Of a DNA stretch of 64,000 nt, positions 1-64,000 are shown one piece after another. The translations under genes and the position numbers were made by a program. The number at the start of each line of letters is the position of its first letter. Positions within the stretch are counted from its first letter, which is position 1. The notes beneath the pieces were generated by a model. It searched no databases and had not been told where the DNA came from. It worked only from the letters and a program-made list of their open reading frames with translations. Source of the DNA: Klebsormidium nitens (taxonomy: Eukaryota > Plantae > Klebsormidiophyceae); NCBI GenBank assembly GCA_000708835.1, contig DF237077.1, forward strand, positions 1-64,000, given 5' to 3'.

Positions 1-343
1 TAAATATGCAGGCATGACACTTGCAAGACCGCACTGATACATATCATAGTGAAACGGCAATTAGCGCAAGCTGAAGAATCGTCCAAATATGCTACATGAA
101 AAATCAACGGTCTTTGAAATCGTTGCCCTGCAAGCCCGGCGAAATTCCACTATTTGGAGCTACAAGGGCGCCCAGCACGATTCGTGCCCGTAACAAAATG
201 AGCAAGCGTGCACTGCATACAATGGAGCCGCCCAATTTGCAGCTTAATGTGAAAGATGTGGCAGCACAAGAACAGGTACAGCAAATCGGTTTTACCAAGC
301 TGCCCCTTTCCTTTCGAGGAAGCCAGAACTGTTACGCAGTCAG

Positions 344-3124
344 CTATGATAGCTCTGCGGCTTGTTCGTCTTCAAGTAATGCTAATTCGCTTTCAAACTC
401 GGCATCTGTCCTGATCTTCCCGCACATGTTGCACTCCATTGCTTCAGCAGGGTCGTACTTGCCCTTCCCGCTTTGGACTCCGGTCCATCTACCTTCAAGT
501 GGCGCCATTGTGCCACCGCAATCCTCGTCCGGACACAAGTACTTAACAAAGAAAATTGCGTGCTGGAAGTCATCTTGCCCCGCAGTCTCACCTCCCAAAG
601 GCCCTCCTTCCTCGCTCTCGCTACCAATTCCAACGTCCCCCAACGCTCTTCTCTCCGGTTCTTCGCTGGACTCGCCCCGTCCTTCCGCTTCCACAACTTT
701 GGCCTTCCCCTTCGACAACCCCGTCCCAACGATTTCCAACTCCGTTACACCCGCATCTCCCCCCTCCGTTTCCTCATCGTCCCCTTCCCCGTCTTCGTCC
801 TCGTCCGACCACGCCTGCTCCGTCAGGCACCGCTGGCACGTGCACGTAAACCCGTACTCCTCCGCGAGCCGCTCTTGCCGCAGCTCGTACGGCCACGAGA
901 CAGGGAAGTAGCTCTGGCAAATCTCTTCTCCCGCGGGGATGTCGTGCAGAGCGCGGAGGAAGACGTCCGTGTTGCGGTCACCGGGCTTGTCAAAGTAGTC
1001 AAACCTGCATTCGACAAGCAAAATGTGAGGCAGGGCCATCAGGAATTTGGCCGCCAGTTTGACGCTTCAACTCCGTGGGATTCTATTCAACTGGTTGCCA
1101 CAGAAGGGGAAATGCCAAACGAATCCGTCAATGCTGAAACACCTATCTTTGCTGCGGAGTTGTCGAAGACTTTTTCCAAATACCCAACAAGCCAAACGAA
1201 ACGCTATATCAAAAACACTCCAATTTTTAACCTTCGAGAGTAGCACCTCTGCCGACTATCATTACCAGATAAAAATTTCAAAGGCGTCGGTTACTGTTCC
1301 TTGCGGCCTTGCGGCACCCTGTTCTGCAGTAACGTACAAGTGCCAGGCGACCAAAAACCATGACAAAGATTGACTTCGTGACTCAGCGCACAGGACGACT
1401 GCCCCTCTTAAAAGCATCTCTTCACCTCTGCTTGCCCTTCTCACAATTTCACGATTTCTCAGACACAAAGGTTGATCTGCGCCATTCATGTCTTGGTGAA
1501 AGGAAGCCACAATCCGGCCTTCGAAAGAGCTCCAGCCGAAAAGGTCAGGTTTCTTATATGCATGTCGAAAGGTGAACTGTTCACCACCATGATTGAGGTC
1601 TTAAAAGTATGCTTTTGGGCTTTCAAACGACACTTGGTGTCGCACATCAAGCCAAATTCAGAAAGAGGCAGGATACTGAGGCTTACCGCGCCACATTAGG
1701 CAGACAGTTGTGGTTGATTAGCGCTGCTCTCATGTATGTGCCGCTCGCTCGGAGGCGCCGTTCGCCCTCTGGGCCGTTGGGCGCCATGATCCCGTAACTG
1801 TTGCGCTGGTCTTTGCACAACAAGAGGGACACCGTCTCCTGGTCGAAAGCTTCTACCTTTTCCCCCCTTTCTGCAACCGCCTCCTTCAAGAACGCGTACA
1901 ATGCCCCGGAGCCACTTCCTGTCTCTGACGGCTCCCCATCAAGACGAAGTAATGCATCAAACGGCTGTCTAATAGGTGTGTCAGGATTAGCCCGCTTTGT
2001 GTTTACCCCACTACTGCTTGCGACCTTCGTATCACCCCCTTCTGGTTTGTTCTCAAGCTCGACCACAGGCTGTGTTGAAGCTTTGAGATCGACCGCTGCC
2101 GCCAGAAAGCGGGCTTGATTCTTCTCATCGCTGCTAAGGGTCGAGCCTCCCAACTTCGAAAGGATCCGGCAGACAAGAGGCGAATGACCAGACGCGCTTG
2201 CTTTCTGCCTACACTCTGTGCCACAGAACCAGACCTCGCTGCAGCTTTCGCAGTGAACTTGGAACGGCTCCCCCAAATCATTGAACGACACATCATTTTC
2301 ATCAATTGCTAATCCCGAAGTTTCTGCGCCCGTCTCAGGACCACCATGCCCAGTTTCTAACTGTTCATTTCCGACGGTCTCCCGAGGCAGCTGCGCCTCA
2401 GGTGCCCGGTCAAGCCTGACGCTCGTGGACATCCTAAAGCAGTGGGAGCAGCAGTAGGCTTTGGCTTGTTCGTCCACCACCAGCAGGAGAGGGGGGTCAC
2501 ACAGCACAGTCTCACCGCCTGACATTGACAAGAAAAGATGGCCCGGGTCATCAGATGCCTGACTACAAGCGCGACTCTTTGTATATCTTCTAGGCAAGCA
2601 ATCCGTACCTTCATTGCCTTCAAATTGCAGAGACCATTCAGAAGGCTCCCAAGGAGAAAAATATTGGATCCTGAGCGCATCAATATGCTGGTGAAAGTGT
2701 CTTGGTAGTTGTGTTGCTTTAGCGAACCATCAGCGTTCACATCTTTTCCAGGAGTTCCTCGAAACTTCTATTGACCATCTACACAGTGAACTGGCGGTGA
2801 ACCTCTCCGATAAAAATGGTGGTGTAAAAGCAGGGGCACTGGTTGCCACCCATGCTCAAAGATACTCGATGATACTCAATACTAGTGCAAGATTCCTACT
2901 TGAGCAAGATGCCGCATTCATAGGACACTTCAGCACACTGGCTCGTGGCATTGAATTTTGCATGCCTATACTCAGGTTTTCCAAACAAATCATCCGACAG
3001 TGATGGAGAGGCTTCAGAAGTTGCCACTACAAGTGAATGCTCGCTGACCTAAGATTTGGCGGGCTGCTACGAGGCCTCGTCCCTTCCCTGGGATATCCAC
3101 AACTTCGAAGCAGTGGTTCTCCAT
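344..3124 (-). CDS. ASHR2: SET-domain protein-lysine methyltransferase with split MYND finger (ASHR2/SDG39-like), 3 exons: 3049-3124, 1687-2518, 344-1004
   Basis: Exon 1 reads MENHCFEVVDIPGKGRGLVAARQIL (SET N-part). Exon 2 has YCCSHCFR...HCESCSEVWFCGTECR..GHSPLVC and ends RAALINHNCLPNVAR (NHxCxPN motif). Exon 3 has EEICQSY...YGFTCTCQRC (post-SET) and a C-terminal FFVKYLCPDEDCGGTMAPL...MECNMCG, as remembered for plant ASHR2. GT/AG sites are phase-compatible. Confidence 0.9.
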
Positions 3125-3929
3125 CGGAAAGTTTCCCATCCGTTTGGAAGTCTACTGCAAATGCATCCGGTGTCTGCTGAACGGTGGGGATGCAGCAAAT
3201 GCTGTCAGCTCTATGAATGTTCGGATTGGCTCCCAATCAGACAATCCAGGTAAGAACGTCAGGGACCAGCTAGAATAGCGCCCTTGATTTCCACCAGCAA
3301 CACTCCTGCAGTGCGGCTTTTGGCGCTGGGCCAGCTTCCTGCGAATCTTCAACTTCAAGAAGAATGAATGAAAGTGTGCGCCGCGTGCTAGCGCGCAAGT
3401 AGGCATGTTGAACGGCAGCGAGGTTAACCGAGCGGTTTAGAATGGTACCTATTACTATTAGCGGGTTTTCCTTACCAGCTGATCTCTCGTGAAGCTGGCC
3501 ACTCATCTCGCAAAGGTCACTCTCTGACTCTGAGTCTCTCTGACTCTGATCAGGGCGGCTCATGCAGGGAGCGGTCAGTTTGCATTTCAAGCAGAGGATG
3601 CCCTGAACGCCTGATTTGATAATCTTATGGAACCGTCCTCCCACCAATGGTGTCCGAGTGAACCATTGAAACCCTGGAACCGCGTGCATTAAGTAGGCCC
3701 CTAATCTGCATAGGACATTGCCCGAACATTGTTTGAGCAAAGCGGAACAACATTGACCTCGTTCAGCTAATTGTGAGGCCCATTAGTGTTCCAGGTTGCA
3801 ATTGTTTGCAGCTGCAAGGCAATTGAGCTGGATGGGGATCGAGATCTAGGGTTTGTTTTGGCGCCGCTAGCGTATTTAAGTGGCGCAGCAAGAGCTCTCT
3901 CTTTGGTTCTGCCCGCTGAAGCAGCATCC

Positions 3930-6900
3930 ATGGATGTCAATCTTAAAGACGTTGGGAAGAAGTTCTTTCAGCAAGTCACTTCAGTAGGTCTCCCTCATGG
4001 AAGACCCAAGGTAAGAGCTCCAAACAGTTGACTTGTCAAACCAGGTTTTTCCATCTACCATGACGTTTGTGTACTGGTGAATAAGTGCAGCAACTTTCAG
4101 AATGTGCCAAGCTTGCAGGTCAACAGCTGGTTCACGTGATGAGCTTGCAACCATGGTTGTTGAGATCCTCTGAGGGGGTTTCGGAGGTTGAGGGATCTTC
4201 CGAAGTATTCCTATTTTAGGGTTTGTAGCATGGTTTGTGTACAGAAAGCAATCGGCGGTGGACCTGTACTGATAGCGTCAAGCTCACCTAAGTCACCCTC
4301 TATCGACCAAGAGGCTCATGTCATCTTTTGTGTCTGTGGTTTGGCAAGTCAGAATCAGCAAGACTTCAAATGCAGGCTTTGCGCTTGACTGACTTTGTAC
4401 AGCTGTCATCTGGACTTGACAGCTGGCCAAAGTCCTGACACGCATCGGCTGATTGCCCAGGTCCCAAAAAGCGCGCTCGCTGCTGCTGCGTTGGCAGAGA
4501 GGGTCATGGCCACACCCCCCCATGAGAAGCTCGCACTGACTGAGCCTCCTTCAGAGTATTCTTCCAAGCCAGACATGGCTGCGGCAGCAGGAGCTCGTCC
4601 TAGGGGGCATAAACCGGAGGAGCTGGATGCTAACTTCTATGAAAAGGTGCGTCAAACAAGATCAGGTACTACTTTCACTTTCGAAACCCGCCCCAATAGT
4701 GGTGTGTTAGGCAGCTGGTGCTTGGCTACAGTTCATCGTACCAGACGCCACTCAACGTTCTTGGAAAGGAATATGCCCAAACTCTTGCGGTTAGGAACCA
4801 GCGGCTGCTGACGGGTGGGTTTATAGGATTCCGTCCGCTAGAAGATTAACGCACCTGTTCTGCGCTTAATGCAGGACTTTGACCCAATTCTTGCACTCCT
4901 GCAAGAGTTGCCGTCGGAAGGGCCTGATTCAGGCTACTTCCGAGAGCGAGTCAAGAAGCGGATGGATCAATTAGACGTGGTCAATGAGCACCTGTCGAAG
5001 CAGGTCAGTAGTTCCGTTCTGCCTCAGAAGGTGCATATGCACATTCCAATCATTGATGCAGCATGTCCAGATTGCTGAGAAGATCTCAGGAAGTTGCAAC
5101 CGGGCCTGATTCATATCATTGCGATCAGACACCTTGAGATCTTTTTGCAGGTGATGAGGCACCATGACGAGATGGTGCAAGGGATGTCTCTAGTGGGCGA
5201 GCTGGAACGCGACTTGCAGGTCGCAAAGATCATCAGCAAGGTTAGAGGATAGCTGCTCAATCCCCAAGCTTCAATATTTTGGGATACAGCCCCACCAATG
5301 CCCCCATTTGTTCTCAGACGTATTAGTTCATGGGCGCGAGTACCCTTCAATGCCAGGTGTCGAGATTCATTCTCGTCTGCTGAATGCAGGGCAGTTTTGA
5401 AGTCCATTCCTGTTTGTGCGCTGCAGAACGGGCGGCGCTCGCTGTCGTCGGCGATGAAGGAGGTGAACTCGGACCTGGTGGTGACGGCCAACGTGAAGCG
5501 GAAGCAGATCCTGCTGGACATGCTGCCCATCCTGCTGCGCATGCAGAGCATCACCGACATCAAGGCCAGGCTGCAGGGCACGATCGACGAGGGGAACTAC
5601 GCAAAAGCACTGCGCATGTGCTCGGAGTGCCTGGTTGTGATCGATGCCTGCAAGGTACGGTCACACTCCTTGCCAATGACACGTCGAGGGCGGGGAGAAC
5701 TTCCTGGTTCGGTTCGTTTTGATGATACAAGCTACTTGCGACTTCAACTGCTTTGTAAGTGGTTTCGATCAACGAGGTACTTCTGGACGCGTACCCTTTT
5801 ATACCTCTAGAAGGTCGAGATTTTAGAAAGTTGAGATTCGTGTATCTGACTTCGAAGTCTGACTGCTGCAGGAACTCACTGCGATCCAGGACATGACGGA
5901 CAGCATCGAGGACGCCTTGAAGATCACGGTGGAGAAGGTGGACGCCGCGCTTATGGAGGCGTGCAAGAGCTTTGACACCAAAGCGTATGCCAAGGTACGT
6001 TTCCACAGCACTTCGGACAAGGCCGGTCGAAAAGGTTTTCTAGTAGACGACTTGATCTACAGATTTGTTCTGCACAGATGTACACGTTCACAACGCGCAT
6101 TTTGAGCGTAGTGAGCTGAGTTCTCCGAACTCCGTGCAGGTTGTGGATGCGTATGCGGTCATGGACGACCCGACGACCTTGTCAGACAAGATCCAGACAT
6201 ACTTCGCCCAGCACATCGTGTCAATCACGCACGACGTGCTCAAGAGCTACGTCTTCCTGCCGGACCCCAATCAGGAACCGGAGGATCCTGCATCTATCGC
6301 CAAGAAAGCCAGGTGCGCCGCCTGGGGACATGTCTCGATCCGTGTTCTCGTGCTCGTTGCCGGAAGTGAACCGGAAGTGAAAATTCCGAGATTTTAGTCT
6401 CGAGCTTCGAAAAATGACGTGGTTTGCCGTCTGCCAAGCATCGTGGTAGGGCCGTCATTGCCCCACTAAAAGTACACAGAGTGATTGTAAGGGAAGCAGA
6501 TTGTATGCTCCCTCTTTGGCGTGGTGCTTACTTTGCGTCGTCGGACTTTACAGGCTCCCTTACAATGACCTCAGCGCCCAATTGACCGAGCCCCAGTTCC
6601 GGTCGTGCCTCCAGAAAACGCTGGAAGTCCTGTACGACCTGCTGTGCACGTACCAACAGATGATTACTTGGCAACACCCCAAGGTGAGGCATACCCGTCG
6701 TACCATGAGTGCTGAAGTCAATCAGTGCTTCTACAAGGCTTCCTAATCCAGCTTAAGAAAGCGGTCTGGTTTTGGACGTTGAAAGACGTCTTCGCCACAT
6801 TCACAAATGAGGCAAGCCGTATGGTCGCTACTTATACATTTCCGTAATATACCAATGGGGTCTTAGGACGCCTTGGCAATCCTATCGAGTCGCTCAAGGT

Positions 6901-9900
6901 TGCCTCTTTATTGCAGCTTGTCGAACAAGCAGACGGCCGTCCTTCGCTTCTCAACGGCAAGGGCCACCGGCGCCAGGGCAGTGCCGGCACCCTCTCGCCC
7001 CCACGGGAGCATCCCTCCAGTCCCCCCTCAGACCCGGAAAGACAAAACCGGGGCAAAGAGGCGTCCACCAGCCAGTCTTCGGGCCATCTTGACGATCTTC
7101 ACTCAGGCCGGCCAGACTCCCCGTCGAGGCATGGAAGCATCCTGGGAGAAAACTCGACGTTGGCAAAGCGGTCGGGGAGTGCGGGCTCGCTGGAGGAAGC
7201 GAACGGGGTGACCGACGCAGACGGGCATGCGGCGTTGCCTGCGGTTACGGGGGGGGTGCCGAACCAGCTGCGACGACAGACGACGGAGGGGGTCAGGAAG
7301 GCACTGGAGCGGGGCAGGAAAACGGTGAGGGCCATTTGTTAGGTTCGAACAAGCCTGGATATCCGTTAAGTGACACAGACATGCAACAGAGGCTCTCTTT
7401 TGACGAAATCCTCTCATGAGTAGATCTTAAAAGGCGCATCCGTCTTGACCTTTGCTTCTCTACAGTGCCCAATTACTGTTTAACGTCGGGCCGGTTTTAT
7501 TGCCGCAAGTAGATGATACACGATCCATCCATAACTATCTGCAAGCATTTCCAGGTATGGGAGCTGGCCGCCCGGCGCGTGGCGGCGCTGCTGTCAGCGG
7601 ACGCGGTGTGCAGCTCCACGCCACACCATTTCTTGCAAAGCCTGGACTGGACCAACAAATTCATTCTCGCGGGCGAGGCCTTCAGCGGGACGGAAGCACA
7701 CGGGTTGCGAGCGAGGGTGTCGAAGCAGAGCGAAAAGTACTTCAAAACGTTCCACCGGCAAAACCTTGAGGTCAGGATTGAGCCTCGAACCGTGTGCGGT
7801 CTTGATCTGCCTTCAGCCGCTTCGCTCTTGTACAAGCTGGCAGTTATTGAACTAACGTTGCTTGCTCACGGATGCAGCGCTCGTTGGAATTCCCGTGCAC
7901 GCCTCTCCTCACTCATGCGAGCTGAAACGTGACCATCTGGCCGCTTTTGGTCTTTCGAATCTGCTTTCTCAGATGCATTTTGTGTTCGAGGAATGTGGCA
8001 TCACAGCTACACTTTGGAGGACTGAGTGGTCTCGATGGCTCTTCTTCACTTGAAGCATTCCAGGATGCCTTTACCCACACATGTTTTGCCCCCCAGGTCC
8101 TGCGCATGGTCCTCGAGAAGGAGCAGTGGAACCGCCTCCCCCAGTCGGCCCTGAAAGCCGTCAGCCTGGCTGGCCTCACCGGGGGTGGCGGCCAGGCCCC
8201 GCCCGCACCCGGCTCCTTTTCTACTGACCACAGCAAAACAGACTCGCCGCCGCACGGAAACGCCACAGCCTCCGAGGCCGGAGGCAATCCTGCGGAAAAC
8301 GGTCACGTGCGCACGTTCGCTGAGTGGATGGTTGCGGGGAACCCGTTTGCGGTCATCAGGCGAGATGGCTCGATAGGGGGCGCACAGTTGGAGCGGAGCG
8401 CGGCTGCGGCGCTGACGCCACGGCTGTCGAACGGGGACGCAGCAGGTGAGGTTTGCCGCTTCCTTCTGGCTCGGCTCGTCTTTGCACCTCAGTCTCCAGG
8501 CAAATGCTCCGAGGGCGGAGTCGTACACGAGAATAGGCCAGCGCTGCGCGTAGGAGTTCAACCCTTGCCTTGACACGTACTTCTTCTTTGTTGTTTCTAA
8601 AGGCGGCCATCCCTTTCTGACCTCGAAGTTCGCCCCCAATGTGAAGAAACAGCGATCCGCGCCTACGAGAAACAAATTGCGAGATTAGACCGACCCAAAG
8701 GAACACTTGCCCTCTGCAGTTAGCAGTCAGCACGCGTCTGCTGCTTCCCCGATCGCTTCTAAGCACGGCGATACGCCCCCAGTTTCAAAAGACAGAGCGA
8801 CTCCACAGAGTCTTCGACACAGACTGACCTGAAGAACCACTTGTTCTCTGCAGGGAGCAGTCAGCATACATCTGGCGCTTCCCCTGGGTTGTTTCTGAGC
8901 GCAGCGATACGCCCCTAGTCTCGAAGAAAGAGCGATTCAGTCTCAAGAAAGAAATTTGCGAAGACGAACTGTTGAAAAGGAACATTTGTCATCTGCAGTG
9001 AGCAGCCAGCACGCGTCTGCCGCGCCCGGCGCCGCGTCCCCTGCTCATACGGACGACGAAGATGAGGACGTGAACGAGGAGCTGCTGGCGGATTACATCG
9101 ACGAGGACTCGCAGCGGCCGTCCGCGCGTGCGGCCCGGCGGTCGTCGGGACCGGGGAAGCCGGGGCGGCGAATATCGGATGACGGGGAGGAGGGGCCCTG
9201 CTTGACGGGGAGCTCCATTAGCGTGTTGCGGTGGGTTAGAGTCTGCTTCTCACAGGGTGCTTGTGCTTCTCCAATTGAACAGGCGAACTTGTGCGGATGT
9301 GGGTACCCCCGCTCTGAATCCTGATTGTGAAATAAAAGGTCAGCGCCCCAGGCAAGACTTTGACACATTTTTGAGTTGCGGGATGGTTGCCTCCAGGGGG
9401 AGCCCAGGTCTTGGTTTCGGCGTTTGCAAGGGATCGTCCTTGCTGGCCTAACGTCTGCTTTGTATGTTTTGTTTTCACTGACCTACACGGAAAACGAGGT
9501 CAAATGACGGTAGATCCTAAAATATAAACAGCGACACAAAAACGCTTCTTATTGTCTGGGTATGAGAGGAAAGTCTGGTTGCATGTCGAGCTTCTGGACC
9601 CCAGAATTCCACACAGAAGCAACAATCCAAGAATGCAAAGAGACTGCAAAGACTGTGCACTTTTCAAAGGAGCCTCTCATCAAATGGAATGCAAGAGTTT
9701 TTGAGCGTTAATTTAGGAATCCATAGATCAGGCAACACGTGCTCTTGTGTGCAAGAATGGTGTTGCACGCGGATGGGATTGGATGAGGCAAACGGGCTGG
9801 ATGTAACCCTCAAGATTGTTTCTTGCAGGTACATGGATAAGTATGCTCGGCTGATGCAGATCCTACAGCCCATCTCGGTGGAGGTTTTCAAGGGCATGTG

Positions 9901-12900
9901 CCAGCTGTTCGAGCTGTACATATTCACCTTGTTCCGGCTCTTCGGGCAGAGGGAGGCGTTCCAGACGCAGAAGGCCGGCGAATCATCCTCTTGTAAGTTC
10001 TCGTCAGCGCTGCGTTACTCAGTCAGATTTTCGGTGGGGACCTATGTCAGCTTTCATGAGTTTCGTTGCGGATTCTCAGCAGCTGTTCTCTTCATGGGTA
10101 TGGAGACTCTTACAAGCTTCCACGGCTCGCCCGGGATCTGCGAACGTCTTTTGGCGTTTGCAATTGACCTTCGCAGGCCGCGGACAAAAGCTATCGGGAC
10201 TTAGTAGATCCCCAGTCATCAAAGGCCGTGATCGAGCTTCTTCTGCCGGGCTTTCATCTGTTCCATGACGAATGTCGCTGTCGTCAGCAGTGTTTAGCGG
10301 ACCACCCTGATGCGCTTTTTGAAGCGCCGCTGGCGTTTCCATCCGGTCTCAAGTGGCCACTGACGCAAGTTACTCAGTTAAGCGCTCCCCTGTCACTTCA
10401 GCAGCTGTGCTCTTGTTCCTTTGCTGACGTCATTCGGTGTCGTCCGCAGTGTTGACCTCATGGCTGCGGTCCACCCTGGTTCACTTTTTGATTACCGCCG
10501 GCGTTTCCATCCTTTTTGGACTGGCCGCTGACAAAACTCCCTCAGTTTCAAGCAATCCCCAGGCTTTCAGAAGGCGTGCTCTTGTTCCTTTGCTGACGTC
10601 ATTCGGTGTTGTCCGCAGTGTTGACCCTGCGGCTGGGTCCACCTTGGTGCGCACATTGTCAGCGCCACTGGTGTCTTGTATTCGCTCTCGACTGGCCGCT
10701 GACACTATTCACCGAGTTTCAAGGGATCCCCCGTCTCATCAGAAGCCGTGCTCTTGATCCTTCTTGACGACGTCCGCTTTTACCCCGCAGTGTTGACCCC
10801 GCGGCCGCGGTCCACCCTGGTCCGCTTTTCGATCACCGCGGGCGTCATCCGCTGACTAAGATTCAAGCAATGCGCCGTCGCTCAGAAGCCGTGCTCTTAT
10901 TCCTTTGCTGAAGTCATCCGGTTCTTCCGCGCAGTGTTGACCCCCCGGCTGCGGTCCACCCTGGTGCGCATCGCCCAGGGCCTGGAGGAGTTCCGCTCCA
11001 AGACGGCGGCGGCGTCTGCGTCTTCTGCAGCAGCAGCGGCTGTGGCAGCAGTGACCAGCGGCGCGCCCGGATCGCTCCTCGCGGACCTCGCGGCAGCGCC
11101 CACCGGGACCAAGTTCAGCCTGCAGGTCAGATACCTATCGGATTCAACACCTATAAGGAACTGATACCTATAAGGAAGTACCTGGGGCAACAACCTAACC
11201 AAAAACCCTAACCAACAAATATGACGCGCTCTGCACCCGAACCACCATACCAACCCCACCCTTTCGCCGGCCGTGTTTATAGCTCTTAGATCCTTATAAG
11301 TATTAAACTTCATTCTTATGCAGGTGAGGGGACGCCGCAAAACAAAGCTGGCACGGATGTTGTCATTCTGCGGTCGGGCCATTCTTTGCGGGAAAGGGGT
11401 TAAAGACTCCGTGGCCCACCGTTGGCGATCTTCGTTCTCGGCCGCTTGAGGCAAAGGGTCTAGCTCGACATTTGTGTAAGAAGTTAACAATTCTAGGGCG
11501 TAAGCAAAGCTCCCGTCTGCACAGGCGTCCTTCAAGGCCCGTCCATCATAGCGACTGGGATCTCAGCAGCCGTCACTAAATATGGAACCTCTCAAACATT
11601 TCGTCACAGCTTCAAGGTGATGGAAGTTCGCTCTCTTTTGTGCAGGAGCGTGTTGTAGCGGTCGAGTCCGTGCTGTTTCTGGCGGAGCAGTTCCGGCGGT
11701 CCCGGGGCCGCTTCCAGGCTCTCCTCCCACAGTCGTCCGCAGGCACGACAGAGCACTTCTATGCGCGCACCATTGACGCGGTCCCGGACCTGCGGGAGCA
11801 CATCTACAAGACGCTAGCGCGGCTGCTGCTCAATGTGCAAGCGTAAGCACAAGCATTGCTTTGGTGGTGAATTGCTGGTGACGTAAATTGTCTTCCTGCT
11901 TATGAGTTCGGGGACGATGCGACCAGTTGTTCGATGTCGTGTTCGGCCTCCTGTCAAGCTTAGCGAAAAGGAGCTGGATGAGGATCGGCATTCTGATCGC
12001 GCGGTGAAGGATCGTTTTCTGCTTTTCTTAACAGCCCTGCCGCTGCTTGCTTCTGTCATTACAGTTCAAAGTTTAGCAGTCTCAGAAGTTTGAAGATGTT
12101 TGCATTGCGTCACTAGCCAATCTGCAGTAGAAGCTCACGAATCTGCTAACAGCAGGCCGGGTTCAGAACCTCGCTGCTTGAACATTCGCGTGCCATAGGC
12201 GACGACCCAGTGTCGATTGCCCATGGGCCCAGGAGTCATATCTTGAGCAAGAGGCTGATGTCCTTTTTGTTGACTGGCAGGTACACGGACAAGATTGCGA
12301 ACGCGCGGTGGGAGTTGAAGGAGCTTGGCATGGAGCACAATGCGCACGTGGACCAGATCCTGTCGGACTACCGGCAGCTCACCATCAAGATCCCGCAAGC
12401 CAAGGTCTCAAAAGAGGTGAGGGCCGCGAGCGACGGCAAGTGCTCCAAGAATCGTGAGTATGCAGAATAGCGGCTGATTCTTCCCTACCTTCAGTCACTA
12501 CACGTGCTTTGTCTTCAAAGTCTGATCCCGGACACCACGTCCGCTTTGCAGATCACGTCGTGGCTTAGAAAAGCGGACCTGGAATTGCGTCATCAAGTGA
12601 CCTCCGAAAAATTTCTTAGTGAAATGCTTTCGCTTGTGGCGCTGTGACGGTGATTTTCCGTGGGCCCAGAACACTGTCCGCGACACTTTCGCTCCTGGTT
12701 CTCAGGTGCAAGAGCTGCTCTTCGAGTATGCCACGGACGGGATCGGGGAAGCGCTGGTCGAAGGCTTCAGCCGGGTGAAGCGGTGCACCAACGAGGGGCG
12801 GGCGTTGATGTCCCTGGACCTGCAAGTGCTCCTCAACGGGCTCCAAAACCTGTCTCCGACCAAAACGAAACCCAACATGCAAATAGTAGATAATTATATC

Positions 12901-13256
12901 AAGGTGAGGCCTTCGGAAAGATCTTAGGATCCTCATACACACATGCATGTTGAATTTGTCGCTGCAAACCGCTCTTGTTCTGTTTGTTTTGCACAAGATT
13001 ACTCCGTTTTGACATCCAATCAGCCCTCTTTCAGCCACGGCACAAAAGTGAAAAAGGCCAATACGTGTGTGCTTCTTCTCGATTGCAGGCGTTCTACGTT
13101 CCTGAAACCGAGTTCCTACATTGGGCGAGAACGCACCCAGAGTATAGCAAGGCACAGATCGTGGCCATTGTCAACCTCGTTGCGACAATGAACAACTGGA
13201 AACGGAAGACACGAGTTGACCTTGTTGAGAAGATTGAGTCTGGCGAACTTGGATGA
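3930..13256 (+). CDS. VPS50: VPS50/syndetin (EARP complex subunit, CCDC132-like), multi-exon
   Basis: First exon 3930-4010 (MDVNLKDVGKKFFQQVTSVGLPHGRPK) splices in phase to 4461 (VPKSALAAAALAERV). Later exons give EELDANFYEK, DFDPILALLQELP, NGRRSLSSAMKEVNSDLVVTANVKRKQILLDMLPIL and the C-terminal EGFSRVKRCTNEGRALMSLDLQVL typical of syndetin. Stop at 13254-13256. Confidence 0.9.
8640..9030 (+). repeat. Three degenerate tandem copies (~135-145 bp period) of an intron 3' end plus VPS50 exon start
   Basis: tctgcagttagcagtcagcacgcgtctgc (~8713), tctgcagggagcagtcagcatacatctgg (~8848) and tctgcagtgagcagccagcacgcgtctgc (~8992, the functional acceptor), with shared intervening words such as gcgatacgcccc. 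Confidence 0.8.
10280..10975 (+). repeat. Four to five degenerate tandem copies (~145-175 bp) of an intron 3' end plus VPS50 exon start
   Basis: (c)gcagtgttgacc...gcggtccaccctggt recurs at ~10445, ~10614, ~10787 and ~10930 (the real exon, VLTPRLRSTLVRIAQG), with a weaker copy at ~10285. The unit also repeats gtgctcttgttcctttgctgacgtcattcgg. Confidence 0.9.
11185..11275 (+). repeat. Dispersed ~80-100 bp repeat, most diverged copy, in a VPS50 intron
   Basis: aaaaaccctaaccaacaaatatgacgcgctctgcacccgaaccaccataccaacccc resembles the copies at 35.7, 52.9 and 63.8 kb. Confidence 0.45.
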
Positions 13257-13457
13257 AAAGCAGACTAAACGAGGGGAGCTTTAAAGACGTGCAAGGTTCT
13301 CCATCCATCTTAAGCAATCTGGAAACGATTAACTTGATCATGCATGTAAGCTGCGCTGTAATGAATGCTCGTTTGGGCAAGGCTGGCCTTCGTTGTTTGT
13401 GCGCACCATCGAATGCAGGAATGTAAATACGTGAGTATCTTGGGTTTGATAGTACCT

Positions 13458-13701
13458 ACAGCTGTTTGCGTCAAAATTGCCATCGCGGCGTCGATCAAAA
13501 GTTTTCAGTCCCCGATCATGAACTCGCAAGTCTGGTGCAAGTCTGGTTCCAGATCCTGAAAGGCTGCGTCATCCAATCCTGCACTCGCACGGCTGCAATC
13601 TCCGAGTTGACGTGACACTGCCGCAGGCTTTCAGGATCAGGAACCGGACTCGCAAGTCACTTTCGATCGATGCCGCGATGGCAAGGGACGCAAACAGCTG
13701 T
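13458..13701. mobile_element. ~244 bp fold-back element (MITE-like or long hairpin) downstream of the VPS50 stop
   Basis: Outer arms acagctgtttgcgtc..ttgccatcgcggcgtcgatcaaaagt and actttcgatcgatgccgcgatggcaa..gacgcaaacagctgt. Inner arms agtctggttccagatcctgaaaggctgcg and cgcaggctttcaggatcaggaaccggact. The left end is TA|CAGCTG and the right end is CAGCTG|TT, an imperfect TA target duplication. Confidence 0.55.
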
Positions 13702-15858
13702 TTCTAACATTGCATACGGAATCGAAGGATATACTGGAAGCCACCACCACAAACTCGATGATCGCGTTTTCGCAAGTGATCCGACATTCGGACGTGGTGC
13801 CTCTGAGTGACTCTAGTCTCTACCATTCTCCGATCATCTGGAAGTTTGCGGGTGCACGGGCTCAGTCAAACATACTGATAACTTTCCATGGCGATGGCTG
13901 ATGGACACCATCCCAAGTAGCGTACACGGACGGGTGACACACTATGCCTCGAATTTGTCGCTTCATCGAGTTGGAAGATCAATTACAGCAATGGGAGCGC
14001 GCCAAACGGGAGCATTTGTGGCGACGTCGGAGGCCCAACCCCTGTGCCTCGCTTAGTTGCCGTCATTACTTAAATGACTGAGAAACAATTGATGGTCCAG
14101 GTCCTAGGTCGAGCTTGCACCTCAAAGCGGCCAGATCCTCGTACTAAAAGTAAGCCTCCAAAGTCAGGACATTGATCCCTCCAGGCCAATCCAGGCTTTT
14201 TGGAGGCCACGTTTTGTTTTGTATTCTTTCGAGCTAAGATGAACAGCATTGCTGAAAGTACCGGTAATCCTTTAACAAGATCGAAGAGCACTCAATCAAA
14301 TACTCTAGCAGAAAACGCACATGCAACAAATGTCCGTTTTCTCTAGTGGTCTTGGACTAACAGTGAATGGCATTCATAACCATACCAGAACCACCTTGAG
14401 TGTCTGAGAACTTGTCCTCCGGCGCTAGCCTCTGGCCCACTGAGGTGGGTCCTTTAATACCTATGGAGGACGAGACCGTACTCCTCTATTATGACGTCGC
14501 ATGCGCAGAGCTCTCACTCCGGGCATCTTTTGCCATAAGAACGGCCGGTACGGTCCTCCGGGGCTCCTAAGTGTTGGCCCCGGGCCTTCTGGCTGTGCCT
14601 AGTACCTACCCTGGTTACCTAGCCAGGTAGGCTGCATTTTGAACCGGGCCGCCACGATCACGCATGCAGGGCCGGGTGGGCCCGGGTGGGCGGCGTAGTC
14701 TGGCGAGGGCAACACTGCGCGCGCGTGGGAGCTGAAATTCGTTAGTTCCCGTGAACTTTTCAATACAGGCTTCAACCGTCGATTCGGACATTCTGAAAAC
14801 TCTCGGGCGCGATTGCTGAAGTCGGTTGTTTGATGGAGCCCCTTCCGACCTTTATACCTACTGCAGCCAGTATGGAAGGTATCAGCCCAGCCTAGGACTA
14901 ATAAGAGTATGAAGCAGCAACAGTCATAGGAACCCTGAAGAGGCTACCGTACTGAAAGAGAGTACCTTAAAGATGTAGTAACCATGCGCCGCTGCGCCTT
15001 GCCAGGCAATGGTCAGCGCAGTTTCCGGGCTGGTCAGCTCTGGTCACCGCTGTTGCAGACTCCCAAAGCTTCTACCTAATTGCATAAAGTGTACTGAACT
15101 AGCCCAGTATCATTAAGCGAAATACCGTACCGTACTTGGGTTGTGGAGCATATGTACGCTCAGGCTCAGAGCACTGAGCAGCCCGTCAAATGCCTGAGAC
15201 CGATTCGAAAGTTCGGCAGTGAAAAAAGCGTGCGTGGCTCCAGCTGTCCAAAGTGCATTGGCCAATCGTCGTGGCAGCCCAACGCAGCTGCCGGCAGCGA
15301 TGCCTGTGGAAGTAGGTACACTCGCAGATCGACCTACCTCTCATTATGATTTTGTCCTTTTTGGAATCAATTATCACATGGAAAAGCAAGTACTGGCACG
15401 GCTGGTGTTGACATGGCTTAGTCCTGATATTCGTAAAGCGCTTTTCATCGCCCAACCAGCCTGTTGCCGTAATGCCGAGCAATCCATTGGGCCAAACCAT
15501 ATGATATCTCGTTGGCGTGATGATTGCGCCTTCTTGGGAAGGTGTCGAAGGTTGGGTTGTTCGTGCGTCTCCCCTACTGCTGGAGCAAACAAAACCAAGA
15601 GCACAAGGGGCTGTTCCTTGAATATCTGGTGACGAGATGACTGTATGGTGGTTGGGCTTTGCCTAAGCGGCACGGCATTGATGGGAACATCTGCACTCCG
15701 TTGGCGCAGTGATCCGATCTGGCGTAACGTTCCGCAAAGGCCCTCCCCGCAGGGGCCTTTGAAGCGGGAATGTCGCACAATGCCAGAAGGCTGATGTCAA
15801 AAGTGTGAACGAACGTTGCTTCTTTGGTCGTGCAAAACGTGCTTGATGTGGAATCACT

Positions 15859-18800
15859 ATGGCCGAGGCATTAGACGCGTCTCCCCGATCCAAGGCGGGC
15901 TGGTTGGCACGACTGGTCAAGAGAGGGGCAGGGGCAGCTGCCACAAGCAGCCAGGCCCTTCCCCCCCTAGAGCAAAAGGCGTCGCCAAAGGGATCCAAGA
16001 AGGATTCAGTCAGGTGAGGCAATGCCACGGGGGCGCAACCCATAGCAGGCAATAGGCACTTCACAACAGACATGCATGCGAGCATGTGATTGGAGAGGAC
16101 ATCCAAATATTGGGGATATACTGAGCGCACCCTGCATTCCCAAAGCCGTAGTTATACAAAGCACAATACTTGTTTCAGCAACTCGCGGCGAGAATGCTAC
16201 GTGCCTCCAACGGGCAGAGAGAACTTTGACCCACTGAGTCTCTCGTTCTGCCTCTCTATGAATGGATATTGAGGGTGGGACGTCCTGTCTGACCGATGTG
16301 CAGCGGAGTGGCTGACATTCGGGCAGGCAGTTTCACGTCCACCGCGGGCGGGTTGGCAGACAAGCAAGCGCCAGCCAAGCAGGCAGCCAAGCAGCAATTG
16401 AGGAGCACCAAGTCTATGACCTCAGGAGCATCTGTGAGTTGTCCAGGCTCGCAATGTCTTGCAAACCTTCTGAGCCGGCATTAGACGTCATAACCCAGTA
16501 TCTTCCGTGCAAAAAGATAGGGTCATAGATCTAGGGAAGGAAGAGGGATCTTGAAATGAACCTGTCTAGATGGAGCGTGATCATAGCAGTAGTGAGCAGG
16601 CGAAACGTGCCCTCCATCTCATGGATCTAACCCTGCTTTTCTAGATGAGACCTGTACCTCAACGTTGGAAGCTGGGTAGCACGAAATCCTGCTGGCAAGC
16701 TGCCCAGTTCGTTTCTTACTTGTGCACGTTGCACAATTGCTGCAGGGGGGTATGCTGGGCGACTGTGCAAGTGGGTCATGGCACAGCATCACCGAATTCG
16801 CGAGCAGAAAGGAGATTGGGCGAGGCCGGTACGTACAAGTTATTTTTTTTTCTGTTCAAGTGACATCACGTCTAAAGCATCAAACCTGATGCCTTTCAAC
16901 TGAGACATGGATAGCAAACGCAAAATGCACAATTGCCCAGAGGCCGCTAGGGTCAGTTCTCGACAACGCCAACTCTATGGCGTGGATCCAATCGCCAAGC
17001 AGAAGCACGACCTTAGAGTTAGTTTTGCTGACGTCATCGTGGGAATGTGGTGCAGAAACTGCATCATCCTGTCTGCGGTGTGCACCAAGACCAAGATGAA
17101 GGTGGCCATCAAGGCGTATGACAAGAAGCAGCTGACGCCCAACAGCCAGACACACATTAAACGCGAGGCCACCCTGCTCAAGCCCATCAAGTGAGCGCCA
17201 GCGTCTTCCCTGCCAACCCAACTGGCGGAGGTCGTTGTCTGGCATATGACGAGCTGCAATTCAACGAGTGTGTGGCAATCGAGAGGGTTGAATCAGAGGA
17301 GTCGGCAAGGGGAGCACTTCGCCAAGTTGTGTAACCTCGAGAGAGTTTGCATCTAGTCATTTGTTCACAGAGTCTGGCGCCTTGCTTGGGAATTTTCCGA
17401 CTTCCTTCCCTCCTTTAACGGTTACTTTGTTGTTAGGGCCTGCATTCCTGGAAACCGAGCCTTCCGTCTTTCCCTGCGGCATCCGCACGTTGCTTCGCCT
17501 ATTCTCGAACGTCCGTTTGCGTGGCAGCGAGTTCCGAGGTCTGCTTAGGAGTTACTCAGTCATTTCCCGCCTCCCACCCGCAGGCACCCGTCGATCTGCC
17601 AATTCTACGGGGCCTTCGAGGACGCGACGTTCATCTACATCGTGATGGAGCTGTGCAGCCGTGGCGATCTGATGGAGATGCTGGTCGGCGAGTACGGCGT
17701 CGGGAAGCTGTCCGAAGAGCGCGCCGTCCAAATGGTCATGGTCCCGCTGCTCTCCGCGCTCAAGGCCAGCCACGCGCTCGGGGTCGTGCACAGGTGAGCG
17801 CGCGCGCGCGTGGATGGACCCCAGTCAACTTGGGAACGTGAAGTTGCATCAGTTACAACTTCAGGTTTAGAGCATGCTGAGTCTAGTGCGCTTGAACAGG
17901 GATGACGTCTAGATGTAGGGGATGACGTTGACATGAAGGAAATGACGTCTACATTGAGCAGAATGGCTGCGGCTTCGCGGAGCAAACGAGGCGCTTCTCT
18001 TCCCACGGATTGACCATTTGGTTTCAAAACTATTGATAAAGAAAGATCGTAAAATAATGCGACGACAGACTGGCCGTTAAGCAGAAGAGTCCTTTTCCTC
18101 TTCAGTAACGCAAGGTGAAAACCACCCCTCAACACGAAGGCGGACAGCTACGACACAAGTCGTAAAGCATCAGAACATACAACTGCAGGGACATCAAGCC
18201 GGAGAACTTGTTTTTAGACTCGGAGGGCAACGTGAAGCTGGGCGACTTCGGGCTGGCGATCGACCAGAGCAAGGAGCGGCCCAAGAGCCGCATCGGCACG
18301 CTGGACTACATGGCGCCCGAGATCTTCCTCAAGTCGTGGCAGTACGAACAGTTCGGCAGCTCCGACCCGAGCGCCAAGTACGACGAAATGGTGGACATCT
18401 GGTGAGGTTCGGCGCGGCGCCTTTTTGTCGCCCTTTGAGCGTGCCTTTTTGCGGTCCGTCTGAGCGCTCTGCTTTGTATCACAGTTTAGGGTGACCTCTT
18501 CGATATCATAGGCTAATCTTGTGTCTCAAGTAAAGCACAAGAAGCCCCGGAGTTCCTCATAGCATCTGTTAGAACCAGACTTTGCCGCAGGTGCAGGAGA
18601 CACTCGCCGCAGGAAGAATTCAAGCAGAACTCTAATAGTTGTGCTCAGGAGCGGTGAAGAATCTCGACTGCTTCAATTCTCCGAACTATTCAGACAGCTT
18701 CGATGAAGAATCGTCCAGTAAGCCTTCGTCTCTTTGCAGGGCATGCGGCGTGCTGGCGTATGAGGTGACGGCGGGCGAGGCCCCGTTCGACGCGGCGAAG

Positions 18801-20976
18801 CACGGCAAAGAGACGCGCGAGCTGATCCTGTACCACGAGGTGCCCATCAAGGGCAAGGCCTTCCCGCCGGGGGCCAGCAAGGAGTGGCTCGACTTCATCA
18901 AGATCGTAAGAGGCGCTCGCTCTGACATGACCCTTTTCCGACTGTACAACTTCTTGGAAGGGATGACTTCAACCAGATTAAGAGCTGAATGACATTGAAA
19001 AGGAGAAACGCGACCGCTGTTTTTGCCAATCTGAATGTGGAAAAACAGAACCTCTCAGAAAACGGGTCTAGAGAACCTACTCTCCAAGACCGACACCTGC
19101 GTGTAATATCATCTTTGCACAACCAAAAAGTCCAACCCGAGTCGAGCACCAGCACGCTCGAAGTTCTGTTGAGTCGTCTGCAACCGTCTACCTTCATGCT
19201 CACACTAAACTAACACTCGCCTCCCGCCTTCGTCCTCCAGACATTGCAGAAGAAGCCCGAGCTGCGCCGTTCCGCAGAGGAGTTGCTGCACCACCCGTGG
19301 ATCTTGAAGCACTCCAAGAGCGCGGCGCCCGCCGCGCCGCCGCCGCGGCCGCTCGTGCTGGACCCTATTGCGAGCAGCCCACCGTCCAGCCAGCCCTCCA
19401 GCCCGACCGCCGCGGCCGCGTCCGCGGCTGCGAGCGCACCCACCAGCCCGAGCACGCCCTCCGCGGCGCACTCGGTGTCGCGCTTTGCCAAGGAGTCAGT
19501 TGGTGAGCAAACGGGCTCTTTACTAGAGGAGATTGCGACAAATCCTGCGAATATTCCGCCCGCCACTTCTTTCGTCGCAACTGTGTCAAATGCGACTGAG
19601 CATAACTTTAGGGCCACAACGAACAGTACTATTCGTTCAGCGAGGGAACGTATCGACGGGCATGCCGATCAAGTCATCCGCGGAAGTGCTTTTGGAACAG
19701 GGAAAGACAGCCGTAGACATCTGGTCAACGACAGTTCTATGATATCCCACAAAGGATCTGTTGACAAGAAGATTGCCCCAGTCGCAAACGTGTGCGGTTT
19801 CTTTGCGTGCAGGGACGACGTCGTTGAATGGCCGGTCGACGAAGCCGTCCGTTTTGAGCATCAGCATCGAGTCCGAGGACGCTAGCCGCGACAGCGGCGG
19901 CAGCCAGCCGGGGAGCCCTCTCAGCAGCGGACCCAGCAGCCCCCTCGGCAGCCCACTCGGCAGCCAAAAGGCGCGCAAGAGCGCGCTCGGCCGAGTCAAG
20001 GTGAGCGCAGAACGAGGGATACCCGTTTTTTCTTTTCCTCGTACACCTTGAGAGTCTCTGCTCCAATATTTAACGCTTCTTCTCGGACCCTCTCTTAAAA
20101 GTTGCGGTCGCACTTTGCGCCACAAGCTTTTGCCTTCAGTTTGACGTGGATACTTGGTAAGCGGGCTTCTGTTCCTGAGGTCGTCAAAGATCCTTTTTCT
20201 GGTCTCCAGATTCCCATTCAACTCAGGGTGGAGTACATTTGGTCACCCTAAGCAAGGATTAGGTCAAGTCTGCTATTTCCTGTACCTGCCAAAGGGCGCG
20301 TTCTTATAGTCATCGAAGCCCATCATACTTGAGGTGTCCCCTTTTTGTGACACGTGTCTTCTGGCTTGTTGCAGACGGCCAACCTGGACATGACGCCCAA
20401 GTTCCAGCCCTCCACGCCCACCCAGATTAACACGCAACGCGGCAACAGTCAGTTCTCTGCCTTTGACAAGGCGCTCGAGCAGGCAGAAAAGTGAGCGGCC
20501 CTCTCGCTCCTCCTGTTTCCGAGCCTCCCTCATCTCCCGAGAACATGATGCTTTCAGCAGTGAGGTCACTGTTTTCAAGATGCTTCTTCTTTGTGATCCT
20601 TTCCGTCTTCTGAAACTTTTCTCACAAGTATGAGCGTCAAACAAGGAAATCGCATATGCGTTGTCTAGCTCTCCTCTGGGTGCCTGGTTTTCACGAGATA
20701 AAGTCTCGCGAAGGGAAGATTCAGGCACGAATGGCGGCTCATCCACGGAATCTGGTTGAAGCCCAACATTCTCAACGATCTTGCAACGGCTAAGATTGCG
20801 CGGATGGTGCAGGCCGTGGGCGATTGACGGCAACGACTCGCCCGTGAGTTCGCTGCCCAACAGCCCCGTGACCAAGGTCCGGAAAGAGCCCCCCCACTGG
20901 CAACGGAGCTCGTGGAACGGCGACAAGGCTGCCGACGAATAGCATGCTCACCCGAGCACTTGCATCAAGCATTTAA
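15859..20976 (+). CDS. Aurora-like Ser/Thr protein kinase with long Ser/Pro-rich C-terminal tail, multi-exon
   Basis: Exons give [18 protein letters not shown]|[51 protein letters not shown]|[33 protein letters not shown]|[13 protein letters not shown] and [13 protein letters not shown]. Start and end exons are inferred from splice phase and are less certain. Confidence 0.85.
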
Positions 20977-22449
20977 TGCGAAGTCTGTTAAGTTTGGGTA
21001 CGGACAGAATTGATTATTAGGTATAGTGGGTCCTAGGCTTAGACAGCTGGCACAGGCTTAAACGCCGGCACAGCGCGGCGCTTTCAGGTGTTGCACGAGC
21101 AGAAAGCGCGCGCCGCGTCTCTGTGGGGGATCCCTCGTGTTGATTGCATTAGGTACAGTCTGCCTCGTAGCATTATCAATAAGGCCGTGTTGATGGTGCG
21201 TACCGGTTTGCGCGTACTGAGTAGCGGTGGTTCTTACATGGCCGCGCCTGTCAGGACCAATATTTGACTTCCGTTTCAGGGGCCAGGCTAGCAGGTCCAA
21301 AGCATTCTAGATAGACCGCGATCAGCGCGATATGGTTGAGATAGCGCGGGCAGCGAAAGTCTGTGACGCAGGCAGCGTCCGCTATTGATTAAAAACGAAC
21401 CGATAGCCTGCATTGGGCCGTCTAGCTCGTACGTTGTGTTTCCCTCCAATTGCAGAGAGCTGCAGTGTTTTACCGTTCCTTCTGGGTTTCGCAATCAATA
21501 TTGATCTTCCTGCTTTGAGTAGGTTAGATTCGATGCGACCAAAATGCATATACAGGTGTCCTCGTCCAGGCGGCCAATTAGACAACTTTCACAGTTGAGT
21601 GAGAACCATCGCCAGCAAAGCCCGCTCAGCGACAGGACATGTGTTCGTATGCAAGGTGTTCCTCTTAGATATCAGGCCGTCAAACTATGGGAGCAGATGG
21701 GGGAAGTCGGCCGCAGGATCGCGTAGAATAGTTACAGTGCAGAGTTTGCGAGTTACAACAGCTACTCGATCAGCTGCATGCTCCGTATGTCCCAAACTCA
21801 ATCAAACCAAACTTCCTCAAGTCTATAACGCAGCTGTTAGTACGTCCATAAAGACGACATTTACTAGCTGCATGGATCGTTGCGATAAGTACGCGGCCCG
21901 CGAGCCGACATGGCACATATCGCGTCAATTTTCGATCCGGCTATGTGCTTCAATGTACCTTTATTTGACGTGATTGCAAAAATTTGCATTAAGTAGCTAT
22001 GAACCATGGGCCACCATCTTATAAGTGGTATATAAGGAGACACGCACATACAGTTGCATGCGGCCCGTGCCAAGATTCGCTTCGTCCATGATCAGGCCTC
22101 GATCGAATTACAAGCAACTTGTTTGCTGCAATCTGGTGTCAAGACACGAGGCTGATCATTCGTCAACTAGGCTCGCCTCGCTGTACCAGTGCCTACATGG
22201 TCGAATGGTATGCTGGCAGGGGGTGTTGGTGCACGTACGATCTGCATAGACCATTTTTGCTAAGTCGGTCCGTCCTTCGATCCATAGCTATACATACTCG
22301 TCGCTGTGATCGAACATCAATTCGAACCCGCTGAAGCATAGCTTTATATCAAGCCAAGGTGTCCTAACTCGTACGCTTCATGCAGAATCGAGTCGGGCCC
22401 ACCGTATCCTCTGATTTCCAATTTGGAAACACCAAAGCCAACGACCTCT

Positions 22450-25400
22450 TCATTTTAGGAGCTTGTCCGAGTCCACAACTTCAATGGGCTCTGGAACAGC
22501 CTCCTCCATCCCTGCTCGATCTTTATAATCCAGAACCGCGCGGAACTCGCCCCGCTGAACGGCCGCAAGTGATCCTCCGCAGAGCACCGCCGGAACCAGG
22601 TACAGCAGGGCGGGCTGGGCAGCACCGGAGAAGCTGTTGGCAACTGCAAGCAGAGCGAGAAAACGGCAATCAATCTCTTGAACAAAAAGGTGACCGTGGC
22701 AGCTGAATGAGCATTCTGACAAAGTGCGCTTCGAAAGGGAGCAAGCCATGCCACGGACGTCCGCCGGTACAAGGCGCAAACAATGTCGACTGAGATGCCA
22801 TCCAACAGGTGACAGCTACAACCGCACTCTTTCACTTAGCCACTCGTATCCGATCATCCCCACGTGTCAACATCGATGTCATCAGAACACCAGATCAAAG
22901 ACTCGATGTCGAGCGACAGGAAAGAAGCAAACCGCAGCCAACAAGGGTACAACGCCTTCTCACCAAAAGTTACGCCGAGTCCCACGCAATACGCAGCGAG
23001 GCACGTCCGGAAGTAGGTCTTATCGTCAATGCTGTCGAGCCACTCCCACCCGGAGGCCCCCTCCCGGTTGCTCGTACTAGCCTCACCGGTCCCCTCGTTT
23101 GAGTTCGAATTTCGATACCGGTCGAAGCGAAGGGCGAGCGCGATAAGCAGGCCGGGCACTGTTATGTCGCCCAGGCCGAGGATGGTAAAGCCGCGCCCCG
23201 AGGGCCCGGGGTTGAGCACCGGGAATTGGAGCATCATGGGGCTGCTCAGGAACGACTTGGATGTCGCGACCTGCACCAAGAAAGGGGCCCCGTCAAAGTT
23301 CGCGTCGAGGTAGGGTGGTCAAAGCTCGGGCCCGTTAGATGCAAAATTAACATGTTGCAGCGCCAGTCTGCGTTGCTTTAGGTGCGAACTTTACGGGATT
23401 TCGACGACGCACTGTACTCCCAGCCTTTACGGAACGTAATGAAAACCCCGTCGAAAACAACATGTTGTCCCTGCATTTAAGGCCCCCGAGCTGAGGTGCC
23501 GGGAAGAGTGGTACCCGAAGCAGAAGAGAGACAGTGACGGACGAGAGACTTTGTCGGAAAAGAAGCGGCATCAGATGTCAGCAAAGTCGTCAACCTAGGA
23601 CAGCGGTGACGCTCTAGAGCGACTGTGCCATACGTAGCCCTATCAAACAAGAAACAGATTCGGAGAGAAACAAAAGTACACGCATCGATCTGCATCAAGG
23701 CGCTTCACTGCCAGGTGCGCGGAAGCTTCAAAACTATAGCCGGTGACAGTAGGGCTTCAATGGTTATTTTCTAGAGATTCGGAAAGCACAAATTGTACTA
23801 GGGCCGATCGTTGGATCTTTCTTCATGAGAGCGAAGTGCGCGGTGAACGCAGGAAGCAGTCAAGAGAAGGTCAAAGAAACCCCTTTGAGCAGTTCTCTCT
23901 AAAGACCGCCTGCGAGGTGCGAGTGAAAATGACCGTCTCGCCTTGAGTTCACTCAACGCTGTCCTCGGACACAAGTGTGTTTTTCAGCATCCGCTCAATC
24001 TGAGTTCGCTTAGCCATAGATGCAGTTCTTTCTTTCGCACTGGTCAACGTTTCAAGTTCTGAATGGCTTCGCTTCCTTTGCTGACGCAGGGCTTTGCAAA
24101 TTCGACATTAAGAGCAGCTGGCAGACTGCTCCACGGAATGGGACTGCAACTGCTTTTCACGTCACAAGCGATGTCTCCGTTGGTCATTGCCTTCTCGAAG
24201 ATGCATGGTTCGATTCTGAAAGCTGGAAGCTTTCGAATTCAAGAGCTCACCGTCACCATGACATTGTCGCCGATCACTGACGGCGAACCGAACACCCAAA
24301 ACACGTCGTAACATAGGAGGCCGGCCAGCAATGCGGCCGCCGTCACGAAACTGCAGAAAGGTGGCGCGGGAAAAGTTTAAGAACGGGCGAGTCTATGTGC
24401 ACCCTCTAAAAATACTGCTTCAGTAGCAATGTTCTAAGGAGTCGAGATGAAAATGCTGATTGCGATGTGCAAGGCCCGCCTGATTCCCGACAGGATCGAA
24501 CGAGAACAGAAATGTCACTTTGTCAAGACCCCTGACTATTGACAACCTAGAAACGAAGCTTCTTTGCAAATCAAAACAGCCTTCGAGTCGTGCCTGTGCA
24601 GCCTGTGCAGGCAGTCCTTTGAGTCGAGATCCAGATTATGGAACTTCGAGCTACGATCCCCATCAAACAAAAGTCCGTTTTCCCTGAAGCTTACCTTCCG
24701 AGGGAGAGTGTCTGCAGGAGCTCAGAGACCAAGCATATGGCTATGAAGTTGTTGACACTGTACGGCGCGTCCGGAAACACGTTGATGACCGAGATTACAA
24801 TCCCAATCGCCGCTGCTAGAAAGTCCGTCGCTCGGACATCTGAGGTCACGGCCTCGCCTTGGTCTTGGATCAGCCACTTTGGGAAGGCTGGCAACAGGGG
24901 AAAGAACAAACAGCTCAGCCTTCAGTACTCTGAGCTCTGGACAAAAAATGAATGGTTAGACCTTGACAACAAGATGAAAGGGTAGACCTCGCTTTTTCGG
25001 ATCTTTCGTTTGCAGCGGCCACGTGTCGGATGCTGGCAAGGGACGGGGGAAGTCAGAAGCGCTGTCAAAAGATGGCTCTCATCGAACGCAGACCTGACAT
25101 GAAATTGACGCCTGGCAATACAGGACCTGATTTGAATTTAGTTGGCCTGTGCTTTGACTTATCTAAGATCCCAGAGTCTCCGCTATCGAAGCCTTGGGCC
25201 TCTCTCCACTGCTCCTCCTCACAGTAAACCCCGACTGCCGTTAAGAATCCCAGCAAAGAACCAGCGCTACTTCATGATCGGATCCTCTGGGGGATTGATA
25301 AAACGGGCACGAGTCTGATGCCTCACTTATGCTCGTCTTGATGGCGGCTAGTGGTTGCAAGAGTCGTGCGAGCGGCTCGCCAACGTTGCTCCCAACCGCG

Positions 25401-26874
25401 ATCGTCCCCACGAGAAACAGGTAGCTCTTAAGAACCACTTTTAGGTCCAGGTCCGGGAAGTATTTGAGTAGACACCAGAACCCAAACAGCACCGCCGATG
25501 AGAAGAACGGTACCGCAAAGCTGTTTTTTAACGTCATCTTGCTCGGGAGCTGGCCCTTCAGACTGCAGGCAGGGGAGAAAGCAGGGCAGGGTGAGCGCTT
25601 TCTTGCAGTTCTATGCCTGCGGTTCCACAGATCTGACATAGCTGATTGTAGATCTTATGTGACTAAGATCAAAGTAATTGCAGATTACGAATACGACAGT
25701 GAATGACCACAGCGGACACGCTTGTGAAACACTGCATTCCTCGTGCCTCCCCACATGATTTCAATGGGAGTTGTTTGGCCCACCTTCTGTGGCTGCCAAC
25801 ATAGATGGTCAGCGATGCGATGATGGTCATGTAGAGCTGCCCGGAGAACTCAAACTTGGGGGCCACTGGCACCAGTGCGGTGGCCAGGCAAAGGGACACG
25901 AATGCAATCTGCAATAGAAAGGAGGTATTGGGATTTCCTTTGATCTTGACTTTACGGCCCTCACTTTTCCCTTTGGTTGCATGAGAAACAATTTGTCGGG
26001 TATAACCACAATCATTCGAAAAGCGTTCGATAGGTGGTAAACCATTCTAAGGAGGGGCTCTACTTGCAACAGGCAAGGGGAACACGCATGTGGAGCCCAG
26101 TCACATGGCATTCTGTTGATGAATCAAGAGCTTGGAAGCAGACAGGAAACTCGCTTCTAAACCCTAATACCCCCAAAGCTAGACATGGTTACTGAAGTAA
26201 GTTATGGGGATTCTGATTGAAACACGCATTTGTGGCACTATTCTGCAACCTGGCAGACTGCAGCAAAAAGTCAGAACCTTTTTAGCAAAAGTAGGAGGTT
26301 CAACTTGGGGGGGAGAAACGGCTGTTACCTGAAAAGCGCTTCCTTCCAGCCATCCCTCAGTTATAATCTTCTCCTTCTCCTTGCCCTGCTCGCTCAATGC
26401 ACTGCCCTCTGATGAGGCTACCTCGTCTACCCCCTCACCTAATGCACAACACTTGAAGGCACGTGAAGCTCGCTTATTTACATTGTCGCCAGCACTGACA
26501 AGAAAACCCTGCTTTAACTGCACGAACGACCTATTTTGTGAAGACCGGAGCAACGCCGTACCAACCTCGCAATCATCCCGTGACGCTGAAAGAATGTGGC
26601 TGCCAATAGGCAAGGTTCTATTTATGTACACACCTTTACCAGCCGGTGGACCAAAGTACGTACTTGCACCATGCAAGGACCTCAACCTGCTACAATCTGC
26701 TTGCATGTTAAGCACTGACGGATTTCGAAGATGCAGAGAGGCGCATGCTGTAGAAGATCTCTCCAGCCCGCTTGCAGGGCTAAAGCGCTGACCGAACCTG
26801 GGGGTCTTGTTGATGGACCCATCAAGCAGACTTCCAACACTAGGAAGGACACATGCTGAAATGCTGGCCTGCAT
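22450..26874 (-). CDS. Signal peptide peptidase family (A22B, GxGD aspartic intramembrane protease) with ~180-aa N-terminal extension
   Basis: Catalytic YDVFWVFGS exon (~24260-24350), ILGLGDITVPG (23150-23200) and QPALLYLVP (~22600), plus TM exons IIASLTIYVGSH, AVPFFSSAVLFGFWCLLKY and VNNFIAICL. Stop at 22450-22452. Confidence 0.85.
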
Positions 26875-27502
26875 TTTAGCCTCAAAAACGGGTGCCTGCC
26901 AATACTTTTTTGGAGTATGCAGGGGGGCGATCAGTTGCTGCTGCTTGAAAACGTAGCGTGGTGGAAAGCAGGAGAAGATGGGGAGGACAAAACGAGATAA
27001 GCTCTGGCTGGGCGCACTTCACTAGAATGCTGGAAAAAGCACAGAACTTCTCAGCACTTCATCTCTGTGCCCCTGGGCCTAGCTGTGCTCTGGATTTTGA
27101 GTAGACCTGTTGGCCTGAATCTCAGTTCAGTCGGCGGACACCTGCGGACGATCCATCGCCGCAAAAGTGGTCATCTGGACGCTGACTGAGGTCCAAATGG
27201 GCACTCCCCCGCAACGAGAGCCGTCCGATGGATTGCATTGTGCAGCCTCGAGGCAGCTGCCGTACTCTGACACAGCAGGGCCCAAGACTCAAGAGAGATG
27301 TTCCATTCTTTTCTGAATGCCAGCTCAAGAGTAACCCTGCACTGGCAGCTCGCTGGCACGGTGGTCCCTTCATTCTTCTGCTTGCAGCAGCACTCTAAGA
27401 TCTGGGCATTCTTTCATTCACCCAGCGCAAAGGATGCCATTCCACCACTAGGCATAAGCCGCTTATCGAAGGCCTGGGCCGGAGTTAGAGCTCAGGAGCT
27501 CG

Positions 27503-30500
27503 ATGGCTTGCTGCAGCTGCTTTGGTCCCGGCACTCCCAGCAGCTTTCCCCCCAGCGGCAAGAAGTACAGCCGCGAGCTGCAGAGCTTCTCTGAGCTGAT
27601 CTACGATGCGGGCGGCAGAGAGGAGGGGCGCCTGGGGGGGTATGGCTCCACCACTGGCCTCCTGCGTAGGAGGAGTGGCCCAGATGGGAGGAACGGGGGG
27701 ACGGTTGAGCGGCACGCGTCCGCTGTGGATGACCTGCAAGACACGCTGAGGGTGAGTTTTGTTGCAGGATAAATGGAGATTAGGGTTTGGAGGAGCGACC
27801 CCCTTGCCATAACAAACAATGAGGCGCTTTAGGCACAAGGGCTGTCTACTACAGAGCGAAAGCTGCCAGGGGTTTGAGAAATTAGCCATGCCCTACCTTT
27901 TAATATCAGTTCAAGAACCAACTTTGAAGCTGAAACTGTAGTTGCGCTTACACTTTACTGGTGCCCATTTGTTAAGGCCGCAGACTTTGTCTGTCTGCTG
28001 ATTGGTCAAGCTCGCAGAAAGTTCTTGGATCCAATCCTCAGGCCACTGGACCTCAGAGCTTGCCCTCCTGAAGCTGTCTCAAGTGACATTTGTCTGCCAA
28101 CATGCTCTGACCCCAACTCTTCGGTGAGATGAGAGGACAGGCTCCACAGCATTGCATCAAACACCATTGGCACTGCACTGAAGCAGTTAAAGAGCACTCA
28201 AGGCACAGCCCGCAAGCGCTCAACCTCTCTTTTCAAGCTGCAGTTGAGCAATAGTCAGCCGACTTCTTAACAAAAGAATTCTCAGAACTTTTAAAAGATT
28301 TGAAACAAAGCCTCATCACCACATCAACGGCAGGGTAAACACCAATCCTTTGTTTCACAGGACATGAGCTATCATGAACGTGACAAGCTCCTGAGGACAG
28401 ACCTCCTTCTCTTAGCCCCGGTCGTGCGGGAGCTCTTCCCCTACCTCCCCGAAACTCACTACACATACGTGCTGCCGTACGCTGATGATCTGGATGAAAG
28501 GGCGTCCGACTACCTGGCCAGTGTCCTGGAGAGCATGCGGATTGACCTGGTGAGACCACGGTCAGCTTGGGCAGACAGCATCCATGAAAATAGTTTTACG
28601 ATTGTCCAGTTCCAAAGTGGTCGTTCCTGACTTTTTGTTGTGATATCGAGACGAGGAATTTGCAGGCTGGCGGTCCCGGCTTCCAGTCGTAATAGCAAGA
28701 TGAAGGACTAGGACGAAAGCGTGGGCTTTTCACAAACTACGGGTTCAACCGTCACCTAAACCGGGCGGTACGATCGGTTTCTGGCTTCTTTCCCTTTGTT
28801 GCTTTATTCTTCCACGTTATCGACACGGCGAAGAAGCTACTCTTTGCTGCAGGGTGCAACGGTGGTCCCGCTGCATACCACGGGCGACGGCAACTGTTTG
28901 CTGCACGCCGCCAGCCGTGGCATCTGGGGAGTGGAGCTGTTCTCGGACCTGCTGCGCCACAAGGTGTGCGAGGAACTGCAGGACCACCACGAATGGTAAG
29001 AACAGCTGGCGTTGTGGTCCTTGCTGCTAGAATGACCCACAAATGCTAGCCATAGGTCTTCCTTTTTTGGCTTAATATCATGTGATAAGCGCTGTCAAAG
29101 ATTTCATAGATACTGAAGCCAGTTGCAGGTATCGATATCTACACAAGACTTCTTGTTAGATCTAACACAACGTCAAAATAGCATTGATGTACTCTGCCTT
29201 GGATAGTCCGTCTGCCCAGTACGCTCTTCTGATGCACCAGAGCGACCCTTTTCATTTTCAACTGCTGTGCATCGCTTGCAGGTACGAGTCCAAGCTTTCC
29301 CGAGCAGAGGTTGCGGAGGCGCTGGAGCAAGTCCGTCAGCCGTACCGCTTTCTGTCCAATCTGCACATTGTGGCGCTGGCACACGTCATCCGGCGGCCCG
29401 TCATCTTATATGCGTCCCACCGCGACGTGCTCGACTTTGGTTGCGGTTACTATGGCATGGCCGGCATGTTTGGGCCGACCCGCTTCGACGTCGATAGCTG
29501 GTACCCGCGACCGCTCGCCGTTGCGTGGTCCAGGTGAGGATTTAATACCCCTTTCAGATTGGAAAGACGCTTTTTGGTCAATCAGATCATTGAAGGGCTT
29601 CTCGAAGCGGAGTTCAAAATAGCTTCAAACGAATGGAAGTCAAAGAAGGGCAGAAACTTCTTGCAAACTGGGTTGAGCCCAGCTCAGCAGCGGCTCTTCT
29701 TGAGTACCTTTTCGTTGTTCTAGGAGTGACTTGCACCCGTTCATGATTCGTTTCCAAAGTTCGAACATGCTGTTGAGCAACGTTTTCCATCAAGGTAATT
29801 TGCGGAACCCCTGAGGGGTGGCCTTCTCAATGTCGAATCTGTGCCCGATGTCTACCCTGAAAGGGAGGAGCTCCGTTTGCATGTTCATCTGCGCTCTCTG
29901 CCATACCGCTCATCCCATCCGTCAGTCCCTCACCACTTCTCCTCAGCTGCAGGGCAGTCACAGAGATGCAATCGAACCCACACTTTGAAAGGCTCCAGAA
30001 CCCGCAACCCAAAAAGTCCCCATTACTCTTCCCAGCTACAACGCATTAATATACAACTTAGCAACTGCCCGCATGCTTTTTTCCTTAGCGACGCTTCATT
30101 TCCCTCTGTGAAAGTCTCACCAGTCCTCCGCAGATGCAACTTGATCCCTCAGGAATGCGACTGAGCTCACTTAATACCTCCAAAACTCGCAGTCCCATAA
30201 CATTCCCCGTTTTGTTTCCCTGCCAGGAGACAGATCTACAAAACCAAAAAATCCCTCTTTTTATTCCAGTCACGAGCACAACCACTTCGTGCCGTTGGTG
30301 TGGAGCGCCAGCCAGGCCCCCGTGGAGTGGCCCGTCCAGGACGAGGGCCCGCGCGCCCCGCGCATGACGCGCACGAAGTCATTCGACATGCACGACCCGT
30401 TTGCGGTGCCGCCGGAGCACCGCGCGCTGCTGTGGGCGCGCGCCAGGGGGGTGCCGGTGCCGCGGCCCGTCTTTGTGCAGAGGCTGGTAGAACAGGTAAG

Positions 30501-33500
30501 CAGACATGTGCAGGAAGAAGTGGGTGATGGAAGCGTGTGTGTGAGCAAAGTGCACGAGCTCTTCTTGTCAGGCGGAGACGGCTTGCAATTGAACAGTTTC
30601 AACGCTTCGTGACTTTAAAAACCTCTGCTTTGGAGACCTTGCTCTGCTTAGGAGACCTTGCCAAAAGGATTCTGTGTTATTGTTTTGACGGCAAAGGTCT
30701 TGCGAATGGTCTTTACTCGTGCTCATTACAAGCTCCTTCTTGCCCTGCGGTCTGCCCCAAATGCATTGAGACCACTGTAGTGACAGCGATCGGTGGAGCC
30801 TGATTGCGCTTCATACGACCAGGCTCAGTAAGTTGAAGATTTGAAGATTGCCCTTACCGTTGGGGAGCCGCTGTCGCTTTCGAACGTCAGGAGGCGCCTG
30901 ACCGCGCCGCCCCGCTCGTCGTGTGCAGATCCGGCAACAGGTGGTGCAGCTGCAGGGCCACATGCTCGCGCGCATGCTCGACTCGGGGGCCTTGGACCAA
31001 AACCACCACGAAGAGGGCAACCAGGACTGGGCGTCAGCTCCGCTGCAGCCCCCCCCGGCTTCTTCGATCGCCCTTTCTTTCGCCCCCTACGAAGCCCAAA
31101 ACCCCTCCCATGCAAACGGGCGCAGTCATGCCTTTGAGTACGAGAAAAGTCAACAGAACGGGGACGTTTTCGAGGCCCCCGCGCCCCCTCCCTTCCAACC
31201 GGCGTTCTTCGCAAACCCCCTCCACGCCCCTGCCGAGCAAGGCGCCGCGGCGAGCCCGTTCGACCCGTTTGACCCCGCGGTTGGTGCGACTAACCCGTTT
31301 CTTAACCAGCTGCCCCGCTCAGGCACGTCGTATAGCGATTCCACCCCGGTATCCTGGCCCCCTCCGAAGCATGACACCGAAACGTACTCCACGGTACGGC
31401 ACAACAACCTCAGCAGCCACGTGGCTGCCTCCTCAGTCGAGGGCAGCATCTCTGTCGACCCGCACGTGTACCACAGCAAACCGCTCGGGAGGATTCAAAC
31501 CGGGTCCCAAGCGAGCGCGGCGCACCAAGAAACGGGGCCGGGGGGGAGTCCCCGACCGGCCAACCGGAGCCCCAGAACCCCAAAGCCGGGCTCGGTCCTT
31601 AACCCTCTGTCAGAACTTAACCCTCTAGCCGCTCTTAATGGCTCCACACAAATTGACCACAATTCCGCAAGCCCAACCATTCGTACGCCGAAATCGGACA
31701 CGGGGCTTGGTCTTGCATCCGGTGATGCTGTCCGAAACTCAAAGTCGCCGTCCGGAGAAGGGGCGAAACGGCGCGCTTCTGAAGGGCCCTTCGCGGATCC
31801 GGTGGTTAAGCGGACTGCCCGACGGTTGTCCGCCGAACCCCCCTCACATGACACAGCTCAGAGAAGGTGGAAAGTCGCTTCGCACACGATTCGGGGCGCC
31901 GTCCGGATGCGCCGGGCAGCTCTGGCGGTGAAAGTGGATCTGCCGGCGGGGCTCAAAGGGGGATCCCCCTGGTGGAAGCCCGGGGGAGACGAGGGAAGGC
32001 TAAAAGTTCGGGAAGGGGAGGACCCGATCCTGCGGGCGCAGGCCATCTCTCGTTCTCTCAGCACACGGACAAGGATCCCGTTGCAGTCACAAGCGTCCGG
32101 TGAGGGCGGTATTCCGGCGGATTCGGAAGGGAACGGAAGCGCTCTGGCGACCGTGCCGAAGCCAGGGGGCCAGCTTATGAAAAAAGTGTCGGGCGATGTG
32201 CTGGTGCACAGTGGGCAGTATTTGAAGGACGAGCGGGGGCGCGTGGTGTGGGTATCGCTGGCGAAGCAGATTACGCGGAAACTGGAAGGCGTCGCGGTGG
32301 CGGATGCTGCGCTGCAAATACTGGCCAAGGTGAGGCGCAACTGAAGCGGCTGCGAAGGTTGGTTGCACGAATCCCCAGGAGTCCTCAACTTCGTTGTATG
32401 TTTTATCGATTTGTTGGAGGCCGCTTGGGTCTGCTCCGTATCAAGTATAGCCGTGCGCAATGCTGAAAAGCGGGCCTGAACAGAGGCAAACGGATGTCTA
32501 GCTCTCCGCCACGTTGCTTCGTCTGCTCCTATTCTTGATGGGGCCCCGGAGTTCAAGTCTGTGATAACCGTCAACTGGAGCAAGTACCTTGTATCCTTGA
32601 TCTGTGATCTATCGCTCTTGAAACGCATGCCAAAGCCTGCGCTCAAGTCGCGCGAAGTTCTGGATGATCCTGAGCTGTTGTCCATGCTTAGTTACGTTGT
32701 CGGAGGCCTTTTTCTTTTCATGAAGCTTTTGATTGCTGCCAGTCCGATGCACAGAAACCCGTGCATTTGTGTGACAGTCTCTCATTTATGCAACATATGC
32801 ATGGCAATCTCTAACCTTCTCCTCTCCTCCATCCAGCCTTGCCCCATGCACCACTACGCGGCAGCGGCATCGCGGCAGCCCGAGATTGCGATGCTCGCCG
32901 CCACAATGGTGCGGCTCGCGGCAGAATACCGGCTGCTCACGGCGAAACCGCTCCCAGGCATCCGAGTCTCTCTGCCAAACGTAAGCTTCCTCTTTCGCTT
33001 GACACGTCTTCGCTCTGGTTGTCATAACGCCTCATCACCGCTACTTCCTTGAAGGCGTCCTGCGTGTCGAGAGATTCTCTAGTAACTTGGCTCGTTGAGT
33101 TCGTCCTCTTGCCTCGTCTGTACACCTTAGTCGGCGGTTTCGAAACCAGTGCTTAAACACGGGGCGAGTGAAAGAGCAGGTTTCAACCCTCAGAATGCAC
33201 TCGGTATGTTACAAATTCAAGAACTCAAGAGTCGAAAAGGTAATTGTTCATCCAGAGATTCTTCGATTCCAGATCACCACAGCGAAAGCCGAAATTGGCG
33301 GGTGGGTTGAGCAGCAAATCAGACACTCGAGGCGCTTCCACGGTCATGCAGGAGGACGACCTATTCGTCTGCCACGCTGTCCTAACCGGTCCCCAGGGCA
33401 CTCCCTGGGAGGGTCGCTTCTTCCCGGTCGAAATTCACGTGCCTCCCGAATATCCTCGGAGGCCCCCCGACAGTGTGCGCTTCTTGACCGAGATATTTCA

Positions 33501-34029
33501 CCCTAACGTCGATCAACATGGAGTCCCGTACCTAGACTTTGTAGCTTCACGGAGTGCGAAGCCGGGGTCGAGCCCGACCCGGGAAGAGCTGGTGAGTACA
33601 AGGAAGGGAGGGGCAAAAGAACTGGGAAAAGATGGGGAAAGCCGGAGCGGTGAGGTAGTGTCTGCGTCAGCTGGTGAAGAACTAGGAGGGGCGGAGAGCC
33701 GCACGGCCGACGAGATCGTTGTTGCCGCGGAACGGCTTCTGTCCGTTGCGAGTCTGAATGCGGAGTCCGAATCGGGGGATGCGTGCTCGGGAACTAGAGA
33801 GGGCGGCAGCGGTGCATATGACGGAAAAGGGCAGAGGGGACGGCAGTGGGATCCATACCAGGGGCTGAGCTTCGTCTTGAAGAGCGTACAACAATTGCTT
33901 TGGGATGTGGACCTAGAGAACGTAGTAAACAATGAGGCAGCGGCTTTGTTCCGCCAAGATAGAGCGGAGTGGGAGCGCCAAGCGAGGCGAGCTGCCCTCG
34001 CCAGTGGAATATGTCACAGTAACAGCTGA
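27503..34029 (+). CDS. VCPIP1-like OTU deubiquitinase fused to a C-terminal E2/UBC-fold domain lacking the catalytic Cys. Exons 27503-27751, 28361-28549, 28853-28995, 29282-29533, 30270-30495, 30929-32329, 32837-32980, 33352-34029
   Basis: OTU motifs are VVPLHTTGDGNCLLHAASRG (Cys at 28895), LSNLHIVALAHVIRRPVILYA and WSSHEHNHFVPLV (His at 30283). UBC motifs are RLAAEYRLL..KPLPGI, GPQGTPWEG..F..EIHVPPEYP..PP.SVRFLTEIFHPNVDQHGVPYLDF and LENVVNNEAAALF. All junctions are GT-AG and in phase. Confidence 0.8.
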
Positions 34030-35560
34030 AAGCTTCTCTTGAACACGATTGCTTCCTTACTGTCAAAAAATCCGGATCTGGTGGCTAGCTAGGATTTAGG
34101 GGCTGCGATCCGTGCCTCGAGATGCGGAATCTGCTCAGCATAACTGCTTACTCGAGATAGGTACTGTACAAAACACAGTCCTATGGGATATACAATTTGA
34201 TCGACAAGGACTCCTTGAGATTGCATGATTGGTAGCCGGCGGCCTGCAATGATTGCTCGGTATTGTCTACAATTTGCATGATGCAGGTACCTTAACCACT
34301 GCAAAGCAAACAGCGTCTGACCCACGCGTGCGCATCCTGACATATACCTAATTTGGCACGAGGTCCACAGCAATCATTCGGCACAGTTAGTCAGTGCCGA
34401 TTGCTGTGGGCCCATGCAACCGAACAGCTCGCAACGTGCCAAGTCGAAGTGCATGGTGGCGGCTTGGTTACACATGTACATATTGGCTTGCCTCTTTACT
34501 CTTAGTAAAAAGAGGTTTATCCGGTATTGAGTTCCTGGATTGCGGTTCAGGCGACGCTGTACGACGTCGCGCTCTTGTTGCGGTGCGGGCCTGAGTGCTC
34601 ATAAAACGTACAGTGAAGGGGAAAATCTTGGCAAACCTTTGGGCACTTTGTTTTCGATCGCCATGCCCCGTGCGACTGCGTGGAAAGCATGTGCTTCGAA
34701 GTCGAACGCGCCCTAGCGCTGCCGCGCCCAAACCTCTGTATGTAACGCTGTAATGTTTGCGAACCTCATTTTTTTGCACCGAGAGCAGTGCACATGACAC
34801 TGCAATTATCTTACGAGCACTGACCATCGATAATGTATATTGAGCCCCGCATCAGCGTTATAAGAGGCAAGCCCCCACCGCCTCTTCGAGGCGAGCCAGT
34901 CATGTACGATAAGCTCAATGATGGCGCGTTTGCAAGTACAAGTGTGTGACTCGTGTACTTGCATGCCAGGTTTAACGCGTATGGTGGAGGCGCTGTCTAT
35001 AGGTACATGCGCACCATCATCGTCCGTGCAAGGGCCTGTTTACCCATCAAAAGCACTAAGCATGTTAGTGCATGCGACCCCATGTCGAGTAGATGCGCAG
35101 ACCGACTGCACAAAAACGTGCCAAAAGCAGATTTCTTGCACGGATCACACATCTGAGCGAGAGGTGAGGTTGCCCCGTATGTGTAACATTCCAACTACGC
35201 CCGCCCTCATTTGTTTTGGCACTGTAGACAGAGTCCAGCGCAGTCTACCTTCTACATTCAGAACGAAACGAAAGAGACATCAGGAAAAGTACAATTCTTC
35301 AGTCAGGTTGTACGAACTCAATCAGACCATAACAGCCTAGTATTCGACATCTACGACTCATGATCTCTCATCCTACCAGAAAGTGGCATTGCTTGACATC
35401 TCCGGCCACCTGTCTGCACTTGCCGTCACTTACGCACGGCCTGCTGGGCAGACAAGCAAACTTAGCCTGTGCGATTCTACCCGCACAAGACTTTGCTATT
35501 AAAACTCCTAGAAGGTCCGGGGGGGCTTGCAGAATACGCAAGCAGGACCTCAGTTCGGTT

Positions 35561-38500
35561 TTATCGCTTTGCAGCTTTGGGTCTCGGCTTCACTTCGGCT
35601 TCCTGGCACAAAAGATGAAAGACAGTTGTCAATGTTGGTCCCATCATGAGAAAGTAATTCACGTTCGCCCCGCCTTACATACTCATGAATCTGAAGGAAG
35701 ATACTAATGATCCAAGATAGAAATCTGCTCCGACCAGAACTAAAAACCCTAACCCAAAATTTATACCTGCTCCGCACCCATACCCACACTGACCAAAGTA
35801 GCCATAACCGTCCCAGTGCGGTTACCCTCCCAATGTCTCGGCTTACTATTGTATTCTTCTGTTTAATCCCTCCACGGTCAGCCACCGAGATCAAAGAAAC
35901 TTGAATGAGATTGCCGCATGCTCGGCGAAGCGAGAGCAGACTGACCCAAAGGTGAACGTAGAACCACGCTAGGGAGGCCACAAAAGCTTAGATCCATTCT
36001 GACACAGGAATTTTAGGCATTCAGAAAGCAAAGTTCGAGAAATGAAGCAGATTCTGATAAGTTTTGGAAAGGAAACGGGCTCGCGTGTGTGCAGACACCT
36101 GGCGGATGCAAACCAAAACCACAAACCACATATCAAAACCCAATACCAAAAGCAAAAGTCCGCGGGCGCACCTGCGTGGGGTGCATCAGAATGTGGTTCT
36201 TGGTGGTGGCGGGGTTGTGGTTCTCCGCGCCCTTGCTCCAGTCGTAACTAGAGGCGTACGCAAAGATTGTGCCGTCGTGGTTGAAGGCGCTGCACGGGAT
36301 AGGCTGGCTGGACCGCGTCATCGCCTTGAGCCGCTGTTTGCTGTCCTTGTCCCAAAAGTTGTACGCGCCGTCCGATCCGGCAGTTGTGAATGTGCCGTGC
36401 ACCTGGTATAATGAAAGTAAGTTTAGTATCGGGTTTCTTTGGGTGTCTCTCGCATGTCATTCGCAAGCCTGTTGTTTGTAATATAGGGTATGCGGAAGGA
36501 TCTGTCCCGTATCCAGACAGAGGCGTATACAGATCTGAGTAAGTAGAGAGTTTGCAAGCTTTTGGCCGCCATTATCGACGTTATTTGACAAAGACAACCA
36601 CCACGAAAGACCTTCAGGCAGAGCCGACAAAGAGAACAGATCTCTCATCGCTCTCTGTCGCTGTGAACAGGTGATGAGCCTCAAGTGACGGGGAAAACGA
36701 TCACCAAACGCACGCAGCAAAAGCCCGACGACTTCAGCAAGCTTCAAATGGACAATGGTACAGGTAATTGCACTTTCAGCATGACAAATGTTTTCACGTA
36801 TGGACGTCCCTGCAGACATGGCAGAGCCGATAACCACCATATTTAACGTAACCTCGGTTTGTGAGATGTCAAGACCTCCGCCGGCTTGTGCATAACGAGA
36901 AGAGCAGGGTCCGTCGGGAAGTCGTCTCTAAAGGAGGCCTCACCGGGTGAAACTGGATGGAGTTGACGGAGTAGACCTCGTTGTTGTCGCGGTGGCACTT
37001 GAAAGTGAAGTTCTTGGAGCTCTGGGAGTCGTCCAAGTGTTGGACTGCTACCCGTCCCTCTATTGAGCCCACCAGATAGCCCTGCAACGAGGACGGAAAG
37101 ACGATTGCGAATCAAAGATTTGAAAATGGATGCGACTCAGGCAGTCAATACTTTGTTGGAAAAGGAGTGCAAAGATGCGGTCAACAACAGAAGCCCACGG
37201 ATGAGAAACTCTGACCACTGAATTTTCCTCTTTCCGCGGGTCAAATAAGTATCTGCAAAAAGGAAGTTTTACACCTTATAGTTGTTTCACCAGGTATTGA
37301 GACTTCTCTGAAAAACAAAGACTTGCCGAAAAGAACCGCATGACACTCACCTGTTTATCTGGGAACGTTGCTATACACCTCGTTTGGAACTTAAGGGGCG
37401 ACTGGATCCGTTTAAACTCGGCCCCCGGATTTTGAAGGTTGAAGACGATGATGTTGCGGTCCGCCGTGCCCACCACCATAAGCGGGTGCTTCACGCTCAT
37501 AGCATATACCCGCTCCGGCAGCTTCTGGGTGTGCACCGGCTGGTTCTGCCGAAGGTCCCAGTACCTGAATCATGAGAAGACAGAGAAGTTCTTGTATTAT
37601 TCAGCCAAGTCGCTGAGGATGTTGCGAAAGAACTGCGCTCTACTTGGCGTGGGCGTCTAAGCGAGACACTTATTGCCCGTAAACACCACGGCGTCACATT
37701 TCGACAGTCACAATTCAGTTTGATTTCACAACACGGGATGAAAGGCATGTTGAACGCCCACTTTGGCCCGTGAAACATATTACTGCGTAGCCGCCAGAAA
37801 ACCTTTGTTGTAAGTTGGGGTGCATCAGCAATGAGAGGGCTATTGAAAAGGAACGCCGCAACCCCGAACAAAGATTAGCAGCAAATCTATAAGGAAAAGT
37901 TTCTACCTGGGTGGCAGCCTCCAAACATCGTGAGAAGGAAGCCAAAGCAGACATAGCAACCTCACCCCTGAGCATTTCATGCAGACGCCCTTTCAGGCTT
38001 CTAGAGTAATGTGCCAAAATATTCTGCATGTTTCCTTCTCGCCTCAGCAGCAGACAAATCAGCCCTGGAGTGGTCGCCGCGTGCGCTCGCTCACCTGACG
38101 GTTTTGTCCCAGCTCCCTGTGGCCAGCATGTTCATTTCGGGTATCCACGCCAGCTCCTTTATGGGCTCATCGTGCATGGCCACCGTTTGGGGGGGCGCCC
38201 CCGACCCAAGATTCCACAGCTTGGCCTGCTTGTCGCACCCCCCAAAGAAAACAGACGCCCCGTCGTCCTTCCATGCGCTGCATAGCACCTGCAGGGGGCA
38301 GAAAACGAACACTCTGTAGGGGAACAGCGGGTGGATGAGGAAACATATTTGTTGATCGGTTTGGATATGTTTCTCAAAAACGAAGAGTGCAGCCCACCTG
38401 GTGCTAGACAAGCAGTCAAAAGGAGCGCATCCCAGTCATTCACCACACACGTTCACAGAGTTTCCTGCCGGATCAAACTTTCAAATATGCACCGTAAGGT

Positions 38501-39283
38501 GACTAGACACATTCTGCCCATGCTTCTCGCTATAAAGGAAGTGAGCAACAAAGGAAGTCGATAGAGAGGTGGTGCAGACGCTGGATGCTCACTCACCGGT
38601 TGATCGGCCTTTGTTCCAGCTTTTGGGTTTGTCGCGCCGGTCGACTGGACTTCGTAACAGCGGACCTGGACATTGAGAATGTCTTAGACGCAGTTAATTT
38701 GCGTTTCTCAACTGTGACTGGCGACGGCTCTGATTAACGTGAGAAATCTCAGCGATCAATTCAGGCGTTCACGTTGTTGGAAAAGTCATGAAAAAGGCTT
38801 AATCGTGAATCTTCCGGGCATCAATTTCAACTGCAGCCTCACCTCAGTGTCCCAGGATGTTGCTACAAGGTAGTTGGCTTTTGGGCTGAAGCCCAAACTA
38901 GTGATGCCATCATTGGGGGGTTGTTGCACCTGTTTGAGCAATGAAGATAGTCATTAACCATGCACAGACCAAATTGACGGAGCAAAGAGCAGCTATCAAG
39001 TGGTGCCCACATCAGCCAGCCACAACATCCACACAAAATGGGCACGACAGGAGTTGCCAAGCCGTTTATTGCTAAAAACACAGCAAGCTTCGCACCACTA
39101 GCTGGTCGGCAAGAATTTGAGAGGGCGTGTGGGTTCCGACATTAGGCTTGCTCTGAAAGGCATTGTGGACTGGCGCTGTCTGCTGAGCGCTCTCAAAAGC
39201 TGGTTGAATTAAGGCTAGCATCTCACCTCAATATCTTTGTTTGGGTTGTAAGGAGGGGTCACTGCTGCCCCAAAAGTCGCCAT
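35561..39283 (-). CDS. RAE1: mRNA export factor RAE1/Gle2 (WD40), 8 exons
   Basis: MATFGAAVTPPYNPNKDIE|VQQPPNDGITSLGFSPKANYLVATSWD, MLATGSWDKTVR|YWDLR, QSPLKFQTRC, GYLVGSIEGRVAV, FTFKCHR, GSDGAYNFWDKDSKQRLK, FAYASSYDWSKG and the final exon EAEVKPRPKAAKR*. Confidence 0.96.
35740..35820 (+). repeat. Dispersed repeat copy in the last RAE1 intron
   Basis: ctaaaaaccctaacccaaaatttatacctgctccgcacccatacccacactga, close to the copy at 52905-52960. Confidence 0.6.
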
Positions 39284-40645
39284 CGCAGCAAAAGTTTGAT
39301 GCGGCCACAGACCCTAAGAAGCCCCCAGAAATGTCAAATATCAGCAATGGGAGCGAAACGCCTTTCCTCTCTGGAAGTTGAAGAGCTTCTGTAACAGTCT
39401 TTGGCGCCCAGCTTTATGGTTGCGCTCCACCCGTGCTTACACAGCGCACACTCACTTTCTGAGAGTGCTCTTAGAATCTTTGTTTTGGCCTGAAAGTGGA
39501 TGAAATGTTCTGGTTGGATTAGACGGTCTCCGAATAGTCAGACTGGGAGCTCATTAGCTTCAGCAACGTTGGCGCCTGTCCACTCTTCAAGTTCCACACG
39601 CACCCCTCTCGCAGTGCAAACTGAAACTTTGGGATGTGTGGGTAAGCGCTTGGTTAAAAGTCCAGGATGAAATGCCGGGGCTCAACGTGGGGGGAACCGC
39701 CGTCGGTGCAGTGTGCTCCGCAGTCTCGTGCAAAGTATTATCAACAACGGTTCTTGCACCGGCAGGAACCCGTTACTGACAACCCGGGTCTGTGACAAAC
39801 GGCCCCACCAAACCGTACAACATGGGCCCCATGCGCAAGCGCCTCTCGAGTAATTCACGGTTCTCTTTCTTTCTTGAGTCTTGCAGTCGATCTCAACCGT
39901 AACCCGGTTGGAACTCGGATATGGCAGCAAAGGAGTCGGTGCAATCCAGCCATAGATTGCTTAGATTTCAGATTCGAGATGTAGGTGGCGGCGCGGAACA
40001 CCATTTTGAGAATCTGTTCAAAGGCCATTCAAATGGAAGGTGCATATATGCAACACCGTCTGAGCCCATGCAATTAGCCCGAGAGCGAATTGGCGGTGCA
40101 TATGCGTTCGATCTTCCCTCAGCTATTATAAAAAGGGGAAAGGCGCGCACCTCTAAGATGTATCACATAGACACTACAGTAGGACAAATCTTGTGCCAAT
40201 CATTGATGGTTTTATAGCGCTGCATTGAGTTGCTTCTGCAGTTATAAGGCCATGTGCGACTGGTTGCTTACAAGCTTCTCGTCTGCAAAGTATCAAACTA
40301 TGCACTGTGGTACCAACATAACCGTACTTGATCACTGAATCGACAGGGCGCAACAGTTCTTGCTTGCCAGAAACTGACTTTCGCACCCTGAATCCTCTGG
40401 AGTCTCGGACTCTTGACTGCAAAGACTGTACAAATCTATCCGACAAATCTGTGACCATGAGGTCCAAACCCAGGACAGATATGTTACTGCGCTCAGGAAA
40501 AGCTCCTCAAAGAAAGATTGAGCAGCCGGGACTCCGGGACGCGACGCAACTTGATGACTAGAAACCTCTAAAGCACGCTTTCACTACGCTCCTTTCCGTC
40601 AAGAGGCAACGCACCTCACGTTTCATAAACACTAAATCAACTGCA

Positions 40646-43600
40646 TCATGCGCTTTTCTTCCTGCTAATGTCAATCAGCCATTGAAGGACCGGTGCAGGT
40701 AACGAGTCGCAGCCGCGCGCGTCTATCTTCAAGCGCTGCGCCTCCATGCCTACTTCGCGACGGGTGGATAACGCAGCAAGCACGCGCAGATGCTGTCACG
40801 GAAAAGAGTAAGAGTTGTAGGACAAACAAGAAGGCGTATGAACAAAACGCGTACGAATTTTGTCTAGGGATTGCAACAACCAGAACCAGCGCGACAAATC
40901 CATGTTGAGCTCGCAGTGTCCAGACTTGCAACAGAAGCTGAGAGAAGACGCAATTTGATGATTCTTCGAAGTCAGGACGGGCTGCGCCTTGCTGGTCCGC
41001 TGGTCCACGACGAGGACAGTAATTTAAACAAACCTTGACAGCAGAAAATGATTCGGCACGATAATTGTACGGCTAAATATTCGTCGCCTATACTTAGAAC
41101 GGCCCTTCCTGGGCGCTTCAGATGGTGCATCGTCCGAAGTGCCTTCTTCGTCAGTCCTGCTCAACTTGACCTGCCAGCTCAAAGGCGAACTCTAAGCCCA
41201 ACGGATCACGATCAAAGTTCTCATCTCGTGCGTCCGTACCAACAAACAAAAGGCACTTACAAGTTCTCGCAGTGCTCTGCAGTTGTTCAGCAGCAGTTCC
41301 TCCACTTGTTCCGAGTCGGCCCTGAGCTCCGCCAGCTGGCTGCAACCCCGGGCGTTCAGAACAACTAGAGCGGGGGACATTATGGTCAAACGGCCCAGGC
41401 GGTTGCACCCGCTGACGTCGAGCTTCGTCAGCACGCTGTTGGCGGCCAGGTCGAGGCGGAAGAGTGCAGCGCAGCCGCTGCAATTGAGCTCTTCCAGCAG
41501 GGGAGCACCTACATATAAGGGAGGCGTGTTCTTCAGATTCATGAAGGCTTGCTTTAATGAACGTAGGTTGTTTATAGATGATGAAGTTTGAGAAAAGTAG
41601 CTGGAACCCCAAGTGACCTGCTAGCTGTCCGAAACTTGAGCCGTAACAGGAATAGCGTCCAAAAGCTTTGCCTGAAGAAAGAGAAGTGAAGTTACGCAGA
41701 AGTGGTGCGTAAGCGGTCCCTTCTTTCCTTCAATTAGAACAGCAGCACAAAAGGAGACCTTGAAGCTGCAAATGCTGCTAGAAAGCGCTTCTTCTTCTAT
41801 CGTCCAGCAAGCAAACTGACGTTCACGAAAGCTAACGTCCAAAAAAGCGTCGAACACGTATCTAAGCGGACGTCAGAGAGAAGTCTCGCTGCCGCAATCC
41901 AAAGTGATCGTACGTCAACAACCATGGTTGTCCGAACAGAGCCGCTCACCCGCCAGGACGTCCGAGAGCGCTTCGGACGTCAGCTGTCGGCATTGGAGAA
42001 CGCTCAGCTTCTTCAATGCAGGACACACTATCTCCCCAAACTCCTCGAGAGCGGTGCACTGAGCCAGCTTCAGCGTTTCTAGGTTCGGGCACCGCAGGTC
42101 GAGCTTGGTCAGGGCGGAGCAACCGGAGAGGTTGAGGGAGACGAGGTGCGAGGATGAGATGCTGACTTCGGCGAGCTTGGTGGACTGGGCCAGGTTGAGC
42201 TCCTAAAGCAGGAACAATCCATTGAGTGACCTTGAAATGCAATCAAACTGGCTTTGAAAGAGCACCAAGGAACCTATGTCCTGATGGGTTTCTCAGGGGC
42301 TGAGCAACCGATGCAGACGACGTCTGCAAGGGTTGCTCCTCAATCGGAACACAAGGATAAACGTGAGAAGCTTGATACGAAGTCTTAATTTGTCCAGAAG
42401 CTGATCCTAGCTTTGATAGTTTCTGCGAGATTCTCCAACGCATGCCGGCTGGCGCACACCCTTGCTCATACGACCAGAACCAGACAGTCCGTTTAGAAAC
42501 ATTGACTCCTTTTTATTGGAAGGATGCAGTGCGTATCTCAGCAGAGTCACTGGCTCAAACGAACGGTAACAGGTTGAGATGCTCCACCTGCAGACGTTTC
42601 TCCGGCCCATGCGTGGCCACGAAACGCTCCCACGTGACCCCCACGGCTGTCAGCACTCGCACCGCCGCATGCGTCACGGCCCCCCGGGTGACCGAAATGC
42701 ATTTCGAGATGTCCAAAACGTCAAGCGTCCGTTTCGTTTCGGGCCTTGTTACCACCGGCTCAAGCCCCGCGTCCGTAACCCACAAACAGCCCGCAAGGTT
42801 TAAGCTCCTCAGTCCAAGAGTGTCTTCTCGGGCCGACTGGGAAGAGGGGAAGGACAGGGGGGGAAGAAGACTTGGAAATCGCGCTAAGCCCTTCAGAGCC
42901 GCGTCATCTATGTTCGTATTCGACAGGTCTAGGTGTGACAAGTCCCGGTTCTGGCACAGCACGTGTACGTCGAACGAGTCAACGTTTGTGATCCCTCCGA
43001 AGTCGATTGAGCGAATCGGTTTCGCGCCCTCGGGCCGGTCGTTTTGCACGTGAAGTCGGTGGAAGATGCTCCACCGCACGGGGGGAGGGAGGGTGTTTCG
43101 GCATTTTCGGAAGCTGAGGGAAGTAAAGTTGGGGAATGCGCGCAGGAATGACATAATGTGCTCGATGTTGGTGAGGGCTGCAGGAATGGCGAGAGCGGTG
43201 GTCTTCGCGCGGAGCGTCCGCACGAAGGCTGCAAAATCCCGACAGACCTGAGGGAAAAGCGGAAAACGAAATGAGAAAACCTATGAAGAAAAGTTCGAAC
43301 CTCAGGTTGAGTTTACACGGTGCTTTGCAGATTGTTAAGCTGGCAATGTCCATTCAGGTCCTAGACTATGCAAACACGAGCTGCAGTGCAGTGGCTAGAA
43401 CGTTCTGCTTTCGCCATGCTGTTCTTCGACTTGTCTCTAAATTCGGATTTAGGCTTTCATATTGCAAGCATTTAGCCCAACTTTTTGTTTGCTAAGACCG
43501 CAGAACGAAGTTACTCTGAATGAAACGAGTAAGGCACTCCAGAACCAGTTATGATGCTCAGTATGTATACTGGCGGATCAAGTCAAGCACAGGAGAATGG

Positions 43601-44564
43601 AAGATGTCAACTATTCAAGCCCAGACATGTGAGTGTCCACTAACCCGCGCAGCCCGAGCGGCATCCAACGGGCTTAGGCGCTCCAAAACCAGCTGCTTGC
43701 ACTCTTCTGGGAGGCTGTCCCACGTAGGAGGGGACTCCACCAATGGCCCCCCGGACGCTTCAGGGGCTCTGCTACTACTTGCCCCGTCTCCGCTTGTATC
43801 CGCTACCGGAGGCAGATTCGCTGGCTGTGCATCTGTGGCCATGCCCAGAAGGGCTTTCACGGTCGCTTCCGTGTCGTGTCCTGTGGACTCAAATACCTGC
43901 GTGCATGAGATTGATTCAAATCGTGAACTTTCGAAGAAGCATTTGAGACCTAGAGAGCAAGTGGTCGGCTAAGACTGCTTGTCAGAAGAGCGACTAACAT
44001 CGGTCAATCGATTCACCAGCCCAACATTTTCTGGTCCCTTTTAAACAGCGGTCAAAGGGGCGCAAATTTTCCATGCAACAAGCAGCTCAATTGCAATTGA
44101 TAGTTTCCTGACTTTAATGGATAAAGCGCCTCTTGCGGGCTCACCGTCTCTACTACGTCGAGGCTGAAGCTCCCCGCAAACATCTCCACAAGCGCCGGTG
44201 ACATCGCTGTGCCCACTTTTACTTTTTCCTCCGCCCTGCGATAGATCTTCCCCTTGCCTTTTTGCACAGCATTCCAGAGCTGCTCCTCAACTCCACCTGG
44301 CGCCTCTTTACTCGTCGACGCCACCGCACCATCTGCCTCTTCTCTTCTCAGCTGGAAACCACCAACGCTGAGCCGCTTGTCCACAAGCTCCCGCCCTTTC
44401 TTCTTATCCTTACTTTTTTTGTTCGTGGGCTTGGCAACATTCTCAGATGATTGTGACACCTCAGTGGTTCGACCAAAGCCTCCGCTCTTGCCCTCGTCTT
44501 CGTCACCCCAATATGCTGCGTCCGCCCAGGATGCCGTTGCTCTAGTTTTCTTTCCCTGTCCCAT
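40646..44564 (-). CDS. F-box/LRR (Cys-containing LRR) protein with N-terminal CUE-like domain
   Basis: Exon 44145-44564 splices in phase to 43896, giving LVEMFAGSFSLDVVET|VFESTGHDTEATVKALLGM. The F-box is WDSLPEECKQLVLERLSPLDAARAARVS. LRRs include LSHLDLSNT, LRSLNLAGC, LNLSGCSALTKLDLRCPNL and LDVSGCNRL. The 3' exons near 40.6-41.2 kb are approximate. Confidence 0.8.
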
Positions 44565-45206
44565 ACTTTCTAGATGCGCCCCAAATTTCAACACAGGCTA
44601 AGTACTAATTTAAAGCTATCTAAGCAACTTCATTTGGTTTGCTACGAAATCACACTGATCTGCATCCCCAGACTCTAGTCTCTAGAGCTGCATGAGAGCA
44701 TGAAAGACCCATGAAAAGACCCATACCCGCAAATGTGGAGCGAAACGAAAAGGAATAGGACGAGAATATATACTTCTTGATTTGTAATAGAAATAGATCA
44801 ATCCTGAAGCGAACCCAGGTGTCGCAGGCAATTAATTCCTTTCGTTGGTGATATAATGGGGAGGTATAAGTTGGCAGCTGGGGTTTTCTTATAGACTACA
44901 AATCTGCCATTCTGGCCCAAAACATATGTCGAGTCAAGCGCAGGCAGTGACTGAGTGAGGAGGGGAGAGCGCCCATGGCCAATGGTGCAAGCTGCAAGCG
45001 TAGCGAGCTGGAATGCATATAGGAGAGGCAAAGCTCGTAAGCAAGGGGATTGAGAAGGACTCCAAAAAGGAAAGCCTGTCTAATCCAGAGGGGCATCTGT
45101 ACAAACGGCGCACATTTGTGCTCTTTAACTTGGCTAAACAACAAGCCCACTTCAATTGCCTGATTGCTCATAAACACCGTTCCATATCATCTGAAAAAAG
45201 GGCAAG

Positions 45207-46280
45207 ATGTTCACTCTCGTCCGGAAGTGGCAGAACTTGCAGGACCAGTGCGGCATGGGCGAAGAGTGTTGCTTGGACCCCACTCTACTATCCTCAGAAG
45301 GTGTGTCTGCAGAGCTAGTGCAAAATGTGTACAGCACAGCCGCAAGTCTGTACCGGGCCAATCCCTGGAAGATCATTCCAGAAGACCCGTTTATAGTTTC
45401 TGTAACCACAAGCGATATATGCTGGGAGGGGCAGAAGCCACCTTTCTCGTGTGCCAGTCTCTCGGGCGGGAGCCAACAGGGCTTTGAACCAGAATTACAG
45501 GCGTTCAGGTCGGTGTCAGACGCACACTGGTGGCATCACCTGAGGGGGGGGCCTGAGAACGCCGAGGATAATACAACACACGCTAGCCACATCAGGCTAG
45601 CGTATTCGCACCGCGACGTAGTCAGCCTGGGTGACCTGAAGATGATACAAGTAAGTCCGCCTTTCCCTTTCTTGACCGCTAGCTTTGATTGGCTCTTGCA
45701 AGGCTTTGATCCCAGCCGTCTTCAAGCTGACGTGGTTCTGCATCAGTAAAGCTCTTCTTGAACCAAGTGATTCGAGGAGCTGTCATAGCTAGGTACTGCG
45801 GTTGTCTACCGACGAGGCGTTCCGAGGGCGCCAGTCCAAGGGCAAGCTCAGCCTATACAGATCATTGTGTTTTCTGTTTATCCAAAAGTATGAGTTCAGC
45901 TCAACTTGAAGTGCTGAGCTGAAGTAGTGTGGCAGGATTGTAGTGTTCCAACCACAGTGAGGAGTGAAAAGCTGTCTTGTCTTGTTTTGCAGGACCTGAG
46001 TCTCGAAGTAGCTGACGAAAGTGCGTTGCCGGAGATAGATATGGTGGGGGGGGCAGGCGAAGACCTGCAGTACGAGCCAGCCAATCTTCCCACAAAGAAG
46101 CCAACTTTTCAAGAGCTTCAATGGCTCCGAATTTCCTTGGTGGCTCTGGCATTTGCGGTGCCGCAGTTGTCAACAAGTGGCGGCAAATCGCCCGAGAAAG
46201 TTTCGAGCATACGAGTGAGCGTTCCATTGCCAGAGTTGGGGAAGAGTACGCACGTGCAAGTGACTTACCCAGCGGGCTAA
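45207..46280 (+). CDS. Conserved plant-type protein of unknown function, 2 exons (45207-~45650, ~45994-46280)
   Basis: EGVSAELVQNVYSTAASLYRANPWK...WEGQKPPFSCASLSGG and LSLEVADESALPEID...KPTFQELQWL resemble, from memory, a land-plant family that normally ends in a MYND finger. Donor CAA|gtaagt and acceptor ttgcag|GACCTG are in phase. Confidence 0.65.
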
Positions 46281-46843
46281 GGTGCCGGGCATTAAAAATA
46301 GGACATAAGGAGACGTGAGTTGGTTGGCCCCTAATATCATCGCTAAAGAGAGCAATCGTGTATGATAGCAAGCTTCATCAGTTGTACAGGCACAAAGAGC
46401 CGGCCAAGGATATAGTTTGCAGAGTATGCAGTATGGGACAAGCCATTGCAGGCTTGCAAACTGCTTCTAGACCTGGATTGCCAGAAAGGGCAAAGAATGT
46501 ATATTGCAGGGTATACAGTCAATCGACAACTGGGCGTGCTTGTGTACAACGGCTGCACTGCAAGCATCTATGTCTATCGAATTCAAGGACTTAGTAGCTC
46601 ACAGGCATGTGCAATGCAGGATTGTCTATATGCATCATTCGGAGACTGAGGCGTCAGAAGTTTCACCATGAAGCAGCATTGATTCCAGCAATCGCTAGAA
46701 GTGCTTGCCGCTTGCCGAGACAATCTTATGCTTCAACTTCGCTAGACAGCATGACATAGTCAAGCATGTCTTATTCAGTACTCATGGTAGCTGTGAAGTG
46801 ATTGTCGATCTTCGAGTCGAGCTTTCAACGACGATTCCATGCG

Positions 46844-46910
46844 ACATGTTATGACTCATGGAGCTTGAGCTGGAACATAATCGAGATGGTTCCATGAGTC
46901 GTTAACATGT
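46844..46910. repeat. Short inverted repeat (~21 bp imperfect stem) between convergent genes
   Basis: acatgttatgactcatggagc and gttccatgagtcgttaacatgt. Confidence 0.55.
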
Positions 46911-47326
46911 GTACGTTTCAATCAGCACACGTACACGCGGTCATGGCATTATTATCTTGTATACCACATCACGGGGCGTGCCATCCAAGCCGTCCATGTT
47001 GGTATACACAAGCAGAAGCAAATCGGCAAAAATTCGCCGCCAACCAAGAATTAGCAACGTGTACTTCATGGTCAATCTTTGACAAGTTGTGCTACTTTGG
47101 ACACGCGCCTACAAGACAGAGTAACGCAATAAGCATGCCGCGTTTCAACTACGAGTTGTCTTGCTCTTGATTCACGATACACGGAGTTGGAATCCACAAA
47201 GTATCCGATAACCTCGAAAGTCGCAGCTCTCTTAATTTACATATAGGTATTTACCAGCAATTGGGCTTCTTTATTTGACGACCTCCTCAGCAAAACCGAG
47301 GTTAGAGTTACCTTGAAGGAAAAATC

Positions 47327-50300
47327 TTAGGTCCGAGCTCCGCCCCACTCGAGAATTAATCTGTCCGGGGAGTCTTGCCAGCTTTCCGCGAATTTCTTCA
47401 TGTCGATCTGCACATGATAAAAGCAGTCCTCATGTAGTGGACCACACAGAATACTCTCGATAAGAAGATTCCACTCTGAGCATAGAGAGCGCGCCGCATG
47501 GCATCGAAGCATCTCACGTGGTCTGCACCACTCCGCTTGCTTTAAGAAGGACTTTTCATTCCTGCTCCTGAACGGTCATCGAATCTCAAAGGACCTGACT
47601 GCGAATCGACTGCAGTTCTCAACTGAGCGCATAAGTCACACTATCCTTTTGGTCGTGAAGTTTCATAATCCTGGTGCTTGGAGTTCACCTTGCGCCTCTG
47701 TTCCTGGAACCGCTGCTCCCGCTCCAAATACGCACGCTGCTTGTCGTCCGCCTGCGAACCTCCCAGGCCCCACACCTCCACGTCCTCCACTCTCGCTTCC
47801 ACGCCACCATAGCCCTGCAAGGTCATCGCAAACCGATTCGTTGAGAAGTATACGTCTCGGATTGACCCGTATCGATGGATTCTTTCTGTGCAGCGCCGGA
47901 CCTTGCCTAAAATCCTTGTGATCTCTTTCAATCAGAACTTCGGTAACAAACGGGATTTTGAAAGACCCGAGATCGCATTGTGCGAATCTTCACTTCCTCA
48001 ACGTGCCTGAGAAGGAGCCTGTCCTCGAACCTCGGCACCTTGAGTGCAAGTCCAACTCCATGACAATGCACTTCGCACGTAAGTAGAGAACAGTAACCCG
48101 GCTATCGACCGACTTGAGGACGCACGAATCTATTCGAGCACTGATTGCAGCTCGCGGGCCCTGGGGCGCATGCTATTTGTCTCTGAGCTCGACACAACGA
48201 TCGCCCTGAAGAGCCACTGCTCGTTAGATCCATAGATTGGATCCGAACACCGCCTGCCCGGTAAAGAACAGACGTCAAGCGCCAGGTAAACGGCCTCCCA
48301 GTTCGAACGCACTGACCAGGTCAGGCACAAGGGCACCCGGTTGAAAGGTCTTGTCGACTGCGTGGTGCCTGACGGTCACTTTCCCTGGGGTGGCGTTATC
48401 GTCCAGCCAGACCCGTTCCTTTCCGAGCGAGCCCCCAAGTCCCAAGCCTTCCGGTAGCGGGCTGGTCTGGTACCCCTGGCCTGCTACCTTCGCGTGACAA
48501 AAGACGACGTTGGATTCACGACCTGTGCAAAAAGAGAAAGGGGGGTACATTGATGGTGACGTCATGCTTCCGTCACGCTTTCGAGCAACTTCGAAGACAG
48601 ATACAAAGATCGAATCTCAAGGGATGCTCTGCGAGTGTAATAGACGCGTGCTATCGTGCGGCAGTGTGCGGAGGAGAATTAAGGAGCTTGAGGCTTGAGG
48701 AGTGCGTGAAGGACAGCATGTTTTCGAACACAGGACAAGCGGGTAGCGTCGAGGACACTAAGACAAAGTGCAGACTGGAACTCTGCGACCGAAAAAAGAA
48801 CGCCAACCTCTTTTTTGCACAGCCATCTAAGAAAAAGGCGACGCTCTCGTTGCCCTGAATCAGAGCCTCGAACCAAAATGGAAATTGCGCTTAACAACGG
48901 GTCATTCCGTGGAAGACGAGGGAAGTCGCTCGTCTTGGAAGTGCTTCGTGTAGATTTACTTTGTGGAACAAAAACGGCCAGGCGCGGAGTAATGTAGAAT
49001 GGTTCATCTGGCAGGACGGAATACCGCAAAATTCTGCTAGTCCAGGAACGGAATAGGATAACCAGGACAAGGATTTTACCGGTCGCTCGAAAGACCTTGA
49101 AGGTCGGCTTGAGGGCGAAGAGGCAGCTGCTGGACGATCCAAAGAAGTCTCTCCGGTTGGCCAGGCCGTCCGGGAGCAGGGCTGCAATGCTCCAGCCTTC
49201 GCCACTGCAAATCAGTGTCAAAGCGTATGTGAGAAACAGTCCCTAATACGGTTAAGGCCACCAACGTCAGCTTTTGCTTGGACAAGAGGAAGCAACCTAT
49301 CATACGCCGGTGACTTTGCGAAGCCTTGCCCGTTGTGGACACCAGAGAGATTGTGGAGTACTTTGGGTGATTAAAAAACGCTTTAGGTACACAGCTTCAA
49401 GTCGGTGCCATGGTCGGACACTCGCCCCGGAAGCAAACAGTAGTGTCAGCTGAAGGGTTGCAACTTGCAGGCCTGCCAAAAGAAGTCTTGCAATAGAAAA
49501 GACTTACAACTTCACCATAACAGTTGGCATAAGGATGGAGTATTGCTTTGGTTGAGCGGTCAGTCTAACGAAGAGTCTAGGCATAGAAGGTTAACGAGCG
49601 TAGCGTTTGTAAAACAGGGTATGCTAATCACCCTTTCAACTTCGAACGGCTGAAACGATTCTCAGTGGCCCCTAGAAGGATATGCAGAGACAACCTTACC
49701 CCGCAAAAGGGCGCGCTGCAATGATGACAAGAACAGTGCCAGTATAACCTTCCACACGGCTCATGAACCGGTTCATGCCCCGCCCGTTCTCAGAGGACCT
49801 GTACAACAAGTGAGTGGAGTTTTTGACCGATTATCTCGCACCATCATCGGAGGGGTATGAGATTGATTCCATTTTTACAAGATTGGGCTTCCGGCATCTG
49901 AAGATACGCTTGAGCTTCTCAACCGAAAATGCTCTCAAGCTTCAAGAGCATCACTACTTAGAGATATCTACATAGAACGTTCATATGGCTTCTCAAAAGG
50001 GCCAACTGGCGTCATCGGACAGACTGAGATAGATGCAGAGACGTTTATCCCCTCATGTAATCCAGCAGGGAGAATCTCTTCCTGTTGGTCAAGAGTCGAG
50101 CCAACATACGTATCCAAGCAGCAATTTCCTCACAAAGTCCTACCTGTACAGAAGGCGTGGGTGTCCTATCAGCCTCGTCAGGTCTCCTCCGCCGCAACCC
50201 AGGTCAATCAGCCGTGGCCCTACACCCCACTTTGCAGTCCCGGAAGTGAGCGCTTGCCCCATGCTCCATGCCACTGCGGGTGTCAGCATACCCGATTTCC

Positions 50301-51658
50301 AACCCCCACCCTCATCTCCTTCTGAGTCTTTCTGCAGCCCGCTGTCACCTCCAGGCTCCGACGAGCTCTCATTGCCAGCTTTCACATCCTGTTCTGCCCC
50401 TTTATTTTGTTCATCACTGCTTCCTCTTTCACTGAGAAAGCTTTGGCACTTGCACATAAGGAAAGCCTCCAAGATATTTGACAGGCCCGGCACTGTGGCA
50501 ACAGCCCAGCTGACTAGCTGCTCTGCCGTTAGCGTGCTCTCCTTTTCTGGTGAAGCACTGGCAGACTCCCACGCGCCGTTTACTAACGCACGAACATCTG
50601 GCCACTGAATGCTTGCTGAAGGACCATCGCCCCTTTCTGGAGCTTTCCCCTTGGGCCCTGCTCCTTGTCCCCTGTTCCAAGCTGTCAGGTACCATGATGC
50701 CAAAAGGATGCCCTCCAGGCGCTCCCTGGAGATCTTTTCACTTGCGTGAATTGCACTAGATACTTCGCTGGGGGCTGAAGTGCTAGCTGTACCACCTGAC
50801 TGAACCCTCTCTTCCCGCCACTGTTTCCCCTCCCCAGCTTCGCTTCCAAGAAAGGTCCGTATGAAAAGATCAATCTGCTCTTTCTTGCTGCCCAATCTTC
50901 CGCTCTGCGCTACTCCTCCCAAGAACACGGCATAGGTCACTCCGTCTGGGGCGTTCCCAAAGACTTCAGTACAGAGCTGCGCGTTGAGGGATTCCAGCGC
51001 ATGCTGCAGTGCTGTCGGACACTCCTCTGGTATGTGGAGATCAAAGGTGGCCTGCAATGATGGGAAGGTAAACTGACATGAGCTCCATTTGAAGACAGCG
51101 ATGGCAGCCAAAATTTTTTGAGTGCTTGAAAGACCGGGTGACTGACCTGACCTCCTGTCTCACGACCTGATTTCTGCATTGTGGTGGTAGCACATTCCCA
51201 CTTTTCCTGGCAACATTTGACCTCCTTTTTCCAAGTTTGCATGTTGAGGTCCAGCCCAATCAATCTGTACGAACATAGCGAACACTAACTTCCTGTCAGA
51301 ATCGATTCCTCTAGCTTCCCATAAGCACAATGATCTTGCTTCCTTCACTTGATTGATTGAAGATGGAATTGCGTTAGACATACAAGGCATGCTATCACAG
51401 TCATCAAAAGCTGGCGGGGCCAGCTTGCTGGTCTATGCACACTGATGGCAGCAAGTCAGCAGAGCTCACCTTTAGATCTGCATGCATGACCGGTCTTGCA
51501 CTGCCGCTGCCACTGGTCGCTCCTGAGCGTTTTTCTGAAAGGATTTTGAATGCTGACTGCAAATGCACAAGGTCTCCACTGGATTGAAAGAGAGCCTCCA
51601 GCTTGGCTCTCTCCGCATCCCCCGGGCTGGCATGCTGTTGGGAGGCCTGATTGCCCAT
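47327..51658 (-). CDS. TLDc-domain protein with predicted N-myristoylation (plant At5g39590/MEAK7-like), multi-exon
   Basis: Starts MGNQAS. TLDc exons read HPRLLYR, FFGSSSSCLFALKPTFKVFRATGK, GLGLGGSLGKERVWLDD, VTVRHHAVDKTFQPGAL, VEDVEVWGLGG and EQRFQEQRRK|IDMKKFAESWQDSPDR. Confidence 0.85.
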
Positions 51659-52894
51659 TGCTCGGATGTTTATGCAATGCAGCTTAGCAGCTTAGACGCC
51701 ACTGGGGAATTTCTTCTGCCGAATCTCTGAGGGCTGGGCAGACTGAGACAGCGAGAAGCCTGGCTTGGCAGTCCATCTTGTGCGCGCCGCCCCGCGGCCG
51801 TCACGGTCACGTCGGTCACGTCGCGCCGCGGCGAAAAGCTCTGCAGGCCTGAAATGCCGGCAGGGTTTTGGGGGGTTTGGTCTACGTGACGTGGTTTACG
51901 CGCGGACGGTACACGGCCCCGCGGCCGCGACCATTGACAGCTAGCGGCCGGGCCGCGCTGCTGACGTACAGATCCAGCGCTAATGAAAGCCCGCCACTGG
52001 CTTGAACGTGGCTGGTCGCTGAAAAGTTGTTAAAAAGGCCGCACTTGTCTTGCAAGGTATATGCCAATCCTTCGTTTCAGGTCGACGGATGAGCTCCTGG
52101 GAGAAGCTTTTGATGTCTCAATTCACACCCGGGCCTTCTTCAAGGCTCGTTTCTTTGCTGGTGTCCTGAGGAGAAATGAACAACTGCTGCTGAAATGGCC
52201 GTCGGTTCGGGTTTGGAACTCTATCCTAGTCCAAACATAGGGTTTTCGCAGATTGAGGCGCGGTCGACTAAGGCCAGCTGGCCCCAACGCGCCAGGAGTA
52301 TTCTCAAAGCCACTGAAAAATAAGCTGAACTTCCAATCTTCTTCCAATGGACAAGTCTGTGAGCTATGCGGCTCCCATCATGAGTTCTTGTGAATGTTGA
52401 AAAGGAAGGACAGTCTCAGGACAAGATGGCAGATGCGCTTACTCAGATATTCAAGTCGTTTCTCGAAAGCTCCTATCAGAATCAGCGATGCTGCCCTCTT
52501 TTCAGAGCCGCTTCCGTTGCAGTTTTTGAAGTCAACGCGTTGACGGCCGTCTTCGTCCATGCAAACGTGCGAAGCAGCTCATTCCGGAATCTGGTTCCAT
52601 TATGGATCTACAAACAGCACTGGACCCTCGCGTCGAGAAATGAACGCCTTCCTGTTCAGCAACATCCGTTTCTAGCTGGGCCTTCACGATAACTTCCGGG
52701 TCTCGATCGTCCCTTAGTCGCTAAAGCAGAGAAAGCAATCCGTACCCAGTTCTGATGCTTCTTGAAGCTTGCAAGTTTCCACCCACTCTAGTTCTGCGGC
52801 CGTTTGGGCATCACGTTTCCCAATAAGTCACTTTCCATAAGTCCTGAATACATGTTGAGTTAGATGTATGTTGAGTTGAATATATTCCCCGGGC

Positions 52895-52985
52895 ACAAAC
52901 AAACTAAAAACCTGAACCCAAAATTCCACATGCTCCGCACCCGTACCCACCCTGAACCCTCAAACCAACCCCCCGTTCCCCGGGC
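52895..52985 (+). repeat. Dispersed repeat copy (intergenic), flanked by a short inverted repeat
   Basis: ctaaaaacctgaacccaaaattccacatgctccgcacccgtacccaccctgaaccctcaaaccaacccccgttcccccggg. Flanks carry tatgttgagtt (~52867) and aactcaacata (~53009). Confidence 0.6.
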
Positions 52986-55733
52986 ATGAGTTTTCACAAC
53001 ATAACCGTAACTCAACATAATATCGAGAATACTGTCACTTACAACCATCTCCGCTGTCCGTTCCTTGACGTTCTCTCTGGCTTTCCCTCGTTCTTTTCTG
53101 CCGACTTTTTGTCAATCGGAAACCTTCGCTTTCTCCGCTCTCTAGATTCTCGTTTCTCGCCAAATCCTGACTCAGACAATCCTACCCTCGCAGCTCCGTT
53201 ATGCGATGCGATTGAACTCTGGCTCACCATAAACCTTCCAGATGTCCCCTTCGAGCACTGGTTCGGTACCATCATCTGAATCGAAGTTCAGCAACTGTAG
53301 CACTTTTCATTTAAACTTATGTTTGGACTCATGCTCAAACCGTCGTCCGAAGTCTGCGTTTGCTGTGCCGAATCACTTCTCTGCAGTGCTCCTTTGTAGA
53401 CTTGGTTCGGAACAATTACGCTGGACGTTTCTCAAGTGTCGAGCTTCCGGTTGCAATGATCCAAGCAGTTGCAGCGACAAAAGCGGGTCGAAGCGCGGAG
53501 CGGAAGTGCACGAGATGGAACTGACGGCGAACGCAATGAAGGACCATTTGCACGCGCTGACGGCAGCGATCAGCCGGATTGGATCCGTTGTGACGTCATC
53601 CAGAAGCTAAGGCTGAGGAGAAGGAGTCGGAATCGTCGAGAGCAGATGGAAAAGGACAGGAGGAACTCGGAGGGAACGAAGGAAGGAAGGGAGGGAAGAA
53701 CAGCGGATACGGGCCGCGGTGACGATGGGAGTGATCTGTAAGTGGAGCTGAGTTTGGTGACTTTCCCTTAAACGGAGTTAGAGTCCTTGGAATTTATAAA
53801 TGCTCTCAGAAAGGTCAGGTTTGCGGTGGTGTAATGGAGAACGGGATTAAGGGTTATTGGAGACTTTCGTTCTCTTCGAAGAGCTGTGGTCAAAGTCCCC
53901 CAGAGACGGGTCTGGACTGCGCAGCAAAGTCTACTTTACAGTTCGCCTTGGCGTTCCCTTTTGAGGAAGCTAAGTCAATGCAAATGCAGCTTCTCATCCA
54001 GAAAGATAGTGTGATGGCGTCTCCTCGCGCCGGCAAATTAAAAGCGGATCTGCACCGTGCAGAAATCTACATTTGCGAGACCCACGAGAAAGCGACTTCG
54101 CGGGCTCACGAAGCGTCCACGCGGCGCGTCGCGCCGATACGCAAGCTTTGCGCGCAGAACAAGGGTTGCGCGACCGCAGCCCTTCGCGAGAAGCCTGGTT
54201 TGCACGACGTCTTCCAAGTGGGGCCGCAGGAAGAGCGTCGCCCATGCATAGCGCGGCCATTTGGCATCGTGGGCCCAGATAAGAAGGACGAGCGAAGTAT
54301 AAAGGAGTCGTCCTCGGCGAGCACAAGTTGCGGTCCTCCTCTTTGAAGGAGAGCCGCCCGCGTCCGCCGGCACGGCGAGCGGCCGACGCCATTCCGGAAT
54401 ACCTGCGAGCCAAGTCGGGACTGCGACTCGTTGCTGCAGGTCGGCACGCGATTGTCGCTCTCGTCAGCCAAGTACAGACGCTGGTTTTTCTGCACGTCTA
54501 AGGTAGACCGGTCTGTCTACTTCAACCCGTGGCTTATCCACCCGTTCCGGGGCGCTCGAGTGGTGACTCTAGTGGTCTTGCTTTTCTAAGGTGTCAACCA
54601 GGAGGTTGAATATGCATACATTTTCGCCTCTGGTTTCTGATCAACCAGCGGAGCCTCACATTCCGGAAAGCTTTGCACCTATTCTTGGACTGTGGGAAAT
54701 CTGGGTCAAAGACTTGAAAGGTTGTTCGATAAAGGCTGGTACACATTGACGGCATCCGATGGGGACGGAGAGCATCGATCAGGATCAGCGGCAGCAGAGC
54801 AGCCACGTGTCGACCGGGGTTAGGCGCAGATAAGACGGAGAAGGTGCGTGTCTCTCTCGTGGTGGATATGCGGCTGGCGGCCCGAGGCAAGCTGGGAGCC
54901 TCTAAAGGGTTCCCCAGAGAGGATCTGCTGAGGGTTGCGCTGGAGAGTGCGCTGATGCGGAAGCTGGCGCAGCGCGCAAAGCTGCGCGAGATGCTTGCGG
55001 AAGCGAATGGCCAAGCGGCGTACGGTGTTGATAGGTTCCGGGGCTGAAGAAATTTTCCAGACGGAAAACGAGGAGGAAGATTGGTTATTAGAAAGACGAA
55101 GTACAAAGGGGCTGACGTTTTGCGTGACGATGAAAGGATACACAAAGCAGTGCGTTACGACTACGAGGGAGCAGATACTAAATTGGAAAATAGAGCGGTC
55201 ACTGAGTCGGCGGAAAGTGCAGGCGAGCCGGAGAGTAATTAAAGTGACGTGCAGAGCCCGATGATGGAGGACTGTGCACCATATGTTTTGGATTGAACCT
55301 GCTCGTTGGAGCAAGTATAGTCTCTCGTCATCACACATGTGCATCCCACGATTCTCATGTCGTCATGACTGTTGCTGGCATCCCACTCCTGCCTTTGCTG
55401 AGAACGGATTGTACACCTCCTTCGGACCCACGTCAGTTTCTCTTCACGAGATCGTAAGAAAAACCGACGCAATGATATCATGATCAATAGCTAAGGCTTG
55501 GACAGCAGTGGTGCAACTGATGCGTTGATATGTTGATACCCCGATATTCTGGTGATGGTGGCAGTTTACAGAGTATACCAAACTCTCCACTTTGAATCCG
55601 CAGATTGGAGTTCACCGGTTGCACAGAGTCCAGACACATGAACATGGGAGATAATAAAACACAAGGCCTCTAGAGGGGCATCACTCTGCATTATTGCCAA
55701 TTCATGTCCTTATCATGGCATGGAATTGAACCT

Positions 55734-55791
55734 GCCGCGCTTCCGTGTCAATGAAGTGACGAGCCGCGCTTCCGTGTCAATGAAGTGACGA
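55734..55791. repeat. Perfect 29-bp tandem duplication
   Basis: gccgcgcttccgtgtcaatgaagtgacga x2, downstream of the tectonin stop. Confidence 0.9.
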
Positions 55792-56007
55792 ACTGGACCA
55801 CTGGTCGCAATACGTGTAGGGCCACGGCCTTTATCGACTCAAAATTGGTCCGATTCAATGTGAATCCGAATCTTTTGTTGGGACGTTGCTCAGTTCTCTT
55901 CTCCTATTTTCAATCTCTGATTTGTATTACATTGCGGGCTGATCGCGAGCGTGCCTAGAGTAATCTCTCTTCCGGCTCTTACATCACTGTCAAAGCTGCG
56001 GCGCGGC

Positions 56008-58958
56008 TTAGGGGTGCGTGATGGTGTATTTCCAGATGCTGTCCTCGTGACTGGTTCCCCAGACTGAGTCGTAGCCGGAGTCGATGTTCCGGAGGCGGCC
56101 CTCCTTGGGGTCCCTGTGCCAGGCACCATCCTTGGAGTCGCTCAGCACCCAGCGGTAGATGACGTCGTTGGTGTCGACAGCCCACACGCCCATGACGCCA
56201 GTCGTCACCTGTAATATGTTTCGCGCGTGGGTGTCAAGTGAGGAATCGGAGCTTACAGAGCACCCGTAAATGGGCCCATACAAACCAGATACAAGGTCTT
56301 GTCGGACCTTTATCCTCTCTTCAAGTCGGACCTTTCGCAGTAAGAGCAGAAATAGGCAGAGGATGGCAGCAACGAGCGATTTCCTAGGCACACGGAAGGT
56401 TGTACGACTTTCACGCGACAGGCGCATGCGTATTCTGCCAAGTTTTACCCTCGAGGTGGGTGGAAGAATCAGAAGAGAAAGAATGGTTCGTGAAGATTTG
56501 GTCGACCCTCAACTTTCATTGTCGACCCATTACGTCGTTTGTCACAGGTTGGGCGAGCTCAACTCTCATTGTCAACCCATATTCCGCTCTATCCAGAACG
56601 AAAACTTCTAGCATTCATTAAAGAACGGGTCTCCAAACAAACAACCTAATGCCGGCAAAGAATATCGAGAAACGCTGAGAGAAGGGGACATACGGTGAGA
56701 TGAGATGAGAGTGTCTTACGTGCTTGATGATGTCCTGGCCACCAGGCCCGGGGACGTACACAAACTCGTTGTCAACGCGGCGGAAAACTTGCTTGGTGGC
56801 GTTGACACCCCACACGTCGCCAAAGTCGTTGGTGTCAATCTGCGCCAGCCTTCCGGGGACGACGTCCCAAAGTCCGGTGTCTGTGACTGGCTCTGCACAA
56901 ATTCCGATGATTCCGTTGATTTTGTGCATCATGGGCGGAAATCCACACTCATACCTGACGACAGTGCGCAGTCAAGCAGCGAAAGCTGTTTCGCGCTTGT
57001 GCAAGCGCTGCTAAAAGTCTTCAGTGAATACCAGTACGTTTGCAGTCGTACGTTCCTGAGTCGCTCGACTTCAAAACAGAAAATGTCACTGACTCGCCTG
57101 ACAATAACACATCCTGAAACCTTTGGATTGCGGAGGTGGAGATCCATTTCCGGAGCTGTTTGAGCTACTGCATGAGCAAGTGGGCTTTTGAAGCTATTTG
57201 GAAAAGCGAACTTGGAGATTCAGCTCCTTTAGGCACTTGACGGCGATTCAAGTTGCCAATCAAACCAAGTCGATTGGTCACAGGAGGCACTGCTTTTGAA
57301 GAGTGACAGCACGGTGCTTACTGTTGTTTCTCTTCCAGATCTGATCGTCCGCGCTGACACCCCACACCTCCTTCCCGGAGGCCACGTGCTTCAGCTTGCC
57401 AGCGACATTCTTCCACGTGGTCCCATCCCTGCAAATAGACAGCTAGATCAGTTGGCGAAGCTAAATGGTTCACCTGGTCATAGCTTCCCTGCAGAACCTG
57501 ACTCGAAATACCAGCTTGCACTATTGTCTGCAAAGACGTGTGCAACAAGGTTGCAACACCGGTGCAGTGTGCAATTGGCTTTTACCAGAAGGACCCGAAT
57601 CAATCTCAAGGAGCCAGACTGCCAAACCCTGGCGCCGTAGGGATCACTCACATGCAAGCGCAAAAGAATTCACGATTTAAGGTGATTAGTGTGTAAAAGT
57701 CCATCAAAACGAGTTACCATCGCTTCTGCAGATATGAACACAGGTTGGAACGTTTTTCGACAGGCAGCCCTCATGCACAAGCTTACAGAGATCCCCCAGA
57801 GATCAATTCTATAAGTGCTCCGAGTCTATCTAATGTTGCAGAGTCACGACATCTCACCAGTGCCAGACATCGTCGCTGGGGCTTACGCCCCAGTGGCCCT
57901 TGGCTCCGGTGGAGATCTGCTTCAACTTTCCTGTCGACTGGACTGCCCAATTGTTGTTCGTCCAGTGGTAGATATCATTCGTGACGGTTGTGCCAATAAG
58001 CGCACCCCCGTCCCCAATGCTGATAGTCCGGAGCTTCCCAGGGACGTTCTTCCACTCGACGGCGGCGGTCACAACGGAAGACTGCAGTAAGAGGAGGAAG
58101 GGCTGCTGTTGGATCGGGGGCTTGGACTTGCAGCGCATACTGAAGTTGTGGAAAACTTTTTGCATGCTCAATTGGTCATAGCCAGGTCGGGCGTAGGATG
58201 AAGAATGAAGGAGTCATAGCAAGTTGCTACCCCCGTCTGATGGAGTAAGTGGCATAGGTAAGCTTACAGAGGGGAGAGGTTTGCTGATTGATATTGAACA
58301 AAAATGCAGAAGATGCATCAGCTGATCCAAAGACAACAGACGATGAGAGAGCACTTCCAAAGAAGTCATTGAGGCCAAGGCTTCCCGAACCATCAGGAAA
58401 CGATTGGGGATCAGCTGATCTCAACGTGACCACAGGGATTGCGTTAGGTCCTTAAGTGATAGCTACGTCACCTTCTCAAACATGAGAGAGTTGAGCAAAA
58501 CCAGATTCCAGATCTAAAGCTGGGAATATATCTATGTGCTGACAATCACTTCATGAGAGCTGAGAGCAGTACTCAGGTGCACACCTTGACACAAACATGC
58601 AGTTGACATATGACTGTTGCTGTCTTCGTCAGCTCTGAATGACCCAACTAATCTGGGTAGTCCCTCAGAGGGAAGCGTTCCTCAAAAGTCAAATACAACG
58701 ATCTTGTCTTGAACAGCTGCAGATCTCACGCTGACAGATATAAAGCATGAGGATCACGTCAGCACCAGCATTAAAAGTTCGGTGACTTACCCTGGCCTTC
58801 AGCTGTTGTGCGGGCGCCTTGGGAGCAGCCAGCTTGCGGCCAAAGATGGGGGACGCAAGCTGCAGGGGGGTAGACTTGGCGCCGAAAGCGCTGGGGGATT
58901 CGGAGAGCATCTGGCTGCTGAGCGCAGCCCGGGTGGTCAGAGCTGCAGAGGAAGCCAT
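56008..58958 (-). CDS. Six-repeat tectonin-type beta-propeller (lectin-like) with N-terminal plastid transit-peptide-like leader
   Basis: Exon 58791-58958 (MASSAALTTRAALSS...QQLKAR) splices in phase to 58081 (SSVVTAAVEWKNVPGKLRTISIG). Repeats of the W..V.G.L..I..G...VWGV...D.I.R type lie at ~58060, 57960, 57400, 56870, 56760/56200 and 56110. Stop at 56008-56010. Confidence 0.8.
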
Positions 58959-59590
58959 GGTGTCAGGCAATGAGAGGCGGCTTGGCTGATCGAATGTGGA
59001 TTGGGAATGTGCTTGGCAATTGAGGAGCGGAATGCGGATCTGAAGAATGAGCTTTTCTCATGACGTTTAAATACCTGCTTGTGCACTGCAGGGTCGGCCC
59101 TAGATCTCCTACGGTGCCCTGAGTCTGCTCAAGTTCAACTGATCTACCTCAGATTGTACGTGCTGAGAACCAGTACCGGCGCCAACCTGCTGGTCGGGCA
59201 AACGGCCCCTCACTCCCATTTAACTAAGTTGTCTAGTGTCTCCTGTCTTTCCGCTGAAGCTGAGAGACTCAATAGGAAAACTCATTCTACTTCGTTCTAC
59301 TGCAGGTTCTGCAGCTTGTAACGGTTGCCATAGACTTAAATGGTCCAAAGTAGTATCTAGGCGCACCCAATATGCTAGCAGGGCAGCTGCTCAGATACAT
59401 CTGCGATCATGGGCAGGCTTGTCGGTTAAACAATATACCTAGGATGACATTGACACAAGGTATGCACATGCAAACCTAAGTGTCTTCAAGGCAATCCGTG
59501 ACGGCCGTTAACTACTGTAGGTGACCGGGCGCCGGTAAAGCCATATCAGGTCACAGGTGTAATCGGAGTCAGTAGGTAGCTGCTGCTACG

Positions 59591-59870
59591 GTACTAGGAT
59601 TCCTAGGTGCTGTAATACTAATTAATGCTACAACACCTACCGTACAACCCGCGTAGTACCTACCTATTGCGGGCTGCTCATAGTACTTGTATAGAGGTAC
59701 ATGAGTACCTATCACGTACTACCTATTTAGTACCGGTCGGGTAATCCTTCGGAGTCCGGACGACCGTAGTAGGTACCTGAACTTACGGTCGCTGTGGGTA
59801 CACGTCGACCAACTACCTAATACGGTAGTAACATTTGTACGACTGTACACGTCGCGTACCGTAGCTCATA
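59591..59870. other. GTAC/TAC-dense non-coding segment (probable decayed repeat)
   Basis: 13 GTAC sites counted by eye in ~280 bp. It shares the 11-mer tagtacctacc with 14600-14610. Confidence 0.4.
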
Positions 59871-62009
59871 ATATCAGGTGTCGTAATACCGGCATAATGA
59901 TTGGGTCGAGATCGTCAAAATCCGCTGCATCATTTAGGTGACAGGTCGCCTCTGCATTATCGCCCGGTCGGCATTTGCCATTCATGATTCCGAGCTACTA
60001 CCTATGCGCAATGCAGCGGCGGCCAGGCTGCAGCTAGCAGGAGCCTGGAGGGCTGTAGGCAGAGCTGTAGGCTCCTAGGCAGCTGTTGCACACATGGACC
60101 ATCGAAGTTTGAAGTCATGATGAGGTAACCACGTCACTGGGACGGGTAGTGTTAATTTGGTGGTAATAGGCCCCTGGGCATAGGTGCGGACTCACCGCGG
60201 AGCAGGTACCTAGTATATTTTGCAGGGTTAGGGTTTCTAGTCATAGCTCGCCGGAGCATATCAAATCTTCACCTCTTGTTATCTTTCCTGAGTTTCATGT
60301 AAATGGCCCAGGCCCCAGGGAGAGTACCAGATTCGATTTCAGGCCCCGTATGTTTCGGGCAGCTTGACTGCGATATTGAGCTGCTGTCTCAGACTTCAGT
60401 CCGCAGCGCGTATGCTAACGACCGTCGTAGGTACAGCTGTGCTTTTAGGAAGTGCCGGAGACGTACTTGTACGGAGTGCCACTCCTTAGAAACGGCGAAC
60501 CTCACCAAATCATCTTTTCCGATTGCCTTGCGGGGAATAACCTCACCCAGAAGTCGGAACCGTTACATTACGAGTTCTCTAGCCTGCACATGAGCGCAGT
60601 GGCTGCAGTGGGCCAGAGTCCAAAGTCCAAACAGCTGGCCGCACATGTTCGAGTAACTTCAGCAGGTCGTAAGACTTGACTATTCACTAGATAGTAGGGC
60701 CGGGTACTGCCAACTTAGTGCCAACAGTTATGGCCGGCATGTTCTGCACAGAAGAACCTGAGAGGGATAAAGTAAACCACAAACTTGAAGGTGACGTTGA
60801 AGGTGCTGAATGATGATGAAGTGCGAGGTTTGGACTCTGGAGTAGGCTCGGCCAGTCAAAGTACGGTACTTGGTCCAATTTGAACAAAGCACATTGTTCT
60901 ACTGCAGTATGGTTTGATTTGATACTTATTATCGTTACGGCCGCTTGCGCTGCTTTAGAACAGGCCCAATACTTTGAATAGGATGGTCTCGATGTGCACC
61001 TGTGAAGTGAAAGACATAGCAACTTGCTGTAAAAAACTTGTAAGCTTATGTAGAGCTGGCAAGGTCGTCACCGTACCCCCACCGTACCGTCCTGATTAGC
61101 TCGAGTGCATGTGCCGCATTGCATTTTTCGTACGCATGTTGGTTGCTGTAGAGCAAATGAACTATCTTGTTCCCATGCAAATGGATAGCCATCTTAGCAC
61201 GTAAGATCAGTTGATTTGAAGTGTTTGCGACCGGCACCCCGGAGCCGCCAGGTTGCTATTGATGACTAAAAAGAAAAATCAGAATCCAATACCACATGCT
61301 TGGCAAATACCTGGCCTGACCTTTGCAGGAAACGTGCAACTTAGAGCTAGATAGGCTCGCTCATGCATGATCATTCAAATTTTAAGATGATGAGCCCGAT
61401 TCTGTATCAAGCTTATACGGCCGTAAGCTTGCCAGCTGCTCGAAGCACGGCATATGACGGTTGGCACGGCACTCATGCCATGGGCAGGCCTCTGCATGAA
61501 GCTGGCCGCGCTGCGCTCCAATGCACTATATAAGCGGGCCCAGAAACAGCATTGATGGCCAGGTTATGGTGGCAGGCTATAACCTCGACCGACACTTAAC
61601 CAATCGTCAATACCATCTGGCATTCATGGATTCGTAAAGGTACGCGTGAAAAGCAGTTCTCCCGGAGTCCCACATTGAATCGTTCGTTTGCAAATTTGTC
61701 AAGGATGATGCTTTTGGCTCCGTACTCCTTGCAAATGAGTAGATCCTTGAATCTGCACGAGTTAAATGATCCCATATGTAACATTCTTTCTGAGTGTTAA
61801 GTCATCACACCGTACTTCAGCTACAATTGCTCGACTGGCCTTCCCTAAAGACCATGCTTTGCAAAGAATGATAGTCTATTGTCCTCCAGGCTGATTGCAG
61901 GGTGCACTCGTATCACCTCTTTGATTGCTGTTGACACTGACCAGCTAATGACTATCGGCTTTGACAAAGGACCTGAAATGGCCGGGAACTGCACATAATT
62001 TGCAAGCTA

Positions 62010-63699
62010 CTATCCTGTTCCTTGCGTGAGGGGAACGCTCCCGCGCACGTCGACATATAGCTCAGCATCCTGCTGCGTGAGGCCAGCTGACGTCAGGCCG
62101 TTCACGAGGGCCTGCTTGTACGTTTCTGACGGGGGCCGCGTACTAAATGCTCCGTTCAGAAACTCACCGGCGTAGTCTTCCGAGCAACTGCAGTGGAACG
62201 TAGAGACGAATCGTTATCGGGAATGGACCGGACCTTGTTTTTGTGAGACATCGTGCAACCCTGACATGCCTCCGCAAGACTGGCAGCTCGTCGAATTGTG
62301 AAGAAAGGGATGGACAGGAAGGTTACTGATGGGGCGGCGTATTCAATGCTCCGGCTCAGGAATCTCCGCGTAGTTTGCCGAGCGGCTACGACTCTTAAAT
62401 GGGAGTCGGCACTCCCTTCTGCTAGGAATTGGCACTATGCCTCCATACGACTTGCAGCACGTCATAACGAGGCGGAGGAAAGGCGAGAATCCAAAGGATC
62501 AGTGGCAATCCGCCGGACGAGAGAGCGCGCCGGACGAACGTTTACTTGGTCATGGTGGTAAGAACAAAACTGGGCGGTGATCCACAAAAGAATAGATCAG
62601 AAAGAGATCGCTGCTCACGTGAATGTTAGAACGGGTTCCCCGGCATGGTCTCCGAGATAGAGGATGTTGCCATACCACCGGTCCTGGAACAAGAAAGTGC
62701 AGCGATCAACATTCTGAAGCACCATCAAGGCAAAGTCAGGCCCGAGAGTGCGAGCACAAGGTACATGCAATATGAGTTTCCCAGGGATTCAACCATTCGG
62801 CAAGCGCTTGTCACGACGTGAACTTGACATTTAGAAACCAGATGTGGGCGAAGGGTTCTCCCTGATTGCGTTCTCGTCGCATTGTCAATCACCACTCCGT
62901 TCGAGATCCTCAGCTGGATTGCAGGGACCGCCGCTAGGCATGATTGGATGGCTCGAAGCAGCCGCTTTCCCCTCTCATACCCTTCCCTTTCCCGCCAATC
63001 TCTGCAGAGTGACCCTCACCTGCAGGGAAGCCAGGCCGGGCGGCGACGCGTTTCCCGAGCGCAGCTCCGGCAGGTCTGCTGCAGCTATGAATGGTGTCGC
63101 CACGTCAGAAGGAAGTATCCGGTTCTCCTGCGCTACCACTTGGTTGAACTGCTCCAGCCTGGAAACACGAAAACGGACTCACGTTTCGTGAGCACGTAGA
63201 CGCAGAAACAGCAGCGTCCAGACGAAAGCGACCCGCGGAAACCAGGGGACTCACTTCTGCATACACGGCCAGTCTCTCTTCCAAGTTGCTTACAGCGTGA
63301 CTTCTGCCGGTAGTCCGTACTCTGCAAATCAAAGACAAACCGGACCAAAGAACTTGCTTCCATGAATCAAAGGAGAAGACAGAAGAGGGGGGGTGCACAT
63401 AGTTTACGCCGTCTCTTCTCCACTACTGAAAACTGTCCCGACTTTACCCATCGACGAAACAGGGCCCATCGCAAGATGCAGTCGCAAGATTCCGCTCACG
63501 TGATCCGGTAGGCCCGCAGGATCGCCGTCGATTCCGCCCCCGGCATATTGTACGGCAGCAGGAAGGCCACACCGCCATCGCCCCACCGCGCAGTCGACTT
63601 GTGGCCAAAGAAGAGCCGTCGGCGGACCAGGAATGTCTCTTTGGCGGTCGGCGGAGCTGGGTCCGTCGTGCCAGCGCAGGCCGTACCCATGATGTTGAG
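62010..63699 (-). CDS. 3' part of a gene encoding the plant HDA5 C-terminal-type (gamma-glutamylcyclotransferase-like) domain; the 5' end lies beyond the window. Exons 63500-63699, 63020-63158, 62619-62683, 62010-62187
   Basis: The spliced product is CAGTTDPAPP...RRLFFGHKSTARWGDGGVAFLLP...RAYRIT|LEQFNQVVAQEN...LQ|DRWYGNILYLGDHAGEPVLTFT|CSEDYAGEFLNGAFSTRPPSETYKQALVNGL...DAELYV. This matches the remembered plant motif series HRLFFG..S..WG.GGVAFL / YRITLEQFNDV..QEN / WY.N..YLG. All junctions are GT-AG and in phase. Confidence 0.75.
62322..62392 (-). repeat. Intronic degenerate copy of the acceptor and first ~65 nt of the last exon of the HDA5-C-like gene
   Basis: Minus strand gtagCCGCTCGGCAAACTACGCGGAGATTCCTGAGCCGGAGCATTGAATACGCCGCCCCATCAGTAAC versus the real gcagTTGCTCGGAAGACTACGCCGGTGAGTTTCTGAACGGAGCATTTAGTACGCGGCCCCCGTCAGAAAC (62187 downward). 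Confidence 0.8.
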
Positions 63700-63764
63700 C
63701 TGCAGCCACAGGGTATTGAAGTGGTTGTGACAGCCATTATGGCCAAGCATAATAAGCCACCTTC

Positions 63765-63830
63765 CGGGAACGGGTGGGGTTAGTATTGGAGTTCAGGGTG
63801 GGCACCGGTGCGGAGCAGGTGTTGGAACAA
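63765..63830 (-). repeat. Dispersed repeat copy (inverted) in an intron of the HDA5-C-like gene
   Basis: Minus strand acctgctccgcaccggtgcccaccctgaactccaatactaaccccacccgttcccgg, closely matching 52925-52985. Confidence 0.65.
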
Positions 63831-64000
63831 ATGTCAATATCAGCTTTGTCTTGATGTAACTTGCTCTTTCATTACTCTTTCCAGAAAATCATGGTTGTTA
63901 GCCAGCTTGATCAGAAGACCGCGCAACGTACTTTGAGGATTCCCCCCTGCCATGGTGATATCTTTCCGACTCTGTAAGCACGGGCTTGCCACTTGTCCAG

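Follow-up and report, generated by a model that had tools for sequence, protein, structure and literature searches.

KFL_001280110 of Klebsormidium nitens is a nuclear gene that occupies positions 56008-58958 on the minus strand of the window, by which we mean the whole stretch of 64,000 nucleotides analysed here. Its five exons encode a precursor of 290 residues, which is deposited in GenBank as GAQ82891.1 ("hypothetical protein") and carries the handle P0001 in our data set. The gene and the elements discussed in connection with it are arranged as follows:

59066..59073, minus strand: TATA-box-like element TATTTAAA, read from the sequence, 108-115 nt upstream of the ATG
58791..58958, minus strand: exon 1, with the ATG start and 56 codons of a basic leader rich in Ser and Ala; followed by the donor GTAAGT in phase 0
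58082..58790, minus strand: intron 1, 709 nt, between the leader exon and the propeller, with a pyrimidine tract and a CAG acceptor
58061..58072, minus strand: candidate stromal processing site V60-T61-A62-A63 (V-x-A / A), found by motif scan
57858..58081, minus strand: exon 2, which completes the leader with seven residues (SSVVTAA) and encodes blade 1 and the greater part of blade 2
57322..57428, minus strand: exon 3, which completes blade 2 and encodes blade 3; the Lys167 codon is split at its 3' end (phase 1)
56720..56892, minus strand: exon 4, from blade 4 to the middle of blade 5; intron phase 0 on its 3' side
56008..56208, minus strand: exon 5, encoding the second half of blade 5 and blade 6, with the TAA stop at 56010-56008

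The gene model is solid. The window DNA is identical to scaffold DF237077.1, the annotated gene range is 56008-58958, and the five exons, joined by script, reproduce the GenBank protein exactly. All four introns follow the GT...CAG rule and have phases 0, 2, 1 and 0, exon 2 ending within the codon for Trp131 (phase 2). The spliced model put forward in the first-pass annotation is borne out by these canonical splice sites, by the matching phases and by the identity with the GenBank annotation, and the exon translations returned exactly the in-phase join that it had predicted between exon 1 and SSVVTAA/VEWK. The start codon at 58958 has an ACCATGG context and is the first in-frame ATG downstream of an upstream stop. 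GC3 is 0.75 in exon 1 as compared to 0.79 in the whole coding sequence, and the GC content of the introns is 0.475. As a word-based search cannot detect the 290-residue protein from exon-sized queries, an exhaustive HMMER search was run with exon 2 alone; it returned the full-length database protein, in which residues 1-56 correspond to exon 1 and residues 57-130 to exon 2.

Upstream of the gene, TATTTAAA may serve as a core promoter. According to the GenBank annotation, no gene lies between this element and a histone deacetylase gene that ends near position 62010, and a second tectonin copy was not found within the window. Scans for bacterial-type promoters and terminators and for tRNAs were uninformative, the locus being eukaryotic. 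No transcript fragments spanning the junction of exons 1 and 2 were found with residues 1-130 as the query, and the protein was seen on one contig only, i.e., the genome scaffold. KFL_001280110 is absent from one K. nitens high-light expression study and from the available part of a diurnal data set, and no paper citing the gene identifiers was found in the literature.

Residues 64-290 can be assigned with confidence, on the basis of a profile match, the predicted fold and structure matches, to a six-bladed tectonin beta-propeller. Pfam PF19193 (Tectonin) matched the whole protein with 134.8 bits (E=3.7e-39, cut-off 30) over this region, and the protein contains no other domain. The same profile was matched separately by each of exons 2-5, while exon 1 gave no Pfam match; exon 2 on its own matched Pfam Tectonin with E=2.5e-12 and Tectonin 2 in the PDB with E=2e-9. 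The region is made up of six repeats in tandem, each some 35-44 residues long, with starts at residues 64, 99, 134, 173, 208 and 252. They follow the pattern W...PGxL...WGV(N)...(I/V)-aromatic, and the aromatic positions are retained throughout, W being replaced by F where blade 5 starts and by I in blade 1. In the AlphaFold (AF2) model, 24 strands are arranged as six blades of four, with pLDDT values of 79-98, mostly above 90, for residues 71-290. A Foldseek search with this model returned Tectonin 2 and fish-egg lectin as the best PDB neighbors (TM 0.84-0.87; 5fsb: TM 0.85, rmsd 2.2 A; 4ruq: TM 0.84). Profile, repeat count and predicted structure all agree with the earlier proposal of a tectonin fold made up of six repeats and nothing else. 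The mature part, of 25 kDa, is free of cysteine, which would suit a non-secretory compartment.

The propeller is preceded by a leader of 63 residues, encoded by exon 1 and the first seven codons of exon 2. Homology to relatives begins at V64/W66, i.e., after the leader. The leader consists of 24% Ala and 24% Ser plus Thr, contains seven basic residues and five scattered prolines and has a pI of 11.7; Glu20 is its sole acidic residue, just as the first-pass annotation had described it. It starts with MA-, and its first 20 residues comprise seven Ser/Thr and have a net charge of zero. A signal-peptide core is absent (maximum Kyte-Doolittle value over nine residues 1.16), and in the AF2 model the leader has a pLDDT of about 50 and no secondary structure. 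A motif scan revealed FGAK and FGRK as well as the V60-T61-A62-A63 motif, which is short and weak and lies one to two residues before the first strand (modeled residues 65-69). Among 77 relatives with an N-terminal propeller, 55 start with a strongly hydrophobic stretch of the signal-peptide type (at least 2.2 over a window of 10 residues), and the protein studied here and its K. nitens paralogue are among the least hydrophobic.

These properties resemble those of streptophyte stromal transit peptides: an N-terminal extension of some 60 residues with an MA- start and an uncharged beginning rich in Ser, Thr and Ala, a nearly acid-free and unstructured sequence with scattered Lys, Arg and Pro and with FGxK-like motifs, and a V-x-A/A end. 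The features considered typical of this class are in part general knowledge and in part taken from PMC12531127, and the leader is assigned to it by resemblance alone. The transit-peptide-like character claimed at the outset is upheld by composition, charge, disorder, the missing signal-peptide core and the V-x-A-A motif before the fold. We therefore lean, with slightly more confidence than doubt, towards a precursor in which an organelle-import leader, most probably a transit peptide for the chloroplast stroma, is followed by a tectonin propeller that would act as a binding module in the plastid; the plastid address is a prediction from leader resemblance.

The same leader could instead be a presequence that delivers the propeller wholly or partly to mitochondria. 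It is basic, poor in acidic residues and rich in Ala, like algal mitochondrial presequences, and the motif scan found R41-K42-L43/A44, an R-x-L/A pattern that resembles the mitochondrial R-3 processing site. Furthermore, a recent survey reports that plastid and mitochondrial leaders of algae overlap in Ser/Thr content and charge within the first 20 residues (PMC12531127). Several other properties point away from mitochondria: the potential for an amphipathic helix is low (maximum moment 0.24 over 18 residues), Arg occurs only three times, the first 27 residues have a single positive charge, five prolines are scattered along the leader and seven of the first 20 residues are Ser or Thr. By land-plant criteria (general knowledge and PMC12531127), all of these properties are of the plastid type. 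We consider mitochondrial or dual targeting improbable.

Further support came from the paralogue KFL_003060060 (P0164) of K. nitens, which is 38-39% identical over the propeller and shares blade-specific signatures (IDTND.GD.WG and VYVPGP.G). Its four introns are at homologous positions and have the same phases, 0, 2, 1 and 0, including a phase-0 intron at the place equivalent to intron 1 of KFL_001280110. Its basic leader of 76-80 residues, with an MMASS... start, is encoded on an exon of its own and contains a WGRK motif and V74-K75-A76-S77 (V-x-A-[AS]) before the fold. Compared with the leader of KFL_001280110, it has more residues and a higher content of Arg and Gly, and the similarity between the two leaders is not significant (alignment score 31; 275 of 2000 shuffles scored at least as high). 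With this arrangement of the leader exon found twice, it becomes more probable that exon 1 is part of KFL_001280110, and the retention of a long leader exon in both paralogues despite 38% identity would argue for selection on this exon. A Met is located two residues before the first Trp of the paralogue, and a leaderless form of that protein is conceivable.

The paralogue also bears on the view that the protein is not imported at all, being either a cytosolic lectin with a disordered extension or, if exon 1 were mis-annotated and translation began within the intron, a secreted lectin. Known tectonins are either cytosolic, like the cytoplasmic fungal Tectonin 2, or secreted, and the nearest relative of our protein has a CAP/PR-1 domain, a family that is usually secreted, which speaks against an organelle leader. 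When exon 2 is read back into the 3' end of intron 1, in-frame ATG codons are met at 58165 and 58138, and the resulting start, an in-frame Met, a basic stretch and PFLLLLQSSVVTAA, resembles a weak signal peptide (maximum Kyte-Doolittle value over nine residues 2.06). However, this hydrophobic run is the translated pyrimidine tract with its CAG acceptor, and in the paralogue the corresponding reading meets a stop after seven codons without an ATG, so the paralogue needs its exon 1. The intronic start was rejected on these two grounds, the origin of the stretch and its lack of conservation between the paralogues. Mis-annotation of exon 1 is further opposed by its coding-type GC3, the strong ATG context, the consensus donor, the matching phase, its use in an independent genome annotation and the long leader exon kept in both paralogues. 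Taken together, we regard the absence of import as quite unlikely.

Under the preferred reading of a plastid precursor, which draws on the leader exon in both paralogues as opposed to the signal peptides that most relatives have where the propeller is N-terminal, the stretch from residue 1 to about 62/63, nearly all of it encoded by exon 1, would act as an organelle-import signal, most probably a stromal transit peptide. The leader would be removed around V60-T61-A62/A63, and the imported propeller would serve as a soluble, multivalent binding module inside the plastid. Judging from the family, the predicted ligand is most likely a carbohydrate or a glycoconjugate.

In Tectonin 2, the binding-site residues are Ser200, Asn216, Tyr222 and Trp3 in 5FSC, with Asn216-type residues as the sugar-contacting Asn (PMC6359319). 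We mapped this site onto our protein through the HMMER alignment, counting for each blade the small residue before the Leu of PGxL, the Asn of WGVN, the Tyr of IY and the Trp of the next blade. The Asn position is occupied by T, S, S, N, D and S in blades 1-6, as compared to 62-85% Asn in relatives (n=79), and the blade that retains Asn has Phe at both aromatic positions. In the paralogue, the position is Asp in five blades. As none of the six blades keeps the full set of Tectonin 2 residues, lectin activity is not assured, and as Asn is kept in one blade only, the predicted specificity should differ from that of the O-methyl-sugar sites of Tectonin 2. The idea of an innate-immunity-type lectin loses weight with the replacement of the sugar-contacting Asn in five of six blades, and envelope peptidoglycan, also suggested as a ligand in the first-pass annotation, would fit poorly with a stromal-type leader.

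Relatives of the protein are not easily retrieved. A word-based protein search with the full mature region returned the protein itself and one match of 33% identity and missed the 47% and 38% relatives, which were recovered with a two-sequence profile. Metagenome scans with the protein alone and with a three-sequence alignment yielded no relatives, and neither these nor the word and profile searches revealed an orthologue in another species. Among the green plants seen here, the proteins appear to constitute a small tectonin family found only in Klebsormidium; the absence of the family from other plants is weakly supported, as most matches carry no taxon label.

Horizontal transfer from bacteria, followed by the gain of introns and a leader exon, would be compatible with any reading of the targeting. 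No other green-plant homologue is present among the named matches, and the best matches outside Klebsormidium are bacterial multidomain proteins with 33-40% identity (Deltaproteobacteria, Alphaproteobacteria, Myxococcales, Oleispira or Marinomonas); identity is 30-35% for named tectonins of animals (fish, frog, copepod, priapulid), 28% for Pythium and 30% for Laccaria Tectonin 2, the last in a structure comparison. On the other hand, a separate clade with a long stem (SH-aLRT 100) unites the three Klebsormidium proteins, the backbone of two maximum-likelihood trees is unresolved with bacterial and eukaryotic sequences interleaved and no sister group, and KFL_001280110 has four spliceosomal introns and a host-like composition. 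Horizontal acquisition had been raised as a possibility; no donor was resolved in either tree, and we rate it as less likely than not.

Tectonins are known as defence lectins that are extracellular or cytosolic. Neither a tectonin inside an organelle nor one as a passenger domain in plastids has been reported in the literature. If the leader delivers the propeller to the plastid, then in this alga, which is closely related to land plants, the acquisition of just one leader exon would have re-addressed a sugar-binding defence fold, and this would point to an unrecognised glycan-recognition function in plastids. Going further, we may speculate that the Klebsormidium family was captured long ago, perhaps from bacteria, was given a transit-peptide exon and became plastid-resident, its re-tooled sites binding starch, galactolipid head groups or another glycan or glycolipid of the plastid. 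This full scenario is rather unlikely; if true, a lectin family known otherwise from innate defence outside cells or in the cytosol would have its first members that reside in an organelle. If the leader does not target plastids, KFL_001280110 is simply a lineage-specific tectonin. In either case, the two paralogues and their CAP-fused relative represent a natural series for studying the exchange of N-terminal addresses.

The nearest known propeller is that of this CAP-fused relative, P0095, a transcript from Klebsormidium subtile (EukProt EP00243), which is 47-49% identical blade by blade and falls into the same clade (SH-aLRT 100). Where the K. nitens protein has its leader, P0095 has an N-terminal Pfam CAP/PR-1 domain (PF00188, residues 7-126), and a search of the window, intron 1 included, gave no remnant of such a domain. 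The fold, the stand-alone organization and a similar size are also seen in carp fish-egg lectin (PDB 4RUQ/4RUS) and in the animal group of tachylectin-1 and lectin L6 (carp lectin: TM 0.84, sequence E=4.5e-16). These animal proteins are only 21-30% identical and are secreted with signal peptides (e.g., the fish L6-like proteins P0166 and P0171), whereas the K. nitens protein has neither a hydrophobic N-terminus nor a cysteine. Tectonin 2 from Laccaria bicolor (PDB 5FSB/5FSC) is likewise a stand-alone, six-bladed, four-stranded propeller some 225 residues in length. It has the repeat motif W..PGxL..WGV..(I/V)-aromatic in common with the K. nitens protein, and a sequence match of E=6e-18 adds to the structural agreement (TM 0.85, rmsd 2.2 A, 30% identity). 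It differs in having no leader and in being a fungal defence lectin of the cytoplasm that binds O-methylated mannose or fucose, and it has the sugar-contacting Asn in all six blades, whereas the K. nitens propeller keeps it in one.

The spliced gene model proposed in the first-pass annotation is borne out and agrees with an existing database annotation, GAQ82891.1 (KFL_001280110). An exhaustive HMMER search using exon 2 as the sole query retrieved this protein of 290 residues (P0001), annotated as "hypothetical protein" from Klebsormidium nitens, and the gene segment of the window, which spans the initial 64 kb of scaffold DF237077.1 (GCA_000708835.1), is identical at every base to that record. 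Five exons were read from the DNA and translated:

58958-58791, minus strand, exon 1 (residues 1-56 of P0001)
58081-57858, minus strand, exon 2 (residues 57-130)
57428-57322, minus strand, exon 3
56892-56720, minus strand, exon 4
56208-56008, minus strand, exon 5

When joined in a scripted check, these ranges reproduced P0001 exactly. All four introns (709, 429, 429, and 511 nt; phases 0, 2, 1, and 0) have a GT donor and a CAG acceptor. The start codon at 58958 (ACCATGG context) is the first in-frame ATG past an upstream stop, and a TATTTAAA element was read from the DNA 108-115 nt upstream of it. GC3, calculated over the exons, is 0.75 for exon 1 and 0.79 for the whole coding sequence, and the introns have a GC content of 0.475; the composition of exon 1 is coding-type. 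Database searches were run exon by exon, and full-length analyses used the GAQ82891.1 record. At 55734-55791, 217-274 nt 3' of the stop codon, a 29-nt unit is perfectly duplicated in tandem; this site presumably belongs to the 3' UTR or flank. The annotated neighbors, with coordinates converted from locus coordinates, are:

62010-64000, minus strand, histone deacetylase gene, upstream of KFL_001280110 on the same strand and separated from it by an unannotated spacer of about 3 kb
54014-55047, plus strand (opposite to KFL_001280110), orphan ORF of 182 amino acids without a Pfam match
48008-51658, minus strand, TLD-domain gene

Each of exons 2-5 matched the Pfam family Tectonin (PF19193), exon 1 matched nothing in Pfam, and the complete protein scored 134.8 bits against PF19193 (cut-off 30), with no other domain detected in the Pfam scan. 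An AlphaFold2 model built on an alignment of 80 sequences (mean pLDDT 84.9, pTM 0.76; pLDDT 79-98 for residues 71-290) comprises 24 strands, i.e., six blades of four. In a Foldseek comparison with the PDB, Tectonin 2 from Laccaria bicolor (5fsb/5fsc; TM 0.85-0.87, rmsd 2.0-2.2 Å, about 30% identity) and carp fish-egg lectin (4ruq/4rus; TM 0.81-0.84) ranked far ahead of all other propellers, consistent with a PDB sequence search. Pfam, model, and both structure database searches thus uphold the earlier description of a complete tectonin propeller of six blades with no further part. The mature part is free of cysteine.

The propeller is preceded by a leader (residues 1-63) that contains 24% Ala, 24% Ser+Thr, five prolines, and seven basic residues (pI 11.7), together with one acidic residue, just as originally noted. 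Its first 20 residues include seven Ser/Thr and carry a net charge of zero. The maximum Kyte-Doolittle value for a nine-residue window is 1.16, meaning that there is no hydrophobic core, and amphipathic-helix potential is low. In the AlphaFold2 model, the leader is devoid of secondary structure, with pLDDT values around 50. It contains FGAK and FGRK motifs, and V60-T61-A62-A63 lies one to two residues ahead of the first modelled strand. Such composition, a missing hydrophobic core, disorder, FGxK-type motifs, and a V-x-A-A end are textbook features of stromal transit peptides. The N-terminus of P0001 is among the least hydrophobic when compared with 77 relatives whose propeller is close to the N-terminus, 55 of which have a strongly hydrophobic, signal-peptide-type start, and this contrast with the family is informative. 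We are inclined to predict that the leader sends the propeller to the plastid. Ser/Thr enrichment of plastid leaders starts in streptophyte algae (PMC12531127); however, in algae the first 20 residues of plastid leaders overlap with those of mitochondrial leaders in Ser/Thr content and charge (PMC12531127), so that a plastid address is a reasoned prediction, and mitochondrial or dual targeting is conceivable on these grounds, though improbable. The literature yielded no link of tectonins to chloroplasts or to Klebsormidium.

It also appears rather unlikely that the protein is not imported or that translation starts elsewhere. Because the mature part lacks any Met ahead of residue 230, initiation must lie upstream of exon 2. 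The 3' end of intron 1 (58082-58171, minus strand) is open in the frame of exon 2, and reading back from exon 2 reveals ATGs at 58165 and 58138; behind them lie a basic stretch and PFLLLLQSSVVTAA, a Leu-rich region resembling a weak signal peptide. The Leu-rich region is the translated pyrimidine tract plus CAG acceptor, and in the paralogous gene the equivalent frame is closed by a stop after seven codons and offers no ATG, such that the signal-peptide-like stretch is not conserved. The intronic start was therefore provisionally rejected.

This paralogue, KFL_003060060 (P0164, 305 amino acids, detected by a profile word search and 38-39% identical to P0001), occupies positions 6001-10531 of locus L001 on scaffold DF237255.1, from which its exon structure was recovered. 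It has five exons with introns at homologous positions and likewise of phases 0, 2, 1, and 0, the first separating a leader exon of 75 codons from the propeller. The leader begins with MMASS, is basic (pI 10.4) and Ser/Ala-rich, has WGRK in place of FGRK, and ends with V-K-A-S ahead of the fold where P0001 has V-T-A-A. The similarity of the two leaders is not significant (alignment score 31, reached by 275 of 2000 shuffles). The retention of a leader exon by both genes despite their divergence speaks for the leader being part of the transcript and subject to selection. Met81 of P0164 is located two residues ahead of the first Trp, and internal initiation there could conceivably give a leaderless cytosolic isoform. 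The gene upstream (L001 1-3125) encodes an 845-residue product with zf-C17orf113 and DUF4371 domains, which are typical of transposase-derived genes.

The propeller closest to that of P0001 (47-49% identity, blades corresponding one by one) is part of P0095 from a Klebsormidium subtile transcript, which bears a Pfam CAP/PR-1 domain where P0001 has its leader. No CAP remnant was found within the window. Within this small Klebsormidium family, the N-terminal module has thus been exchanged. CAP and tectonin have been fused repeatedly: the order is CAP-tectonin in P0095 and signal peptide-tectonin-CAP in the metagenomic P0185 and P0189, whose sequences were read, and seven more metagenomic proteins (P0188, P0191, P0192, P0196, P0200, P0201, and P0206) are listed as bearing both domains. 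P0001, P0164, and P0095 form one clade (SH-aLRT 100) with a long stem, and in the remainder of the tree bacterial and eukaryotic sequences are interleaved without resolution. The best matches outside Klebsormidium are bacterial multidomain proteins (33-40% identity); the named matches included no other green-plant homologue, and two metagenome scans for P0001 relatives gave no match. Blanks from the single-sequence word search are not to be taken as absence, as it missed the 47% and 38% relatives later found by a two-sequence profile. Among the green plants seen, the family has been detected only in Klebsormidium. Horizontal acquisition, as suggested initially, is possible, but the phylogeny, with its unresolved backbone, points to no donor; given that the gene has four introns and a host-like composition and that the paralogues have diverged, any transfer would be old. 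KFL_001280110 encodes a tectonin propeller that stands alone behind an organelle-type leader.

The sixth sugar-binding site of Tectonin 2 is formed by Ser200, Asn216, and Tyr222 together with Trp3 from the following blade (PMC6359319). Mapped onto P0001 via a HMMER alignment, these correspond to the position preceding Leu in PGxL, the WGVN Asn, the IY Tyr, and the Trp that opens a blade. In a set of 79 relatives, 62-85% of the sequences have the Asn at any given blade.

Residue at the Asn position of the Tectonin 2 site, blades 1-6
P0001 (window gene): T, S, S, N, D, S
P0164 (K. nitens paralogue): D, D, D, Q, D, D
P0095 (K. subtile relative): N, N, D, N, D, N

Envelope peptidoglycan, one of the ligands first proposed, would be hard to reconcile with a leader of the stromal type, and to propose starch or galactolipid head groups is just as speculative. 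None of the six blades of P0001 keeps all residues of the Tectonin 2 site, but the aromatic positions are retained and hence the scaffold is intact. As a member of the tectonin family, P0001 may plausibly bind sugar, with a specificity differing from that of Tectonin 2.
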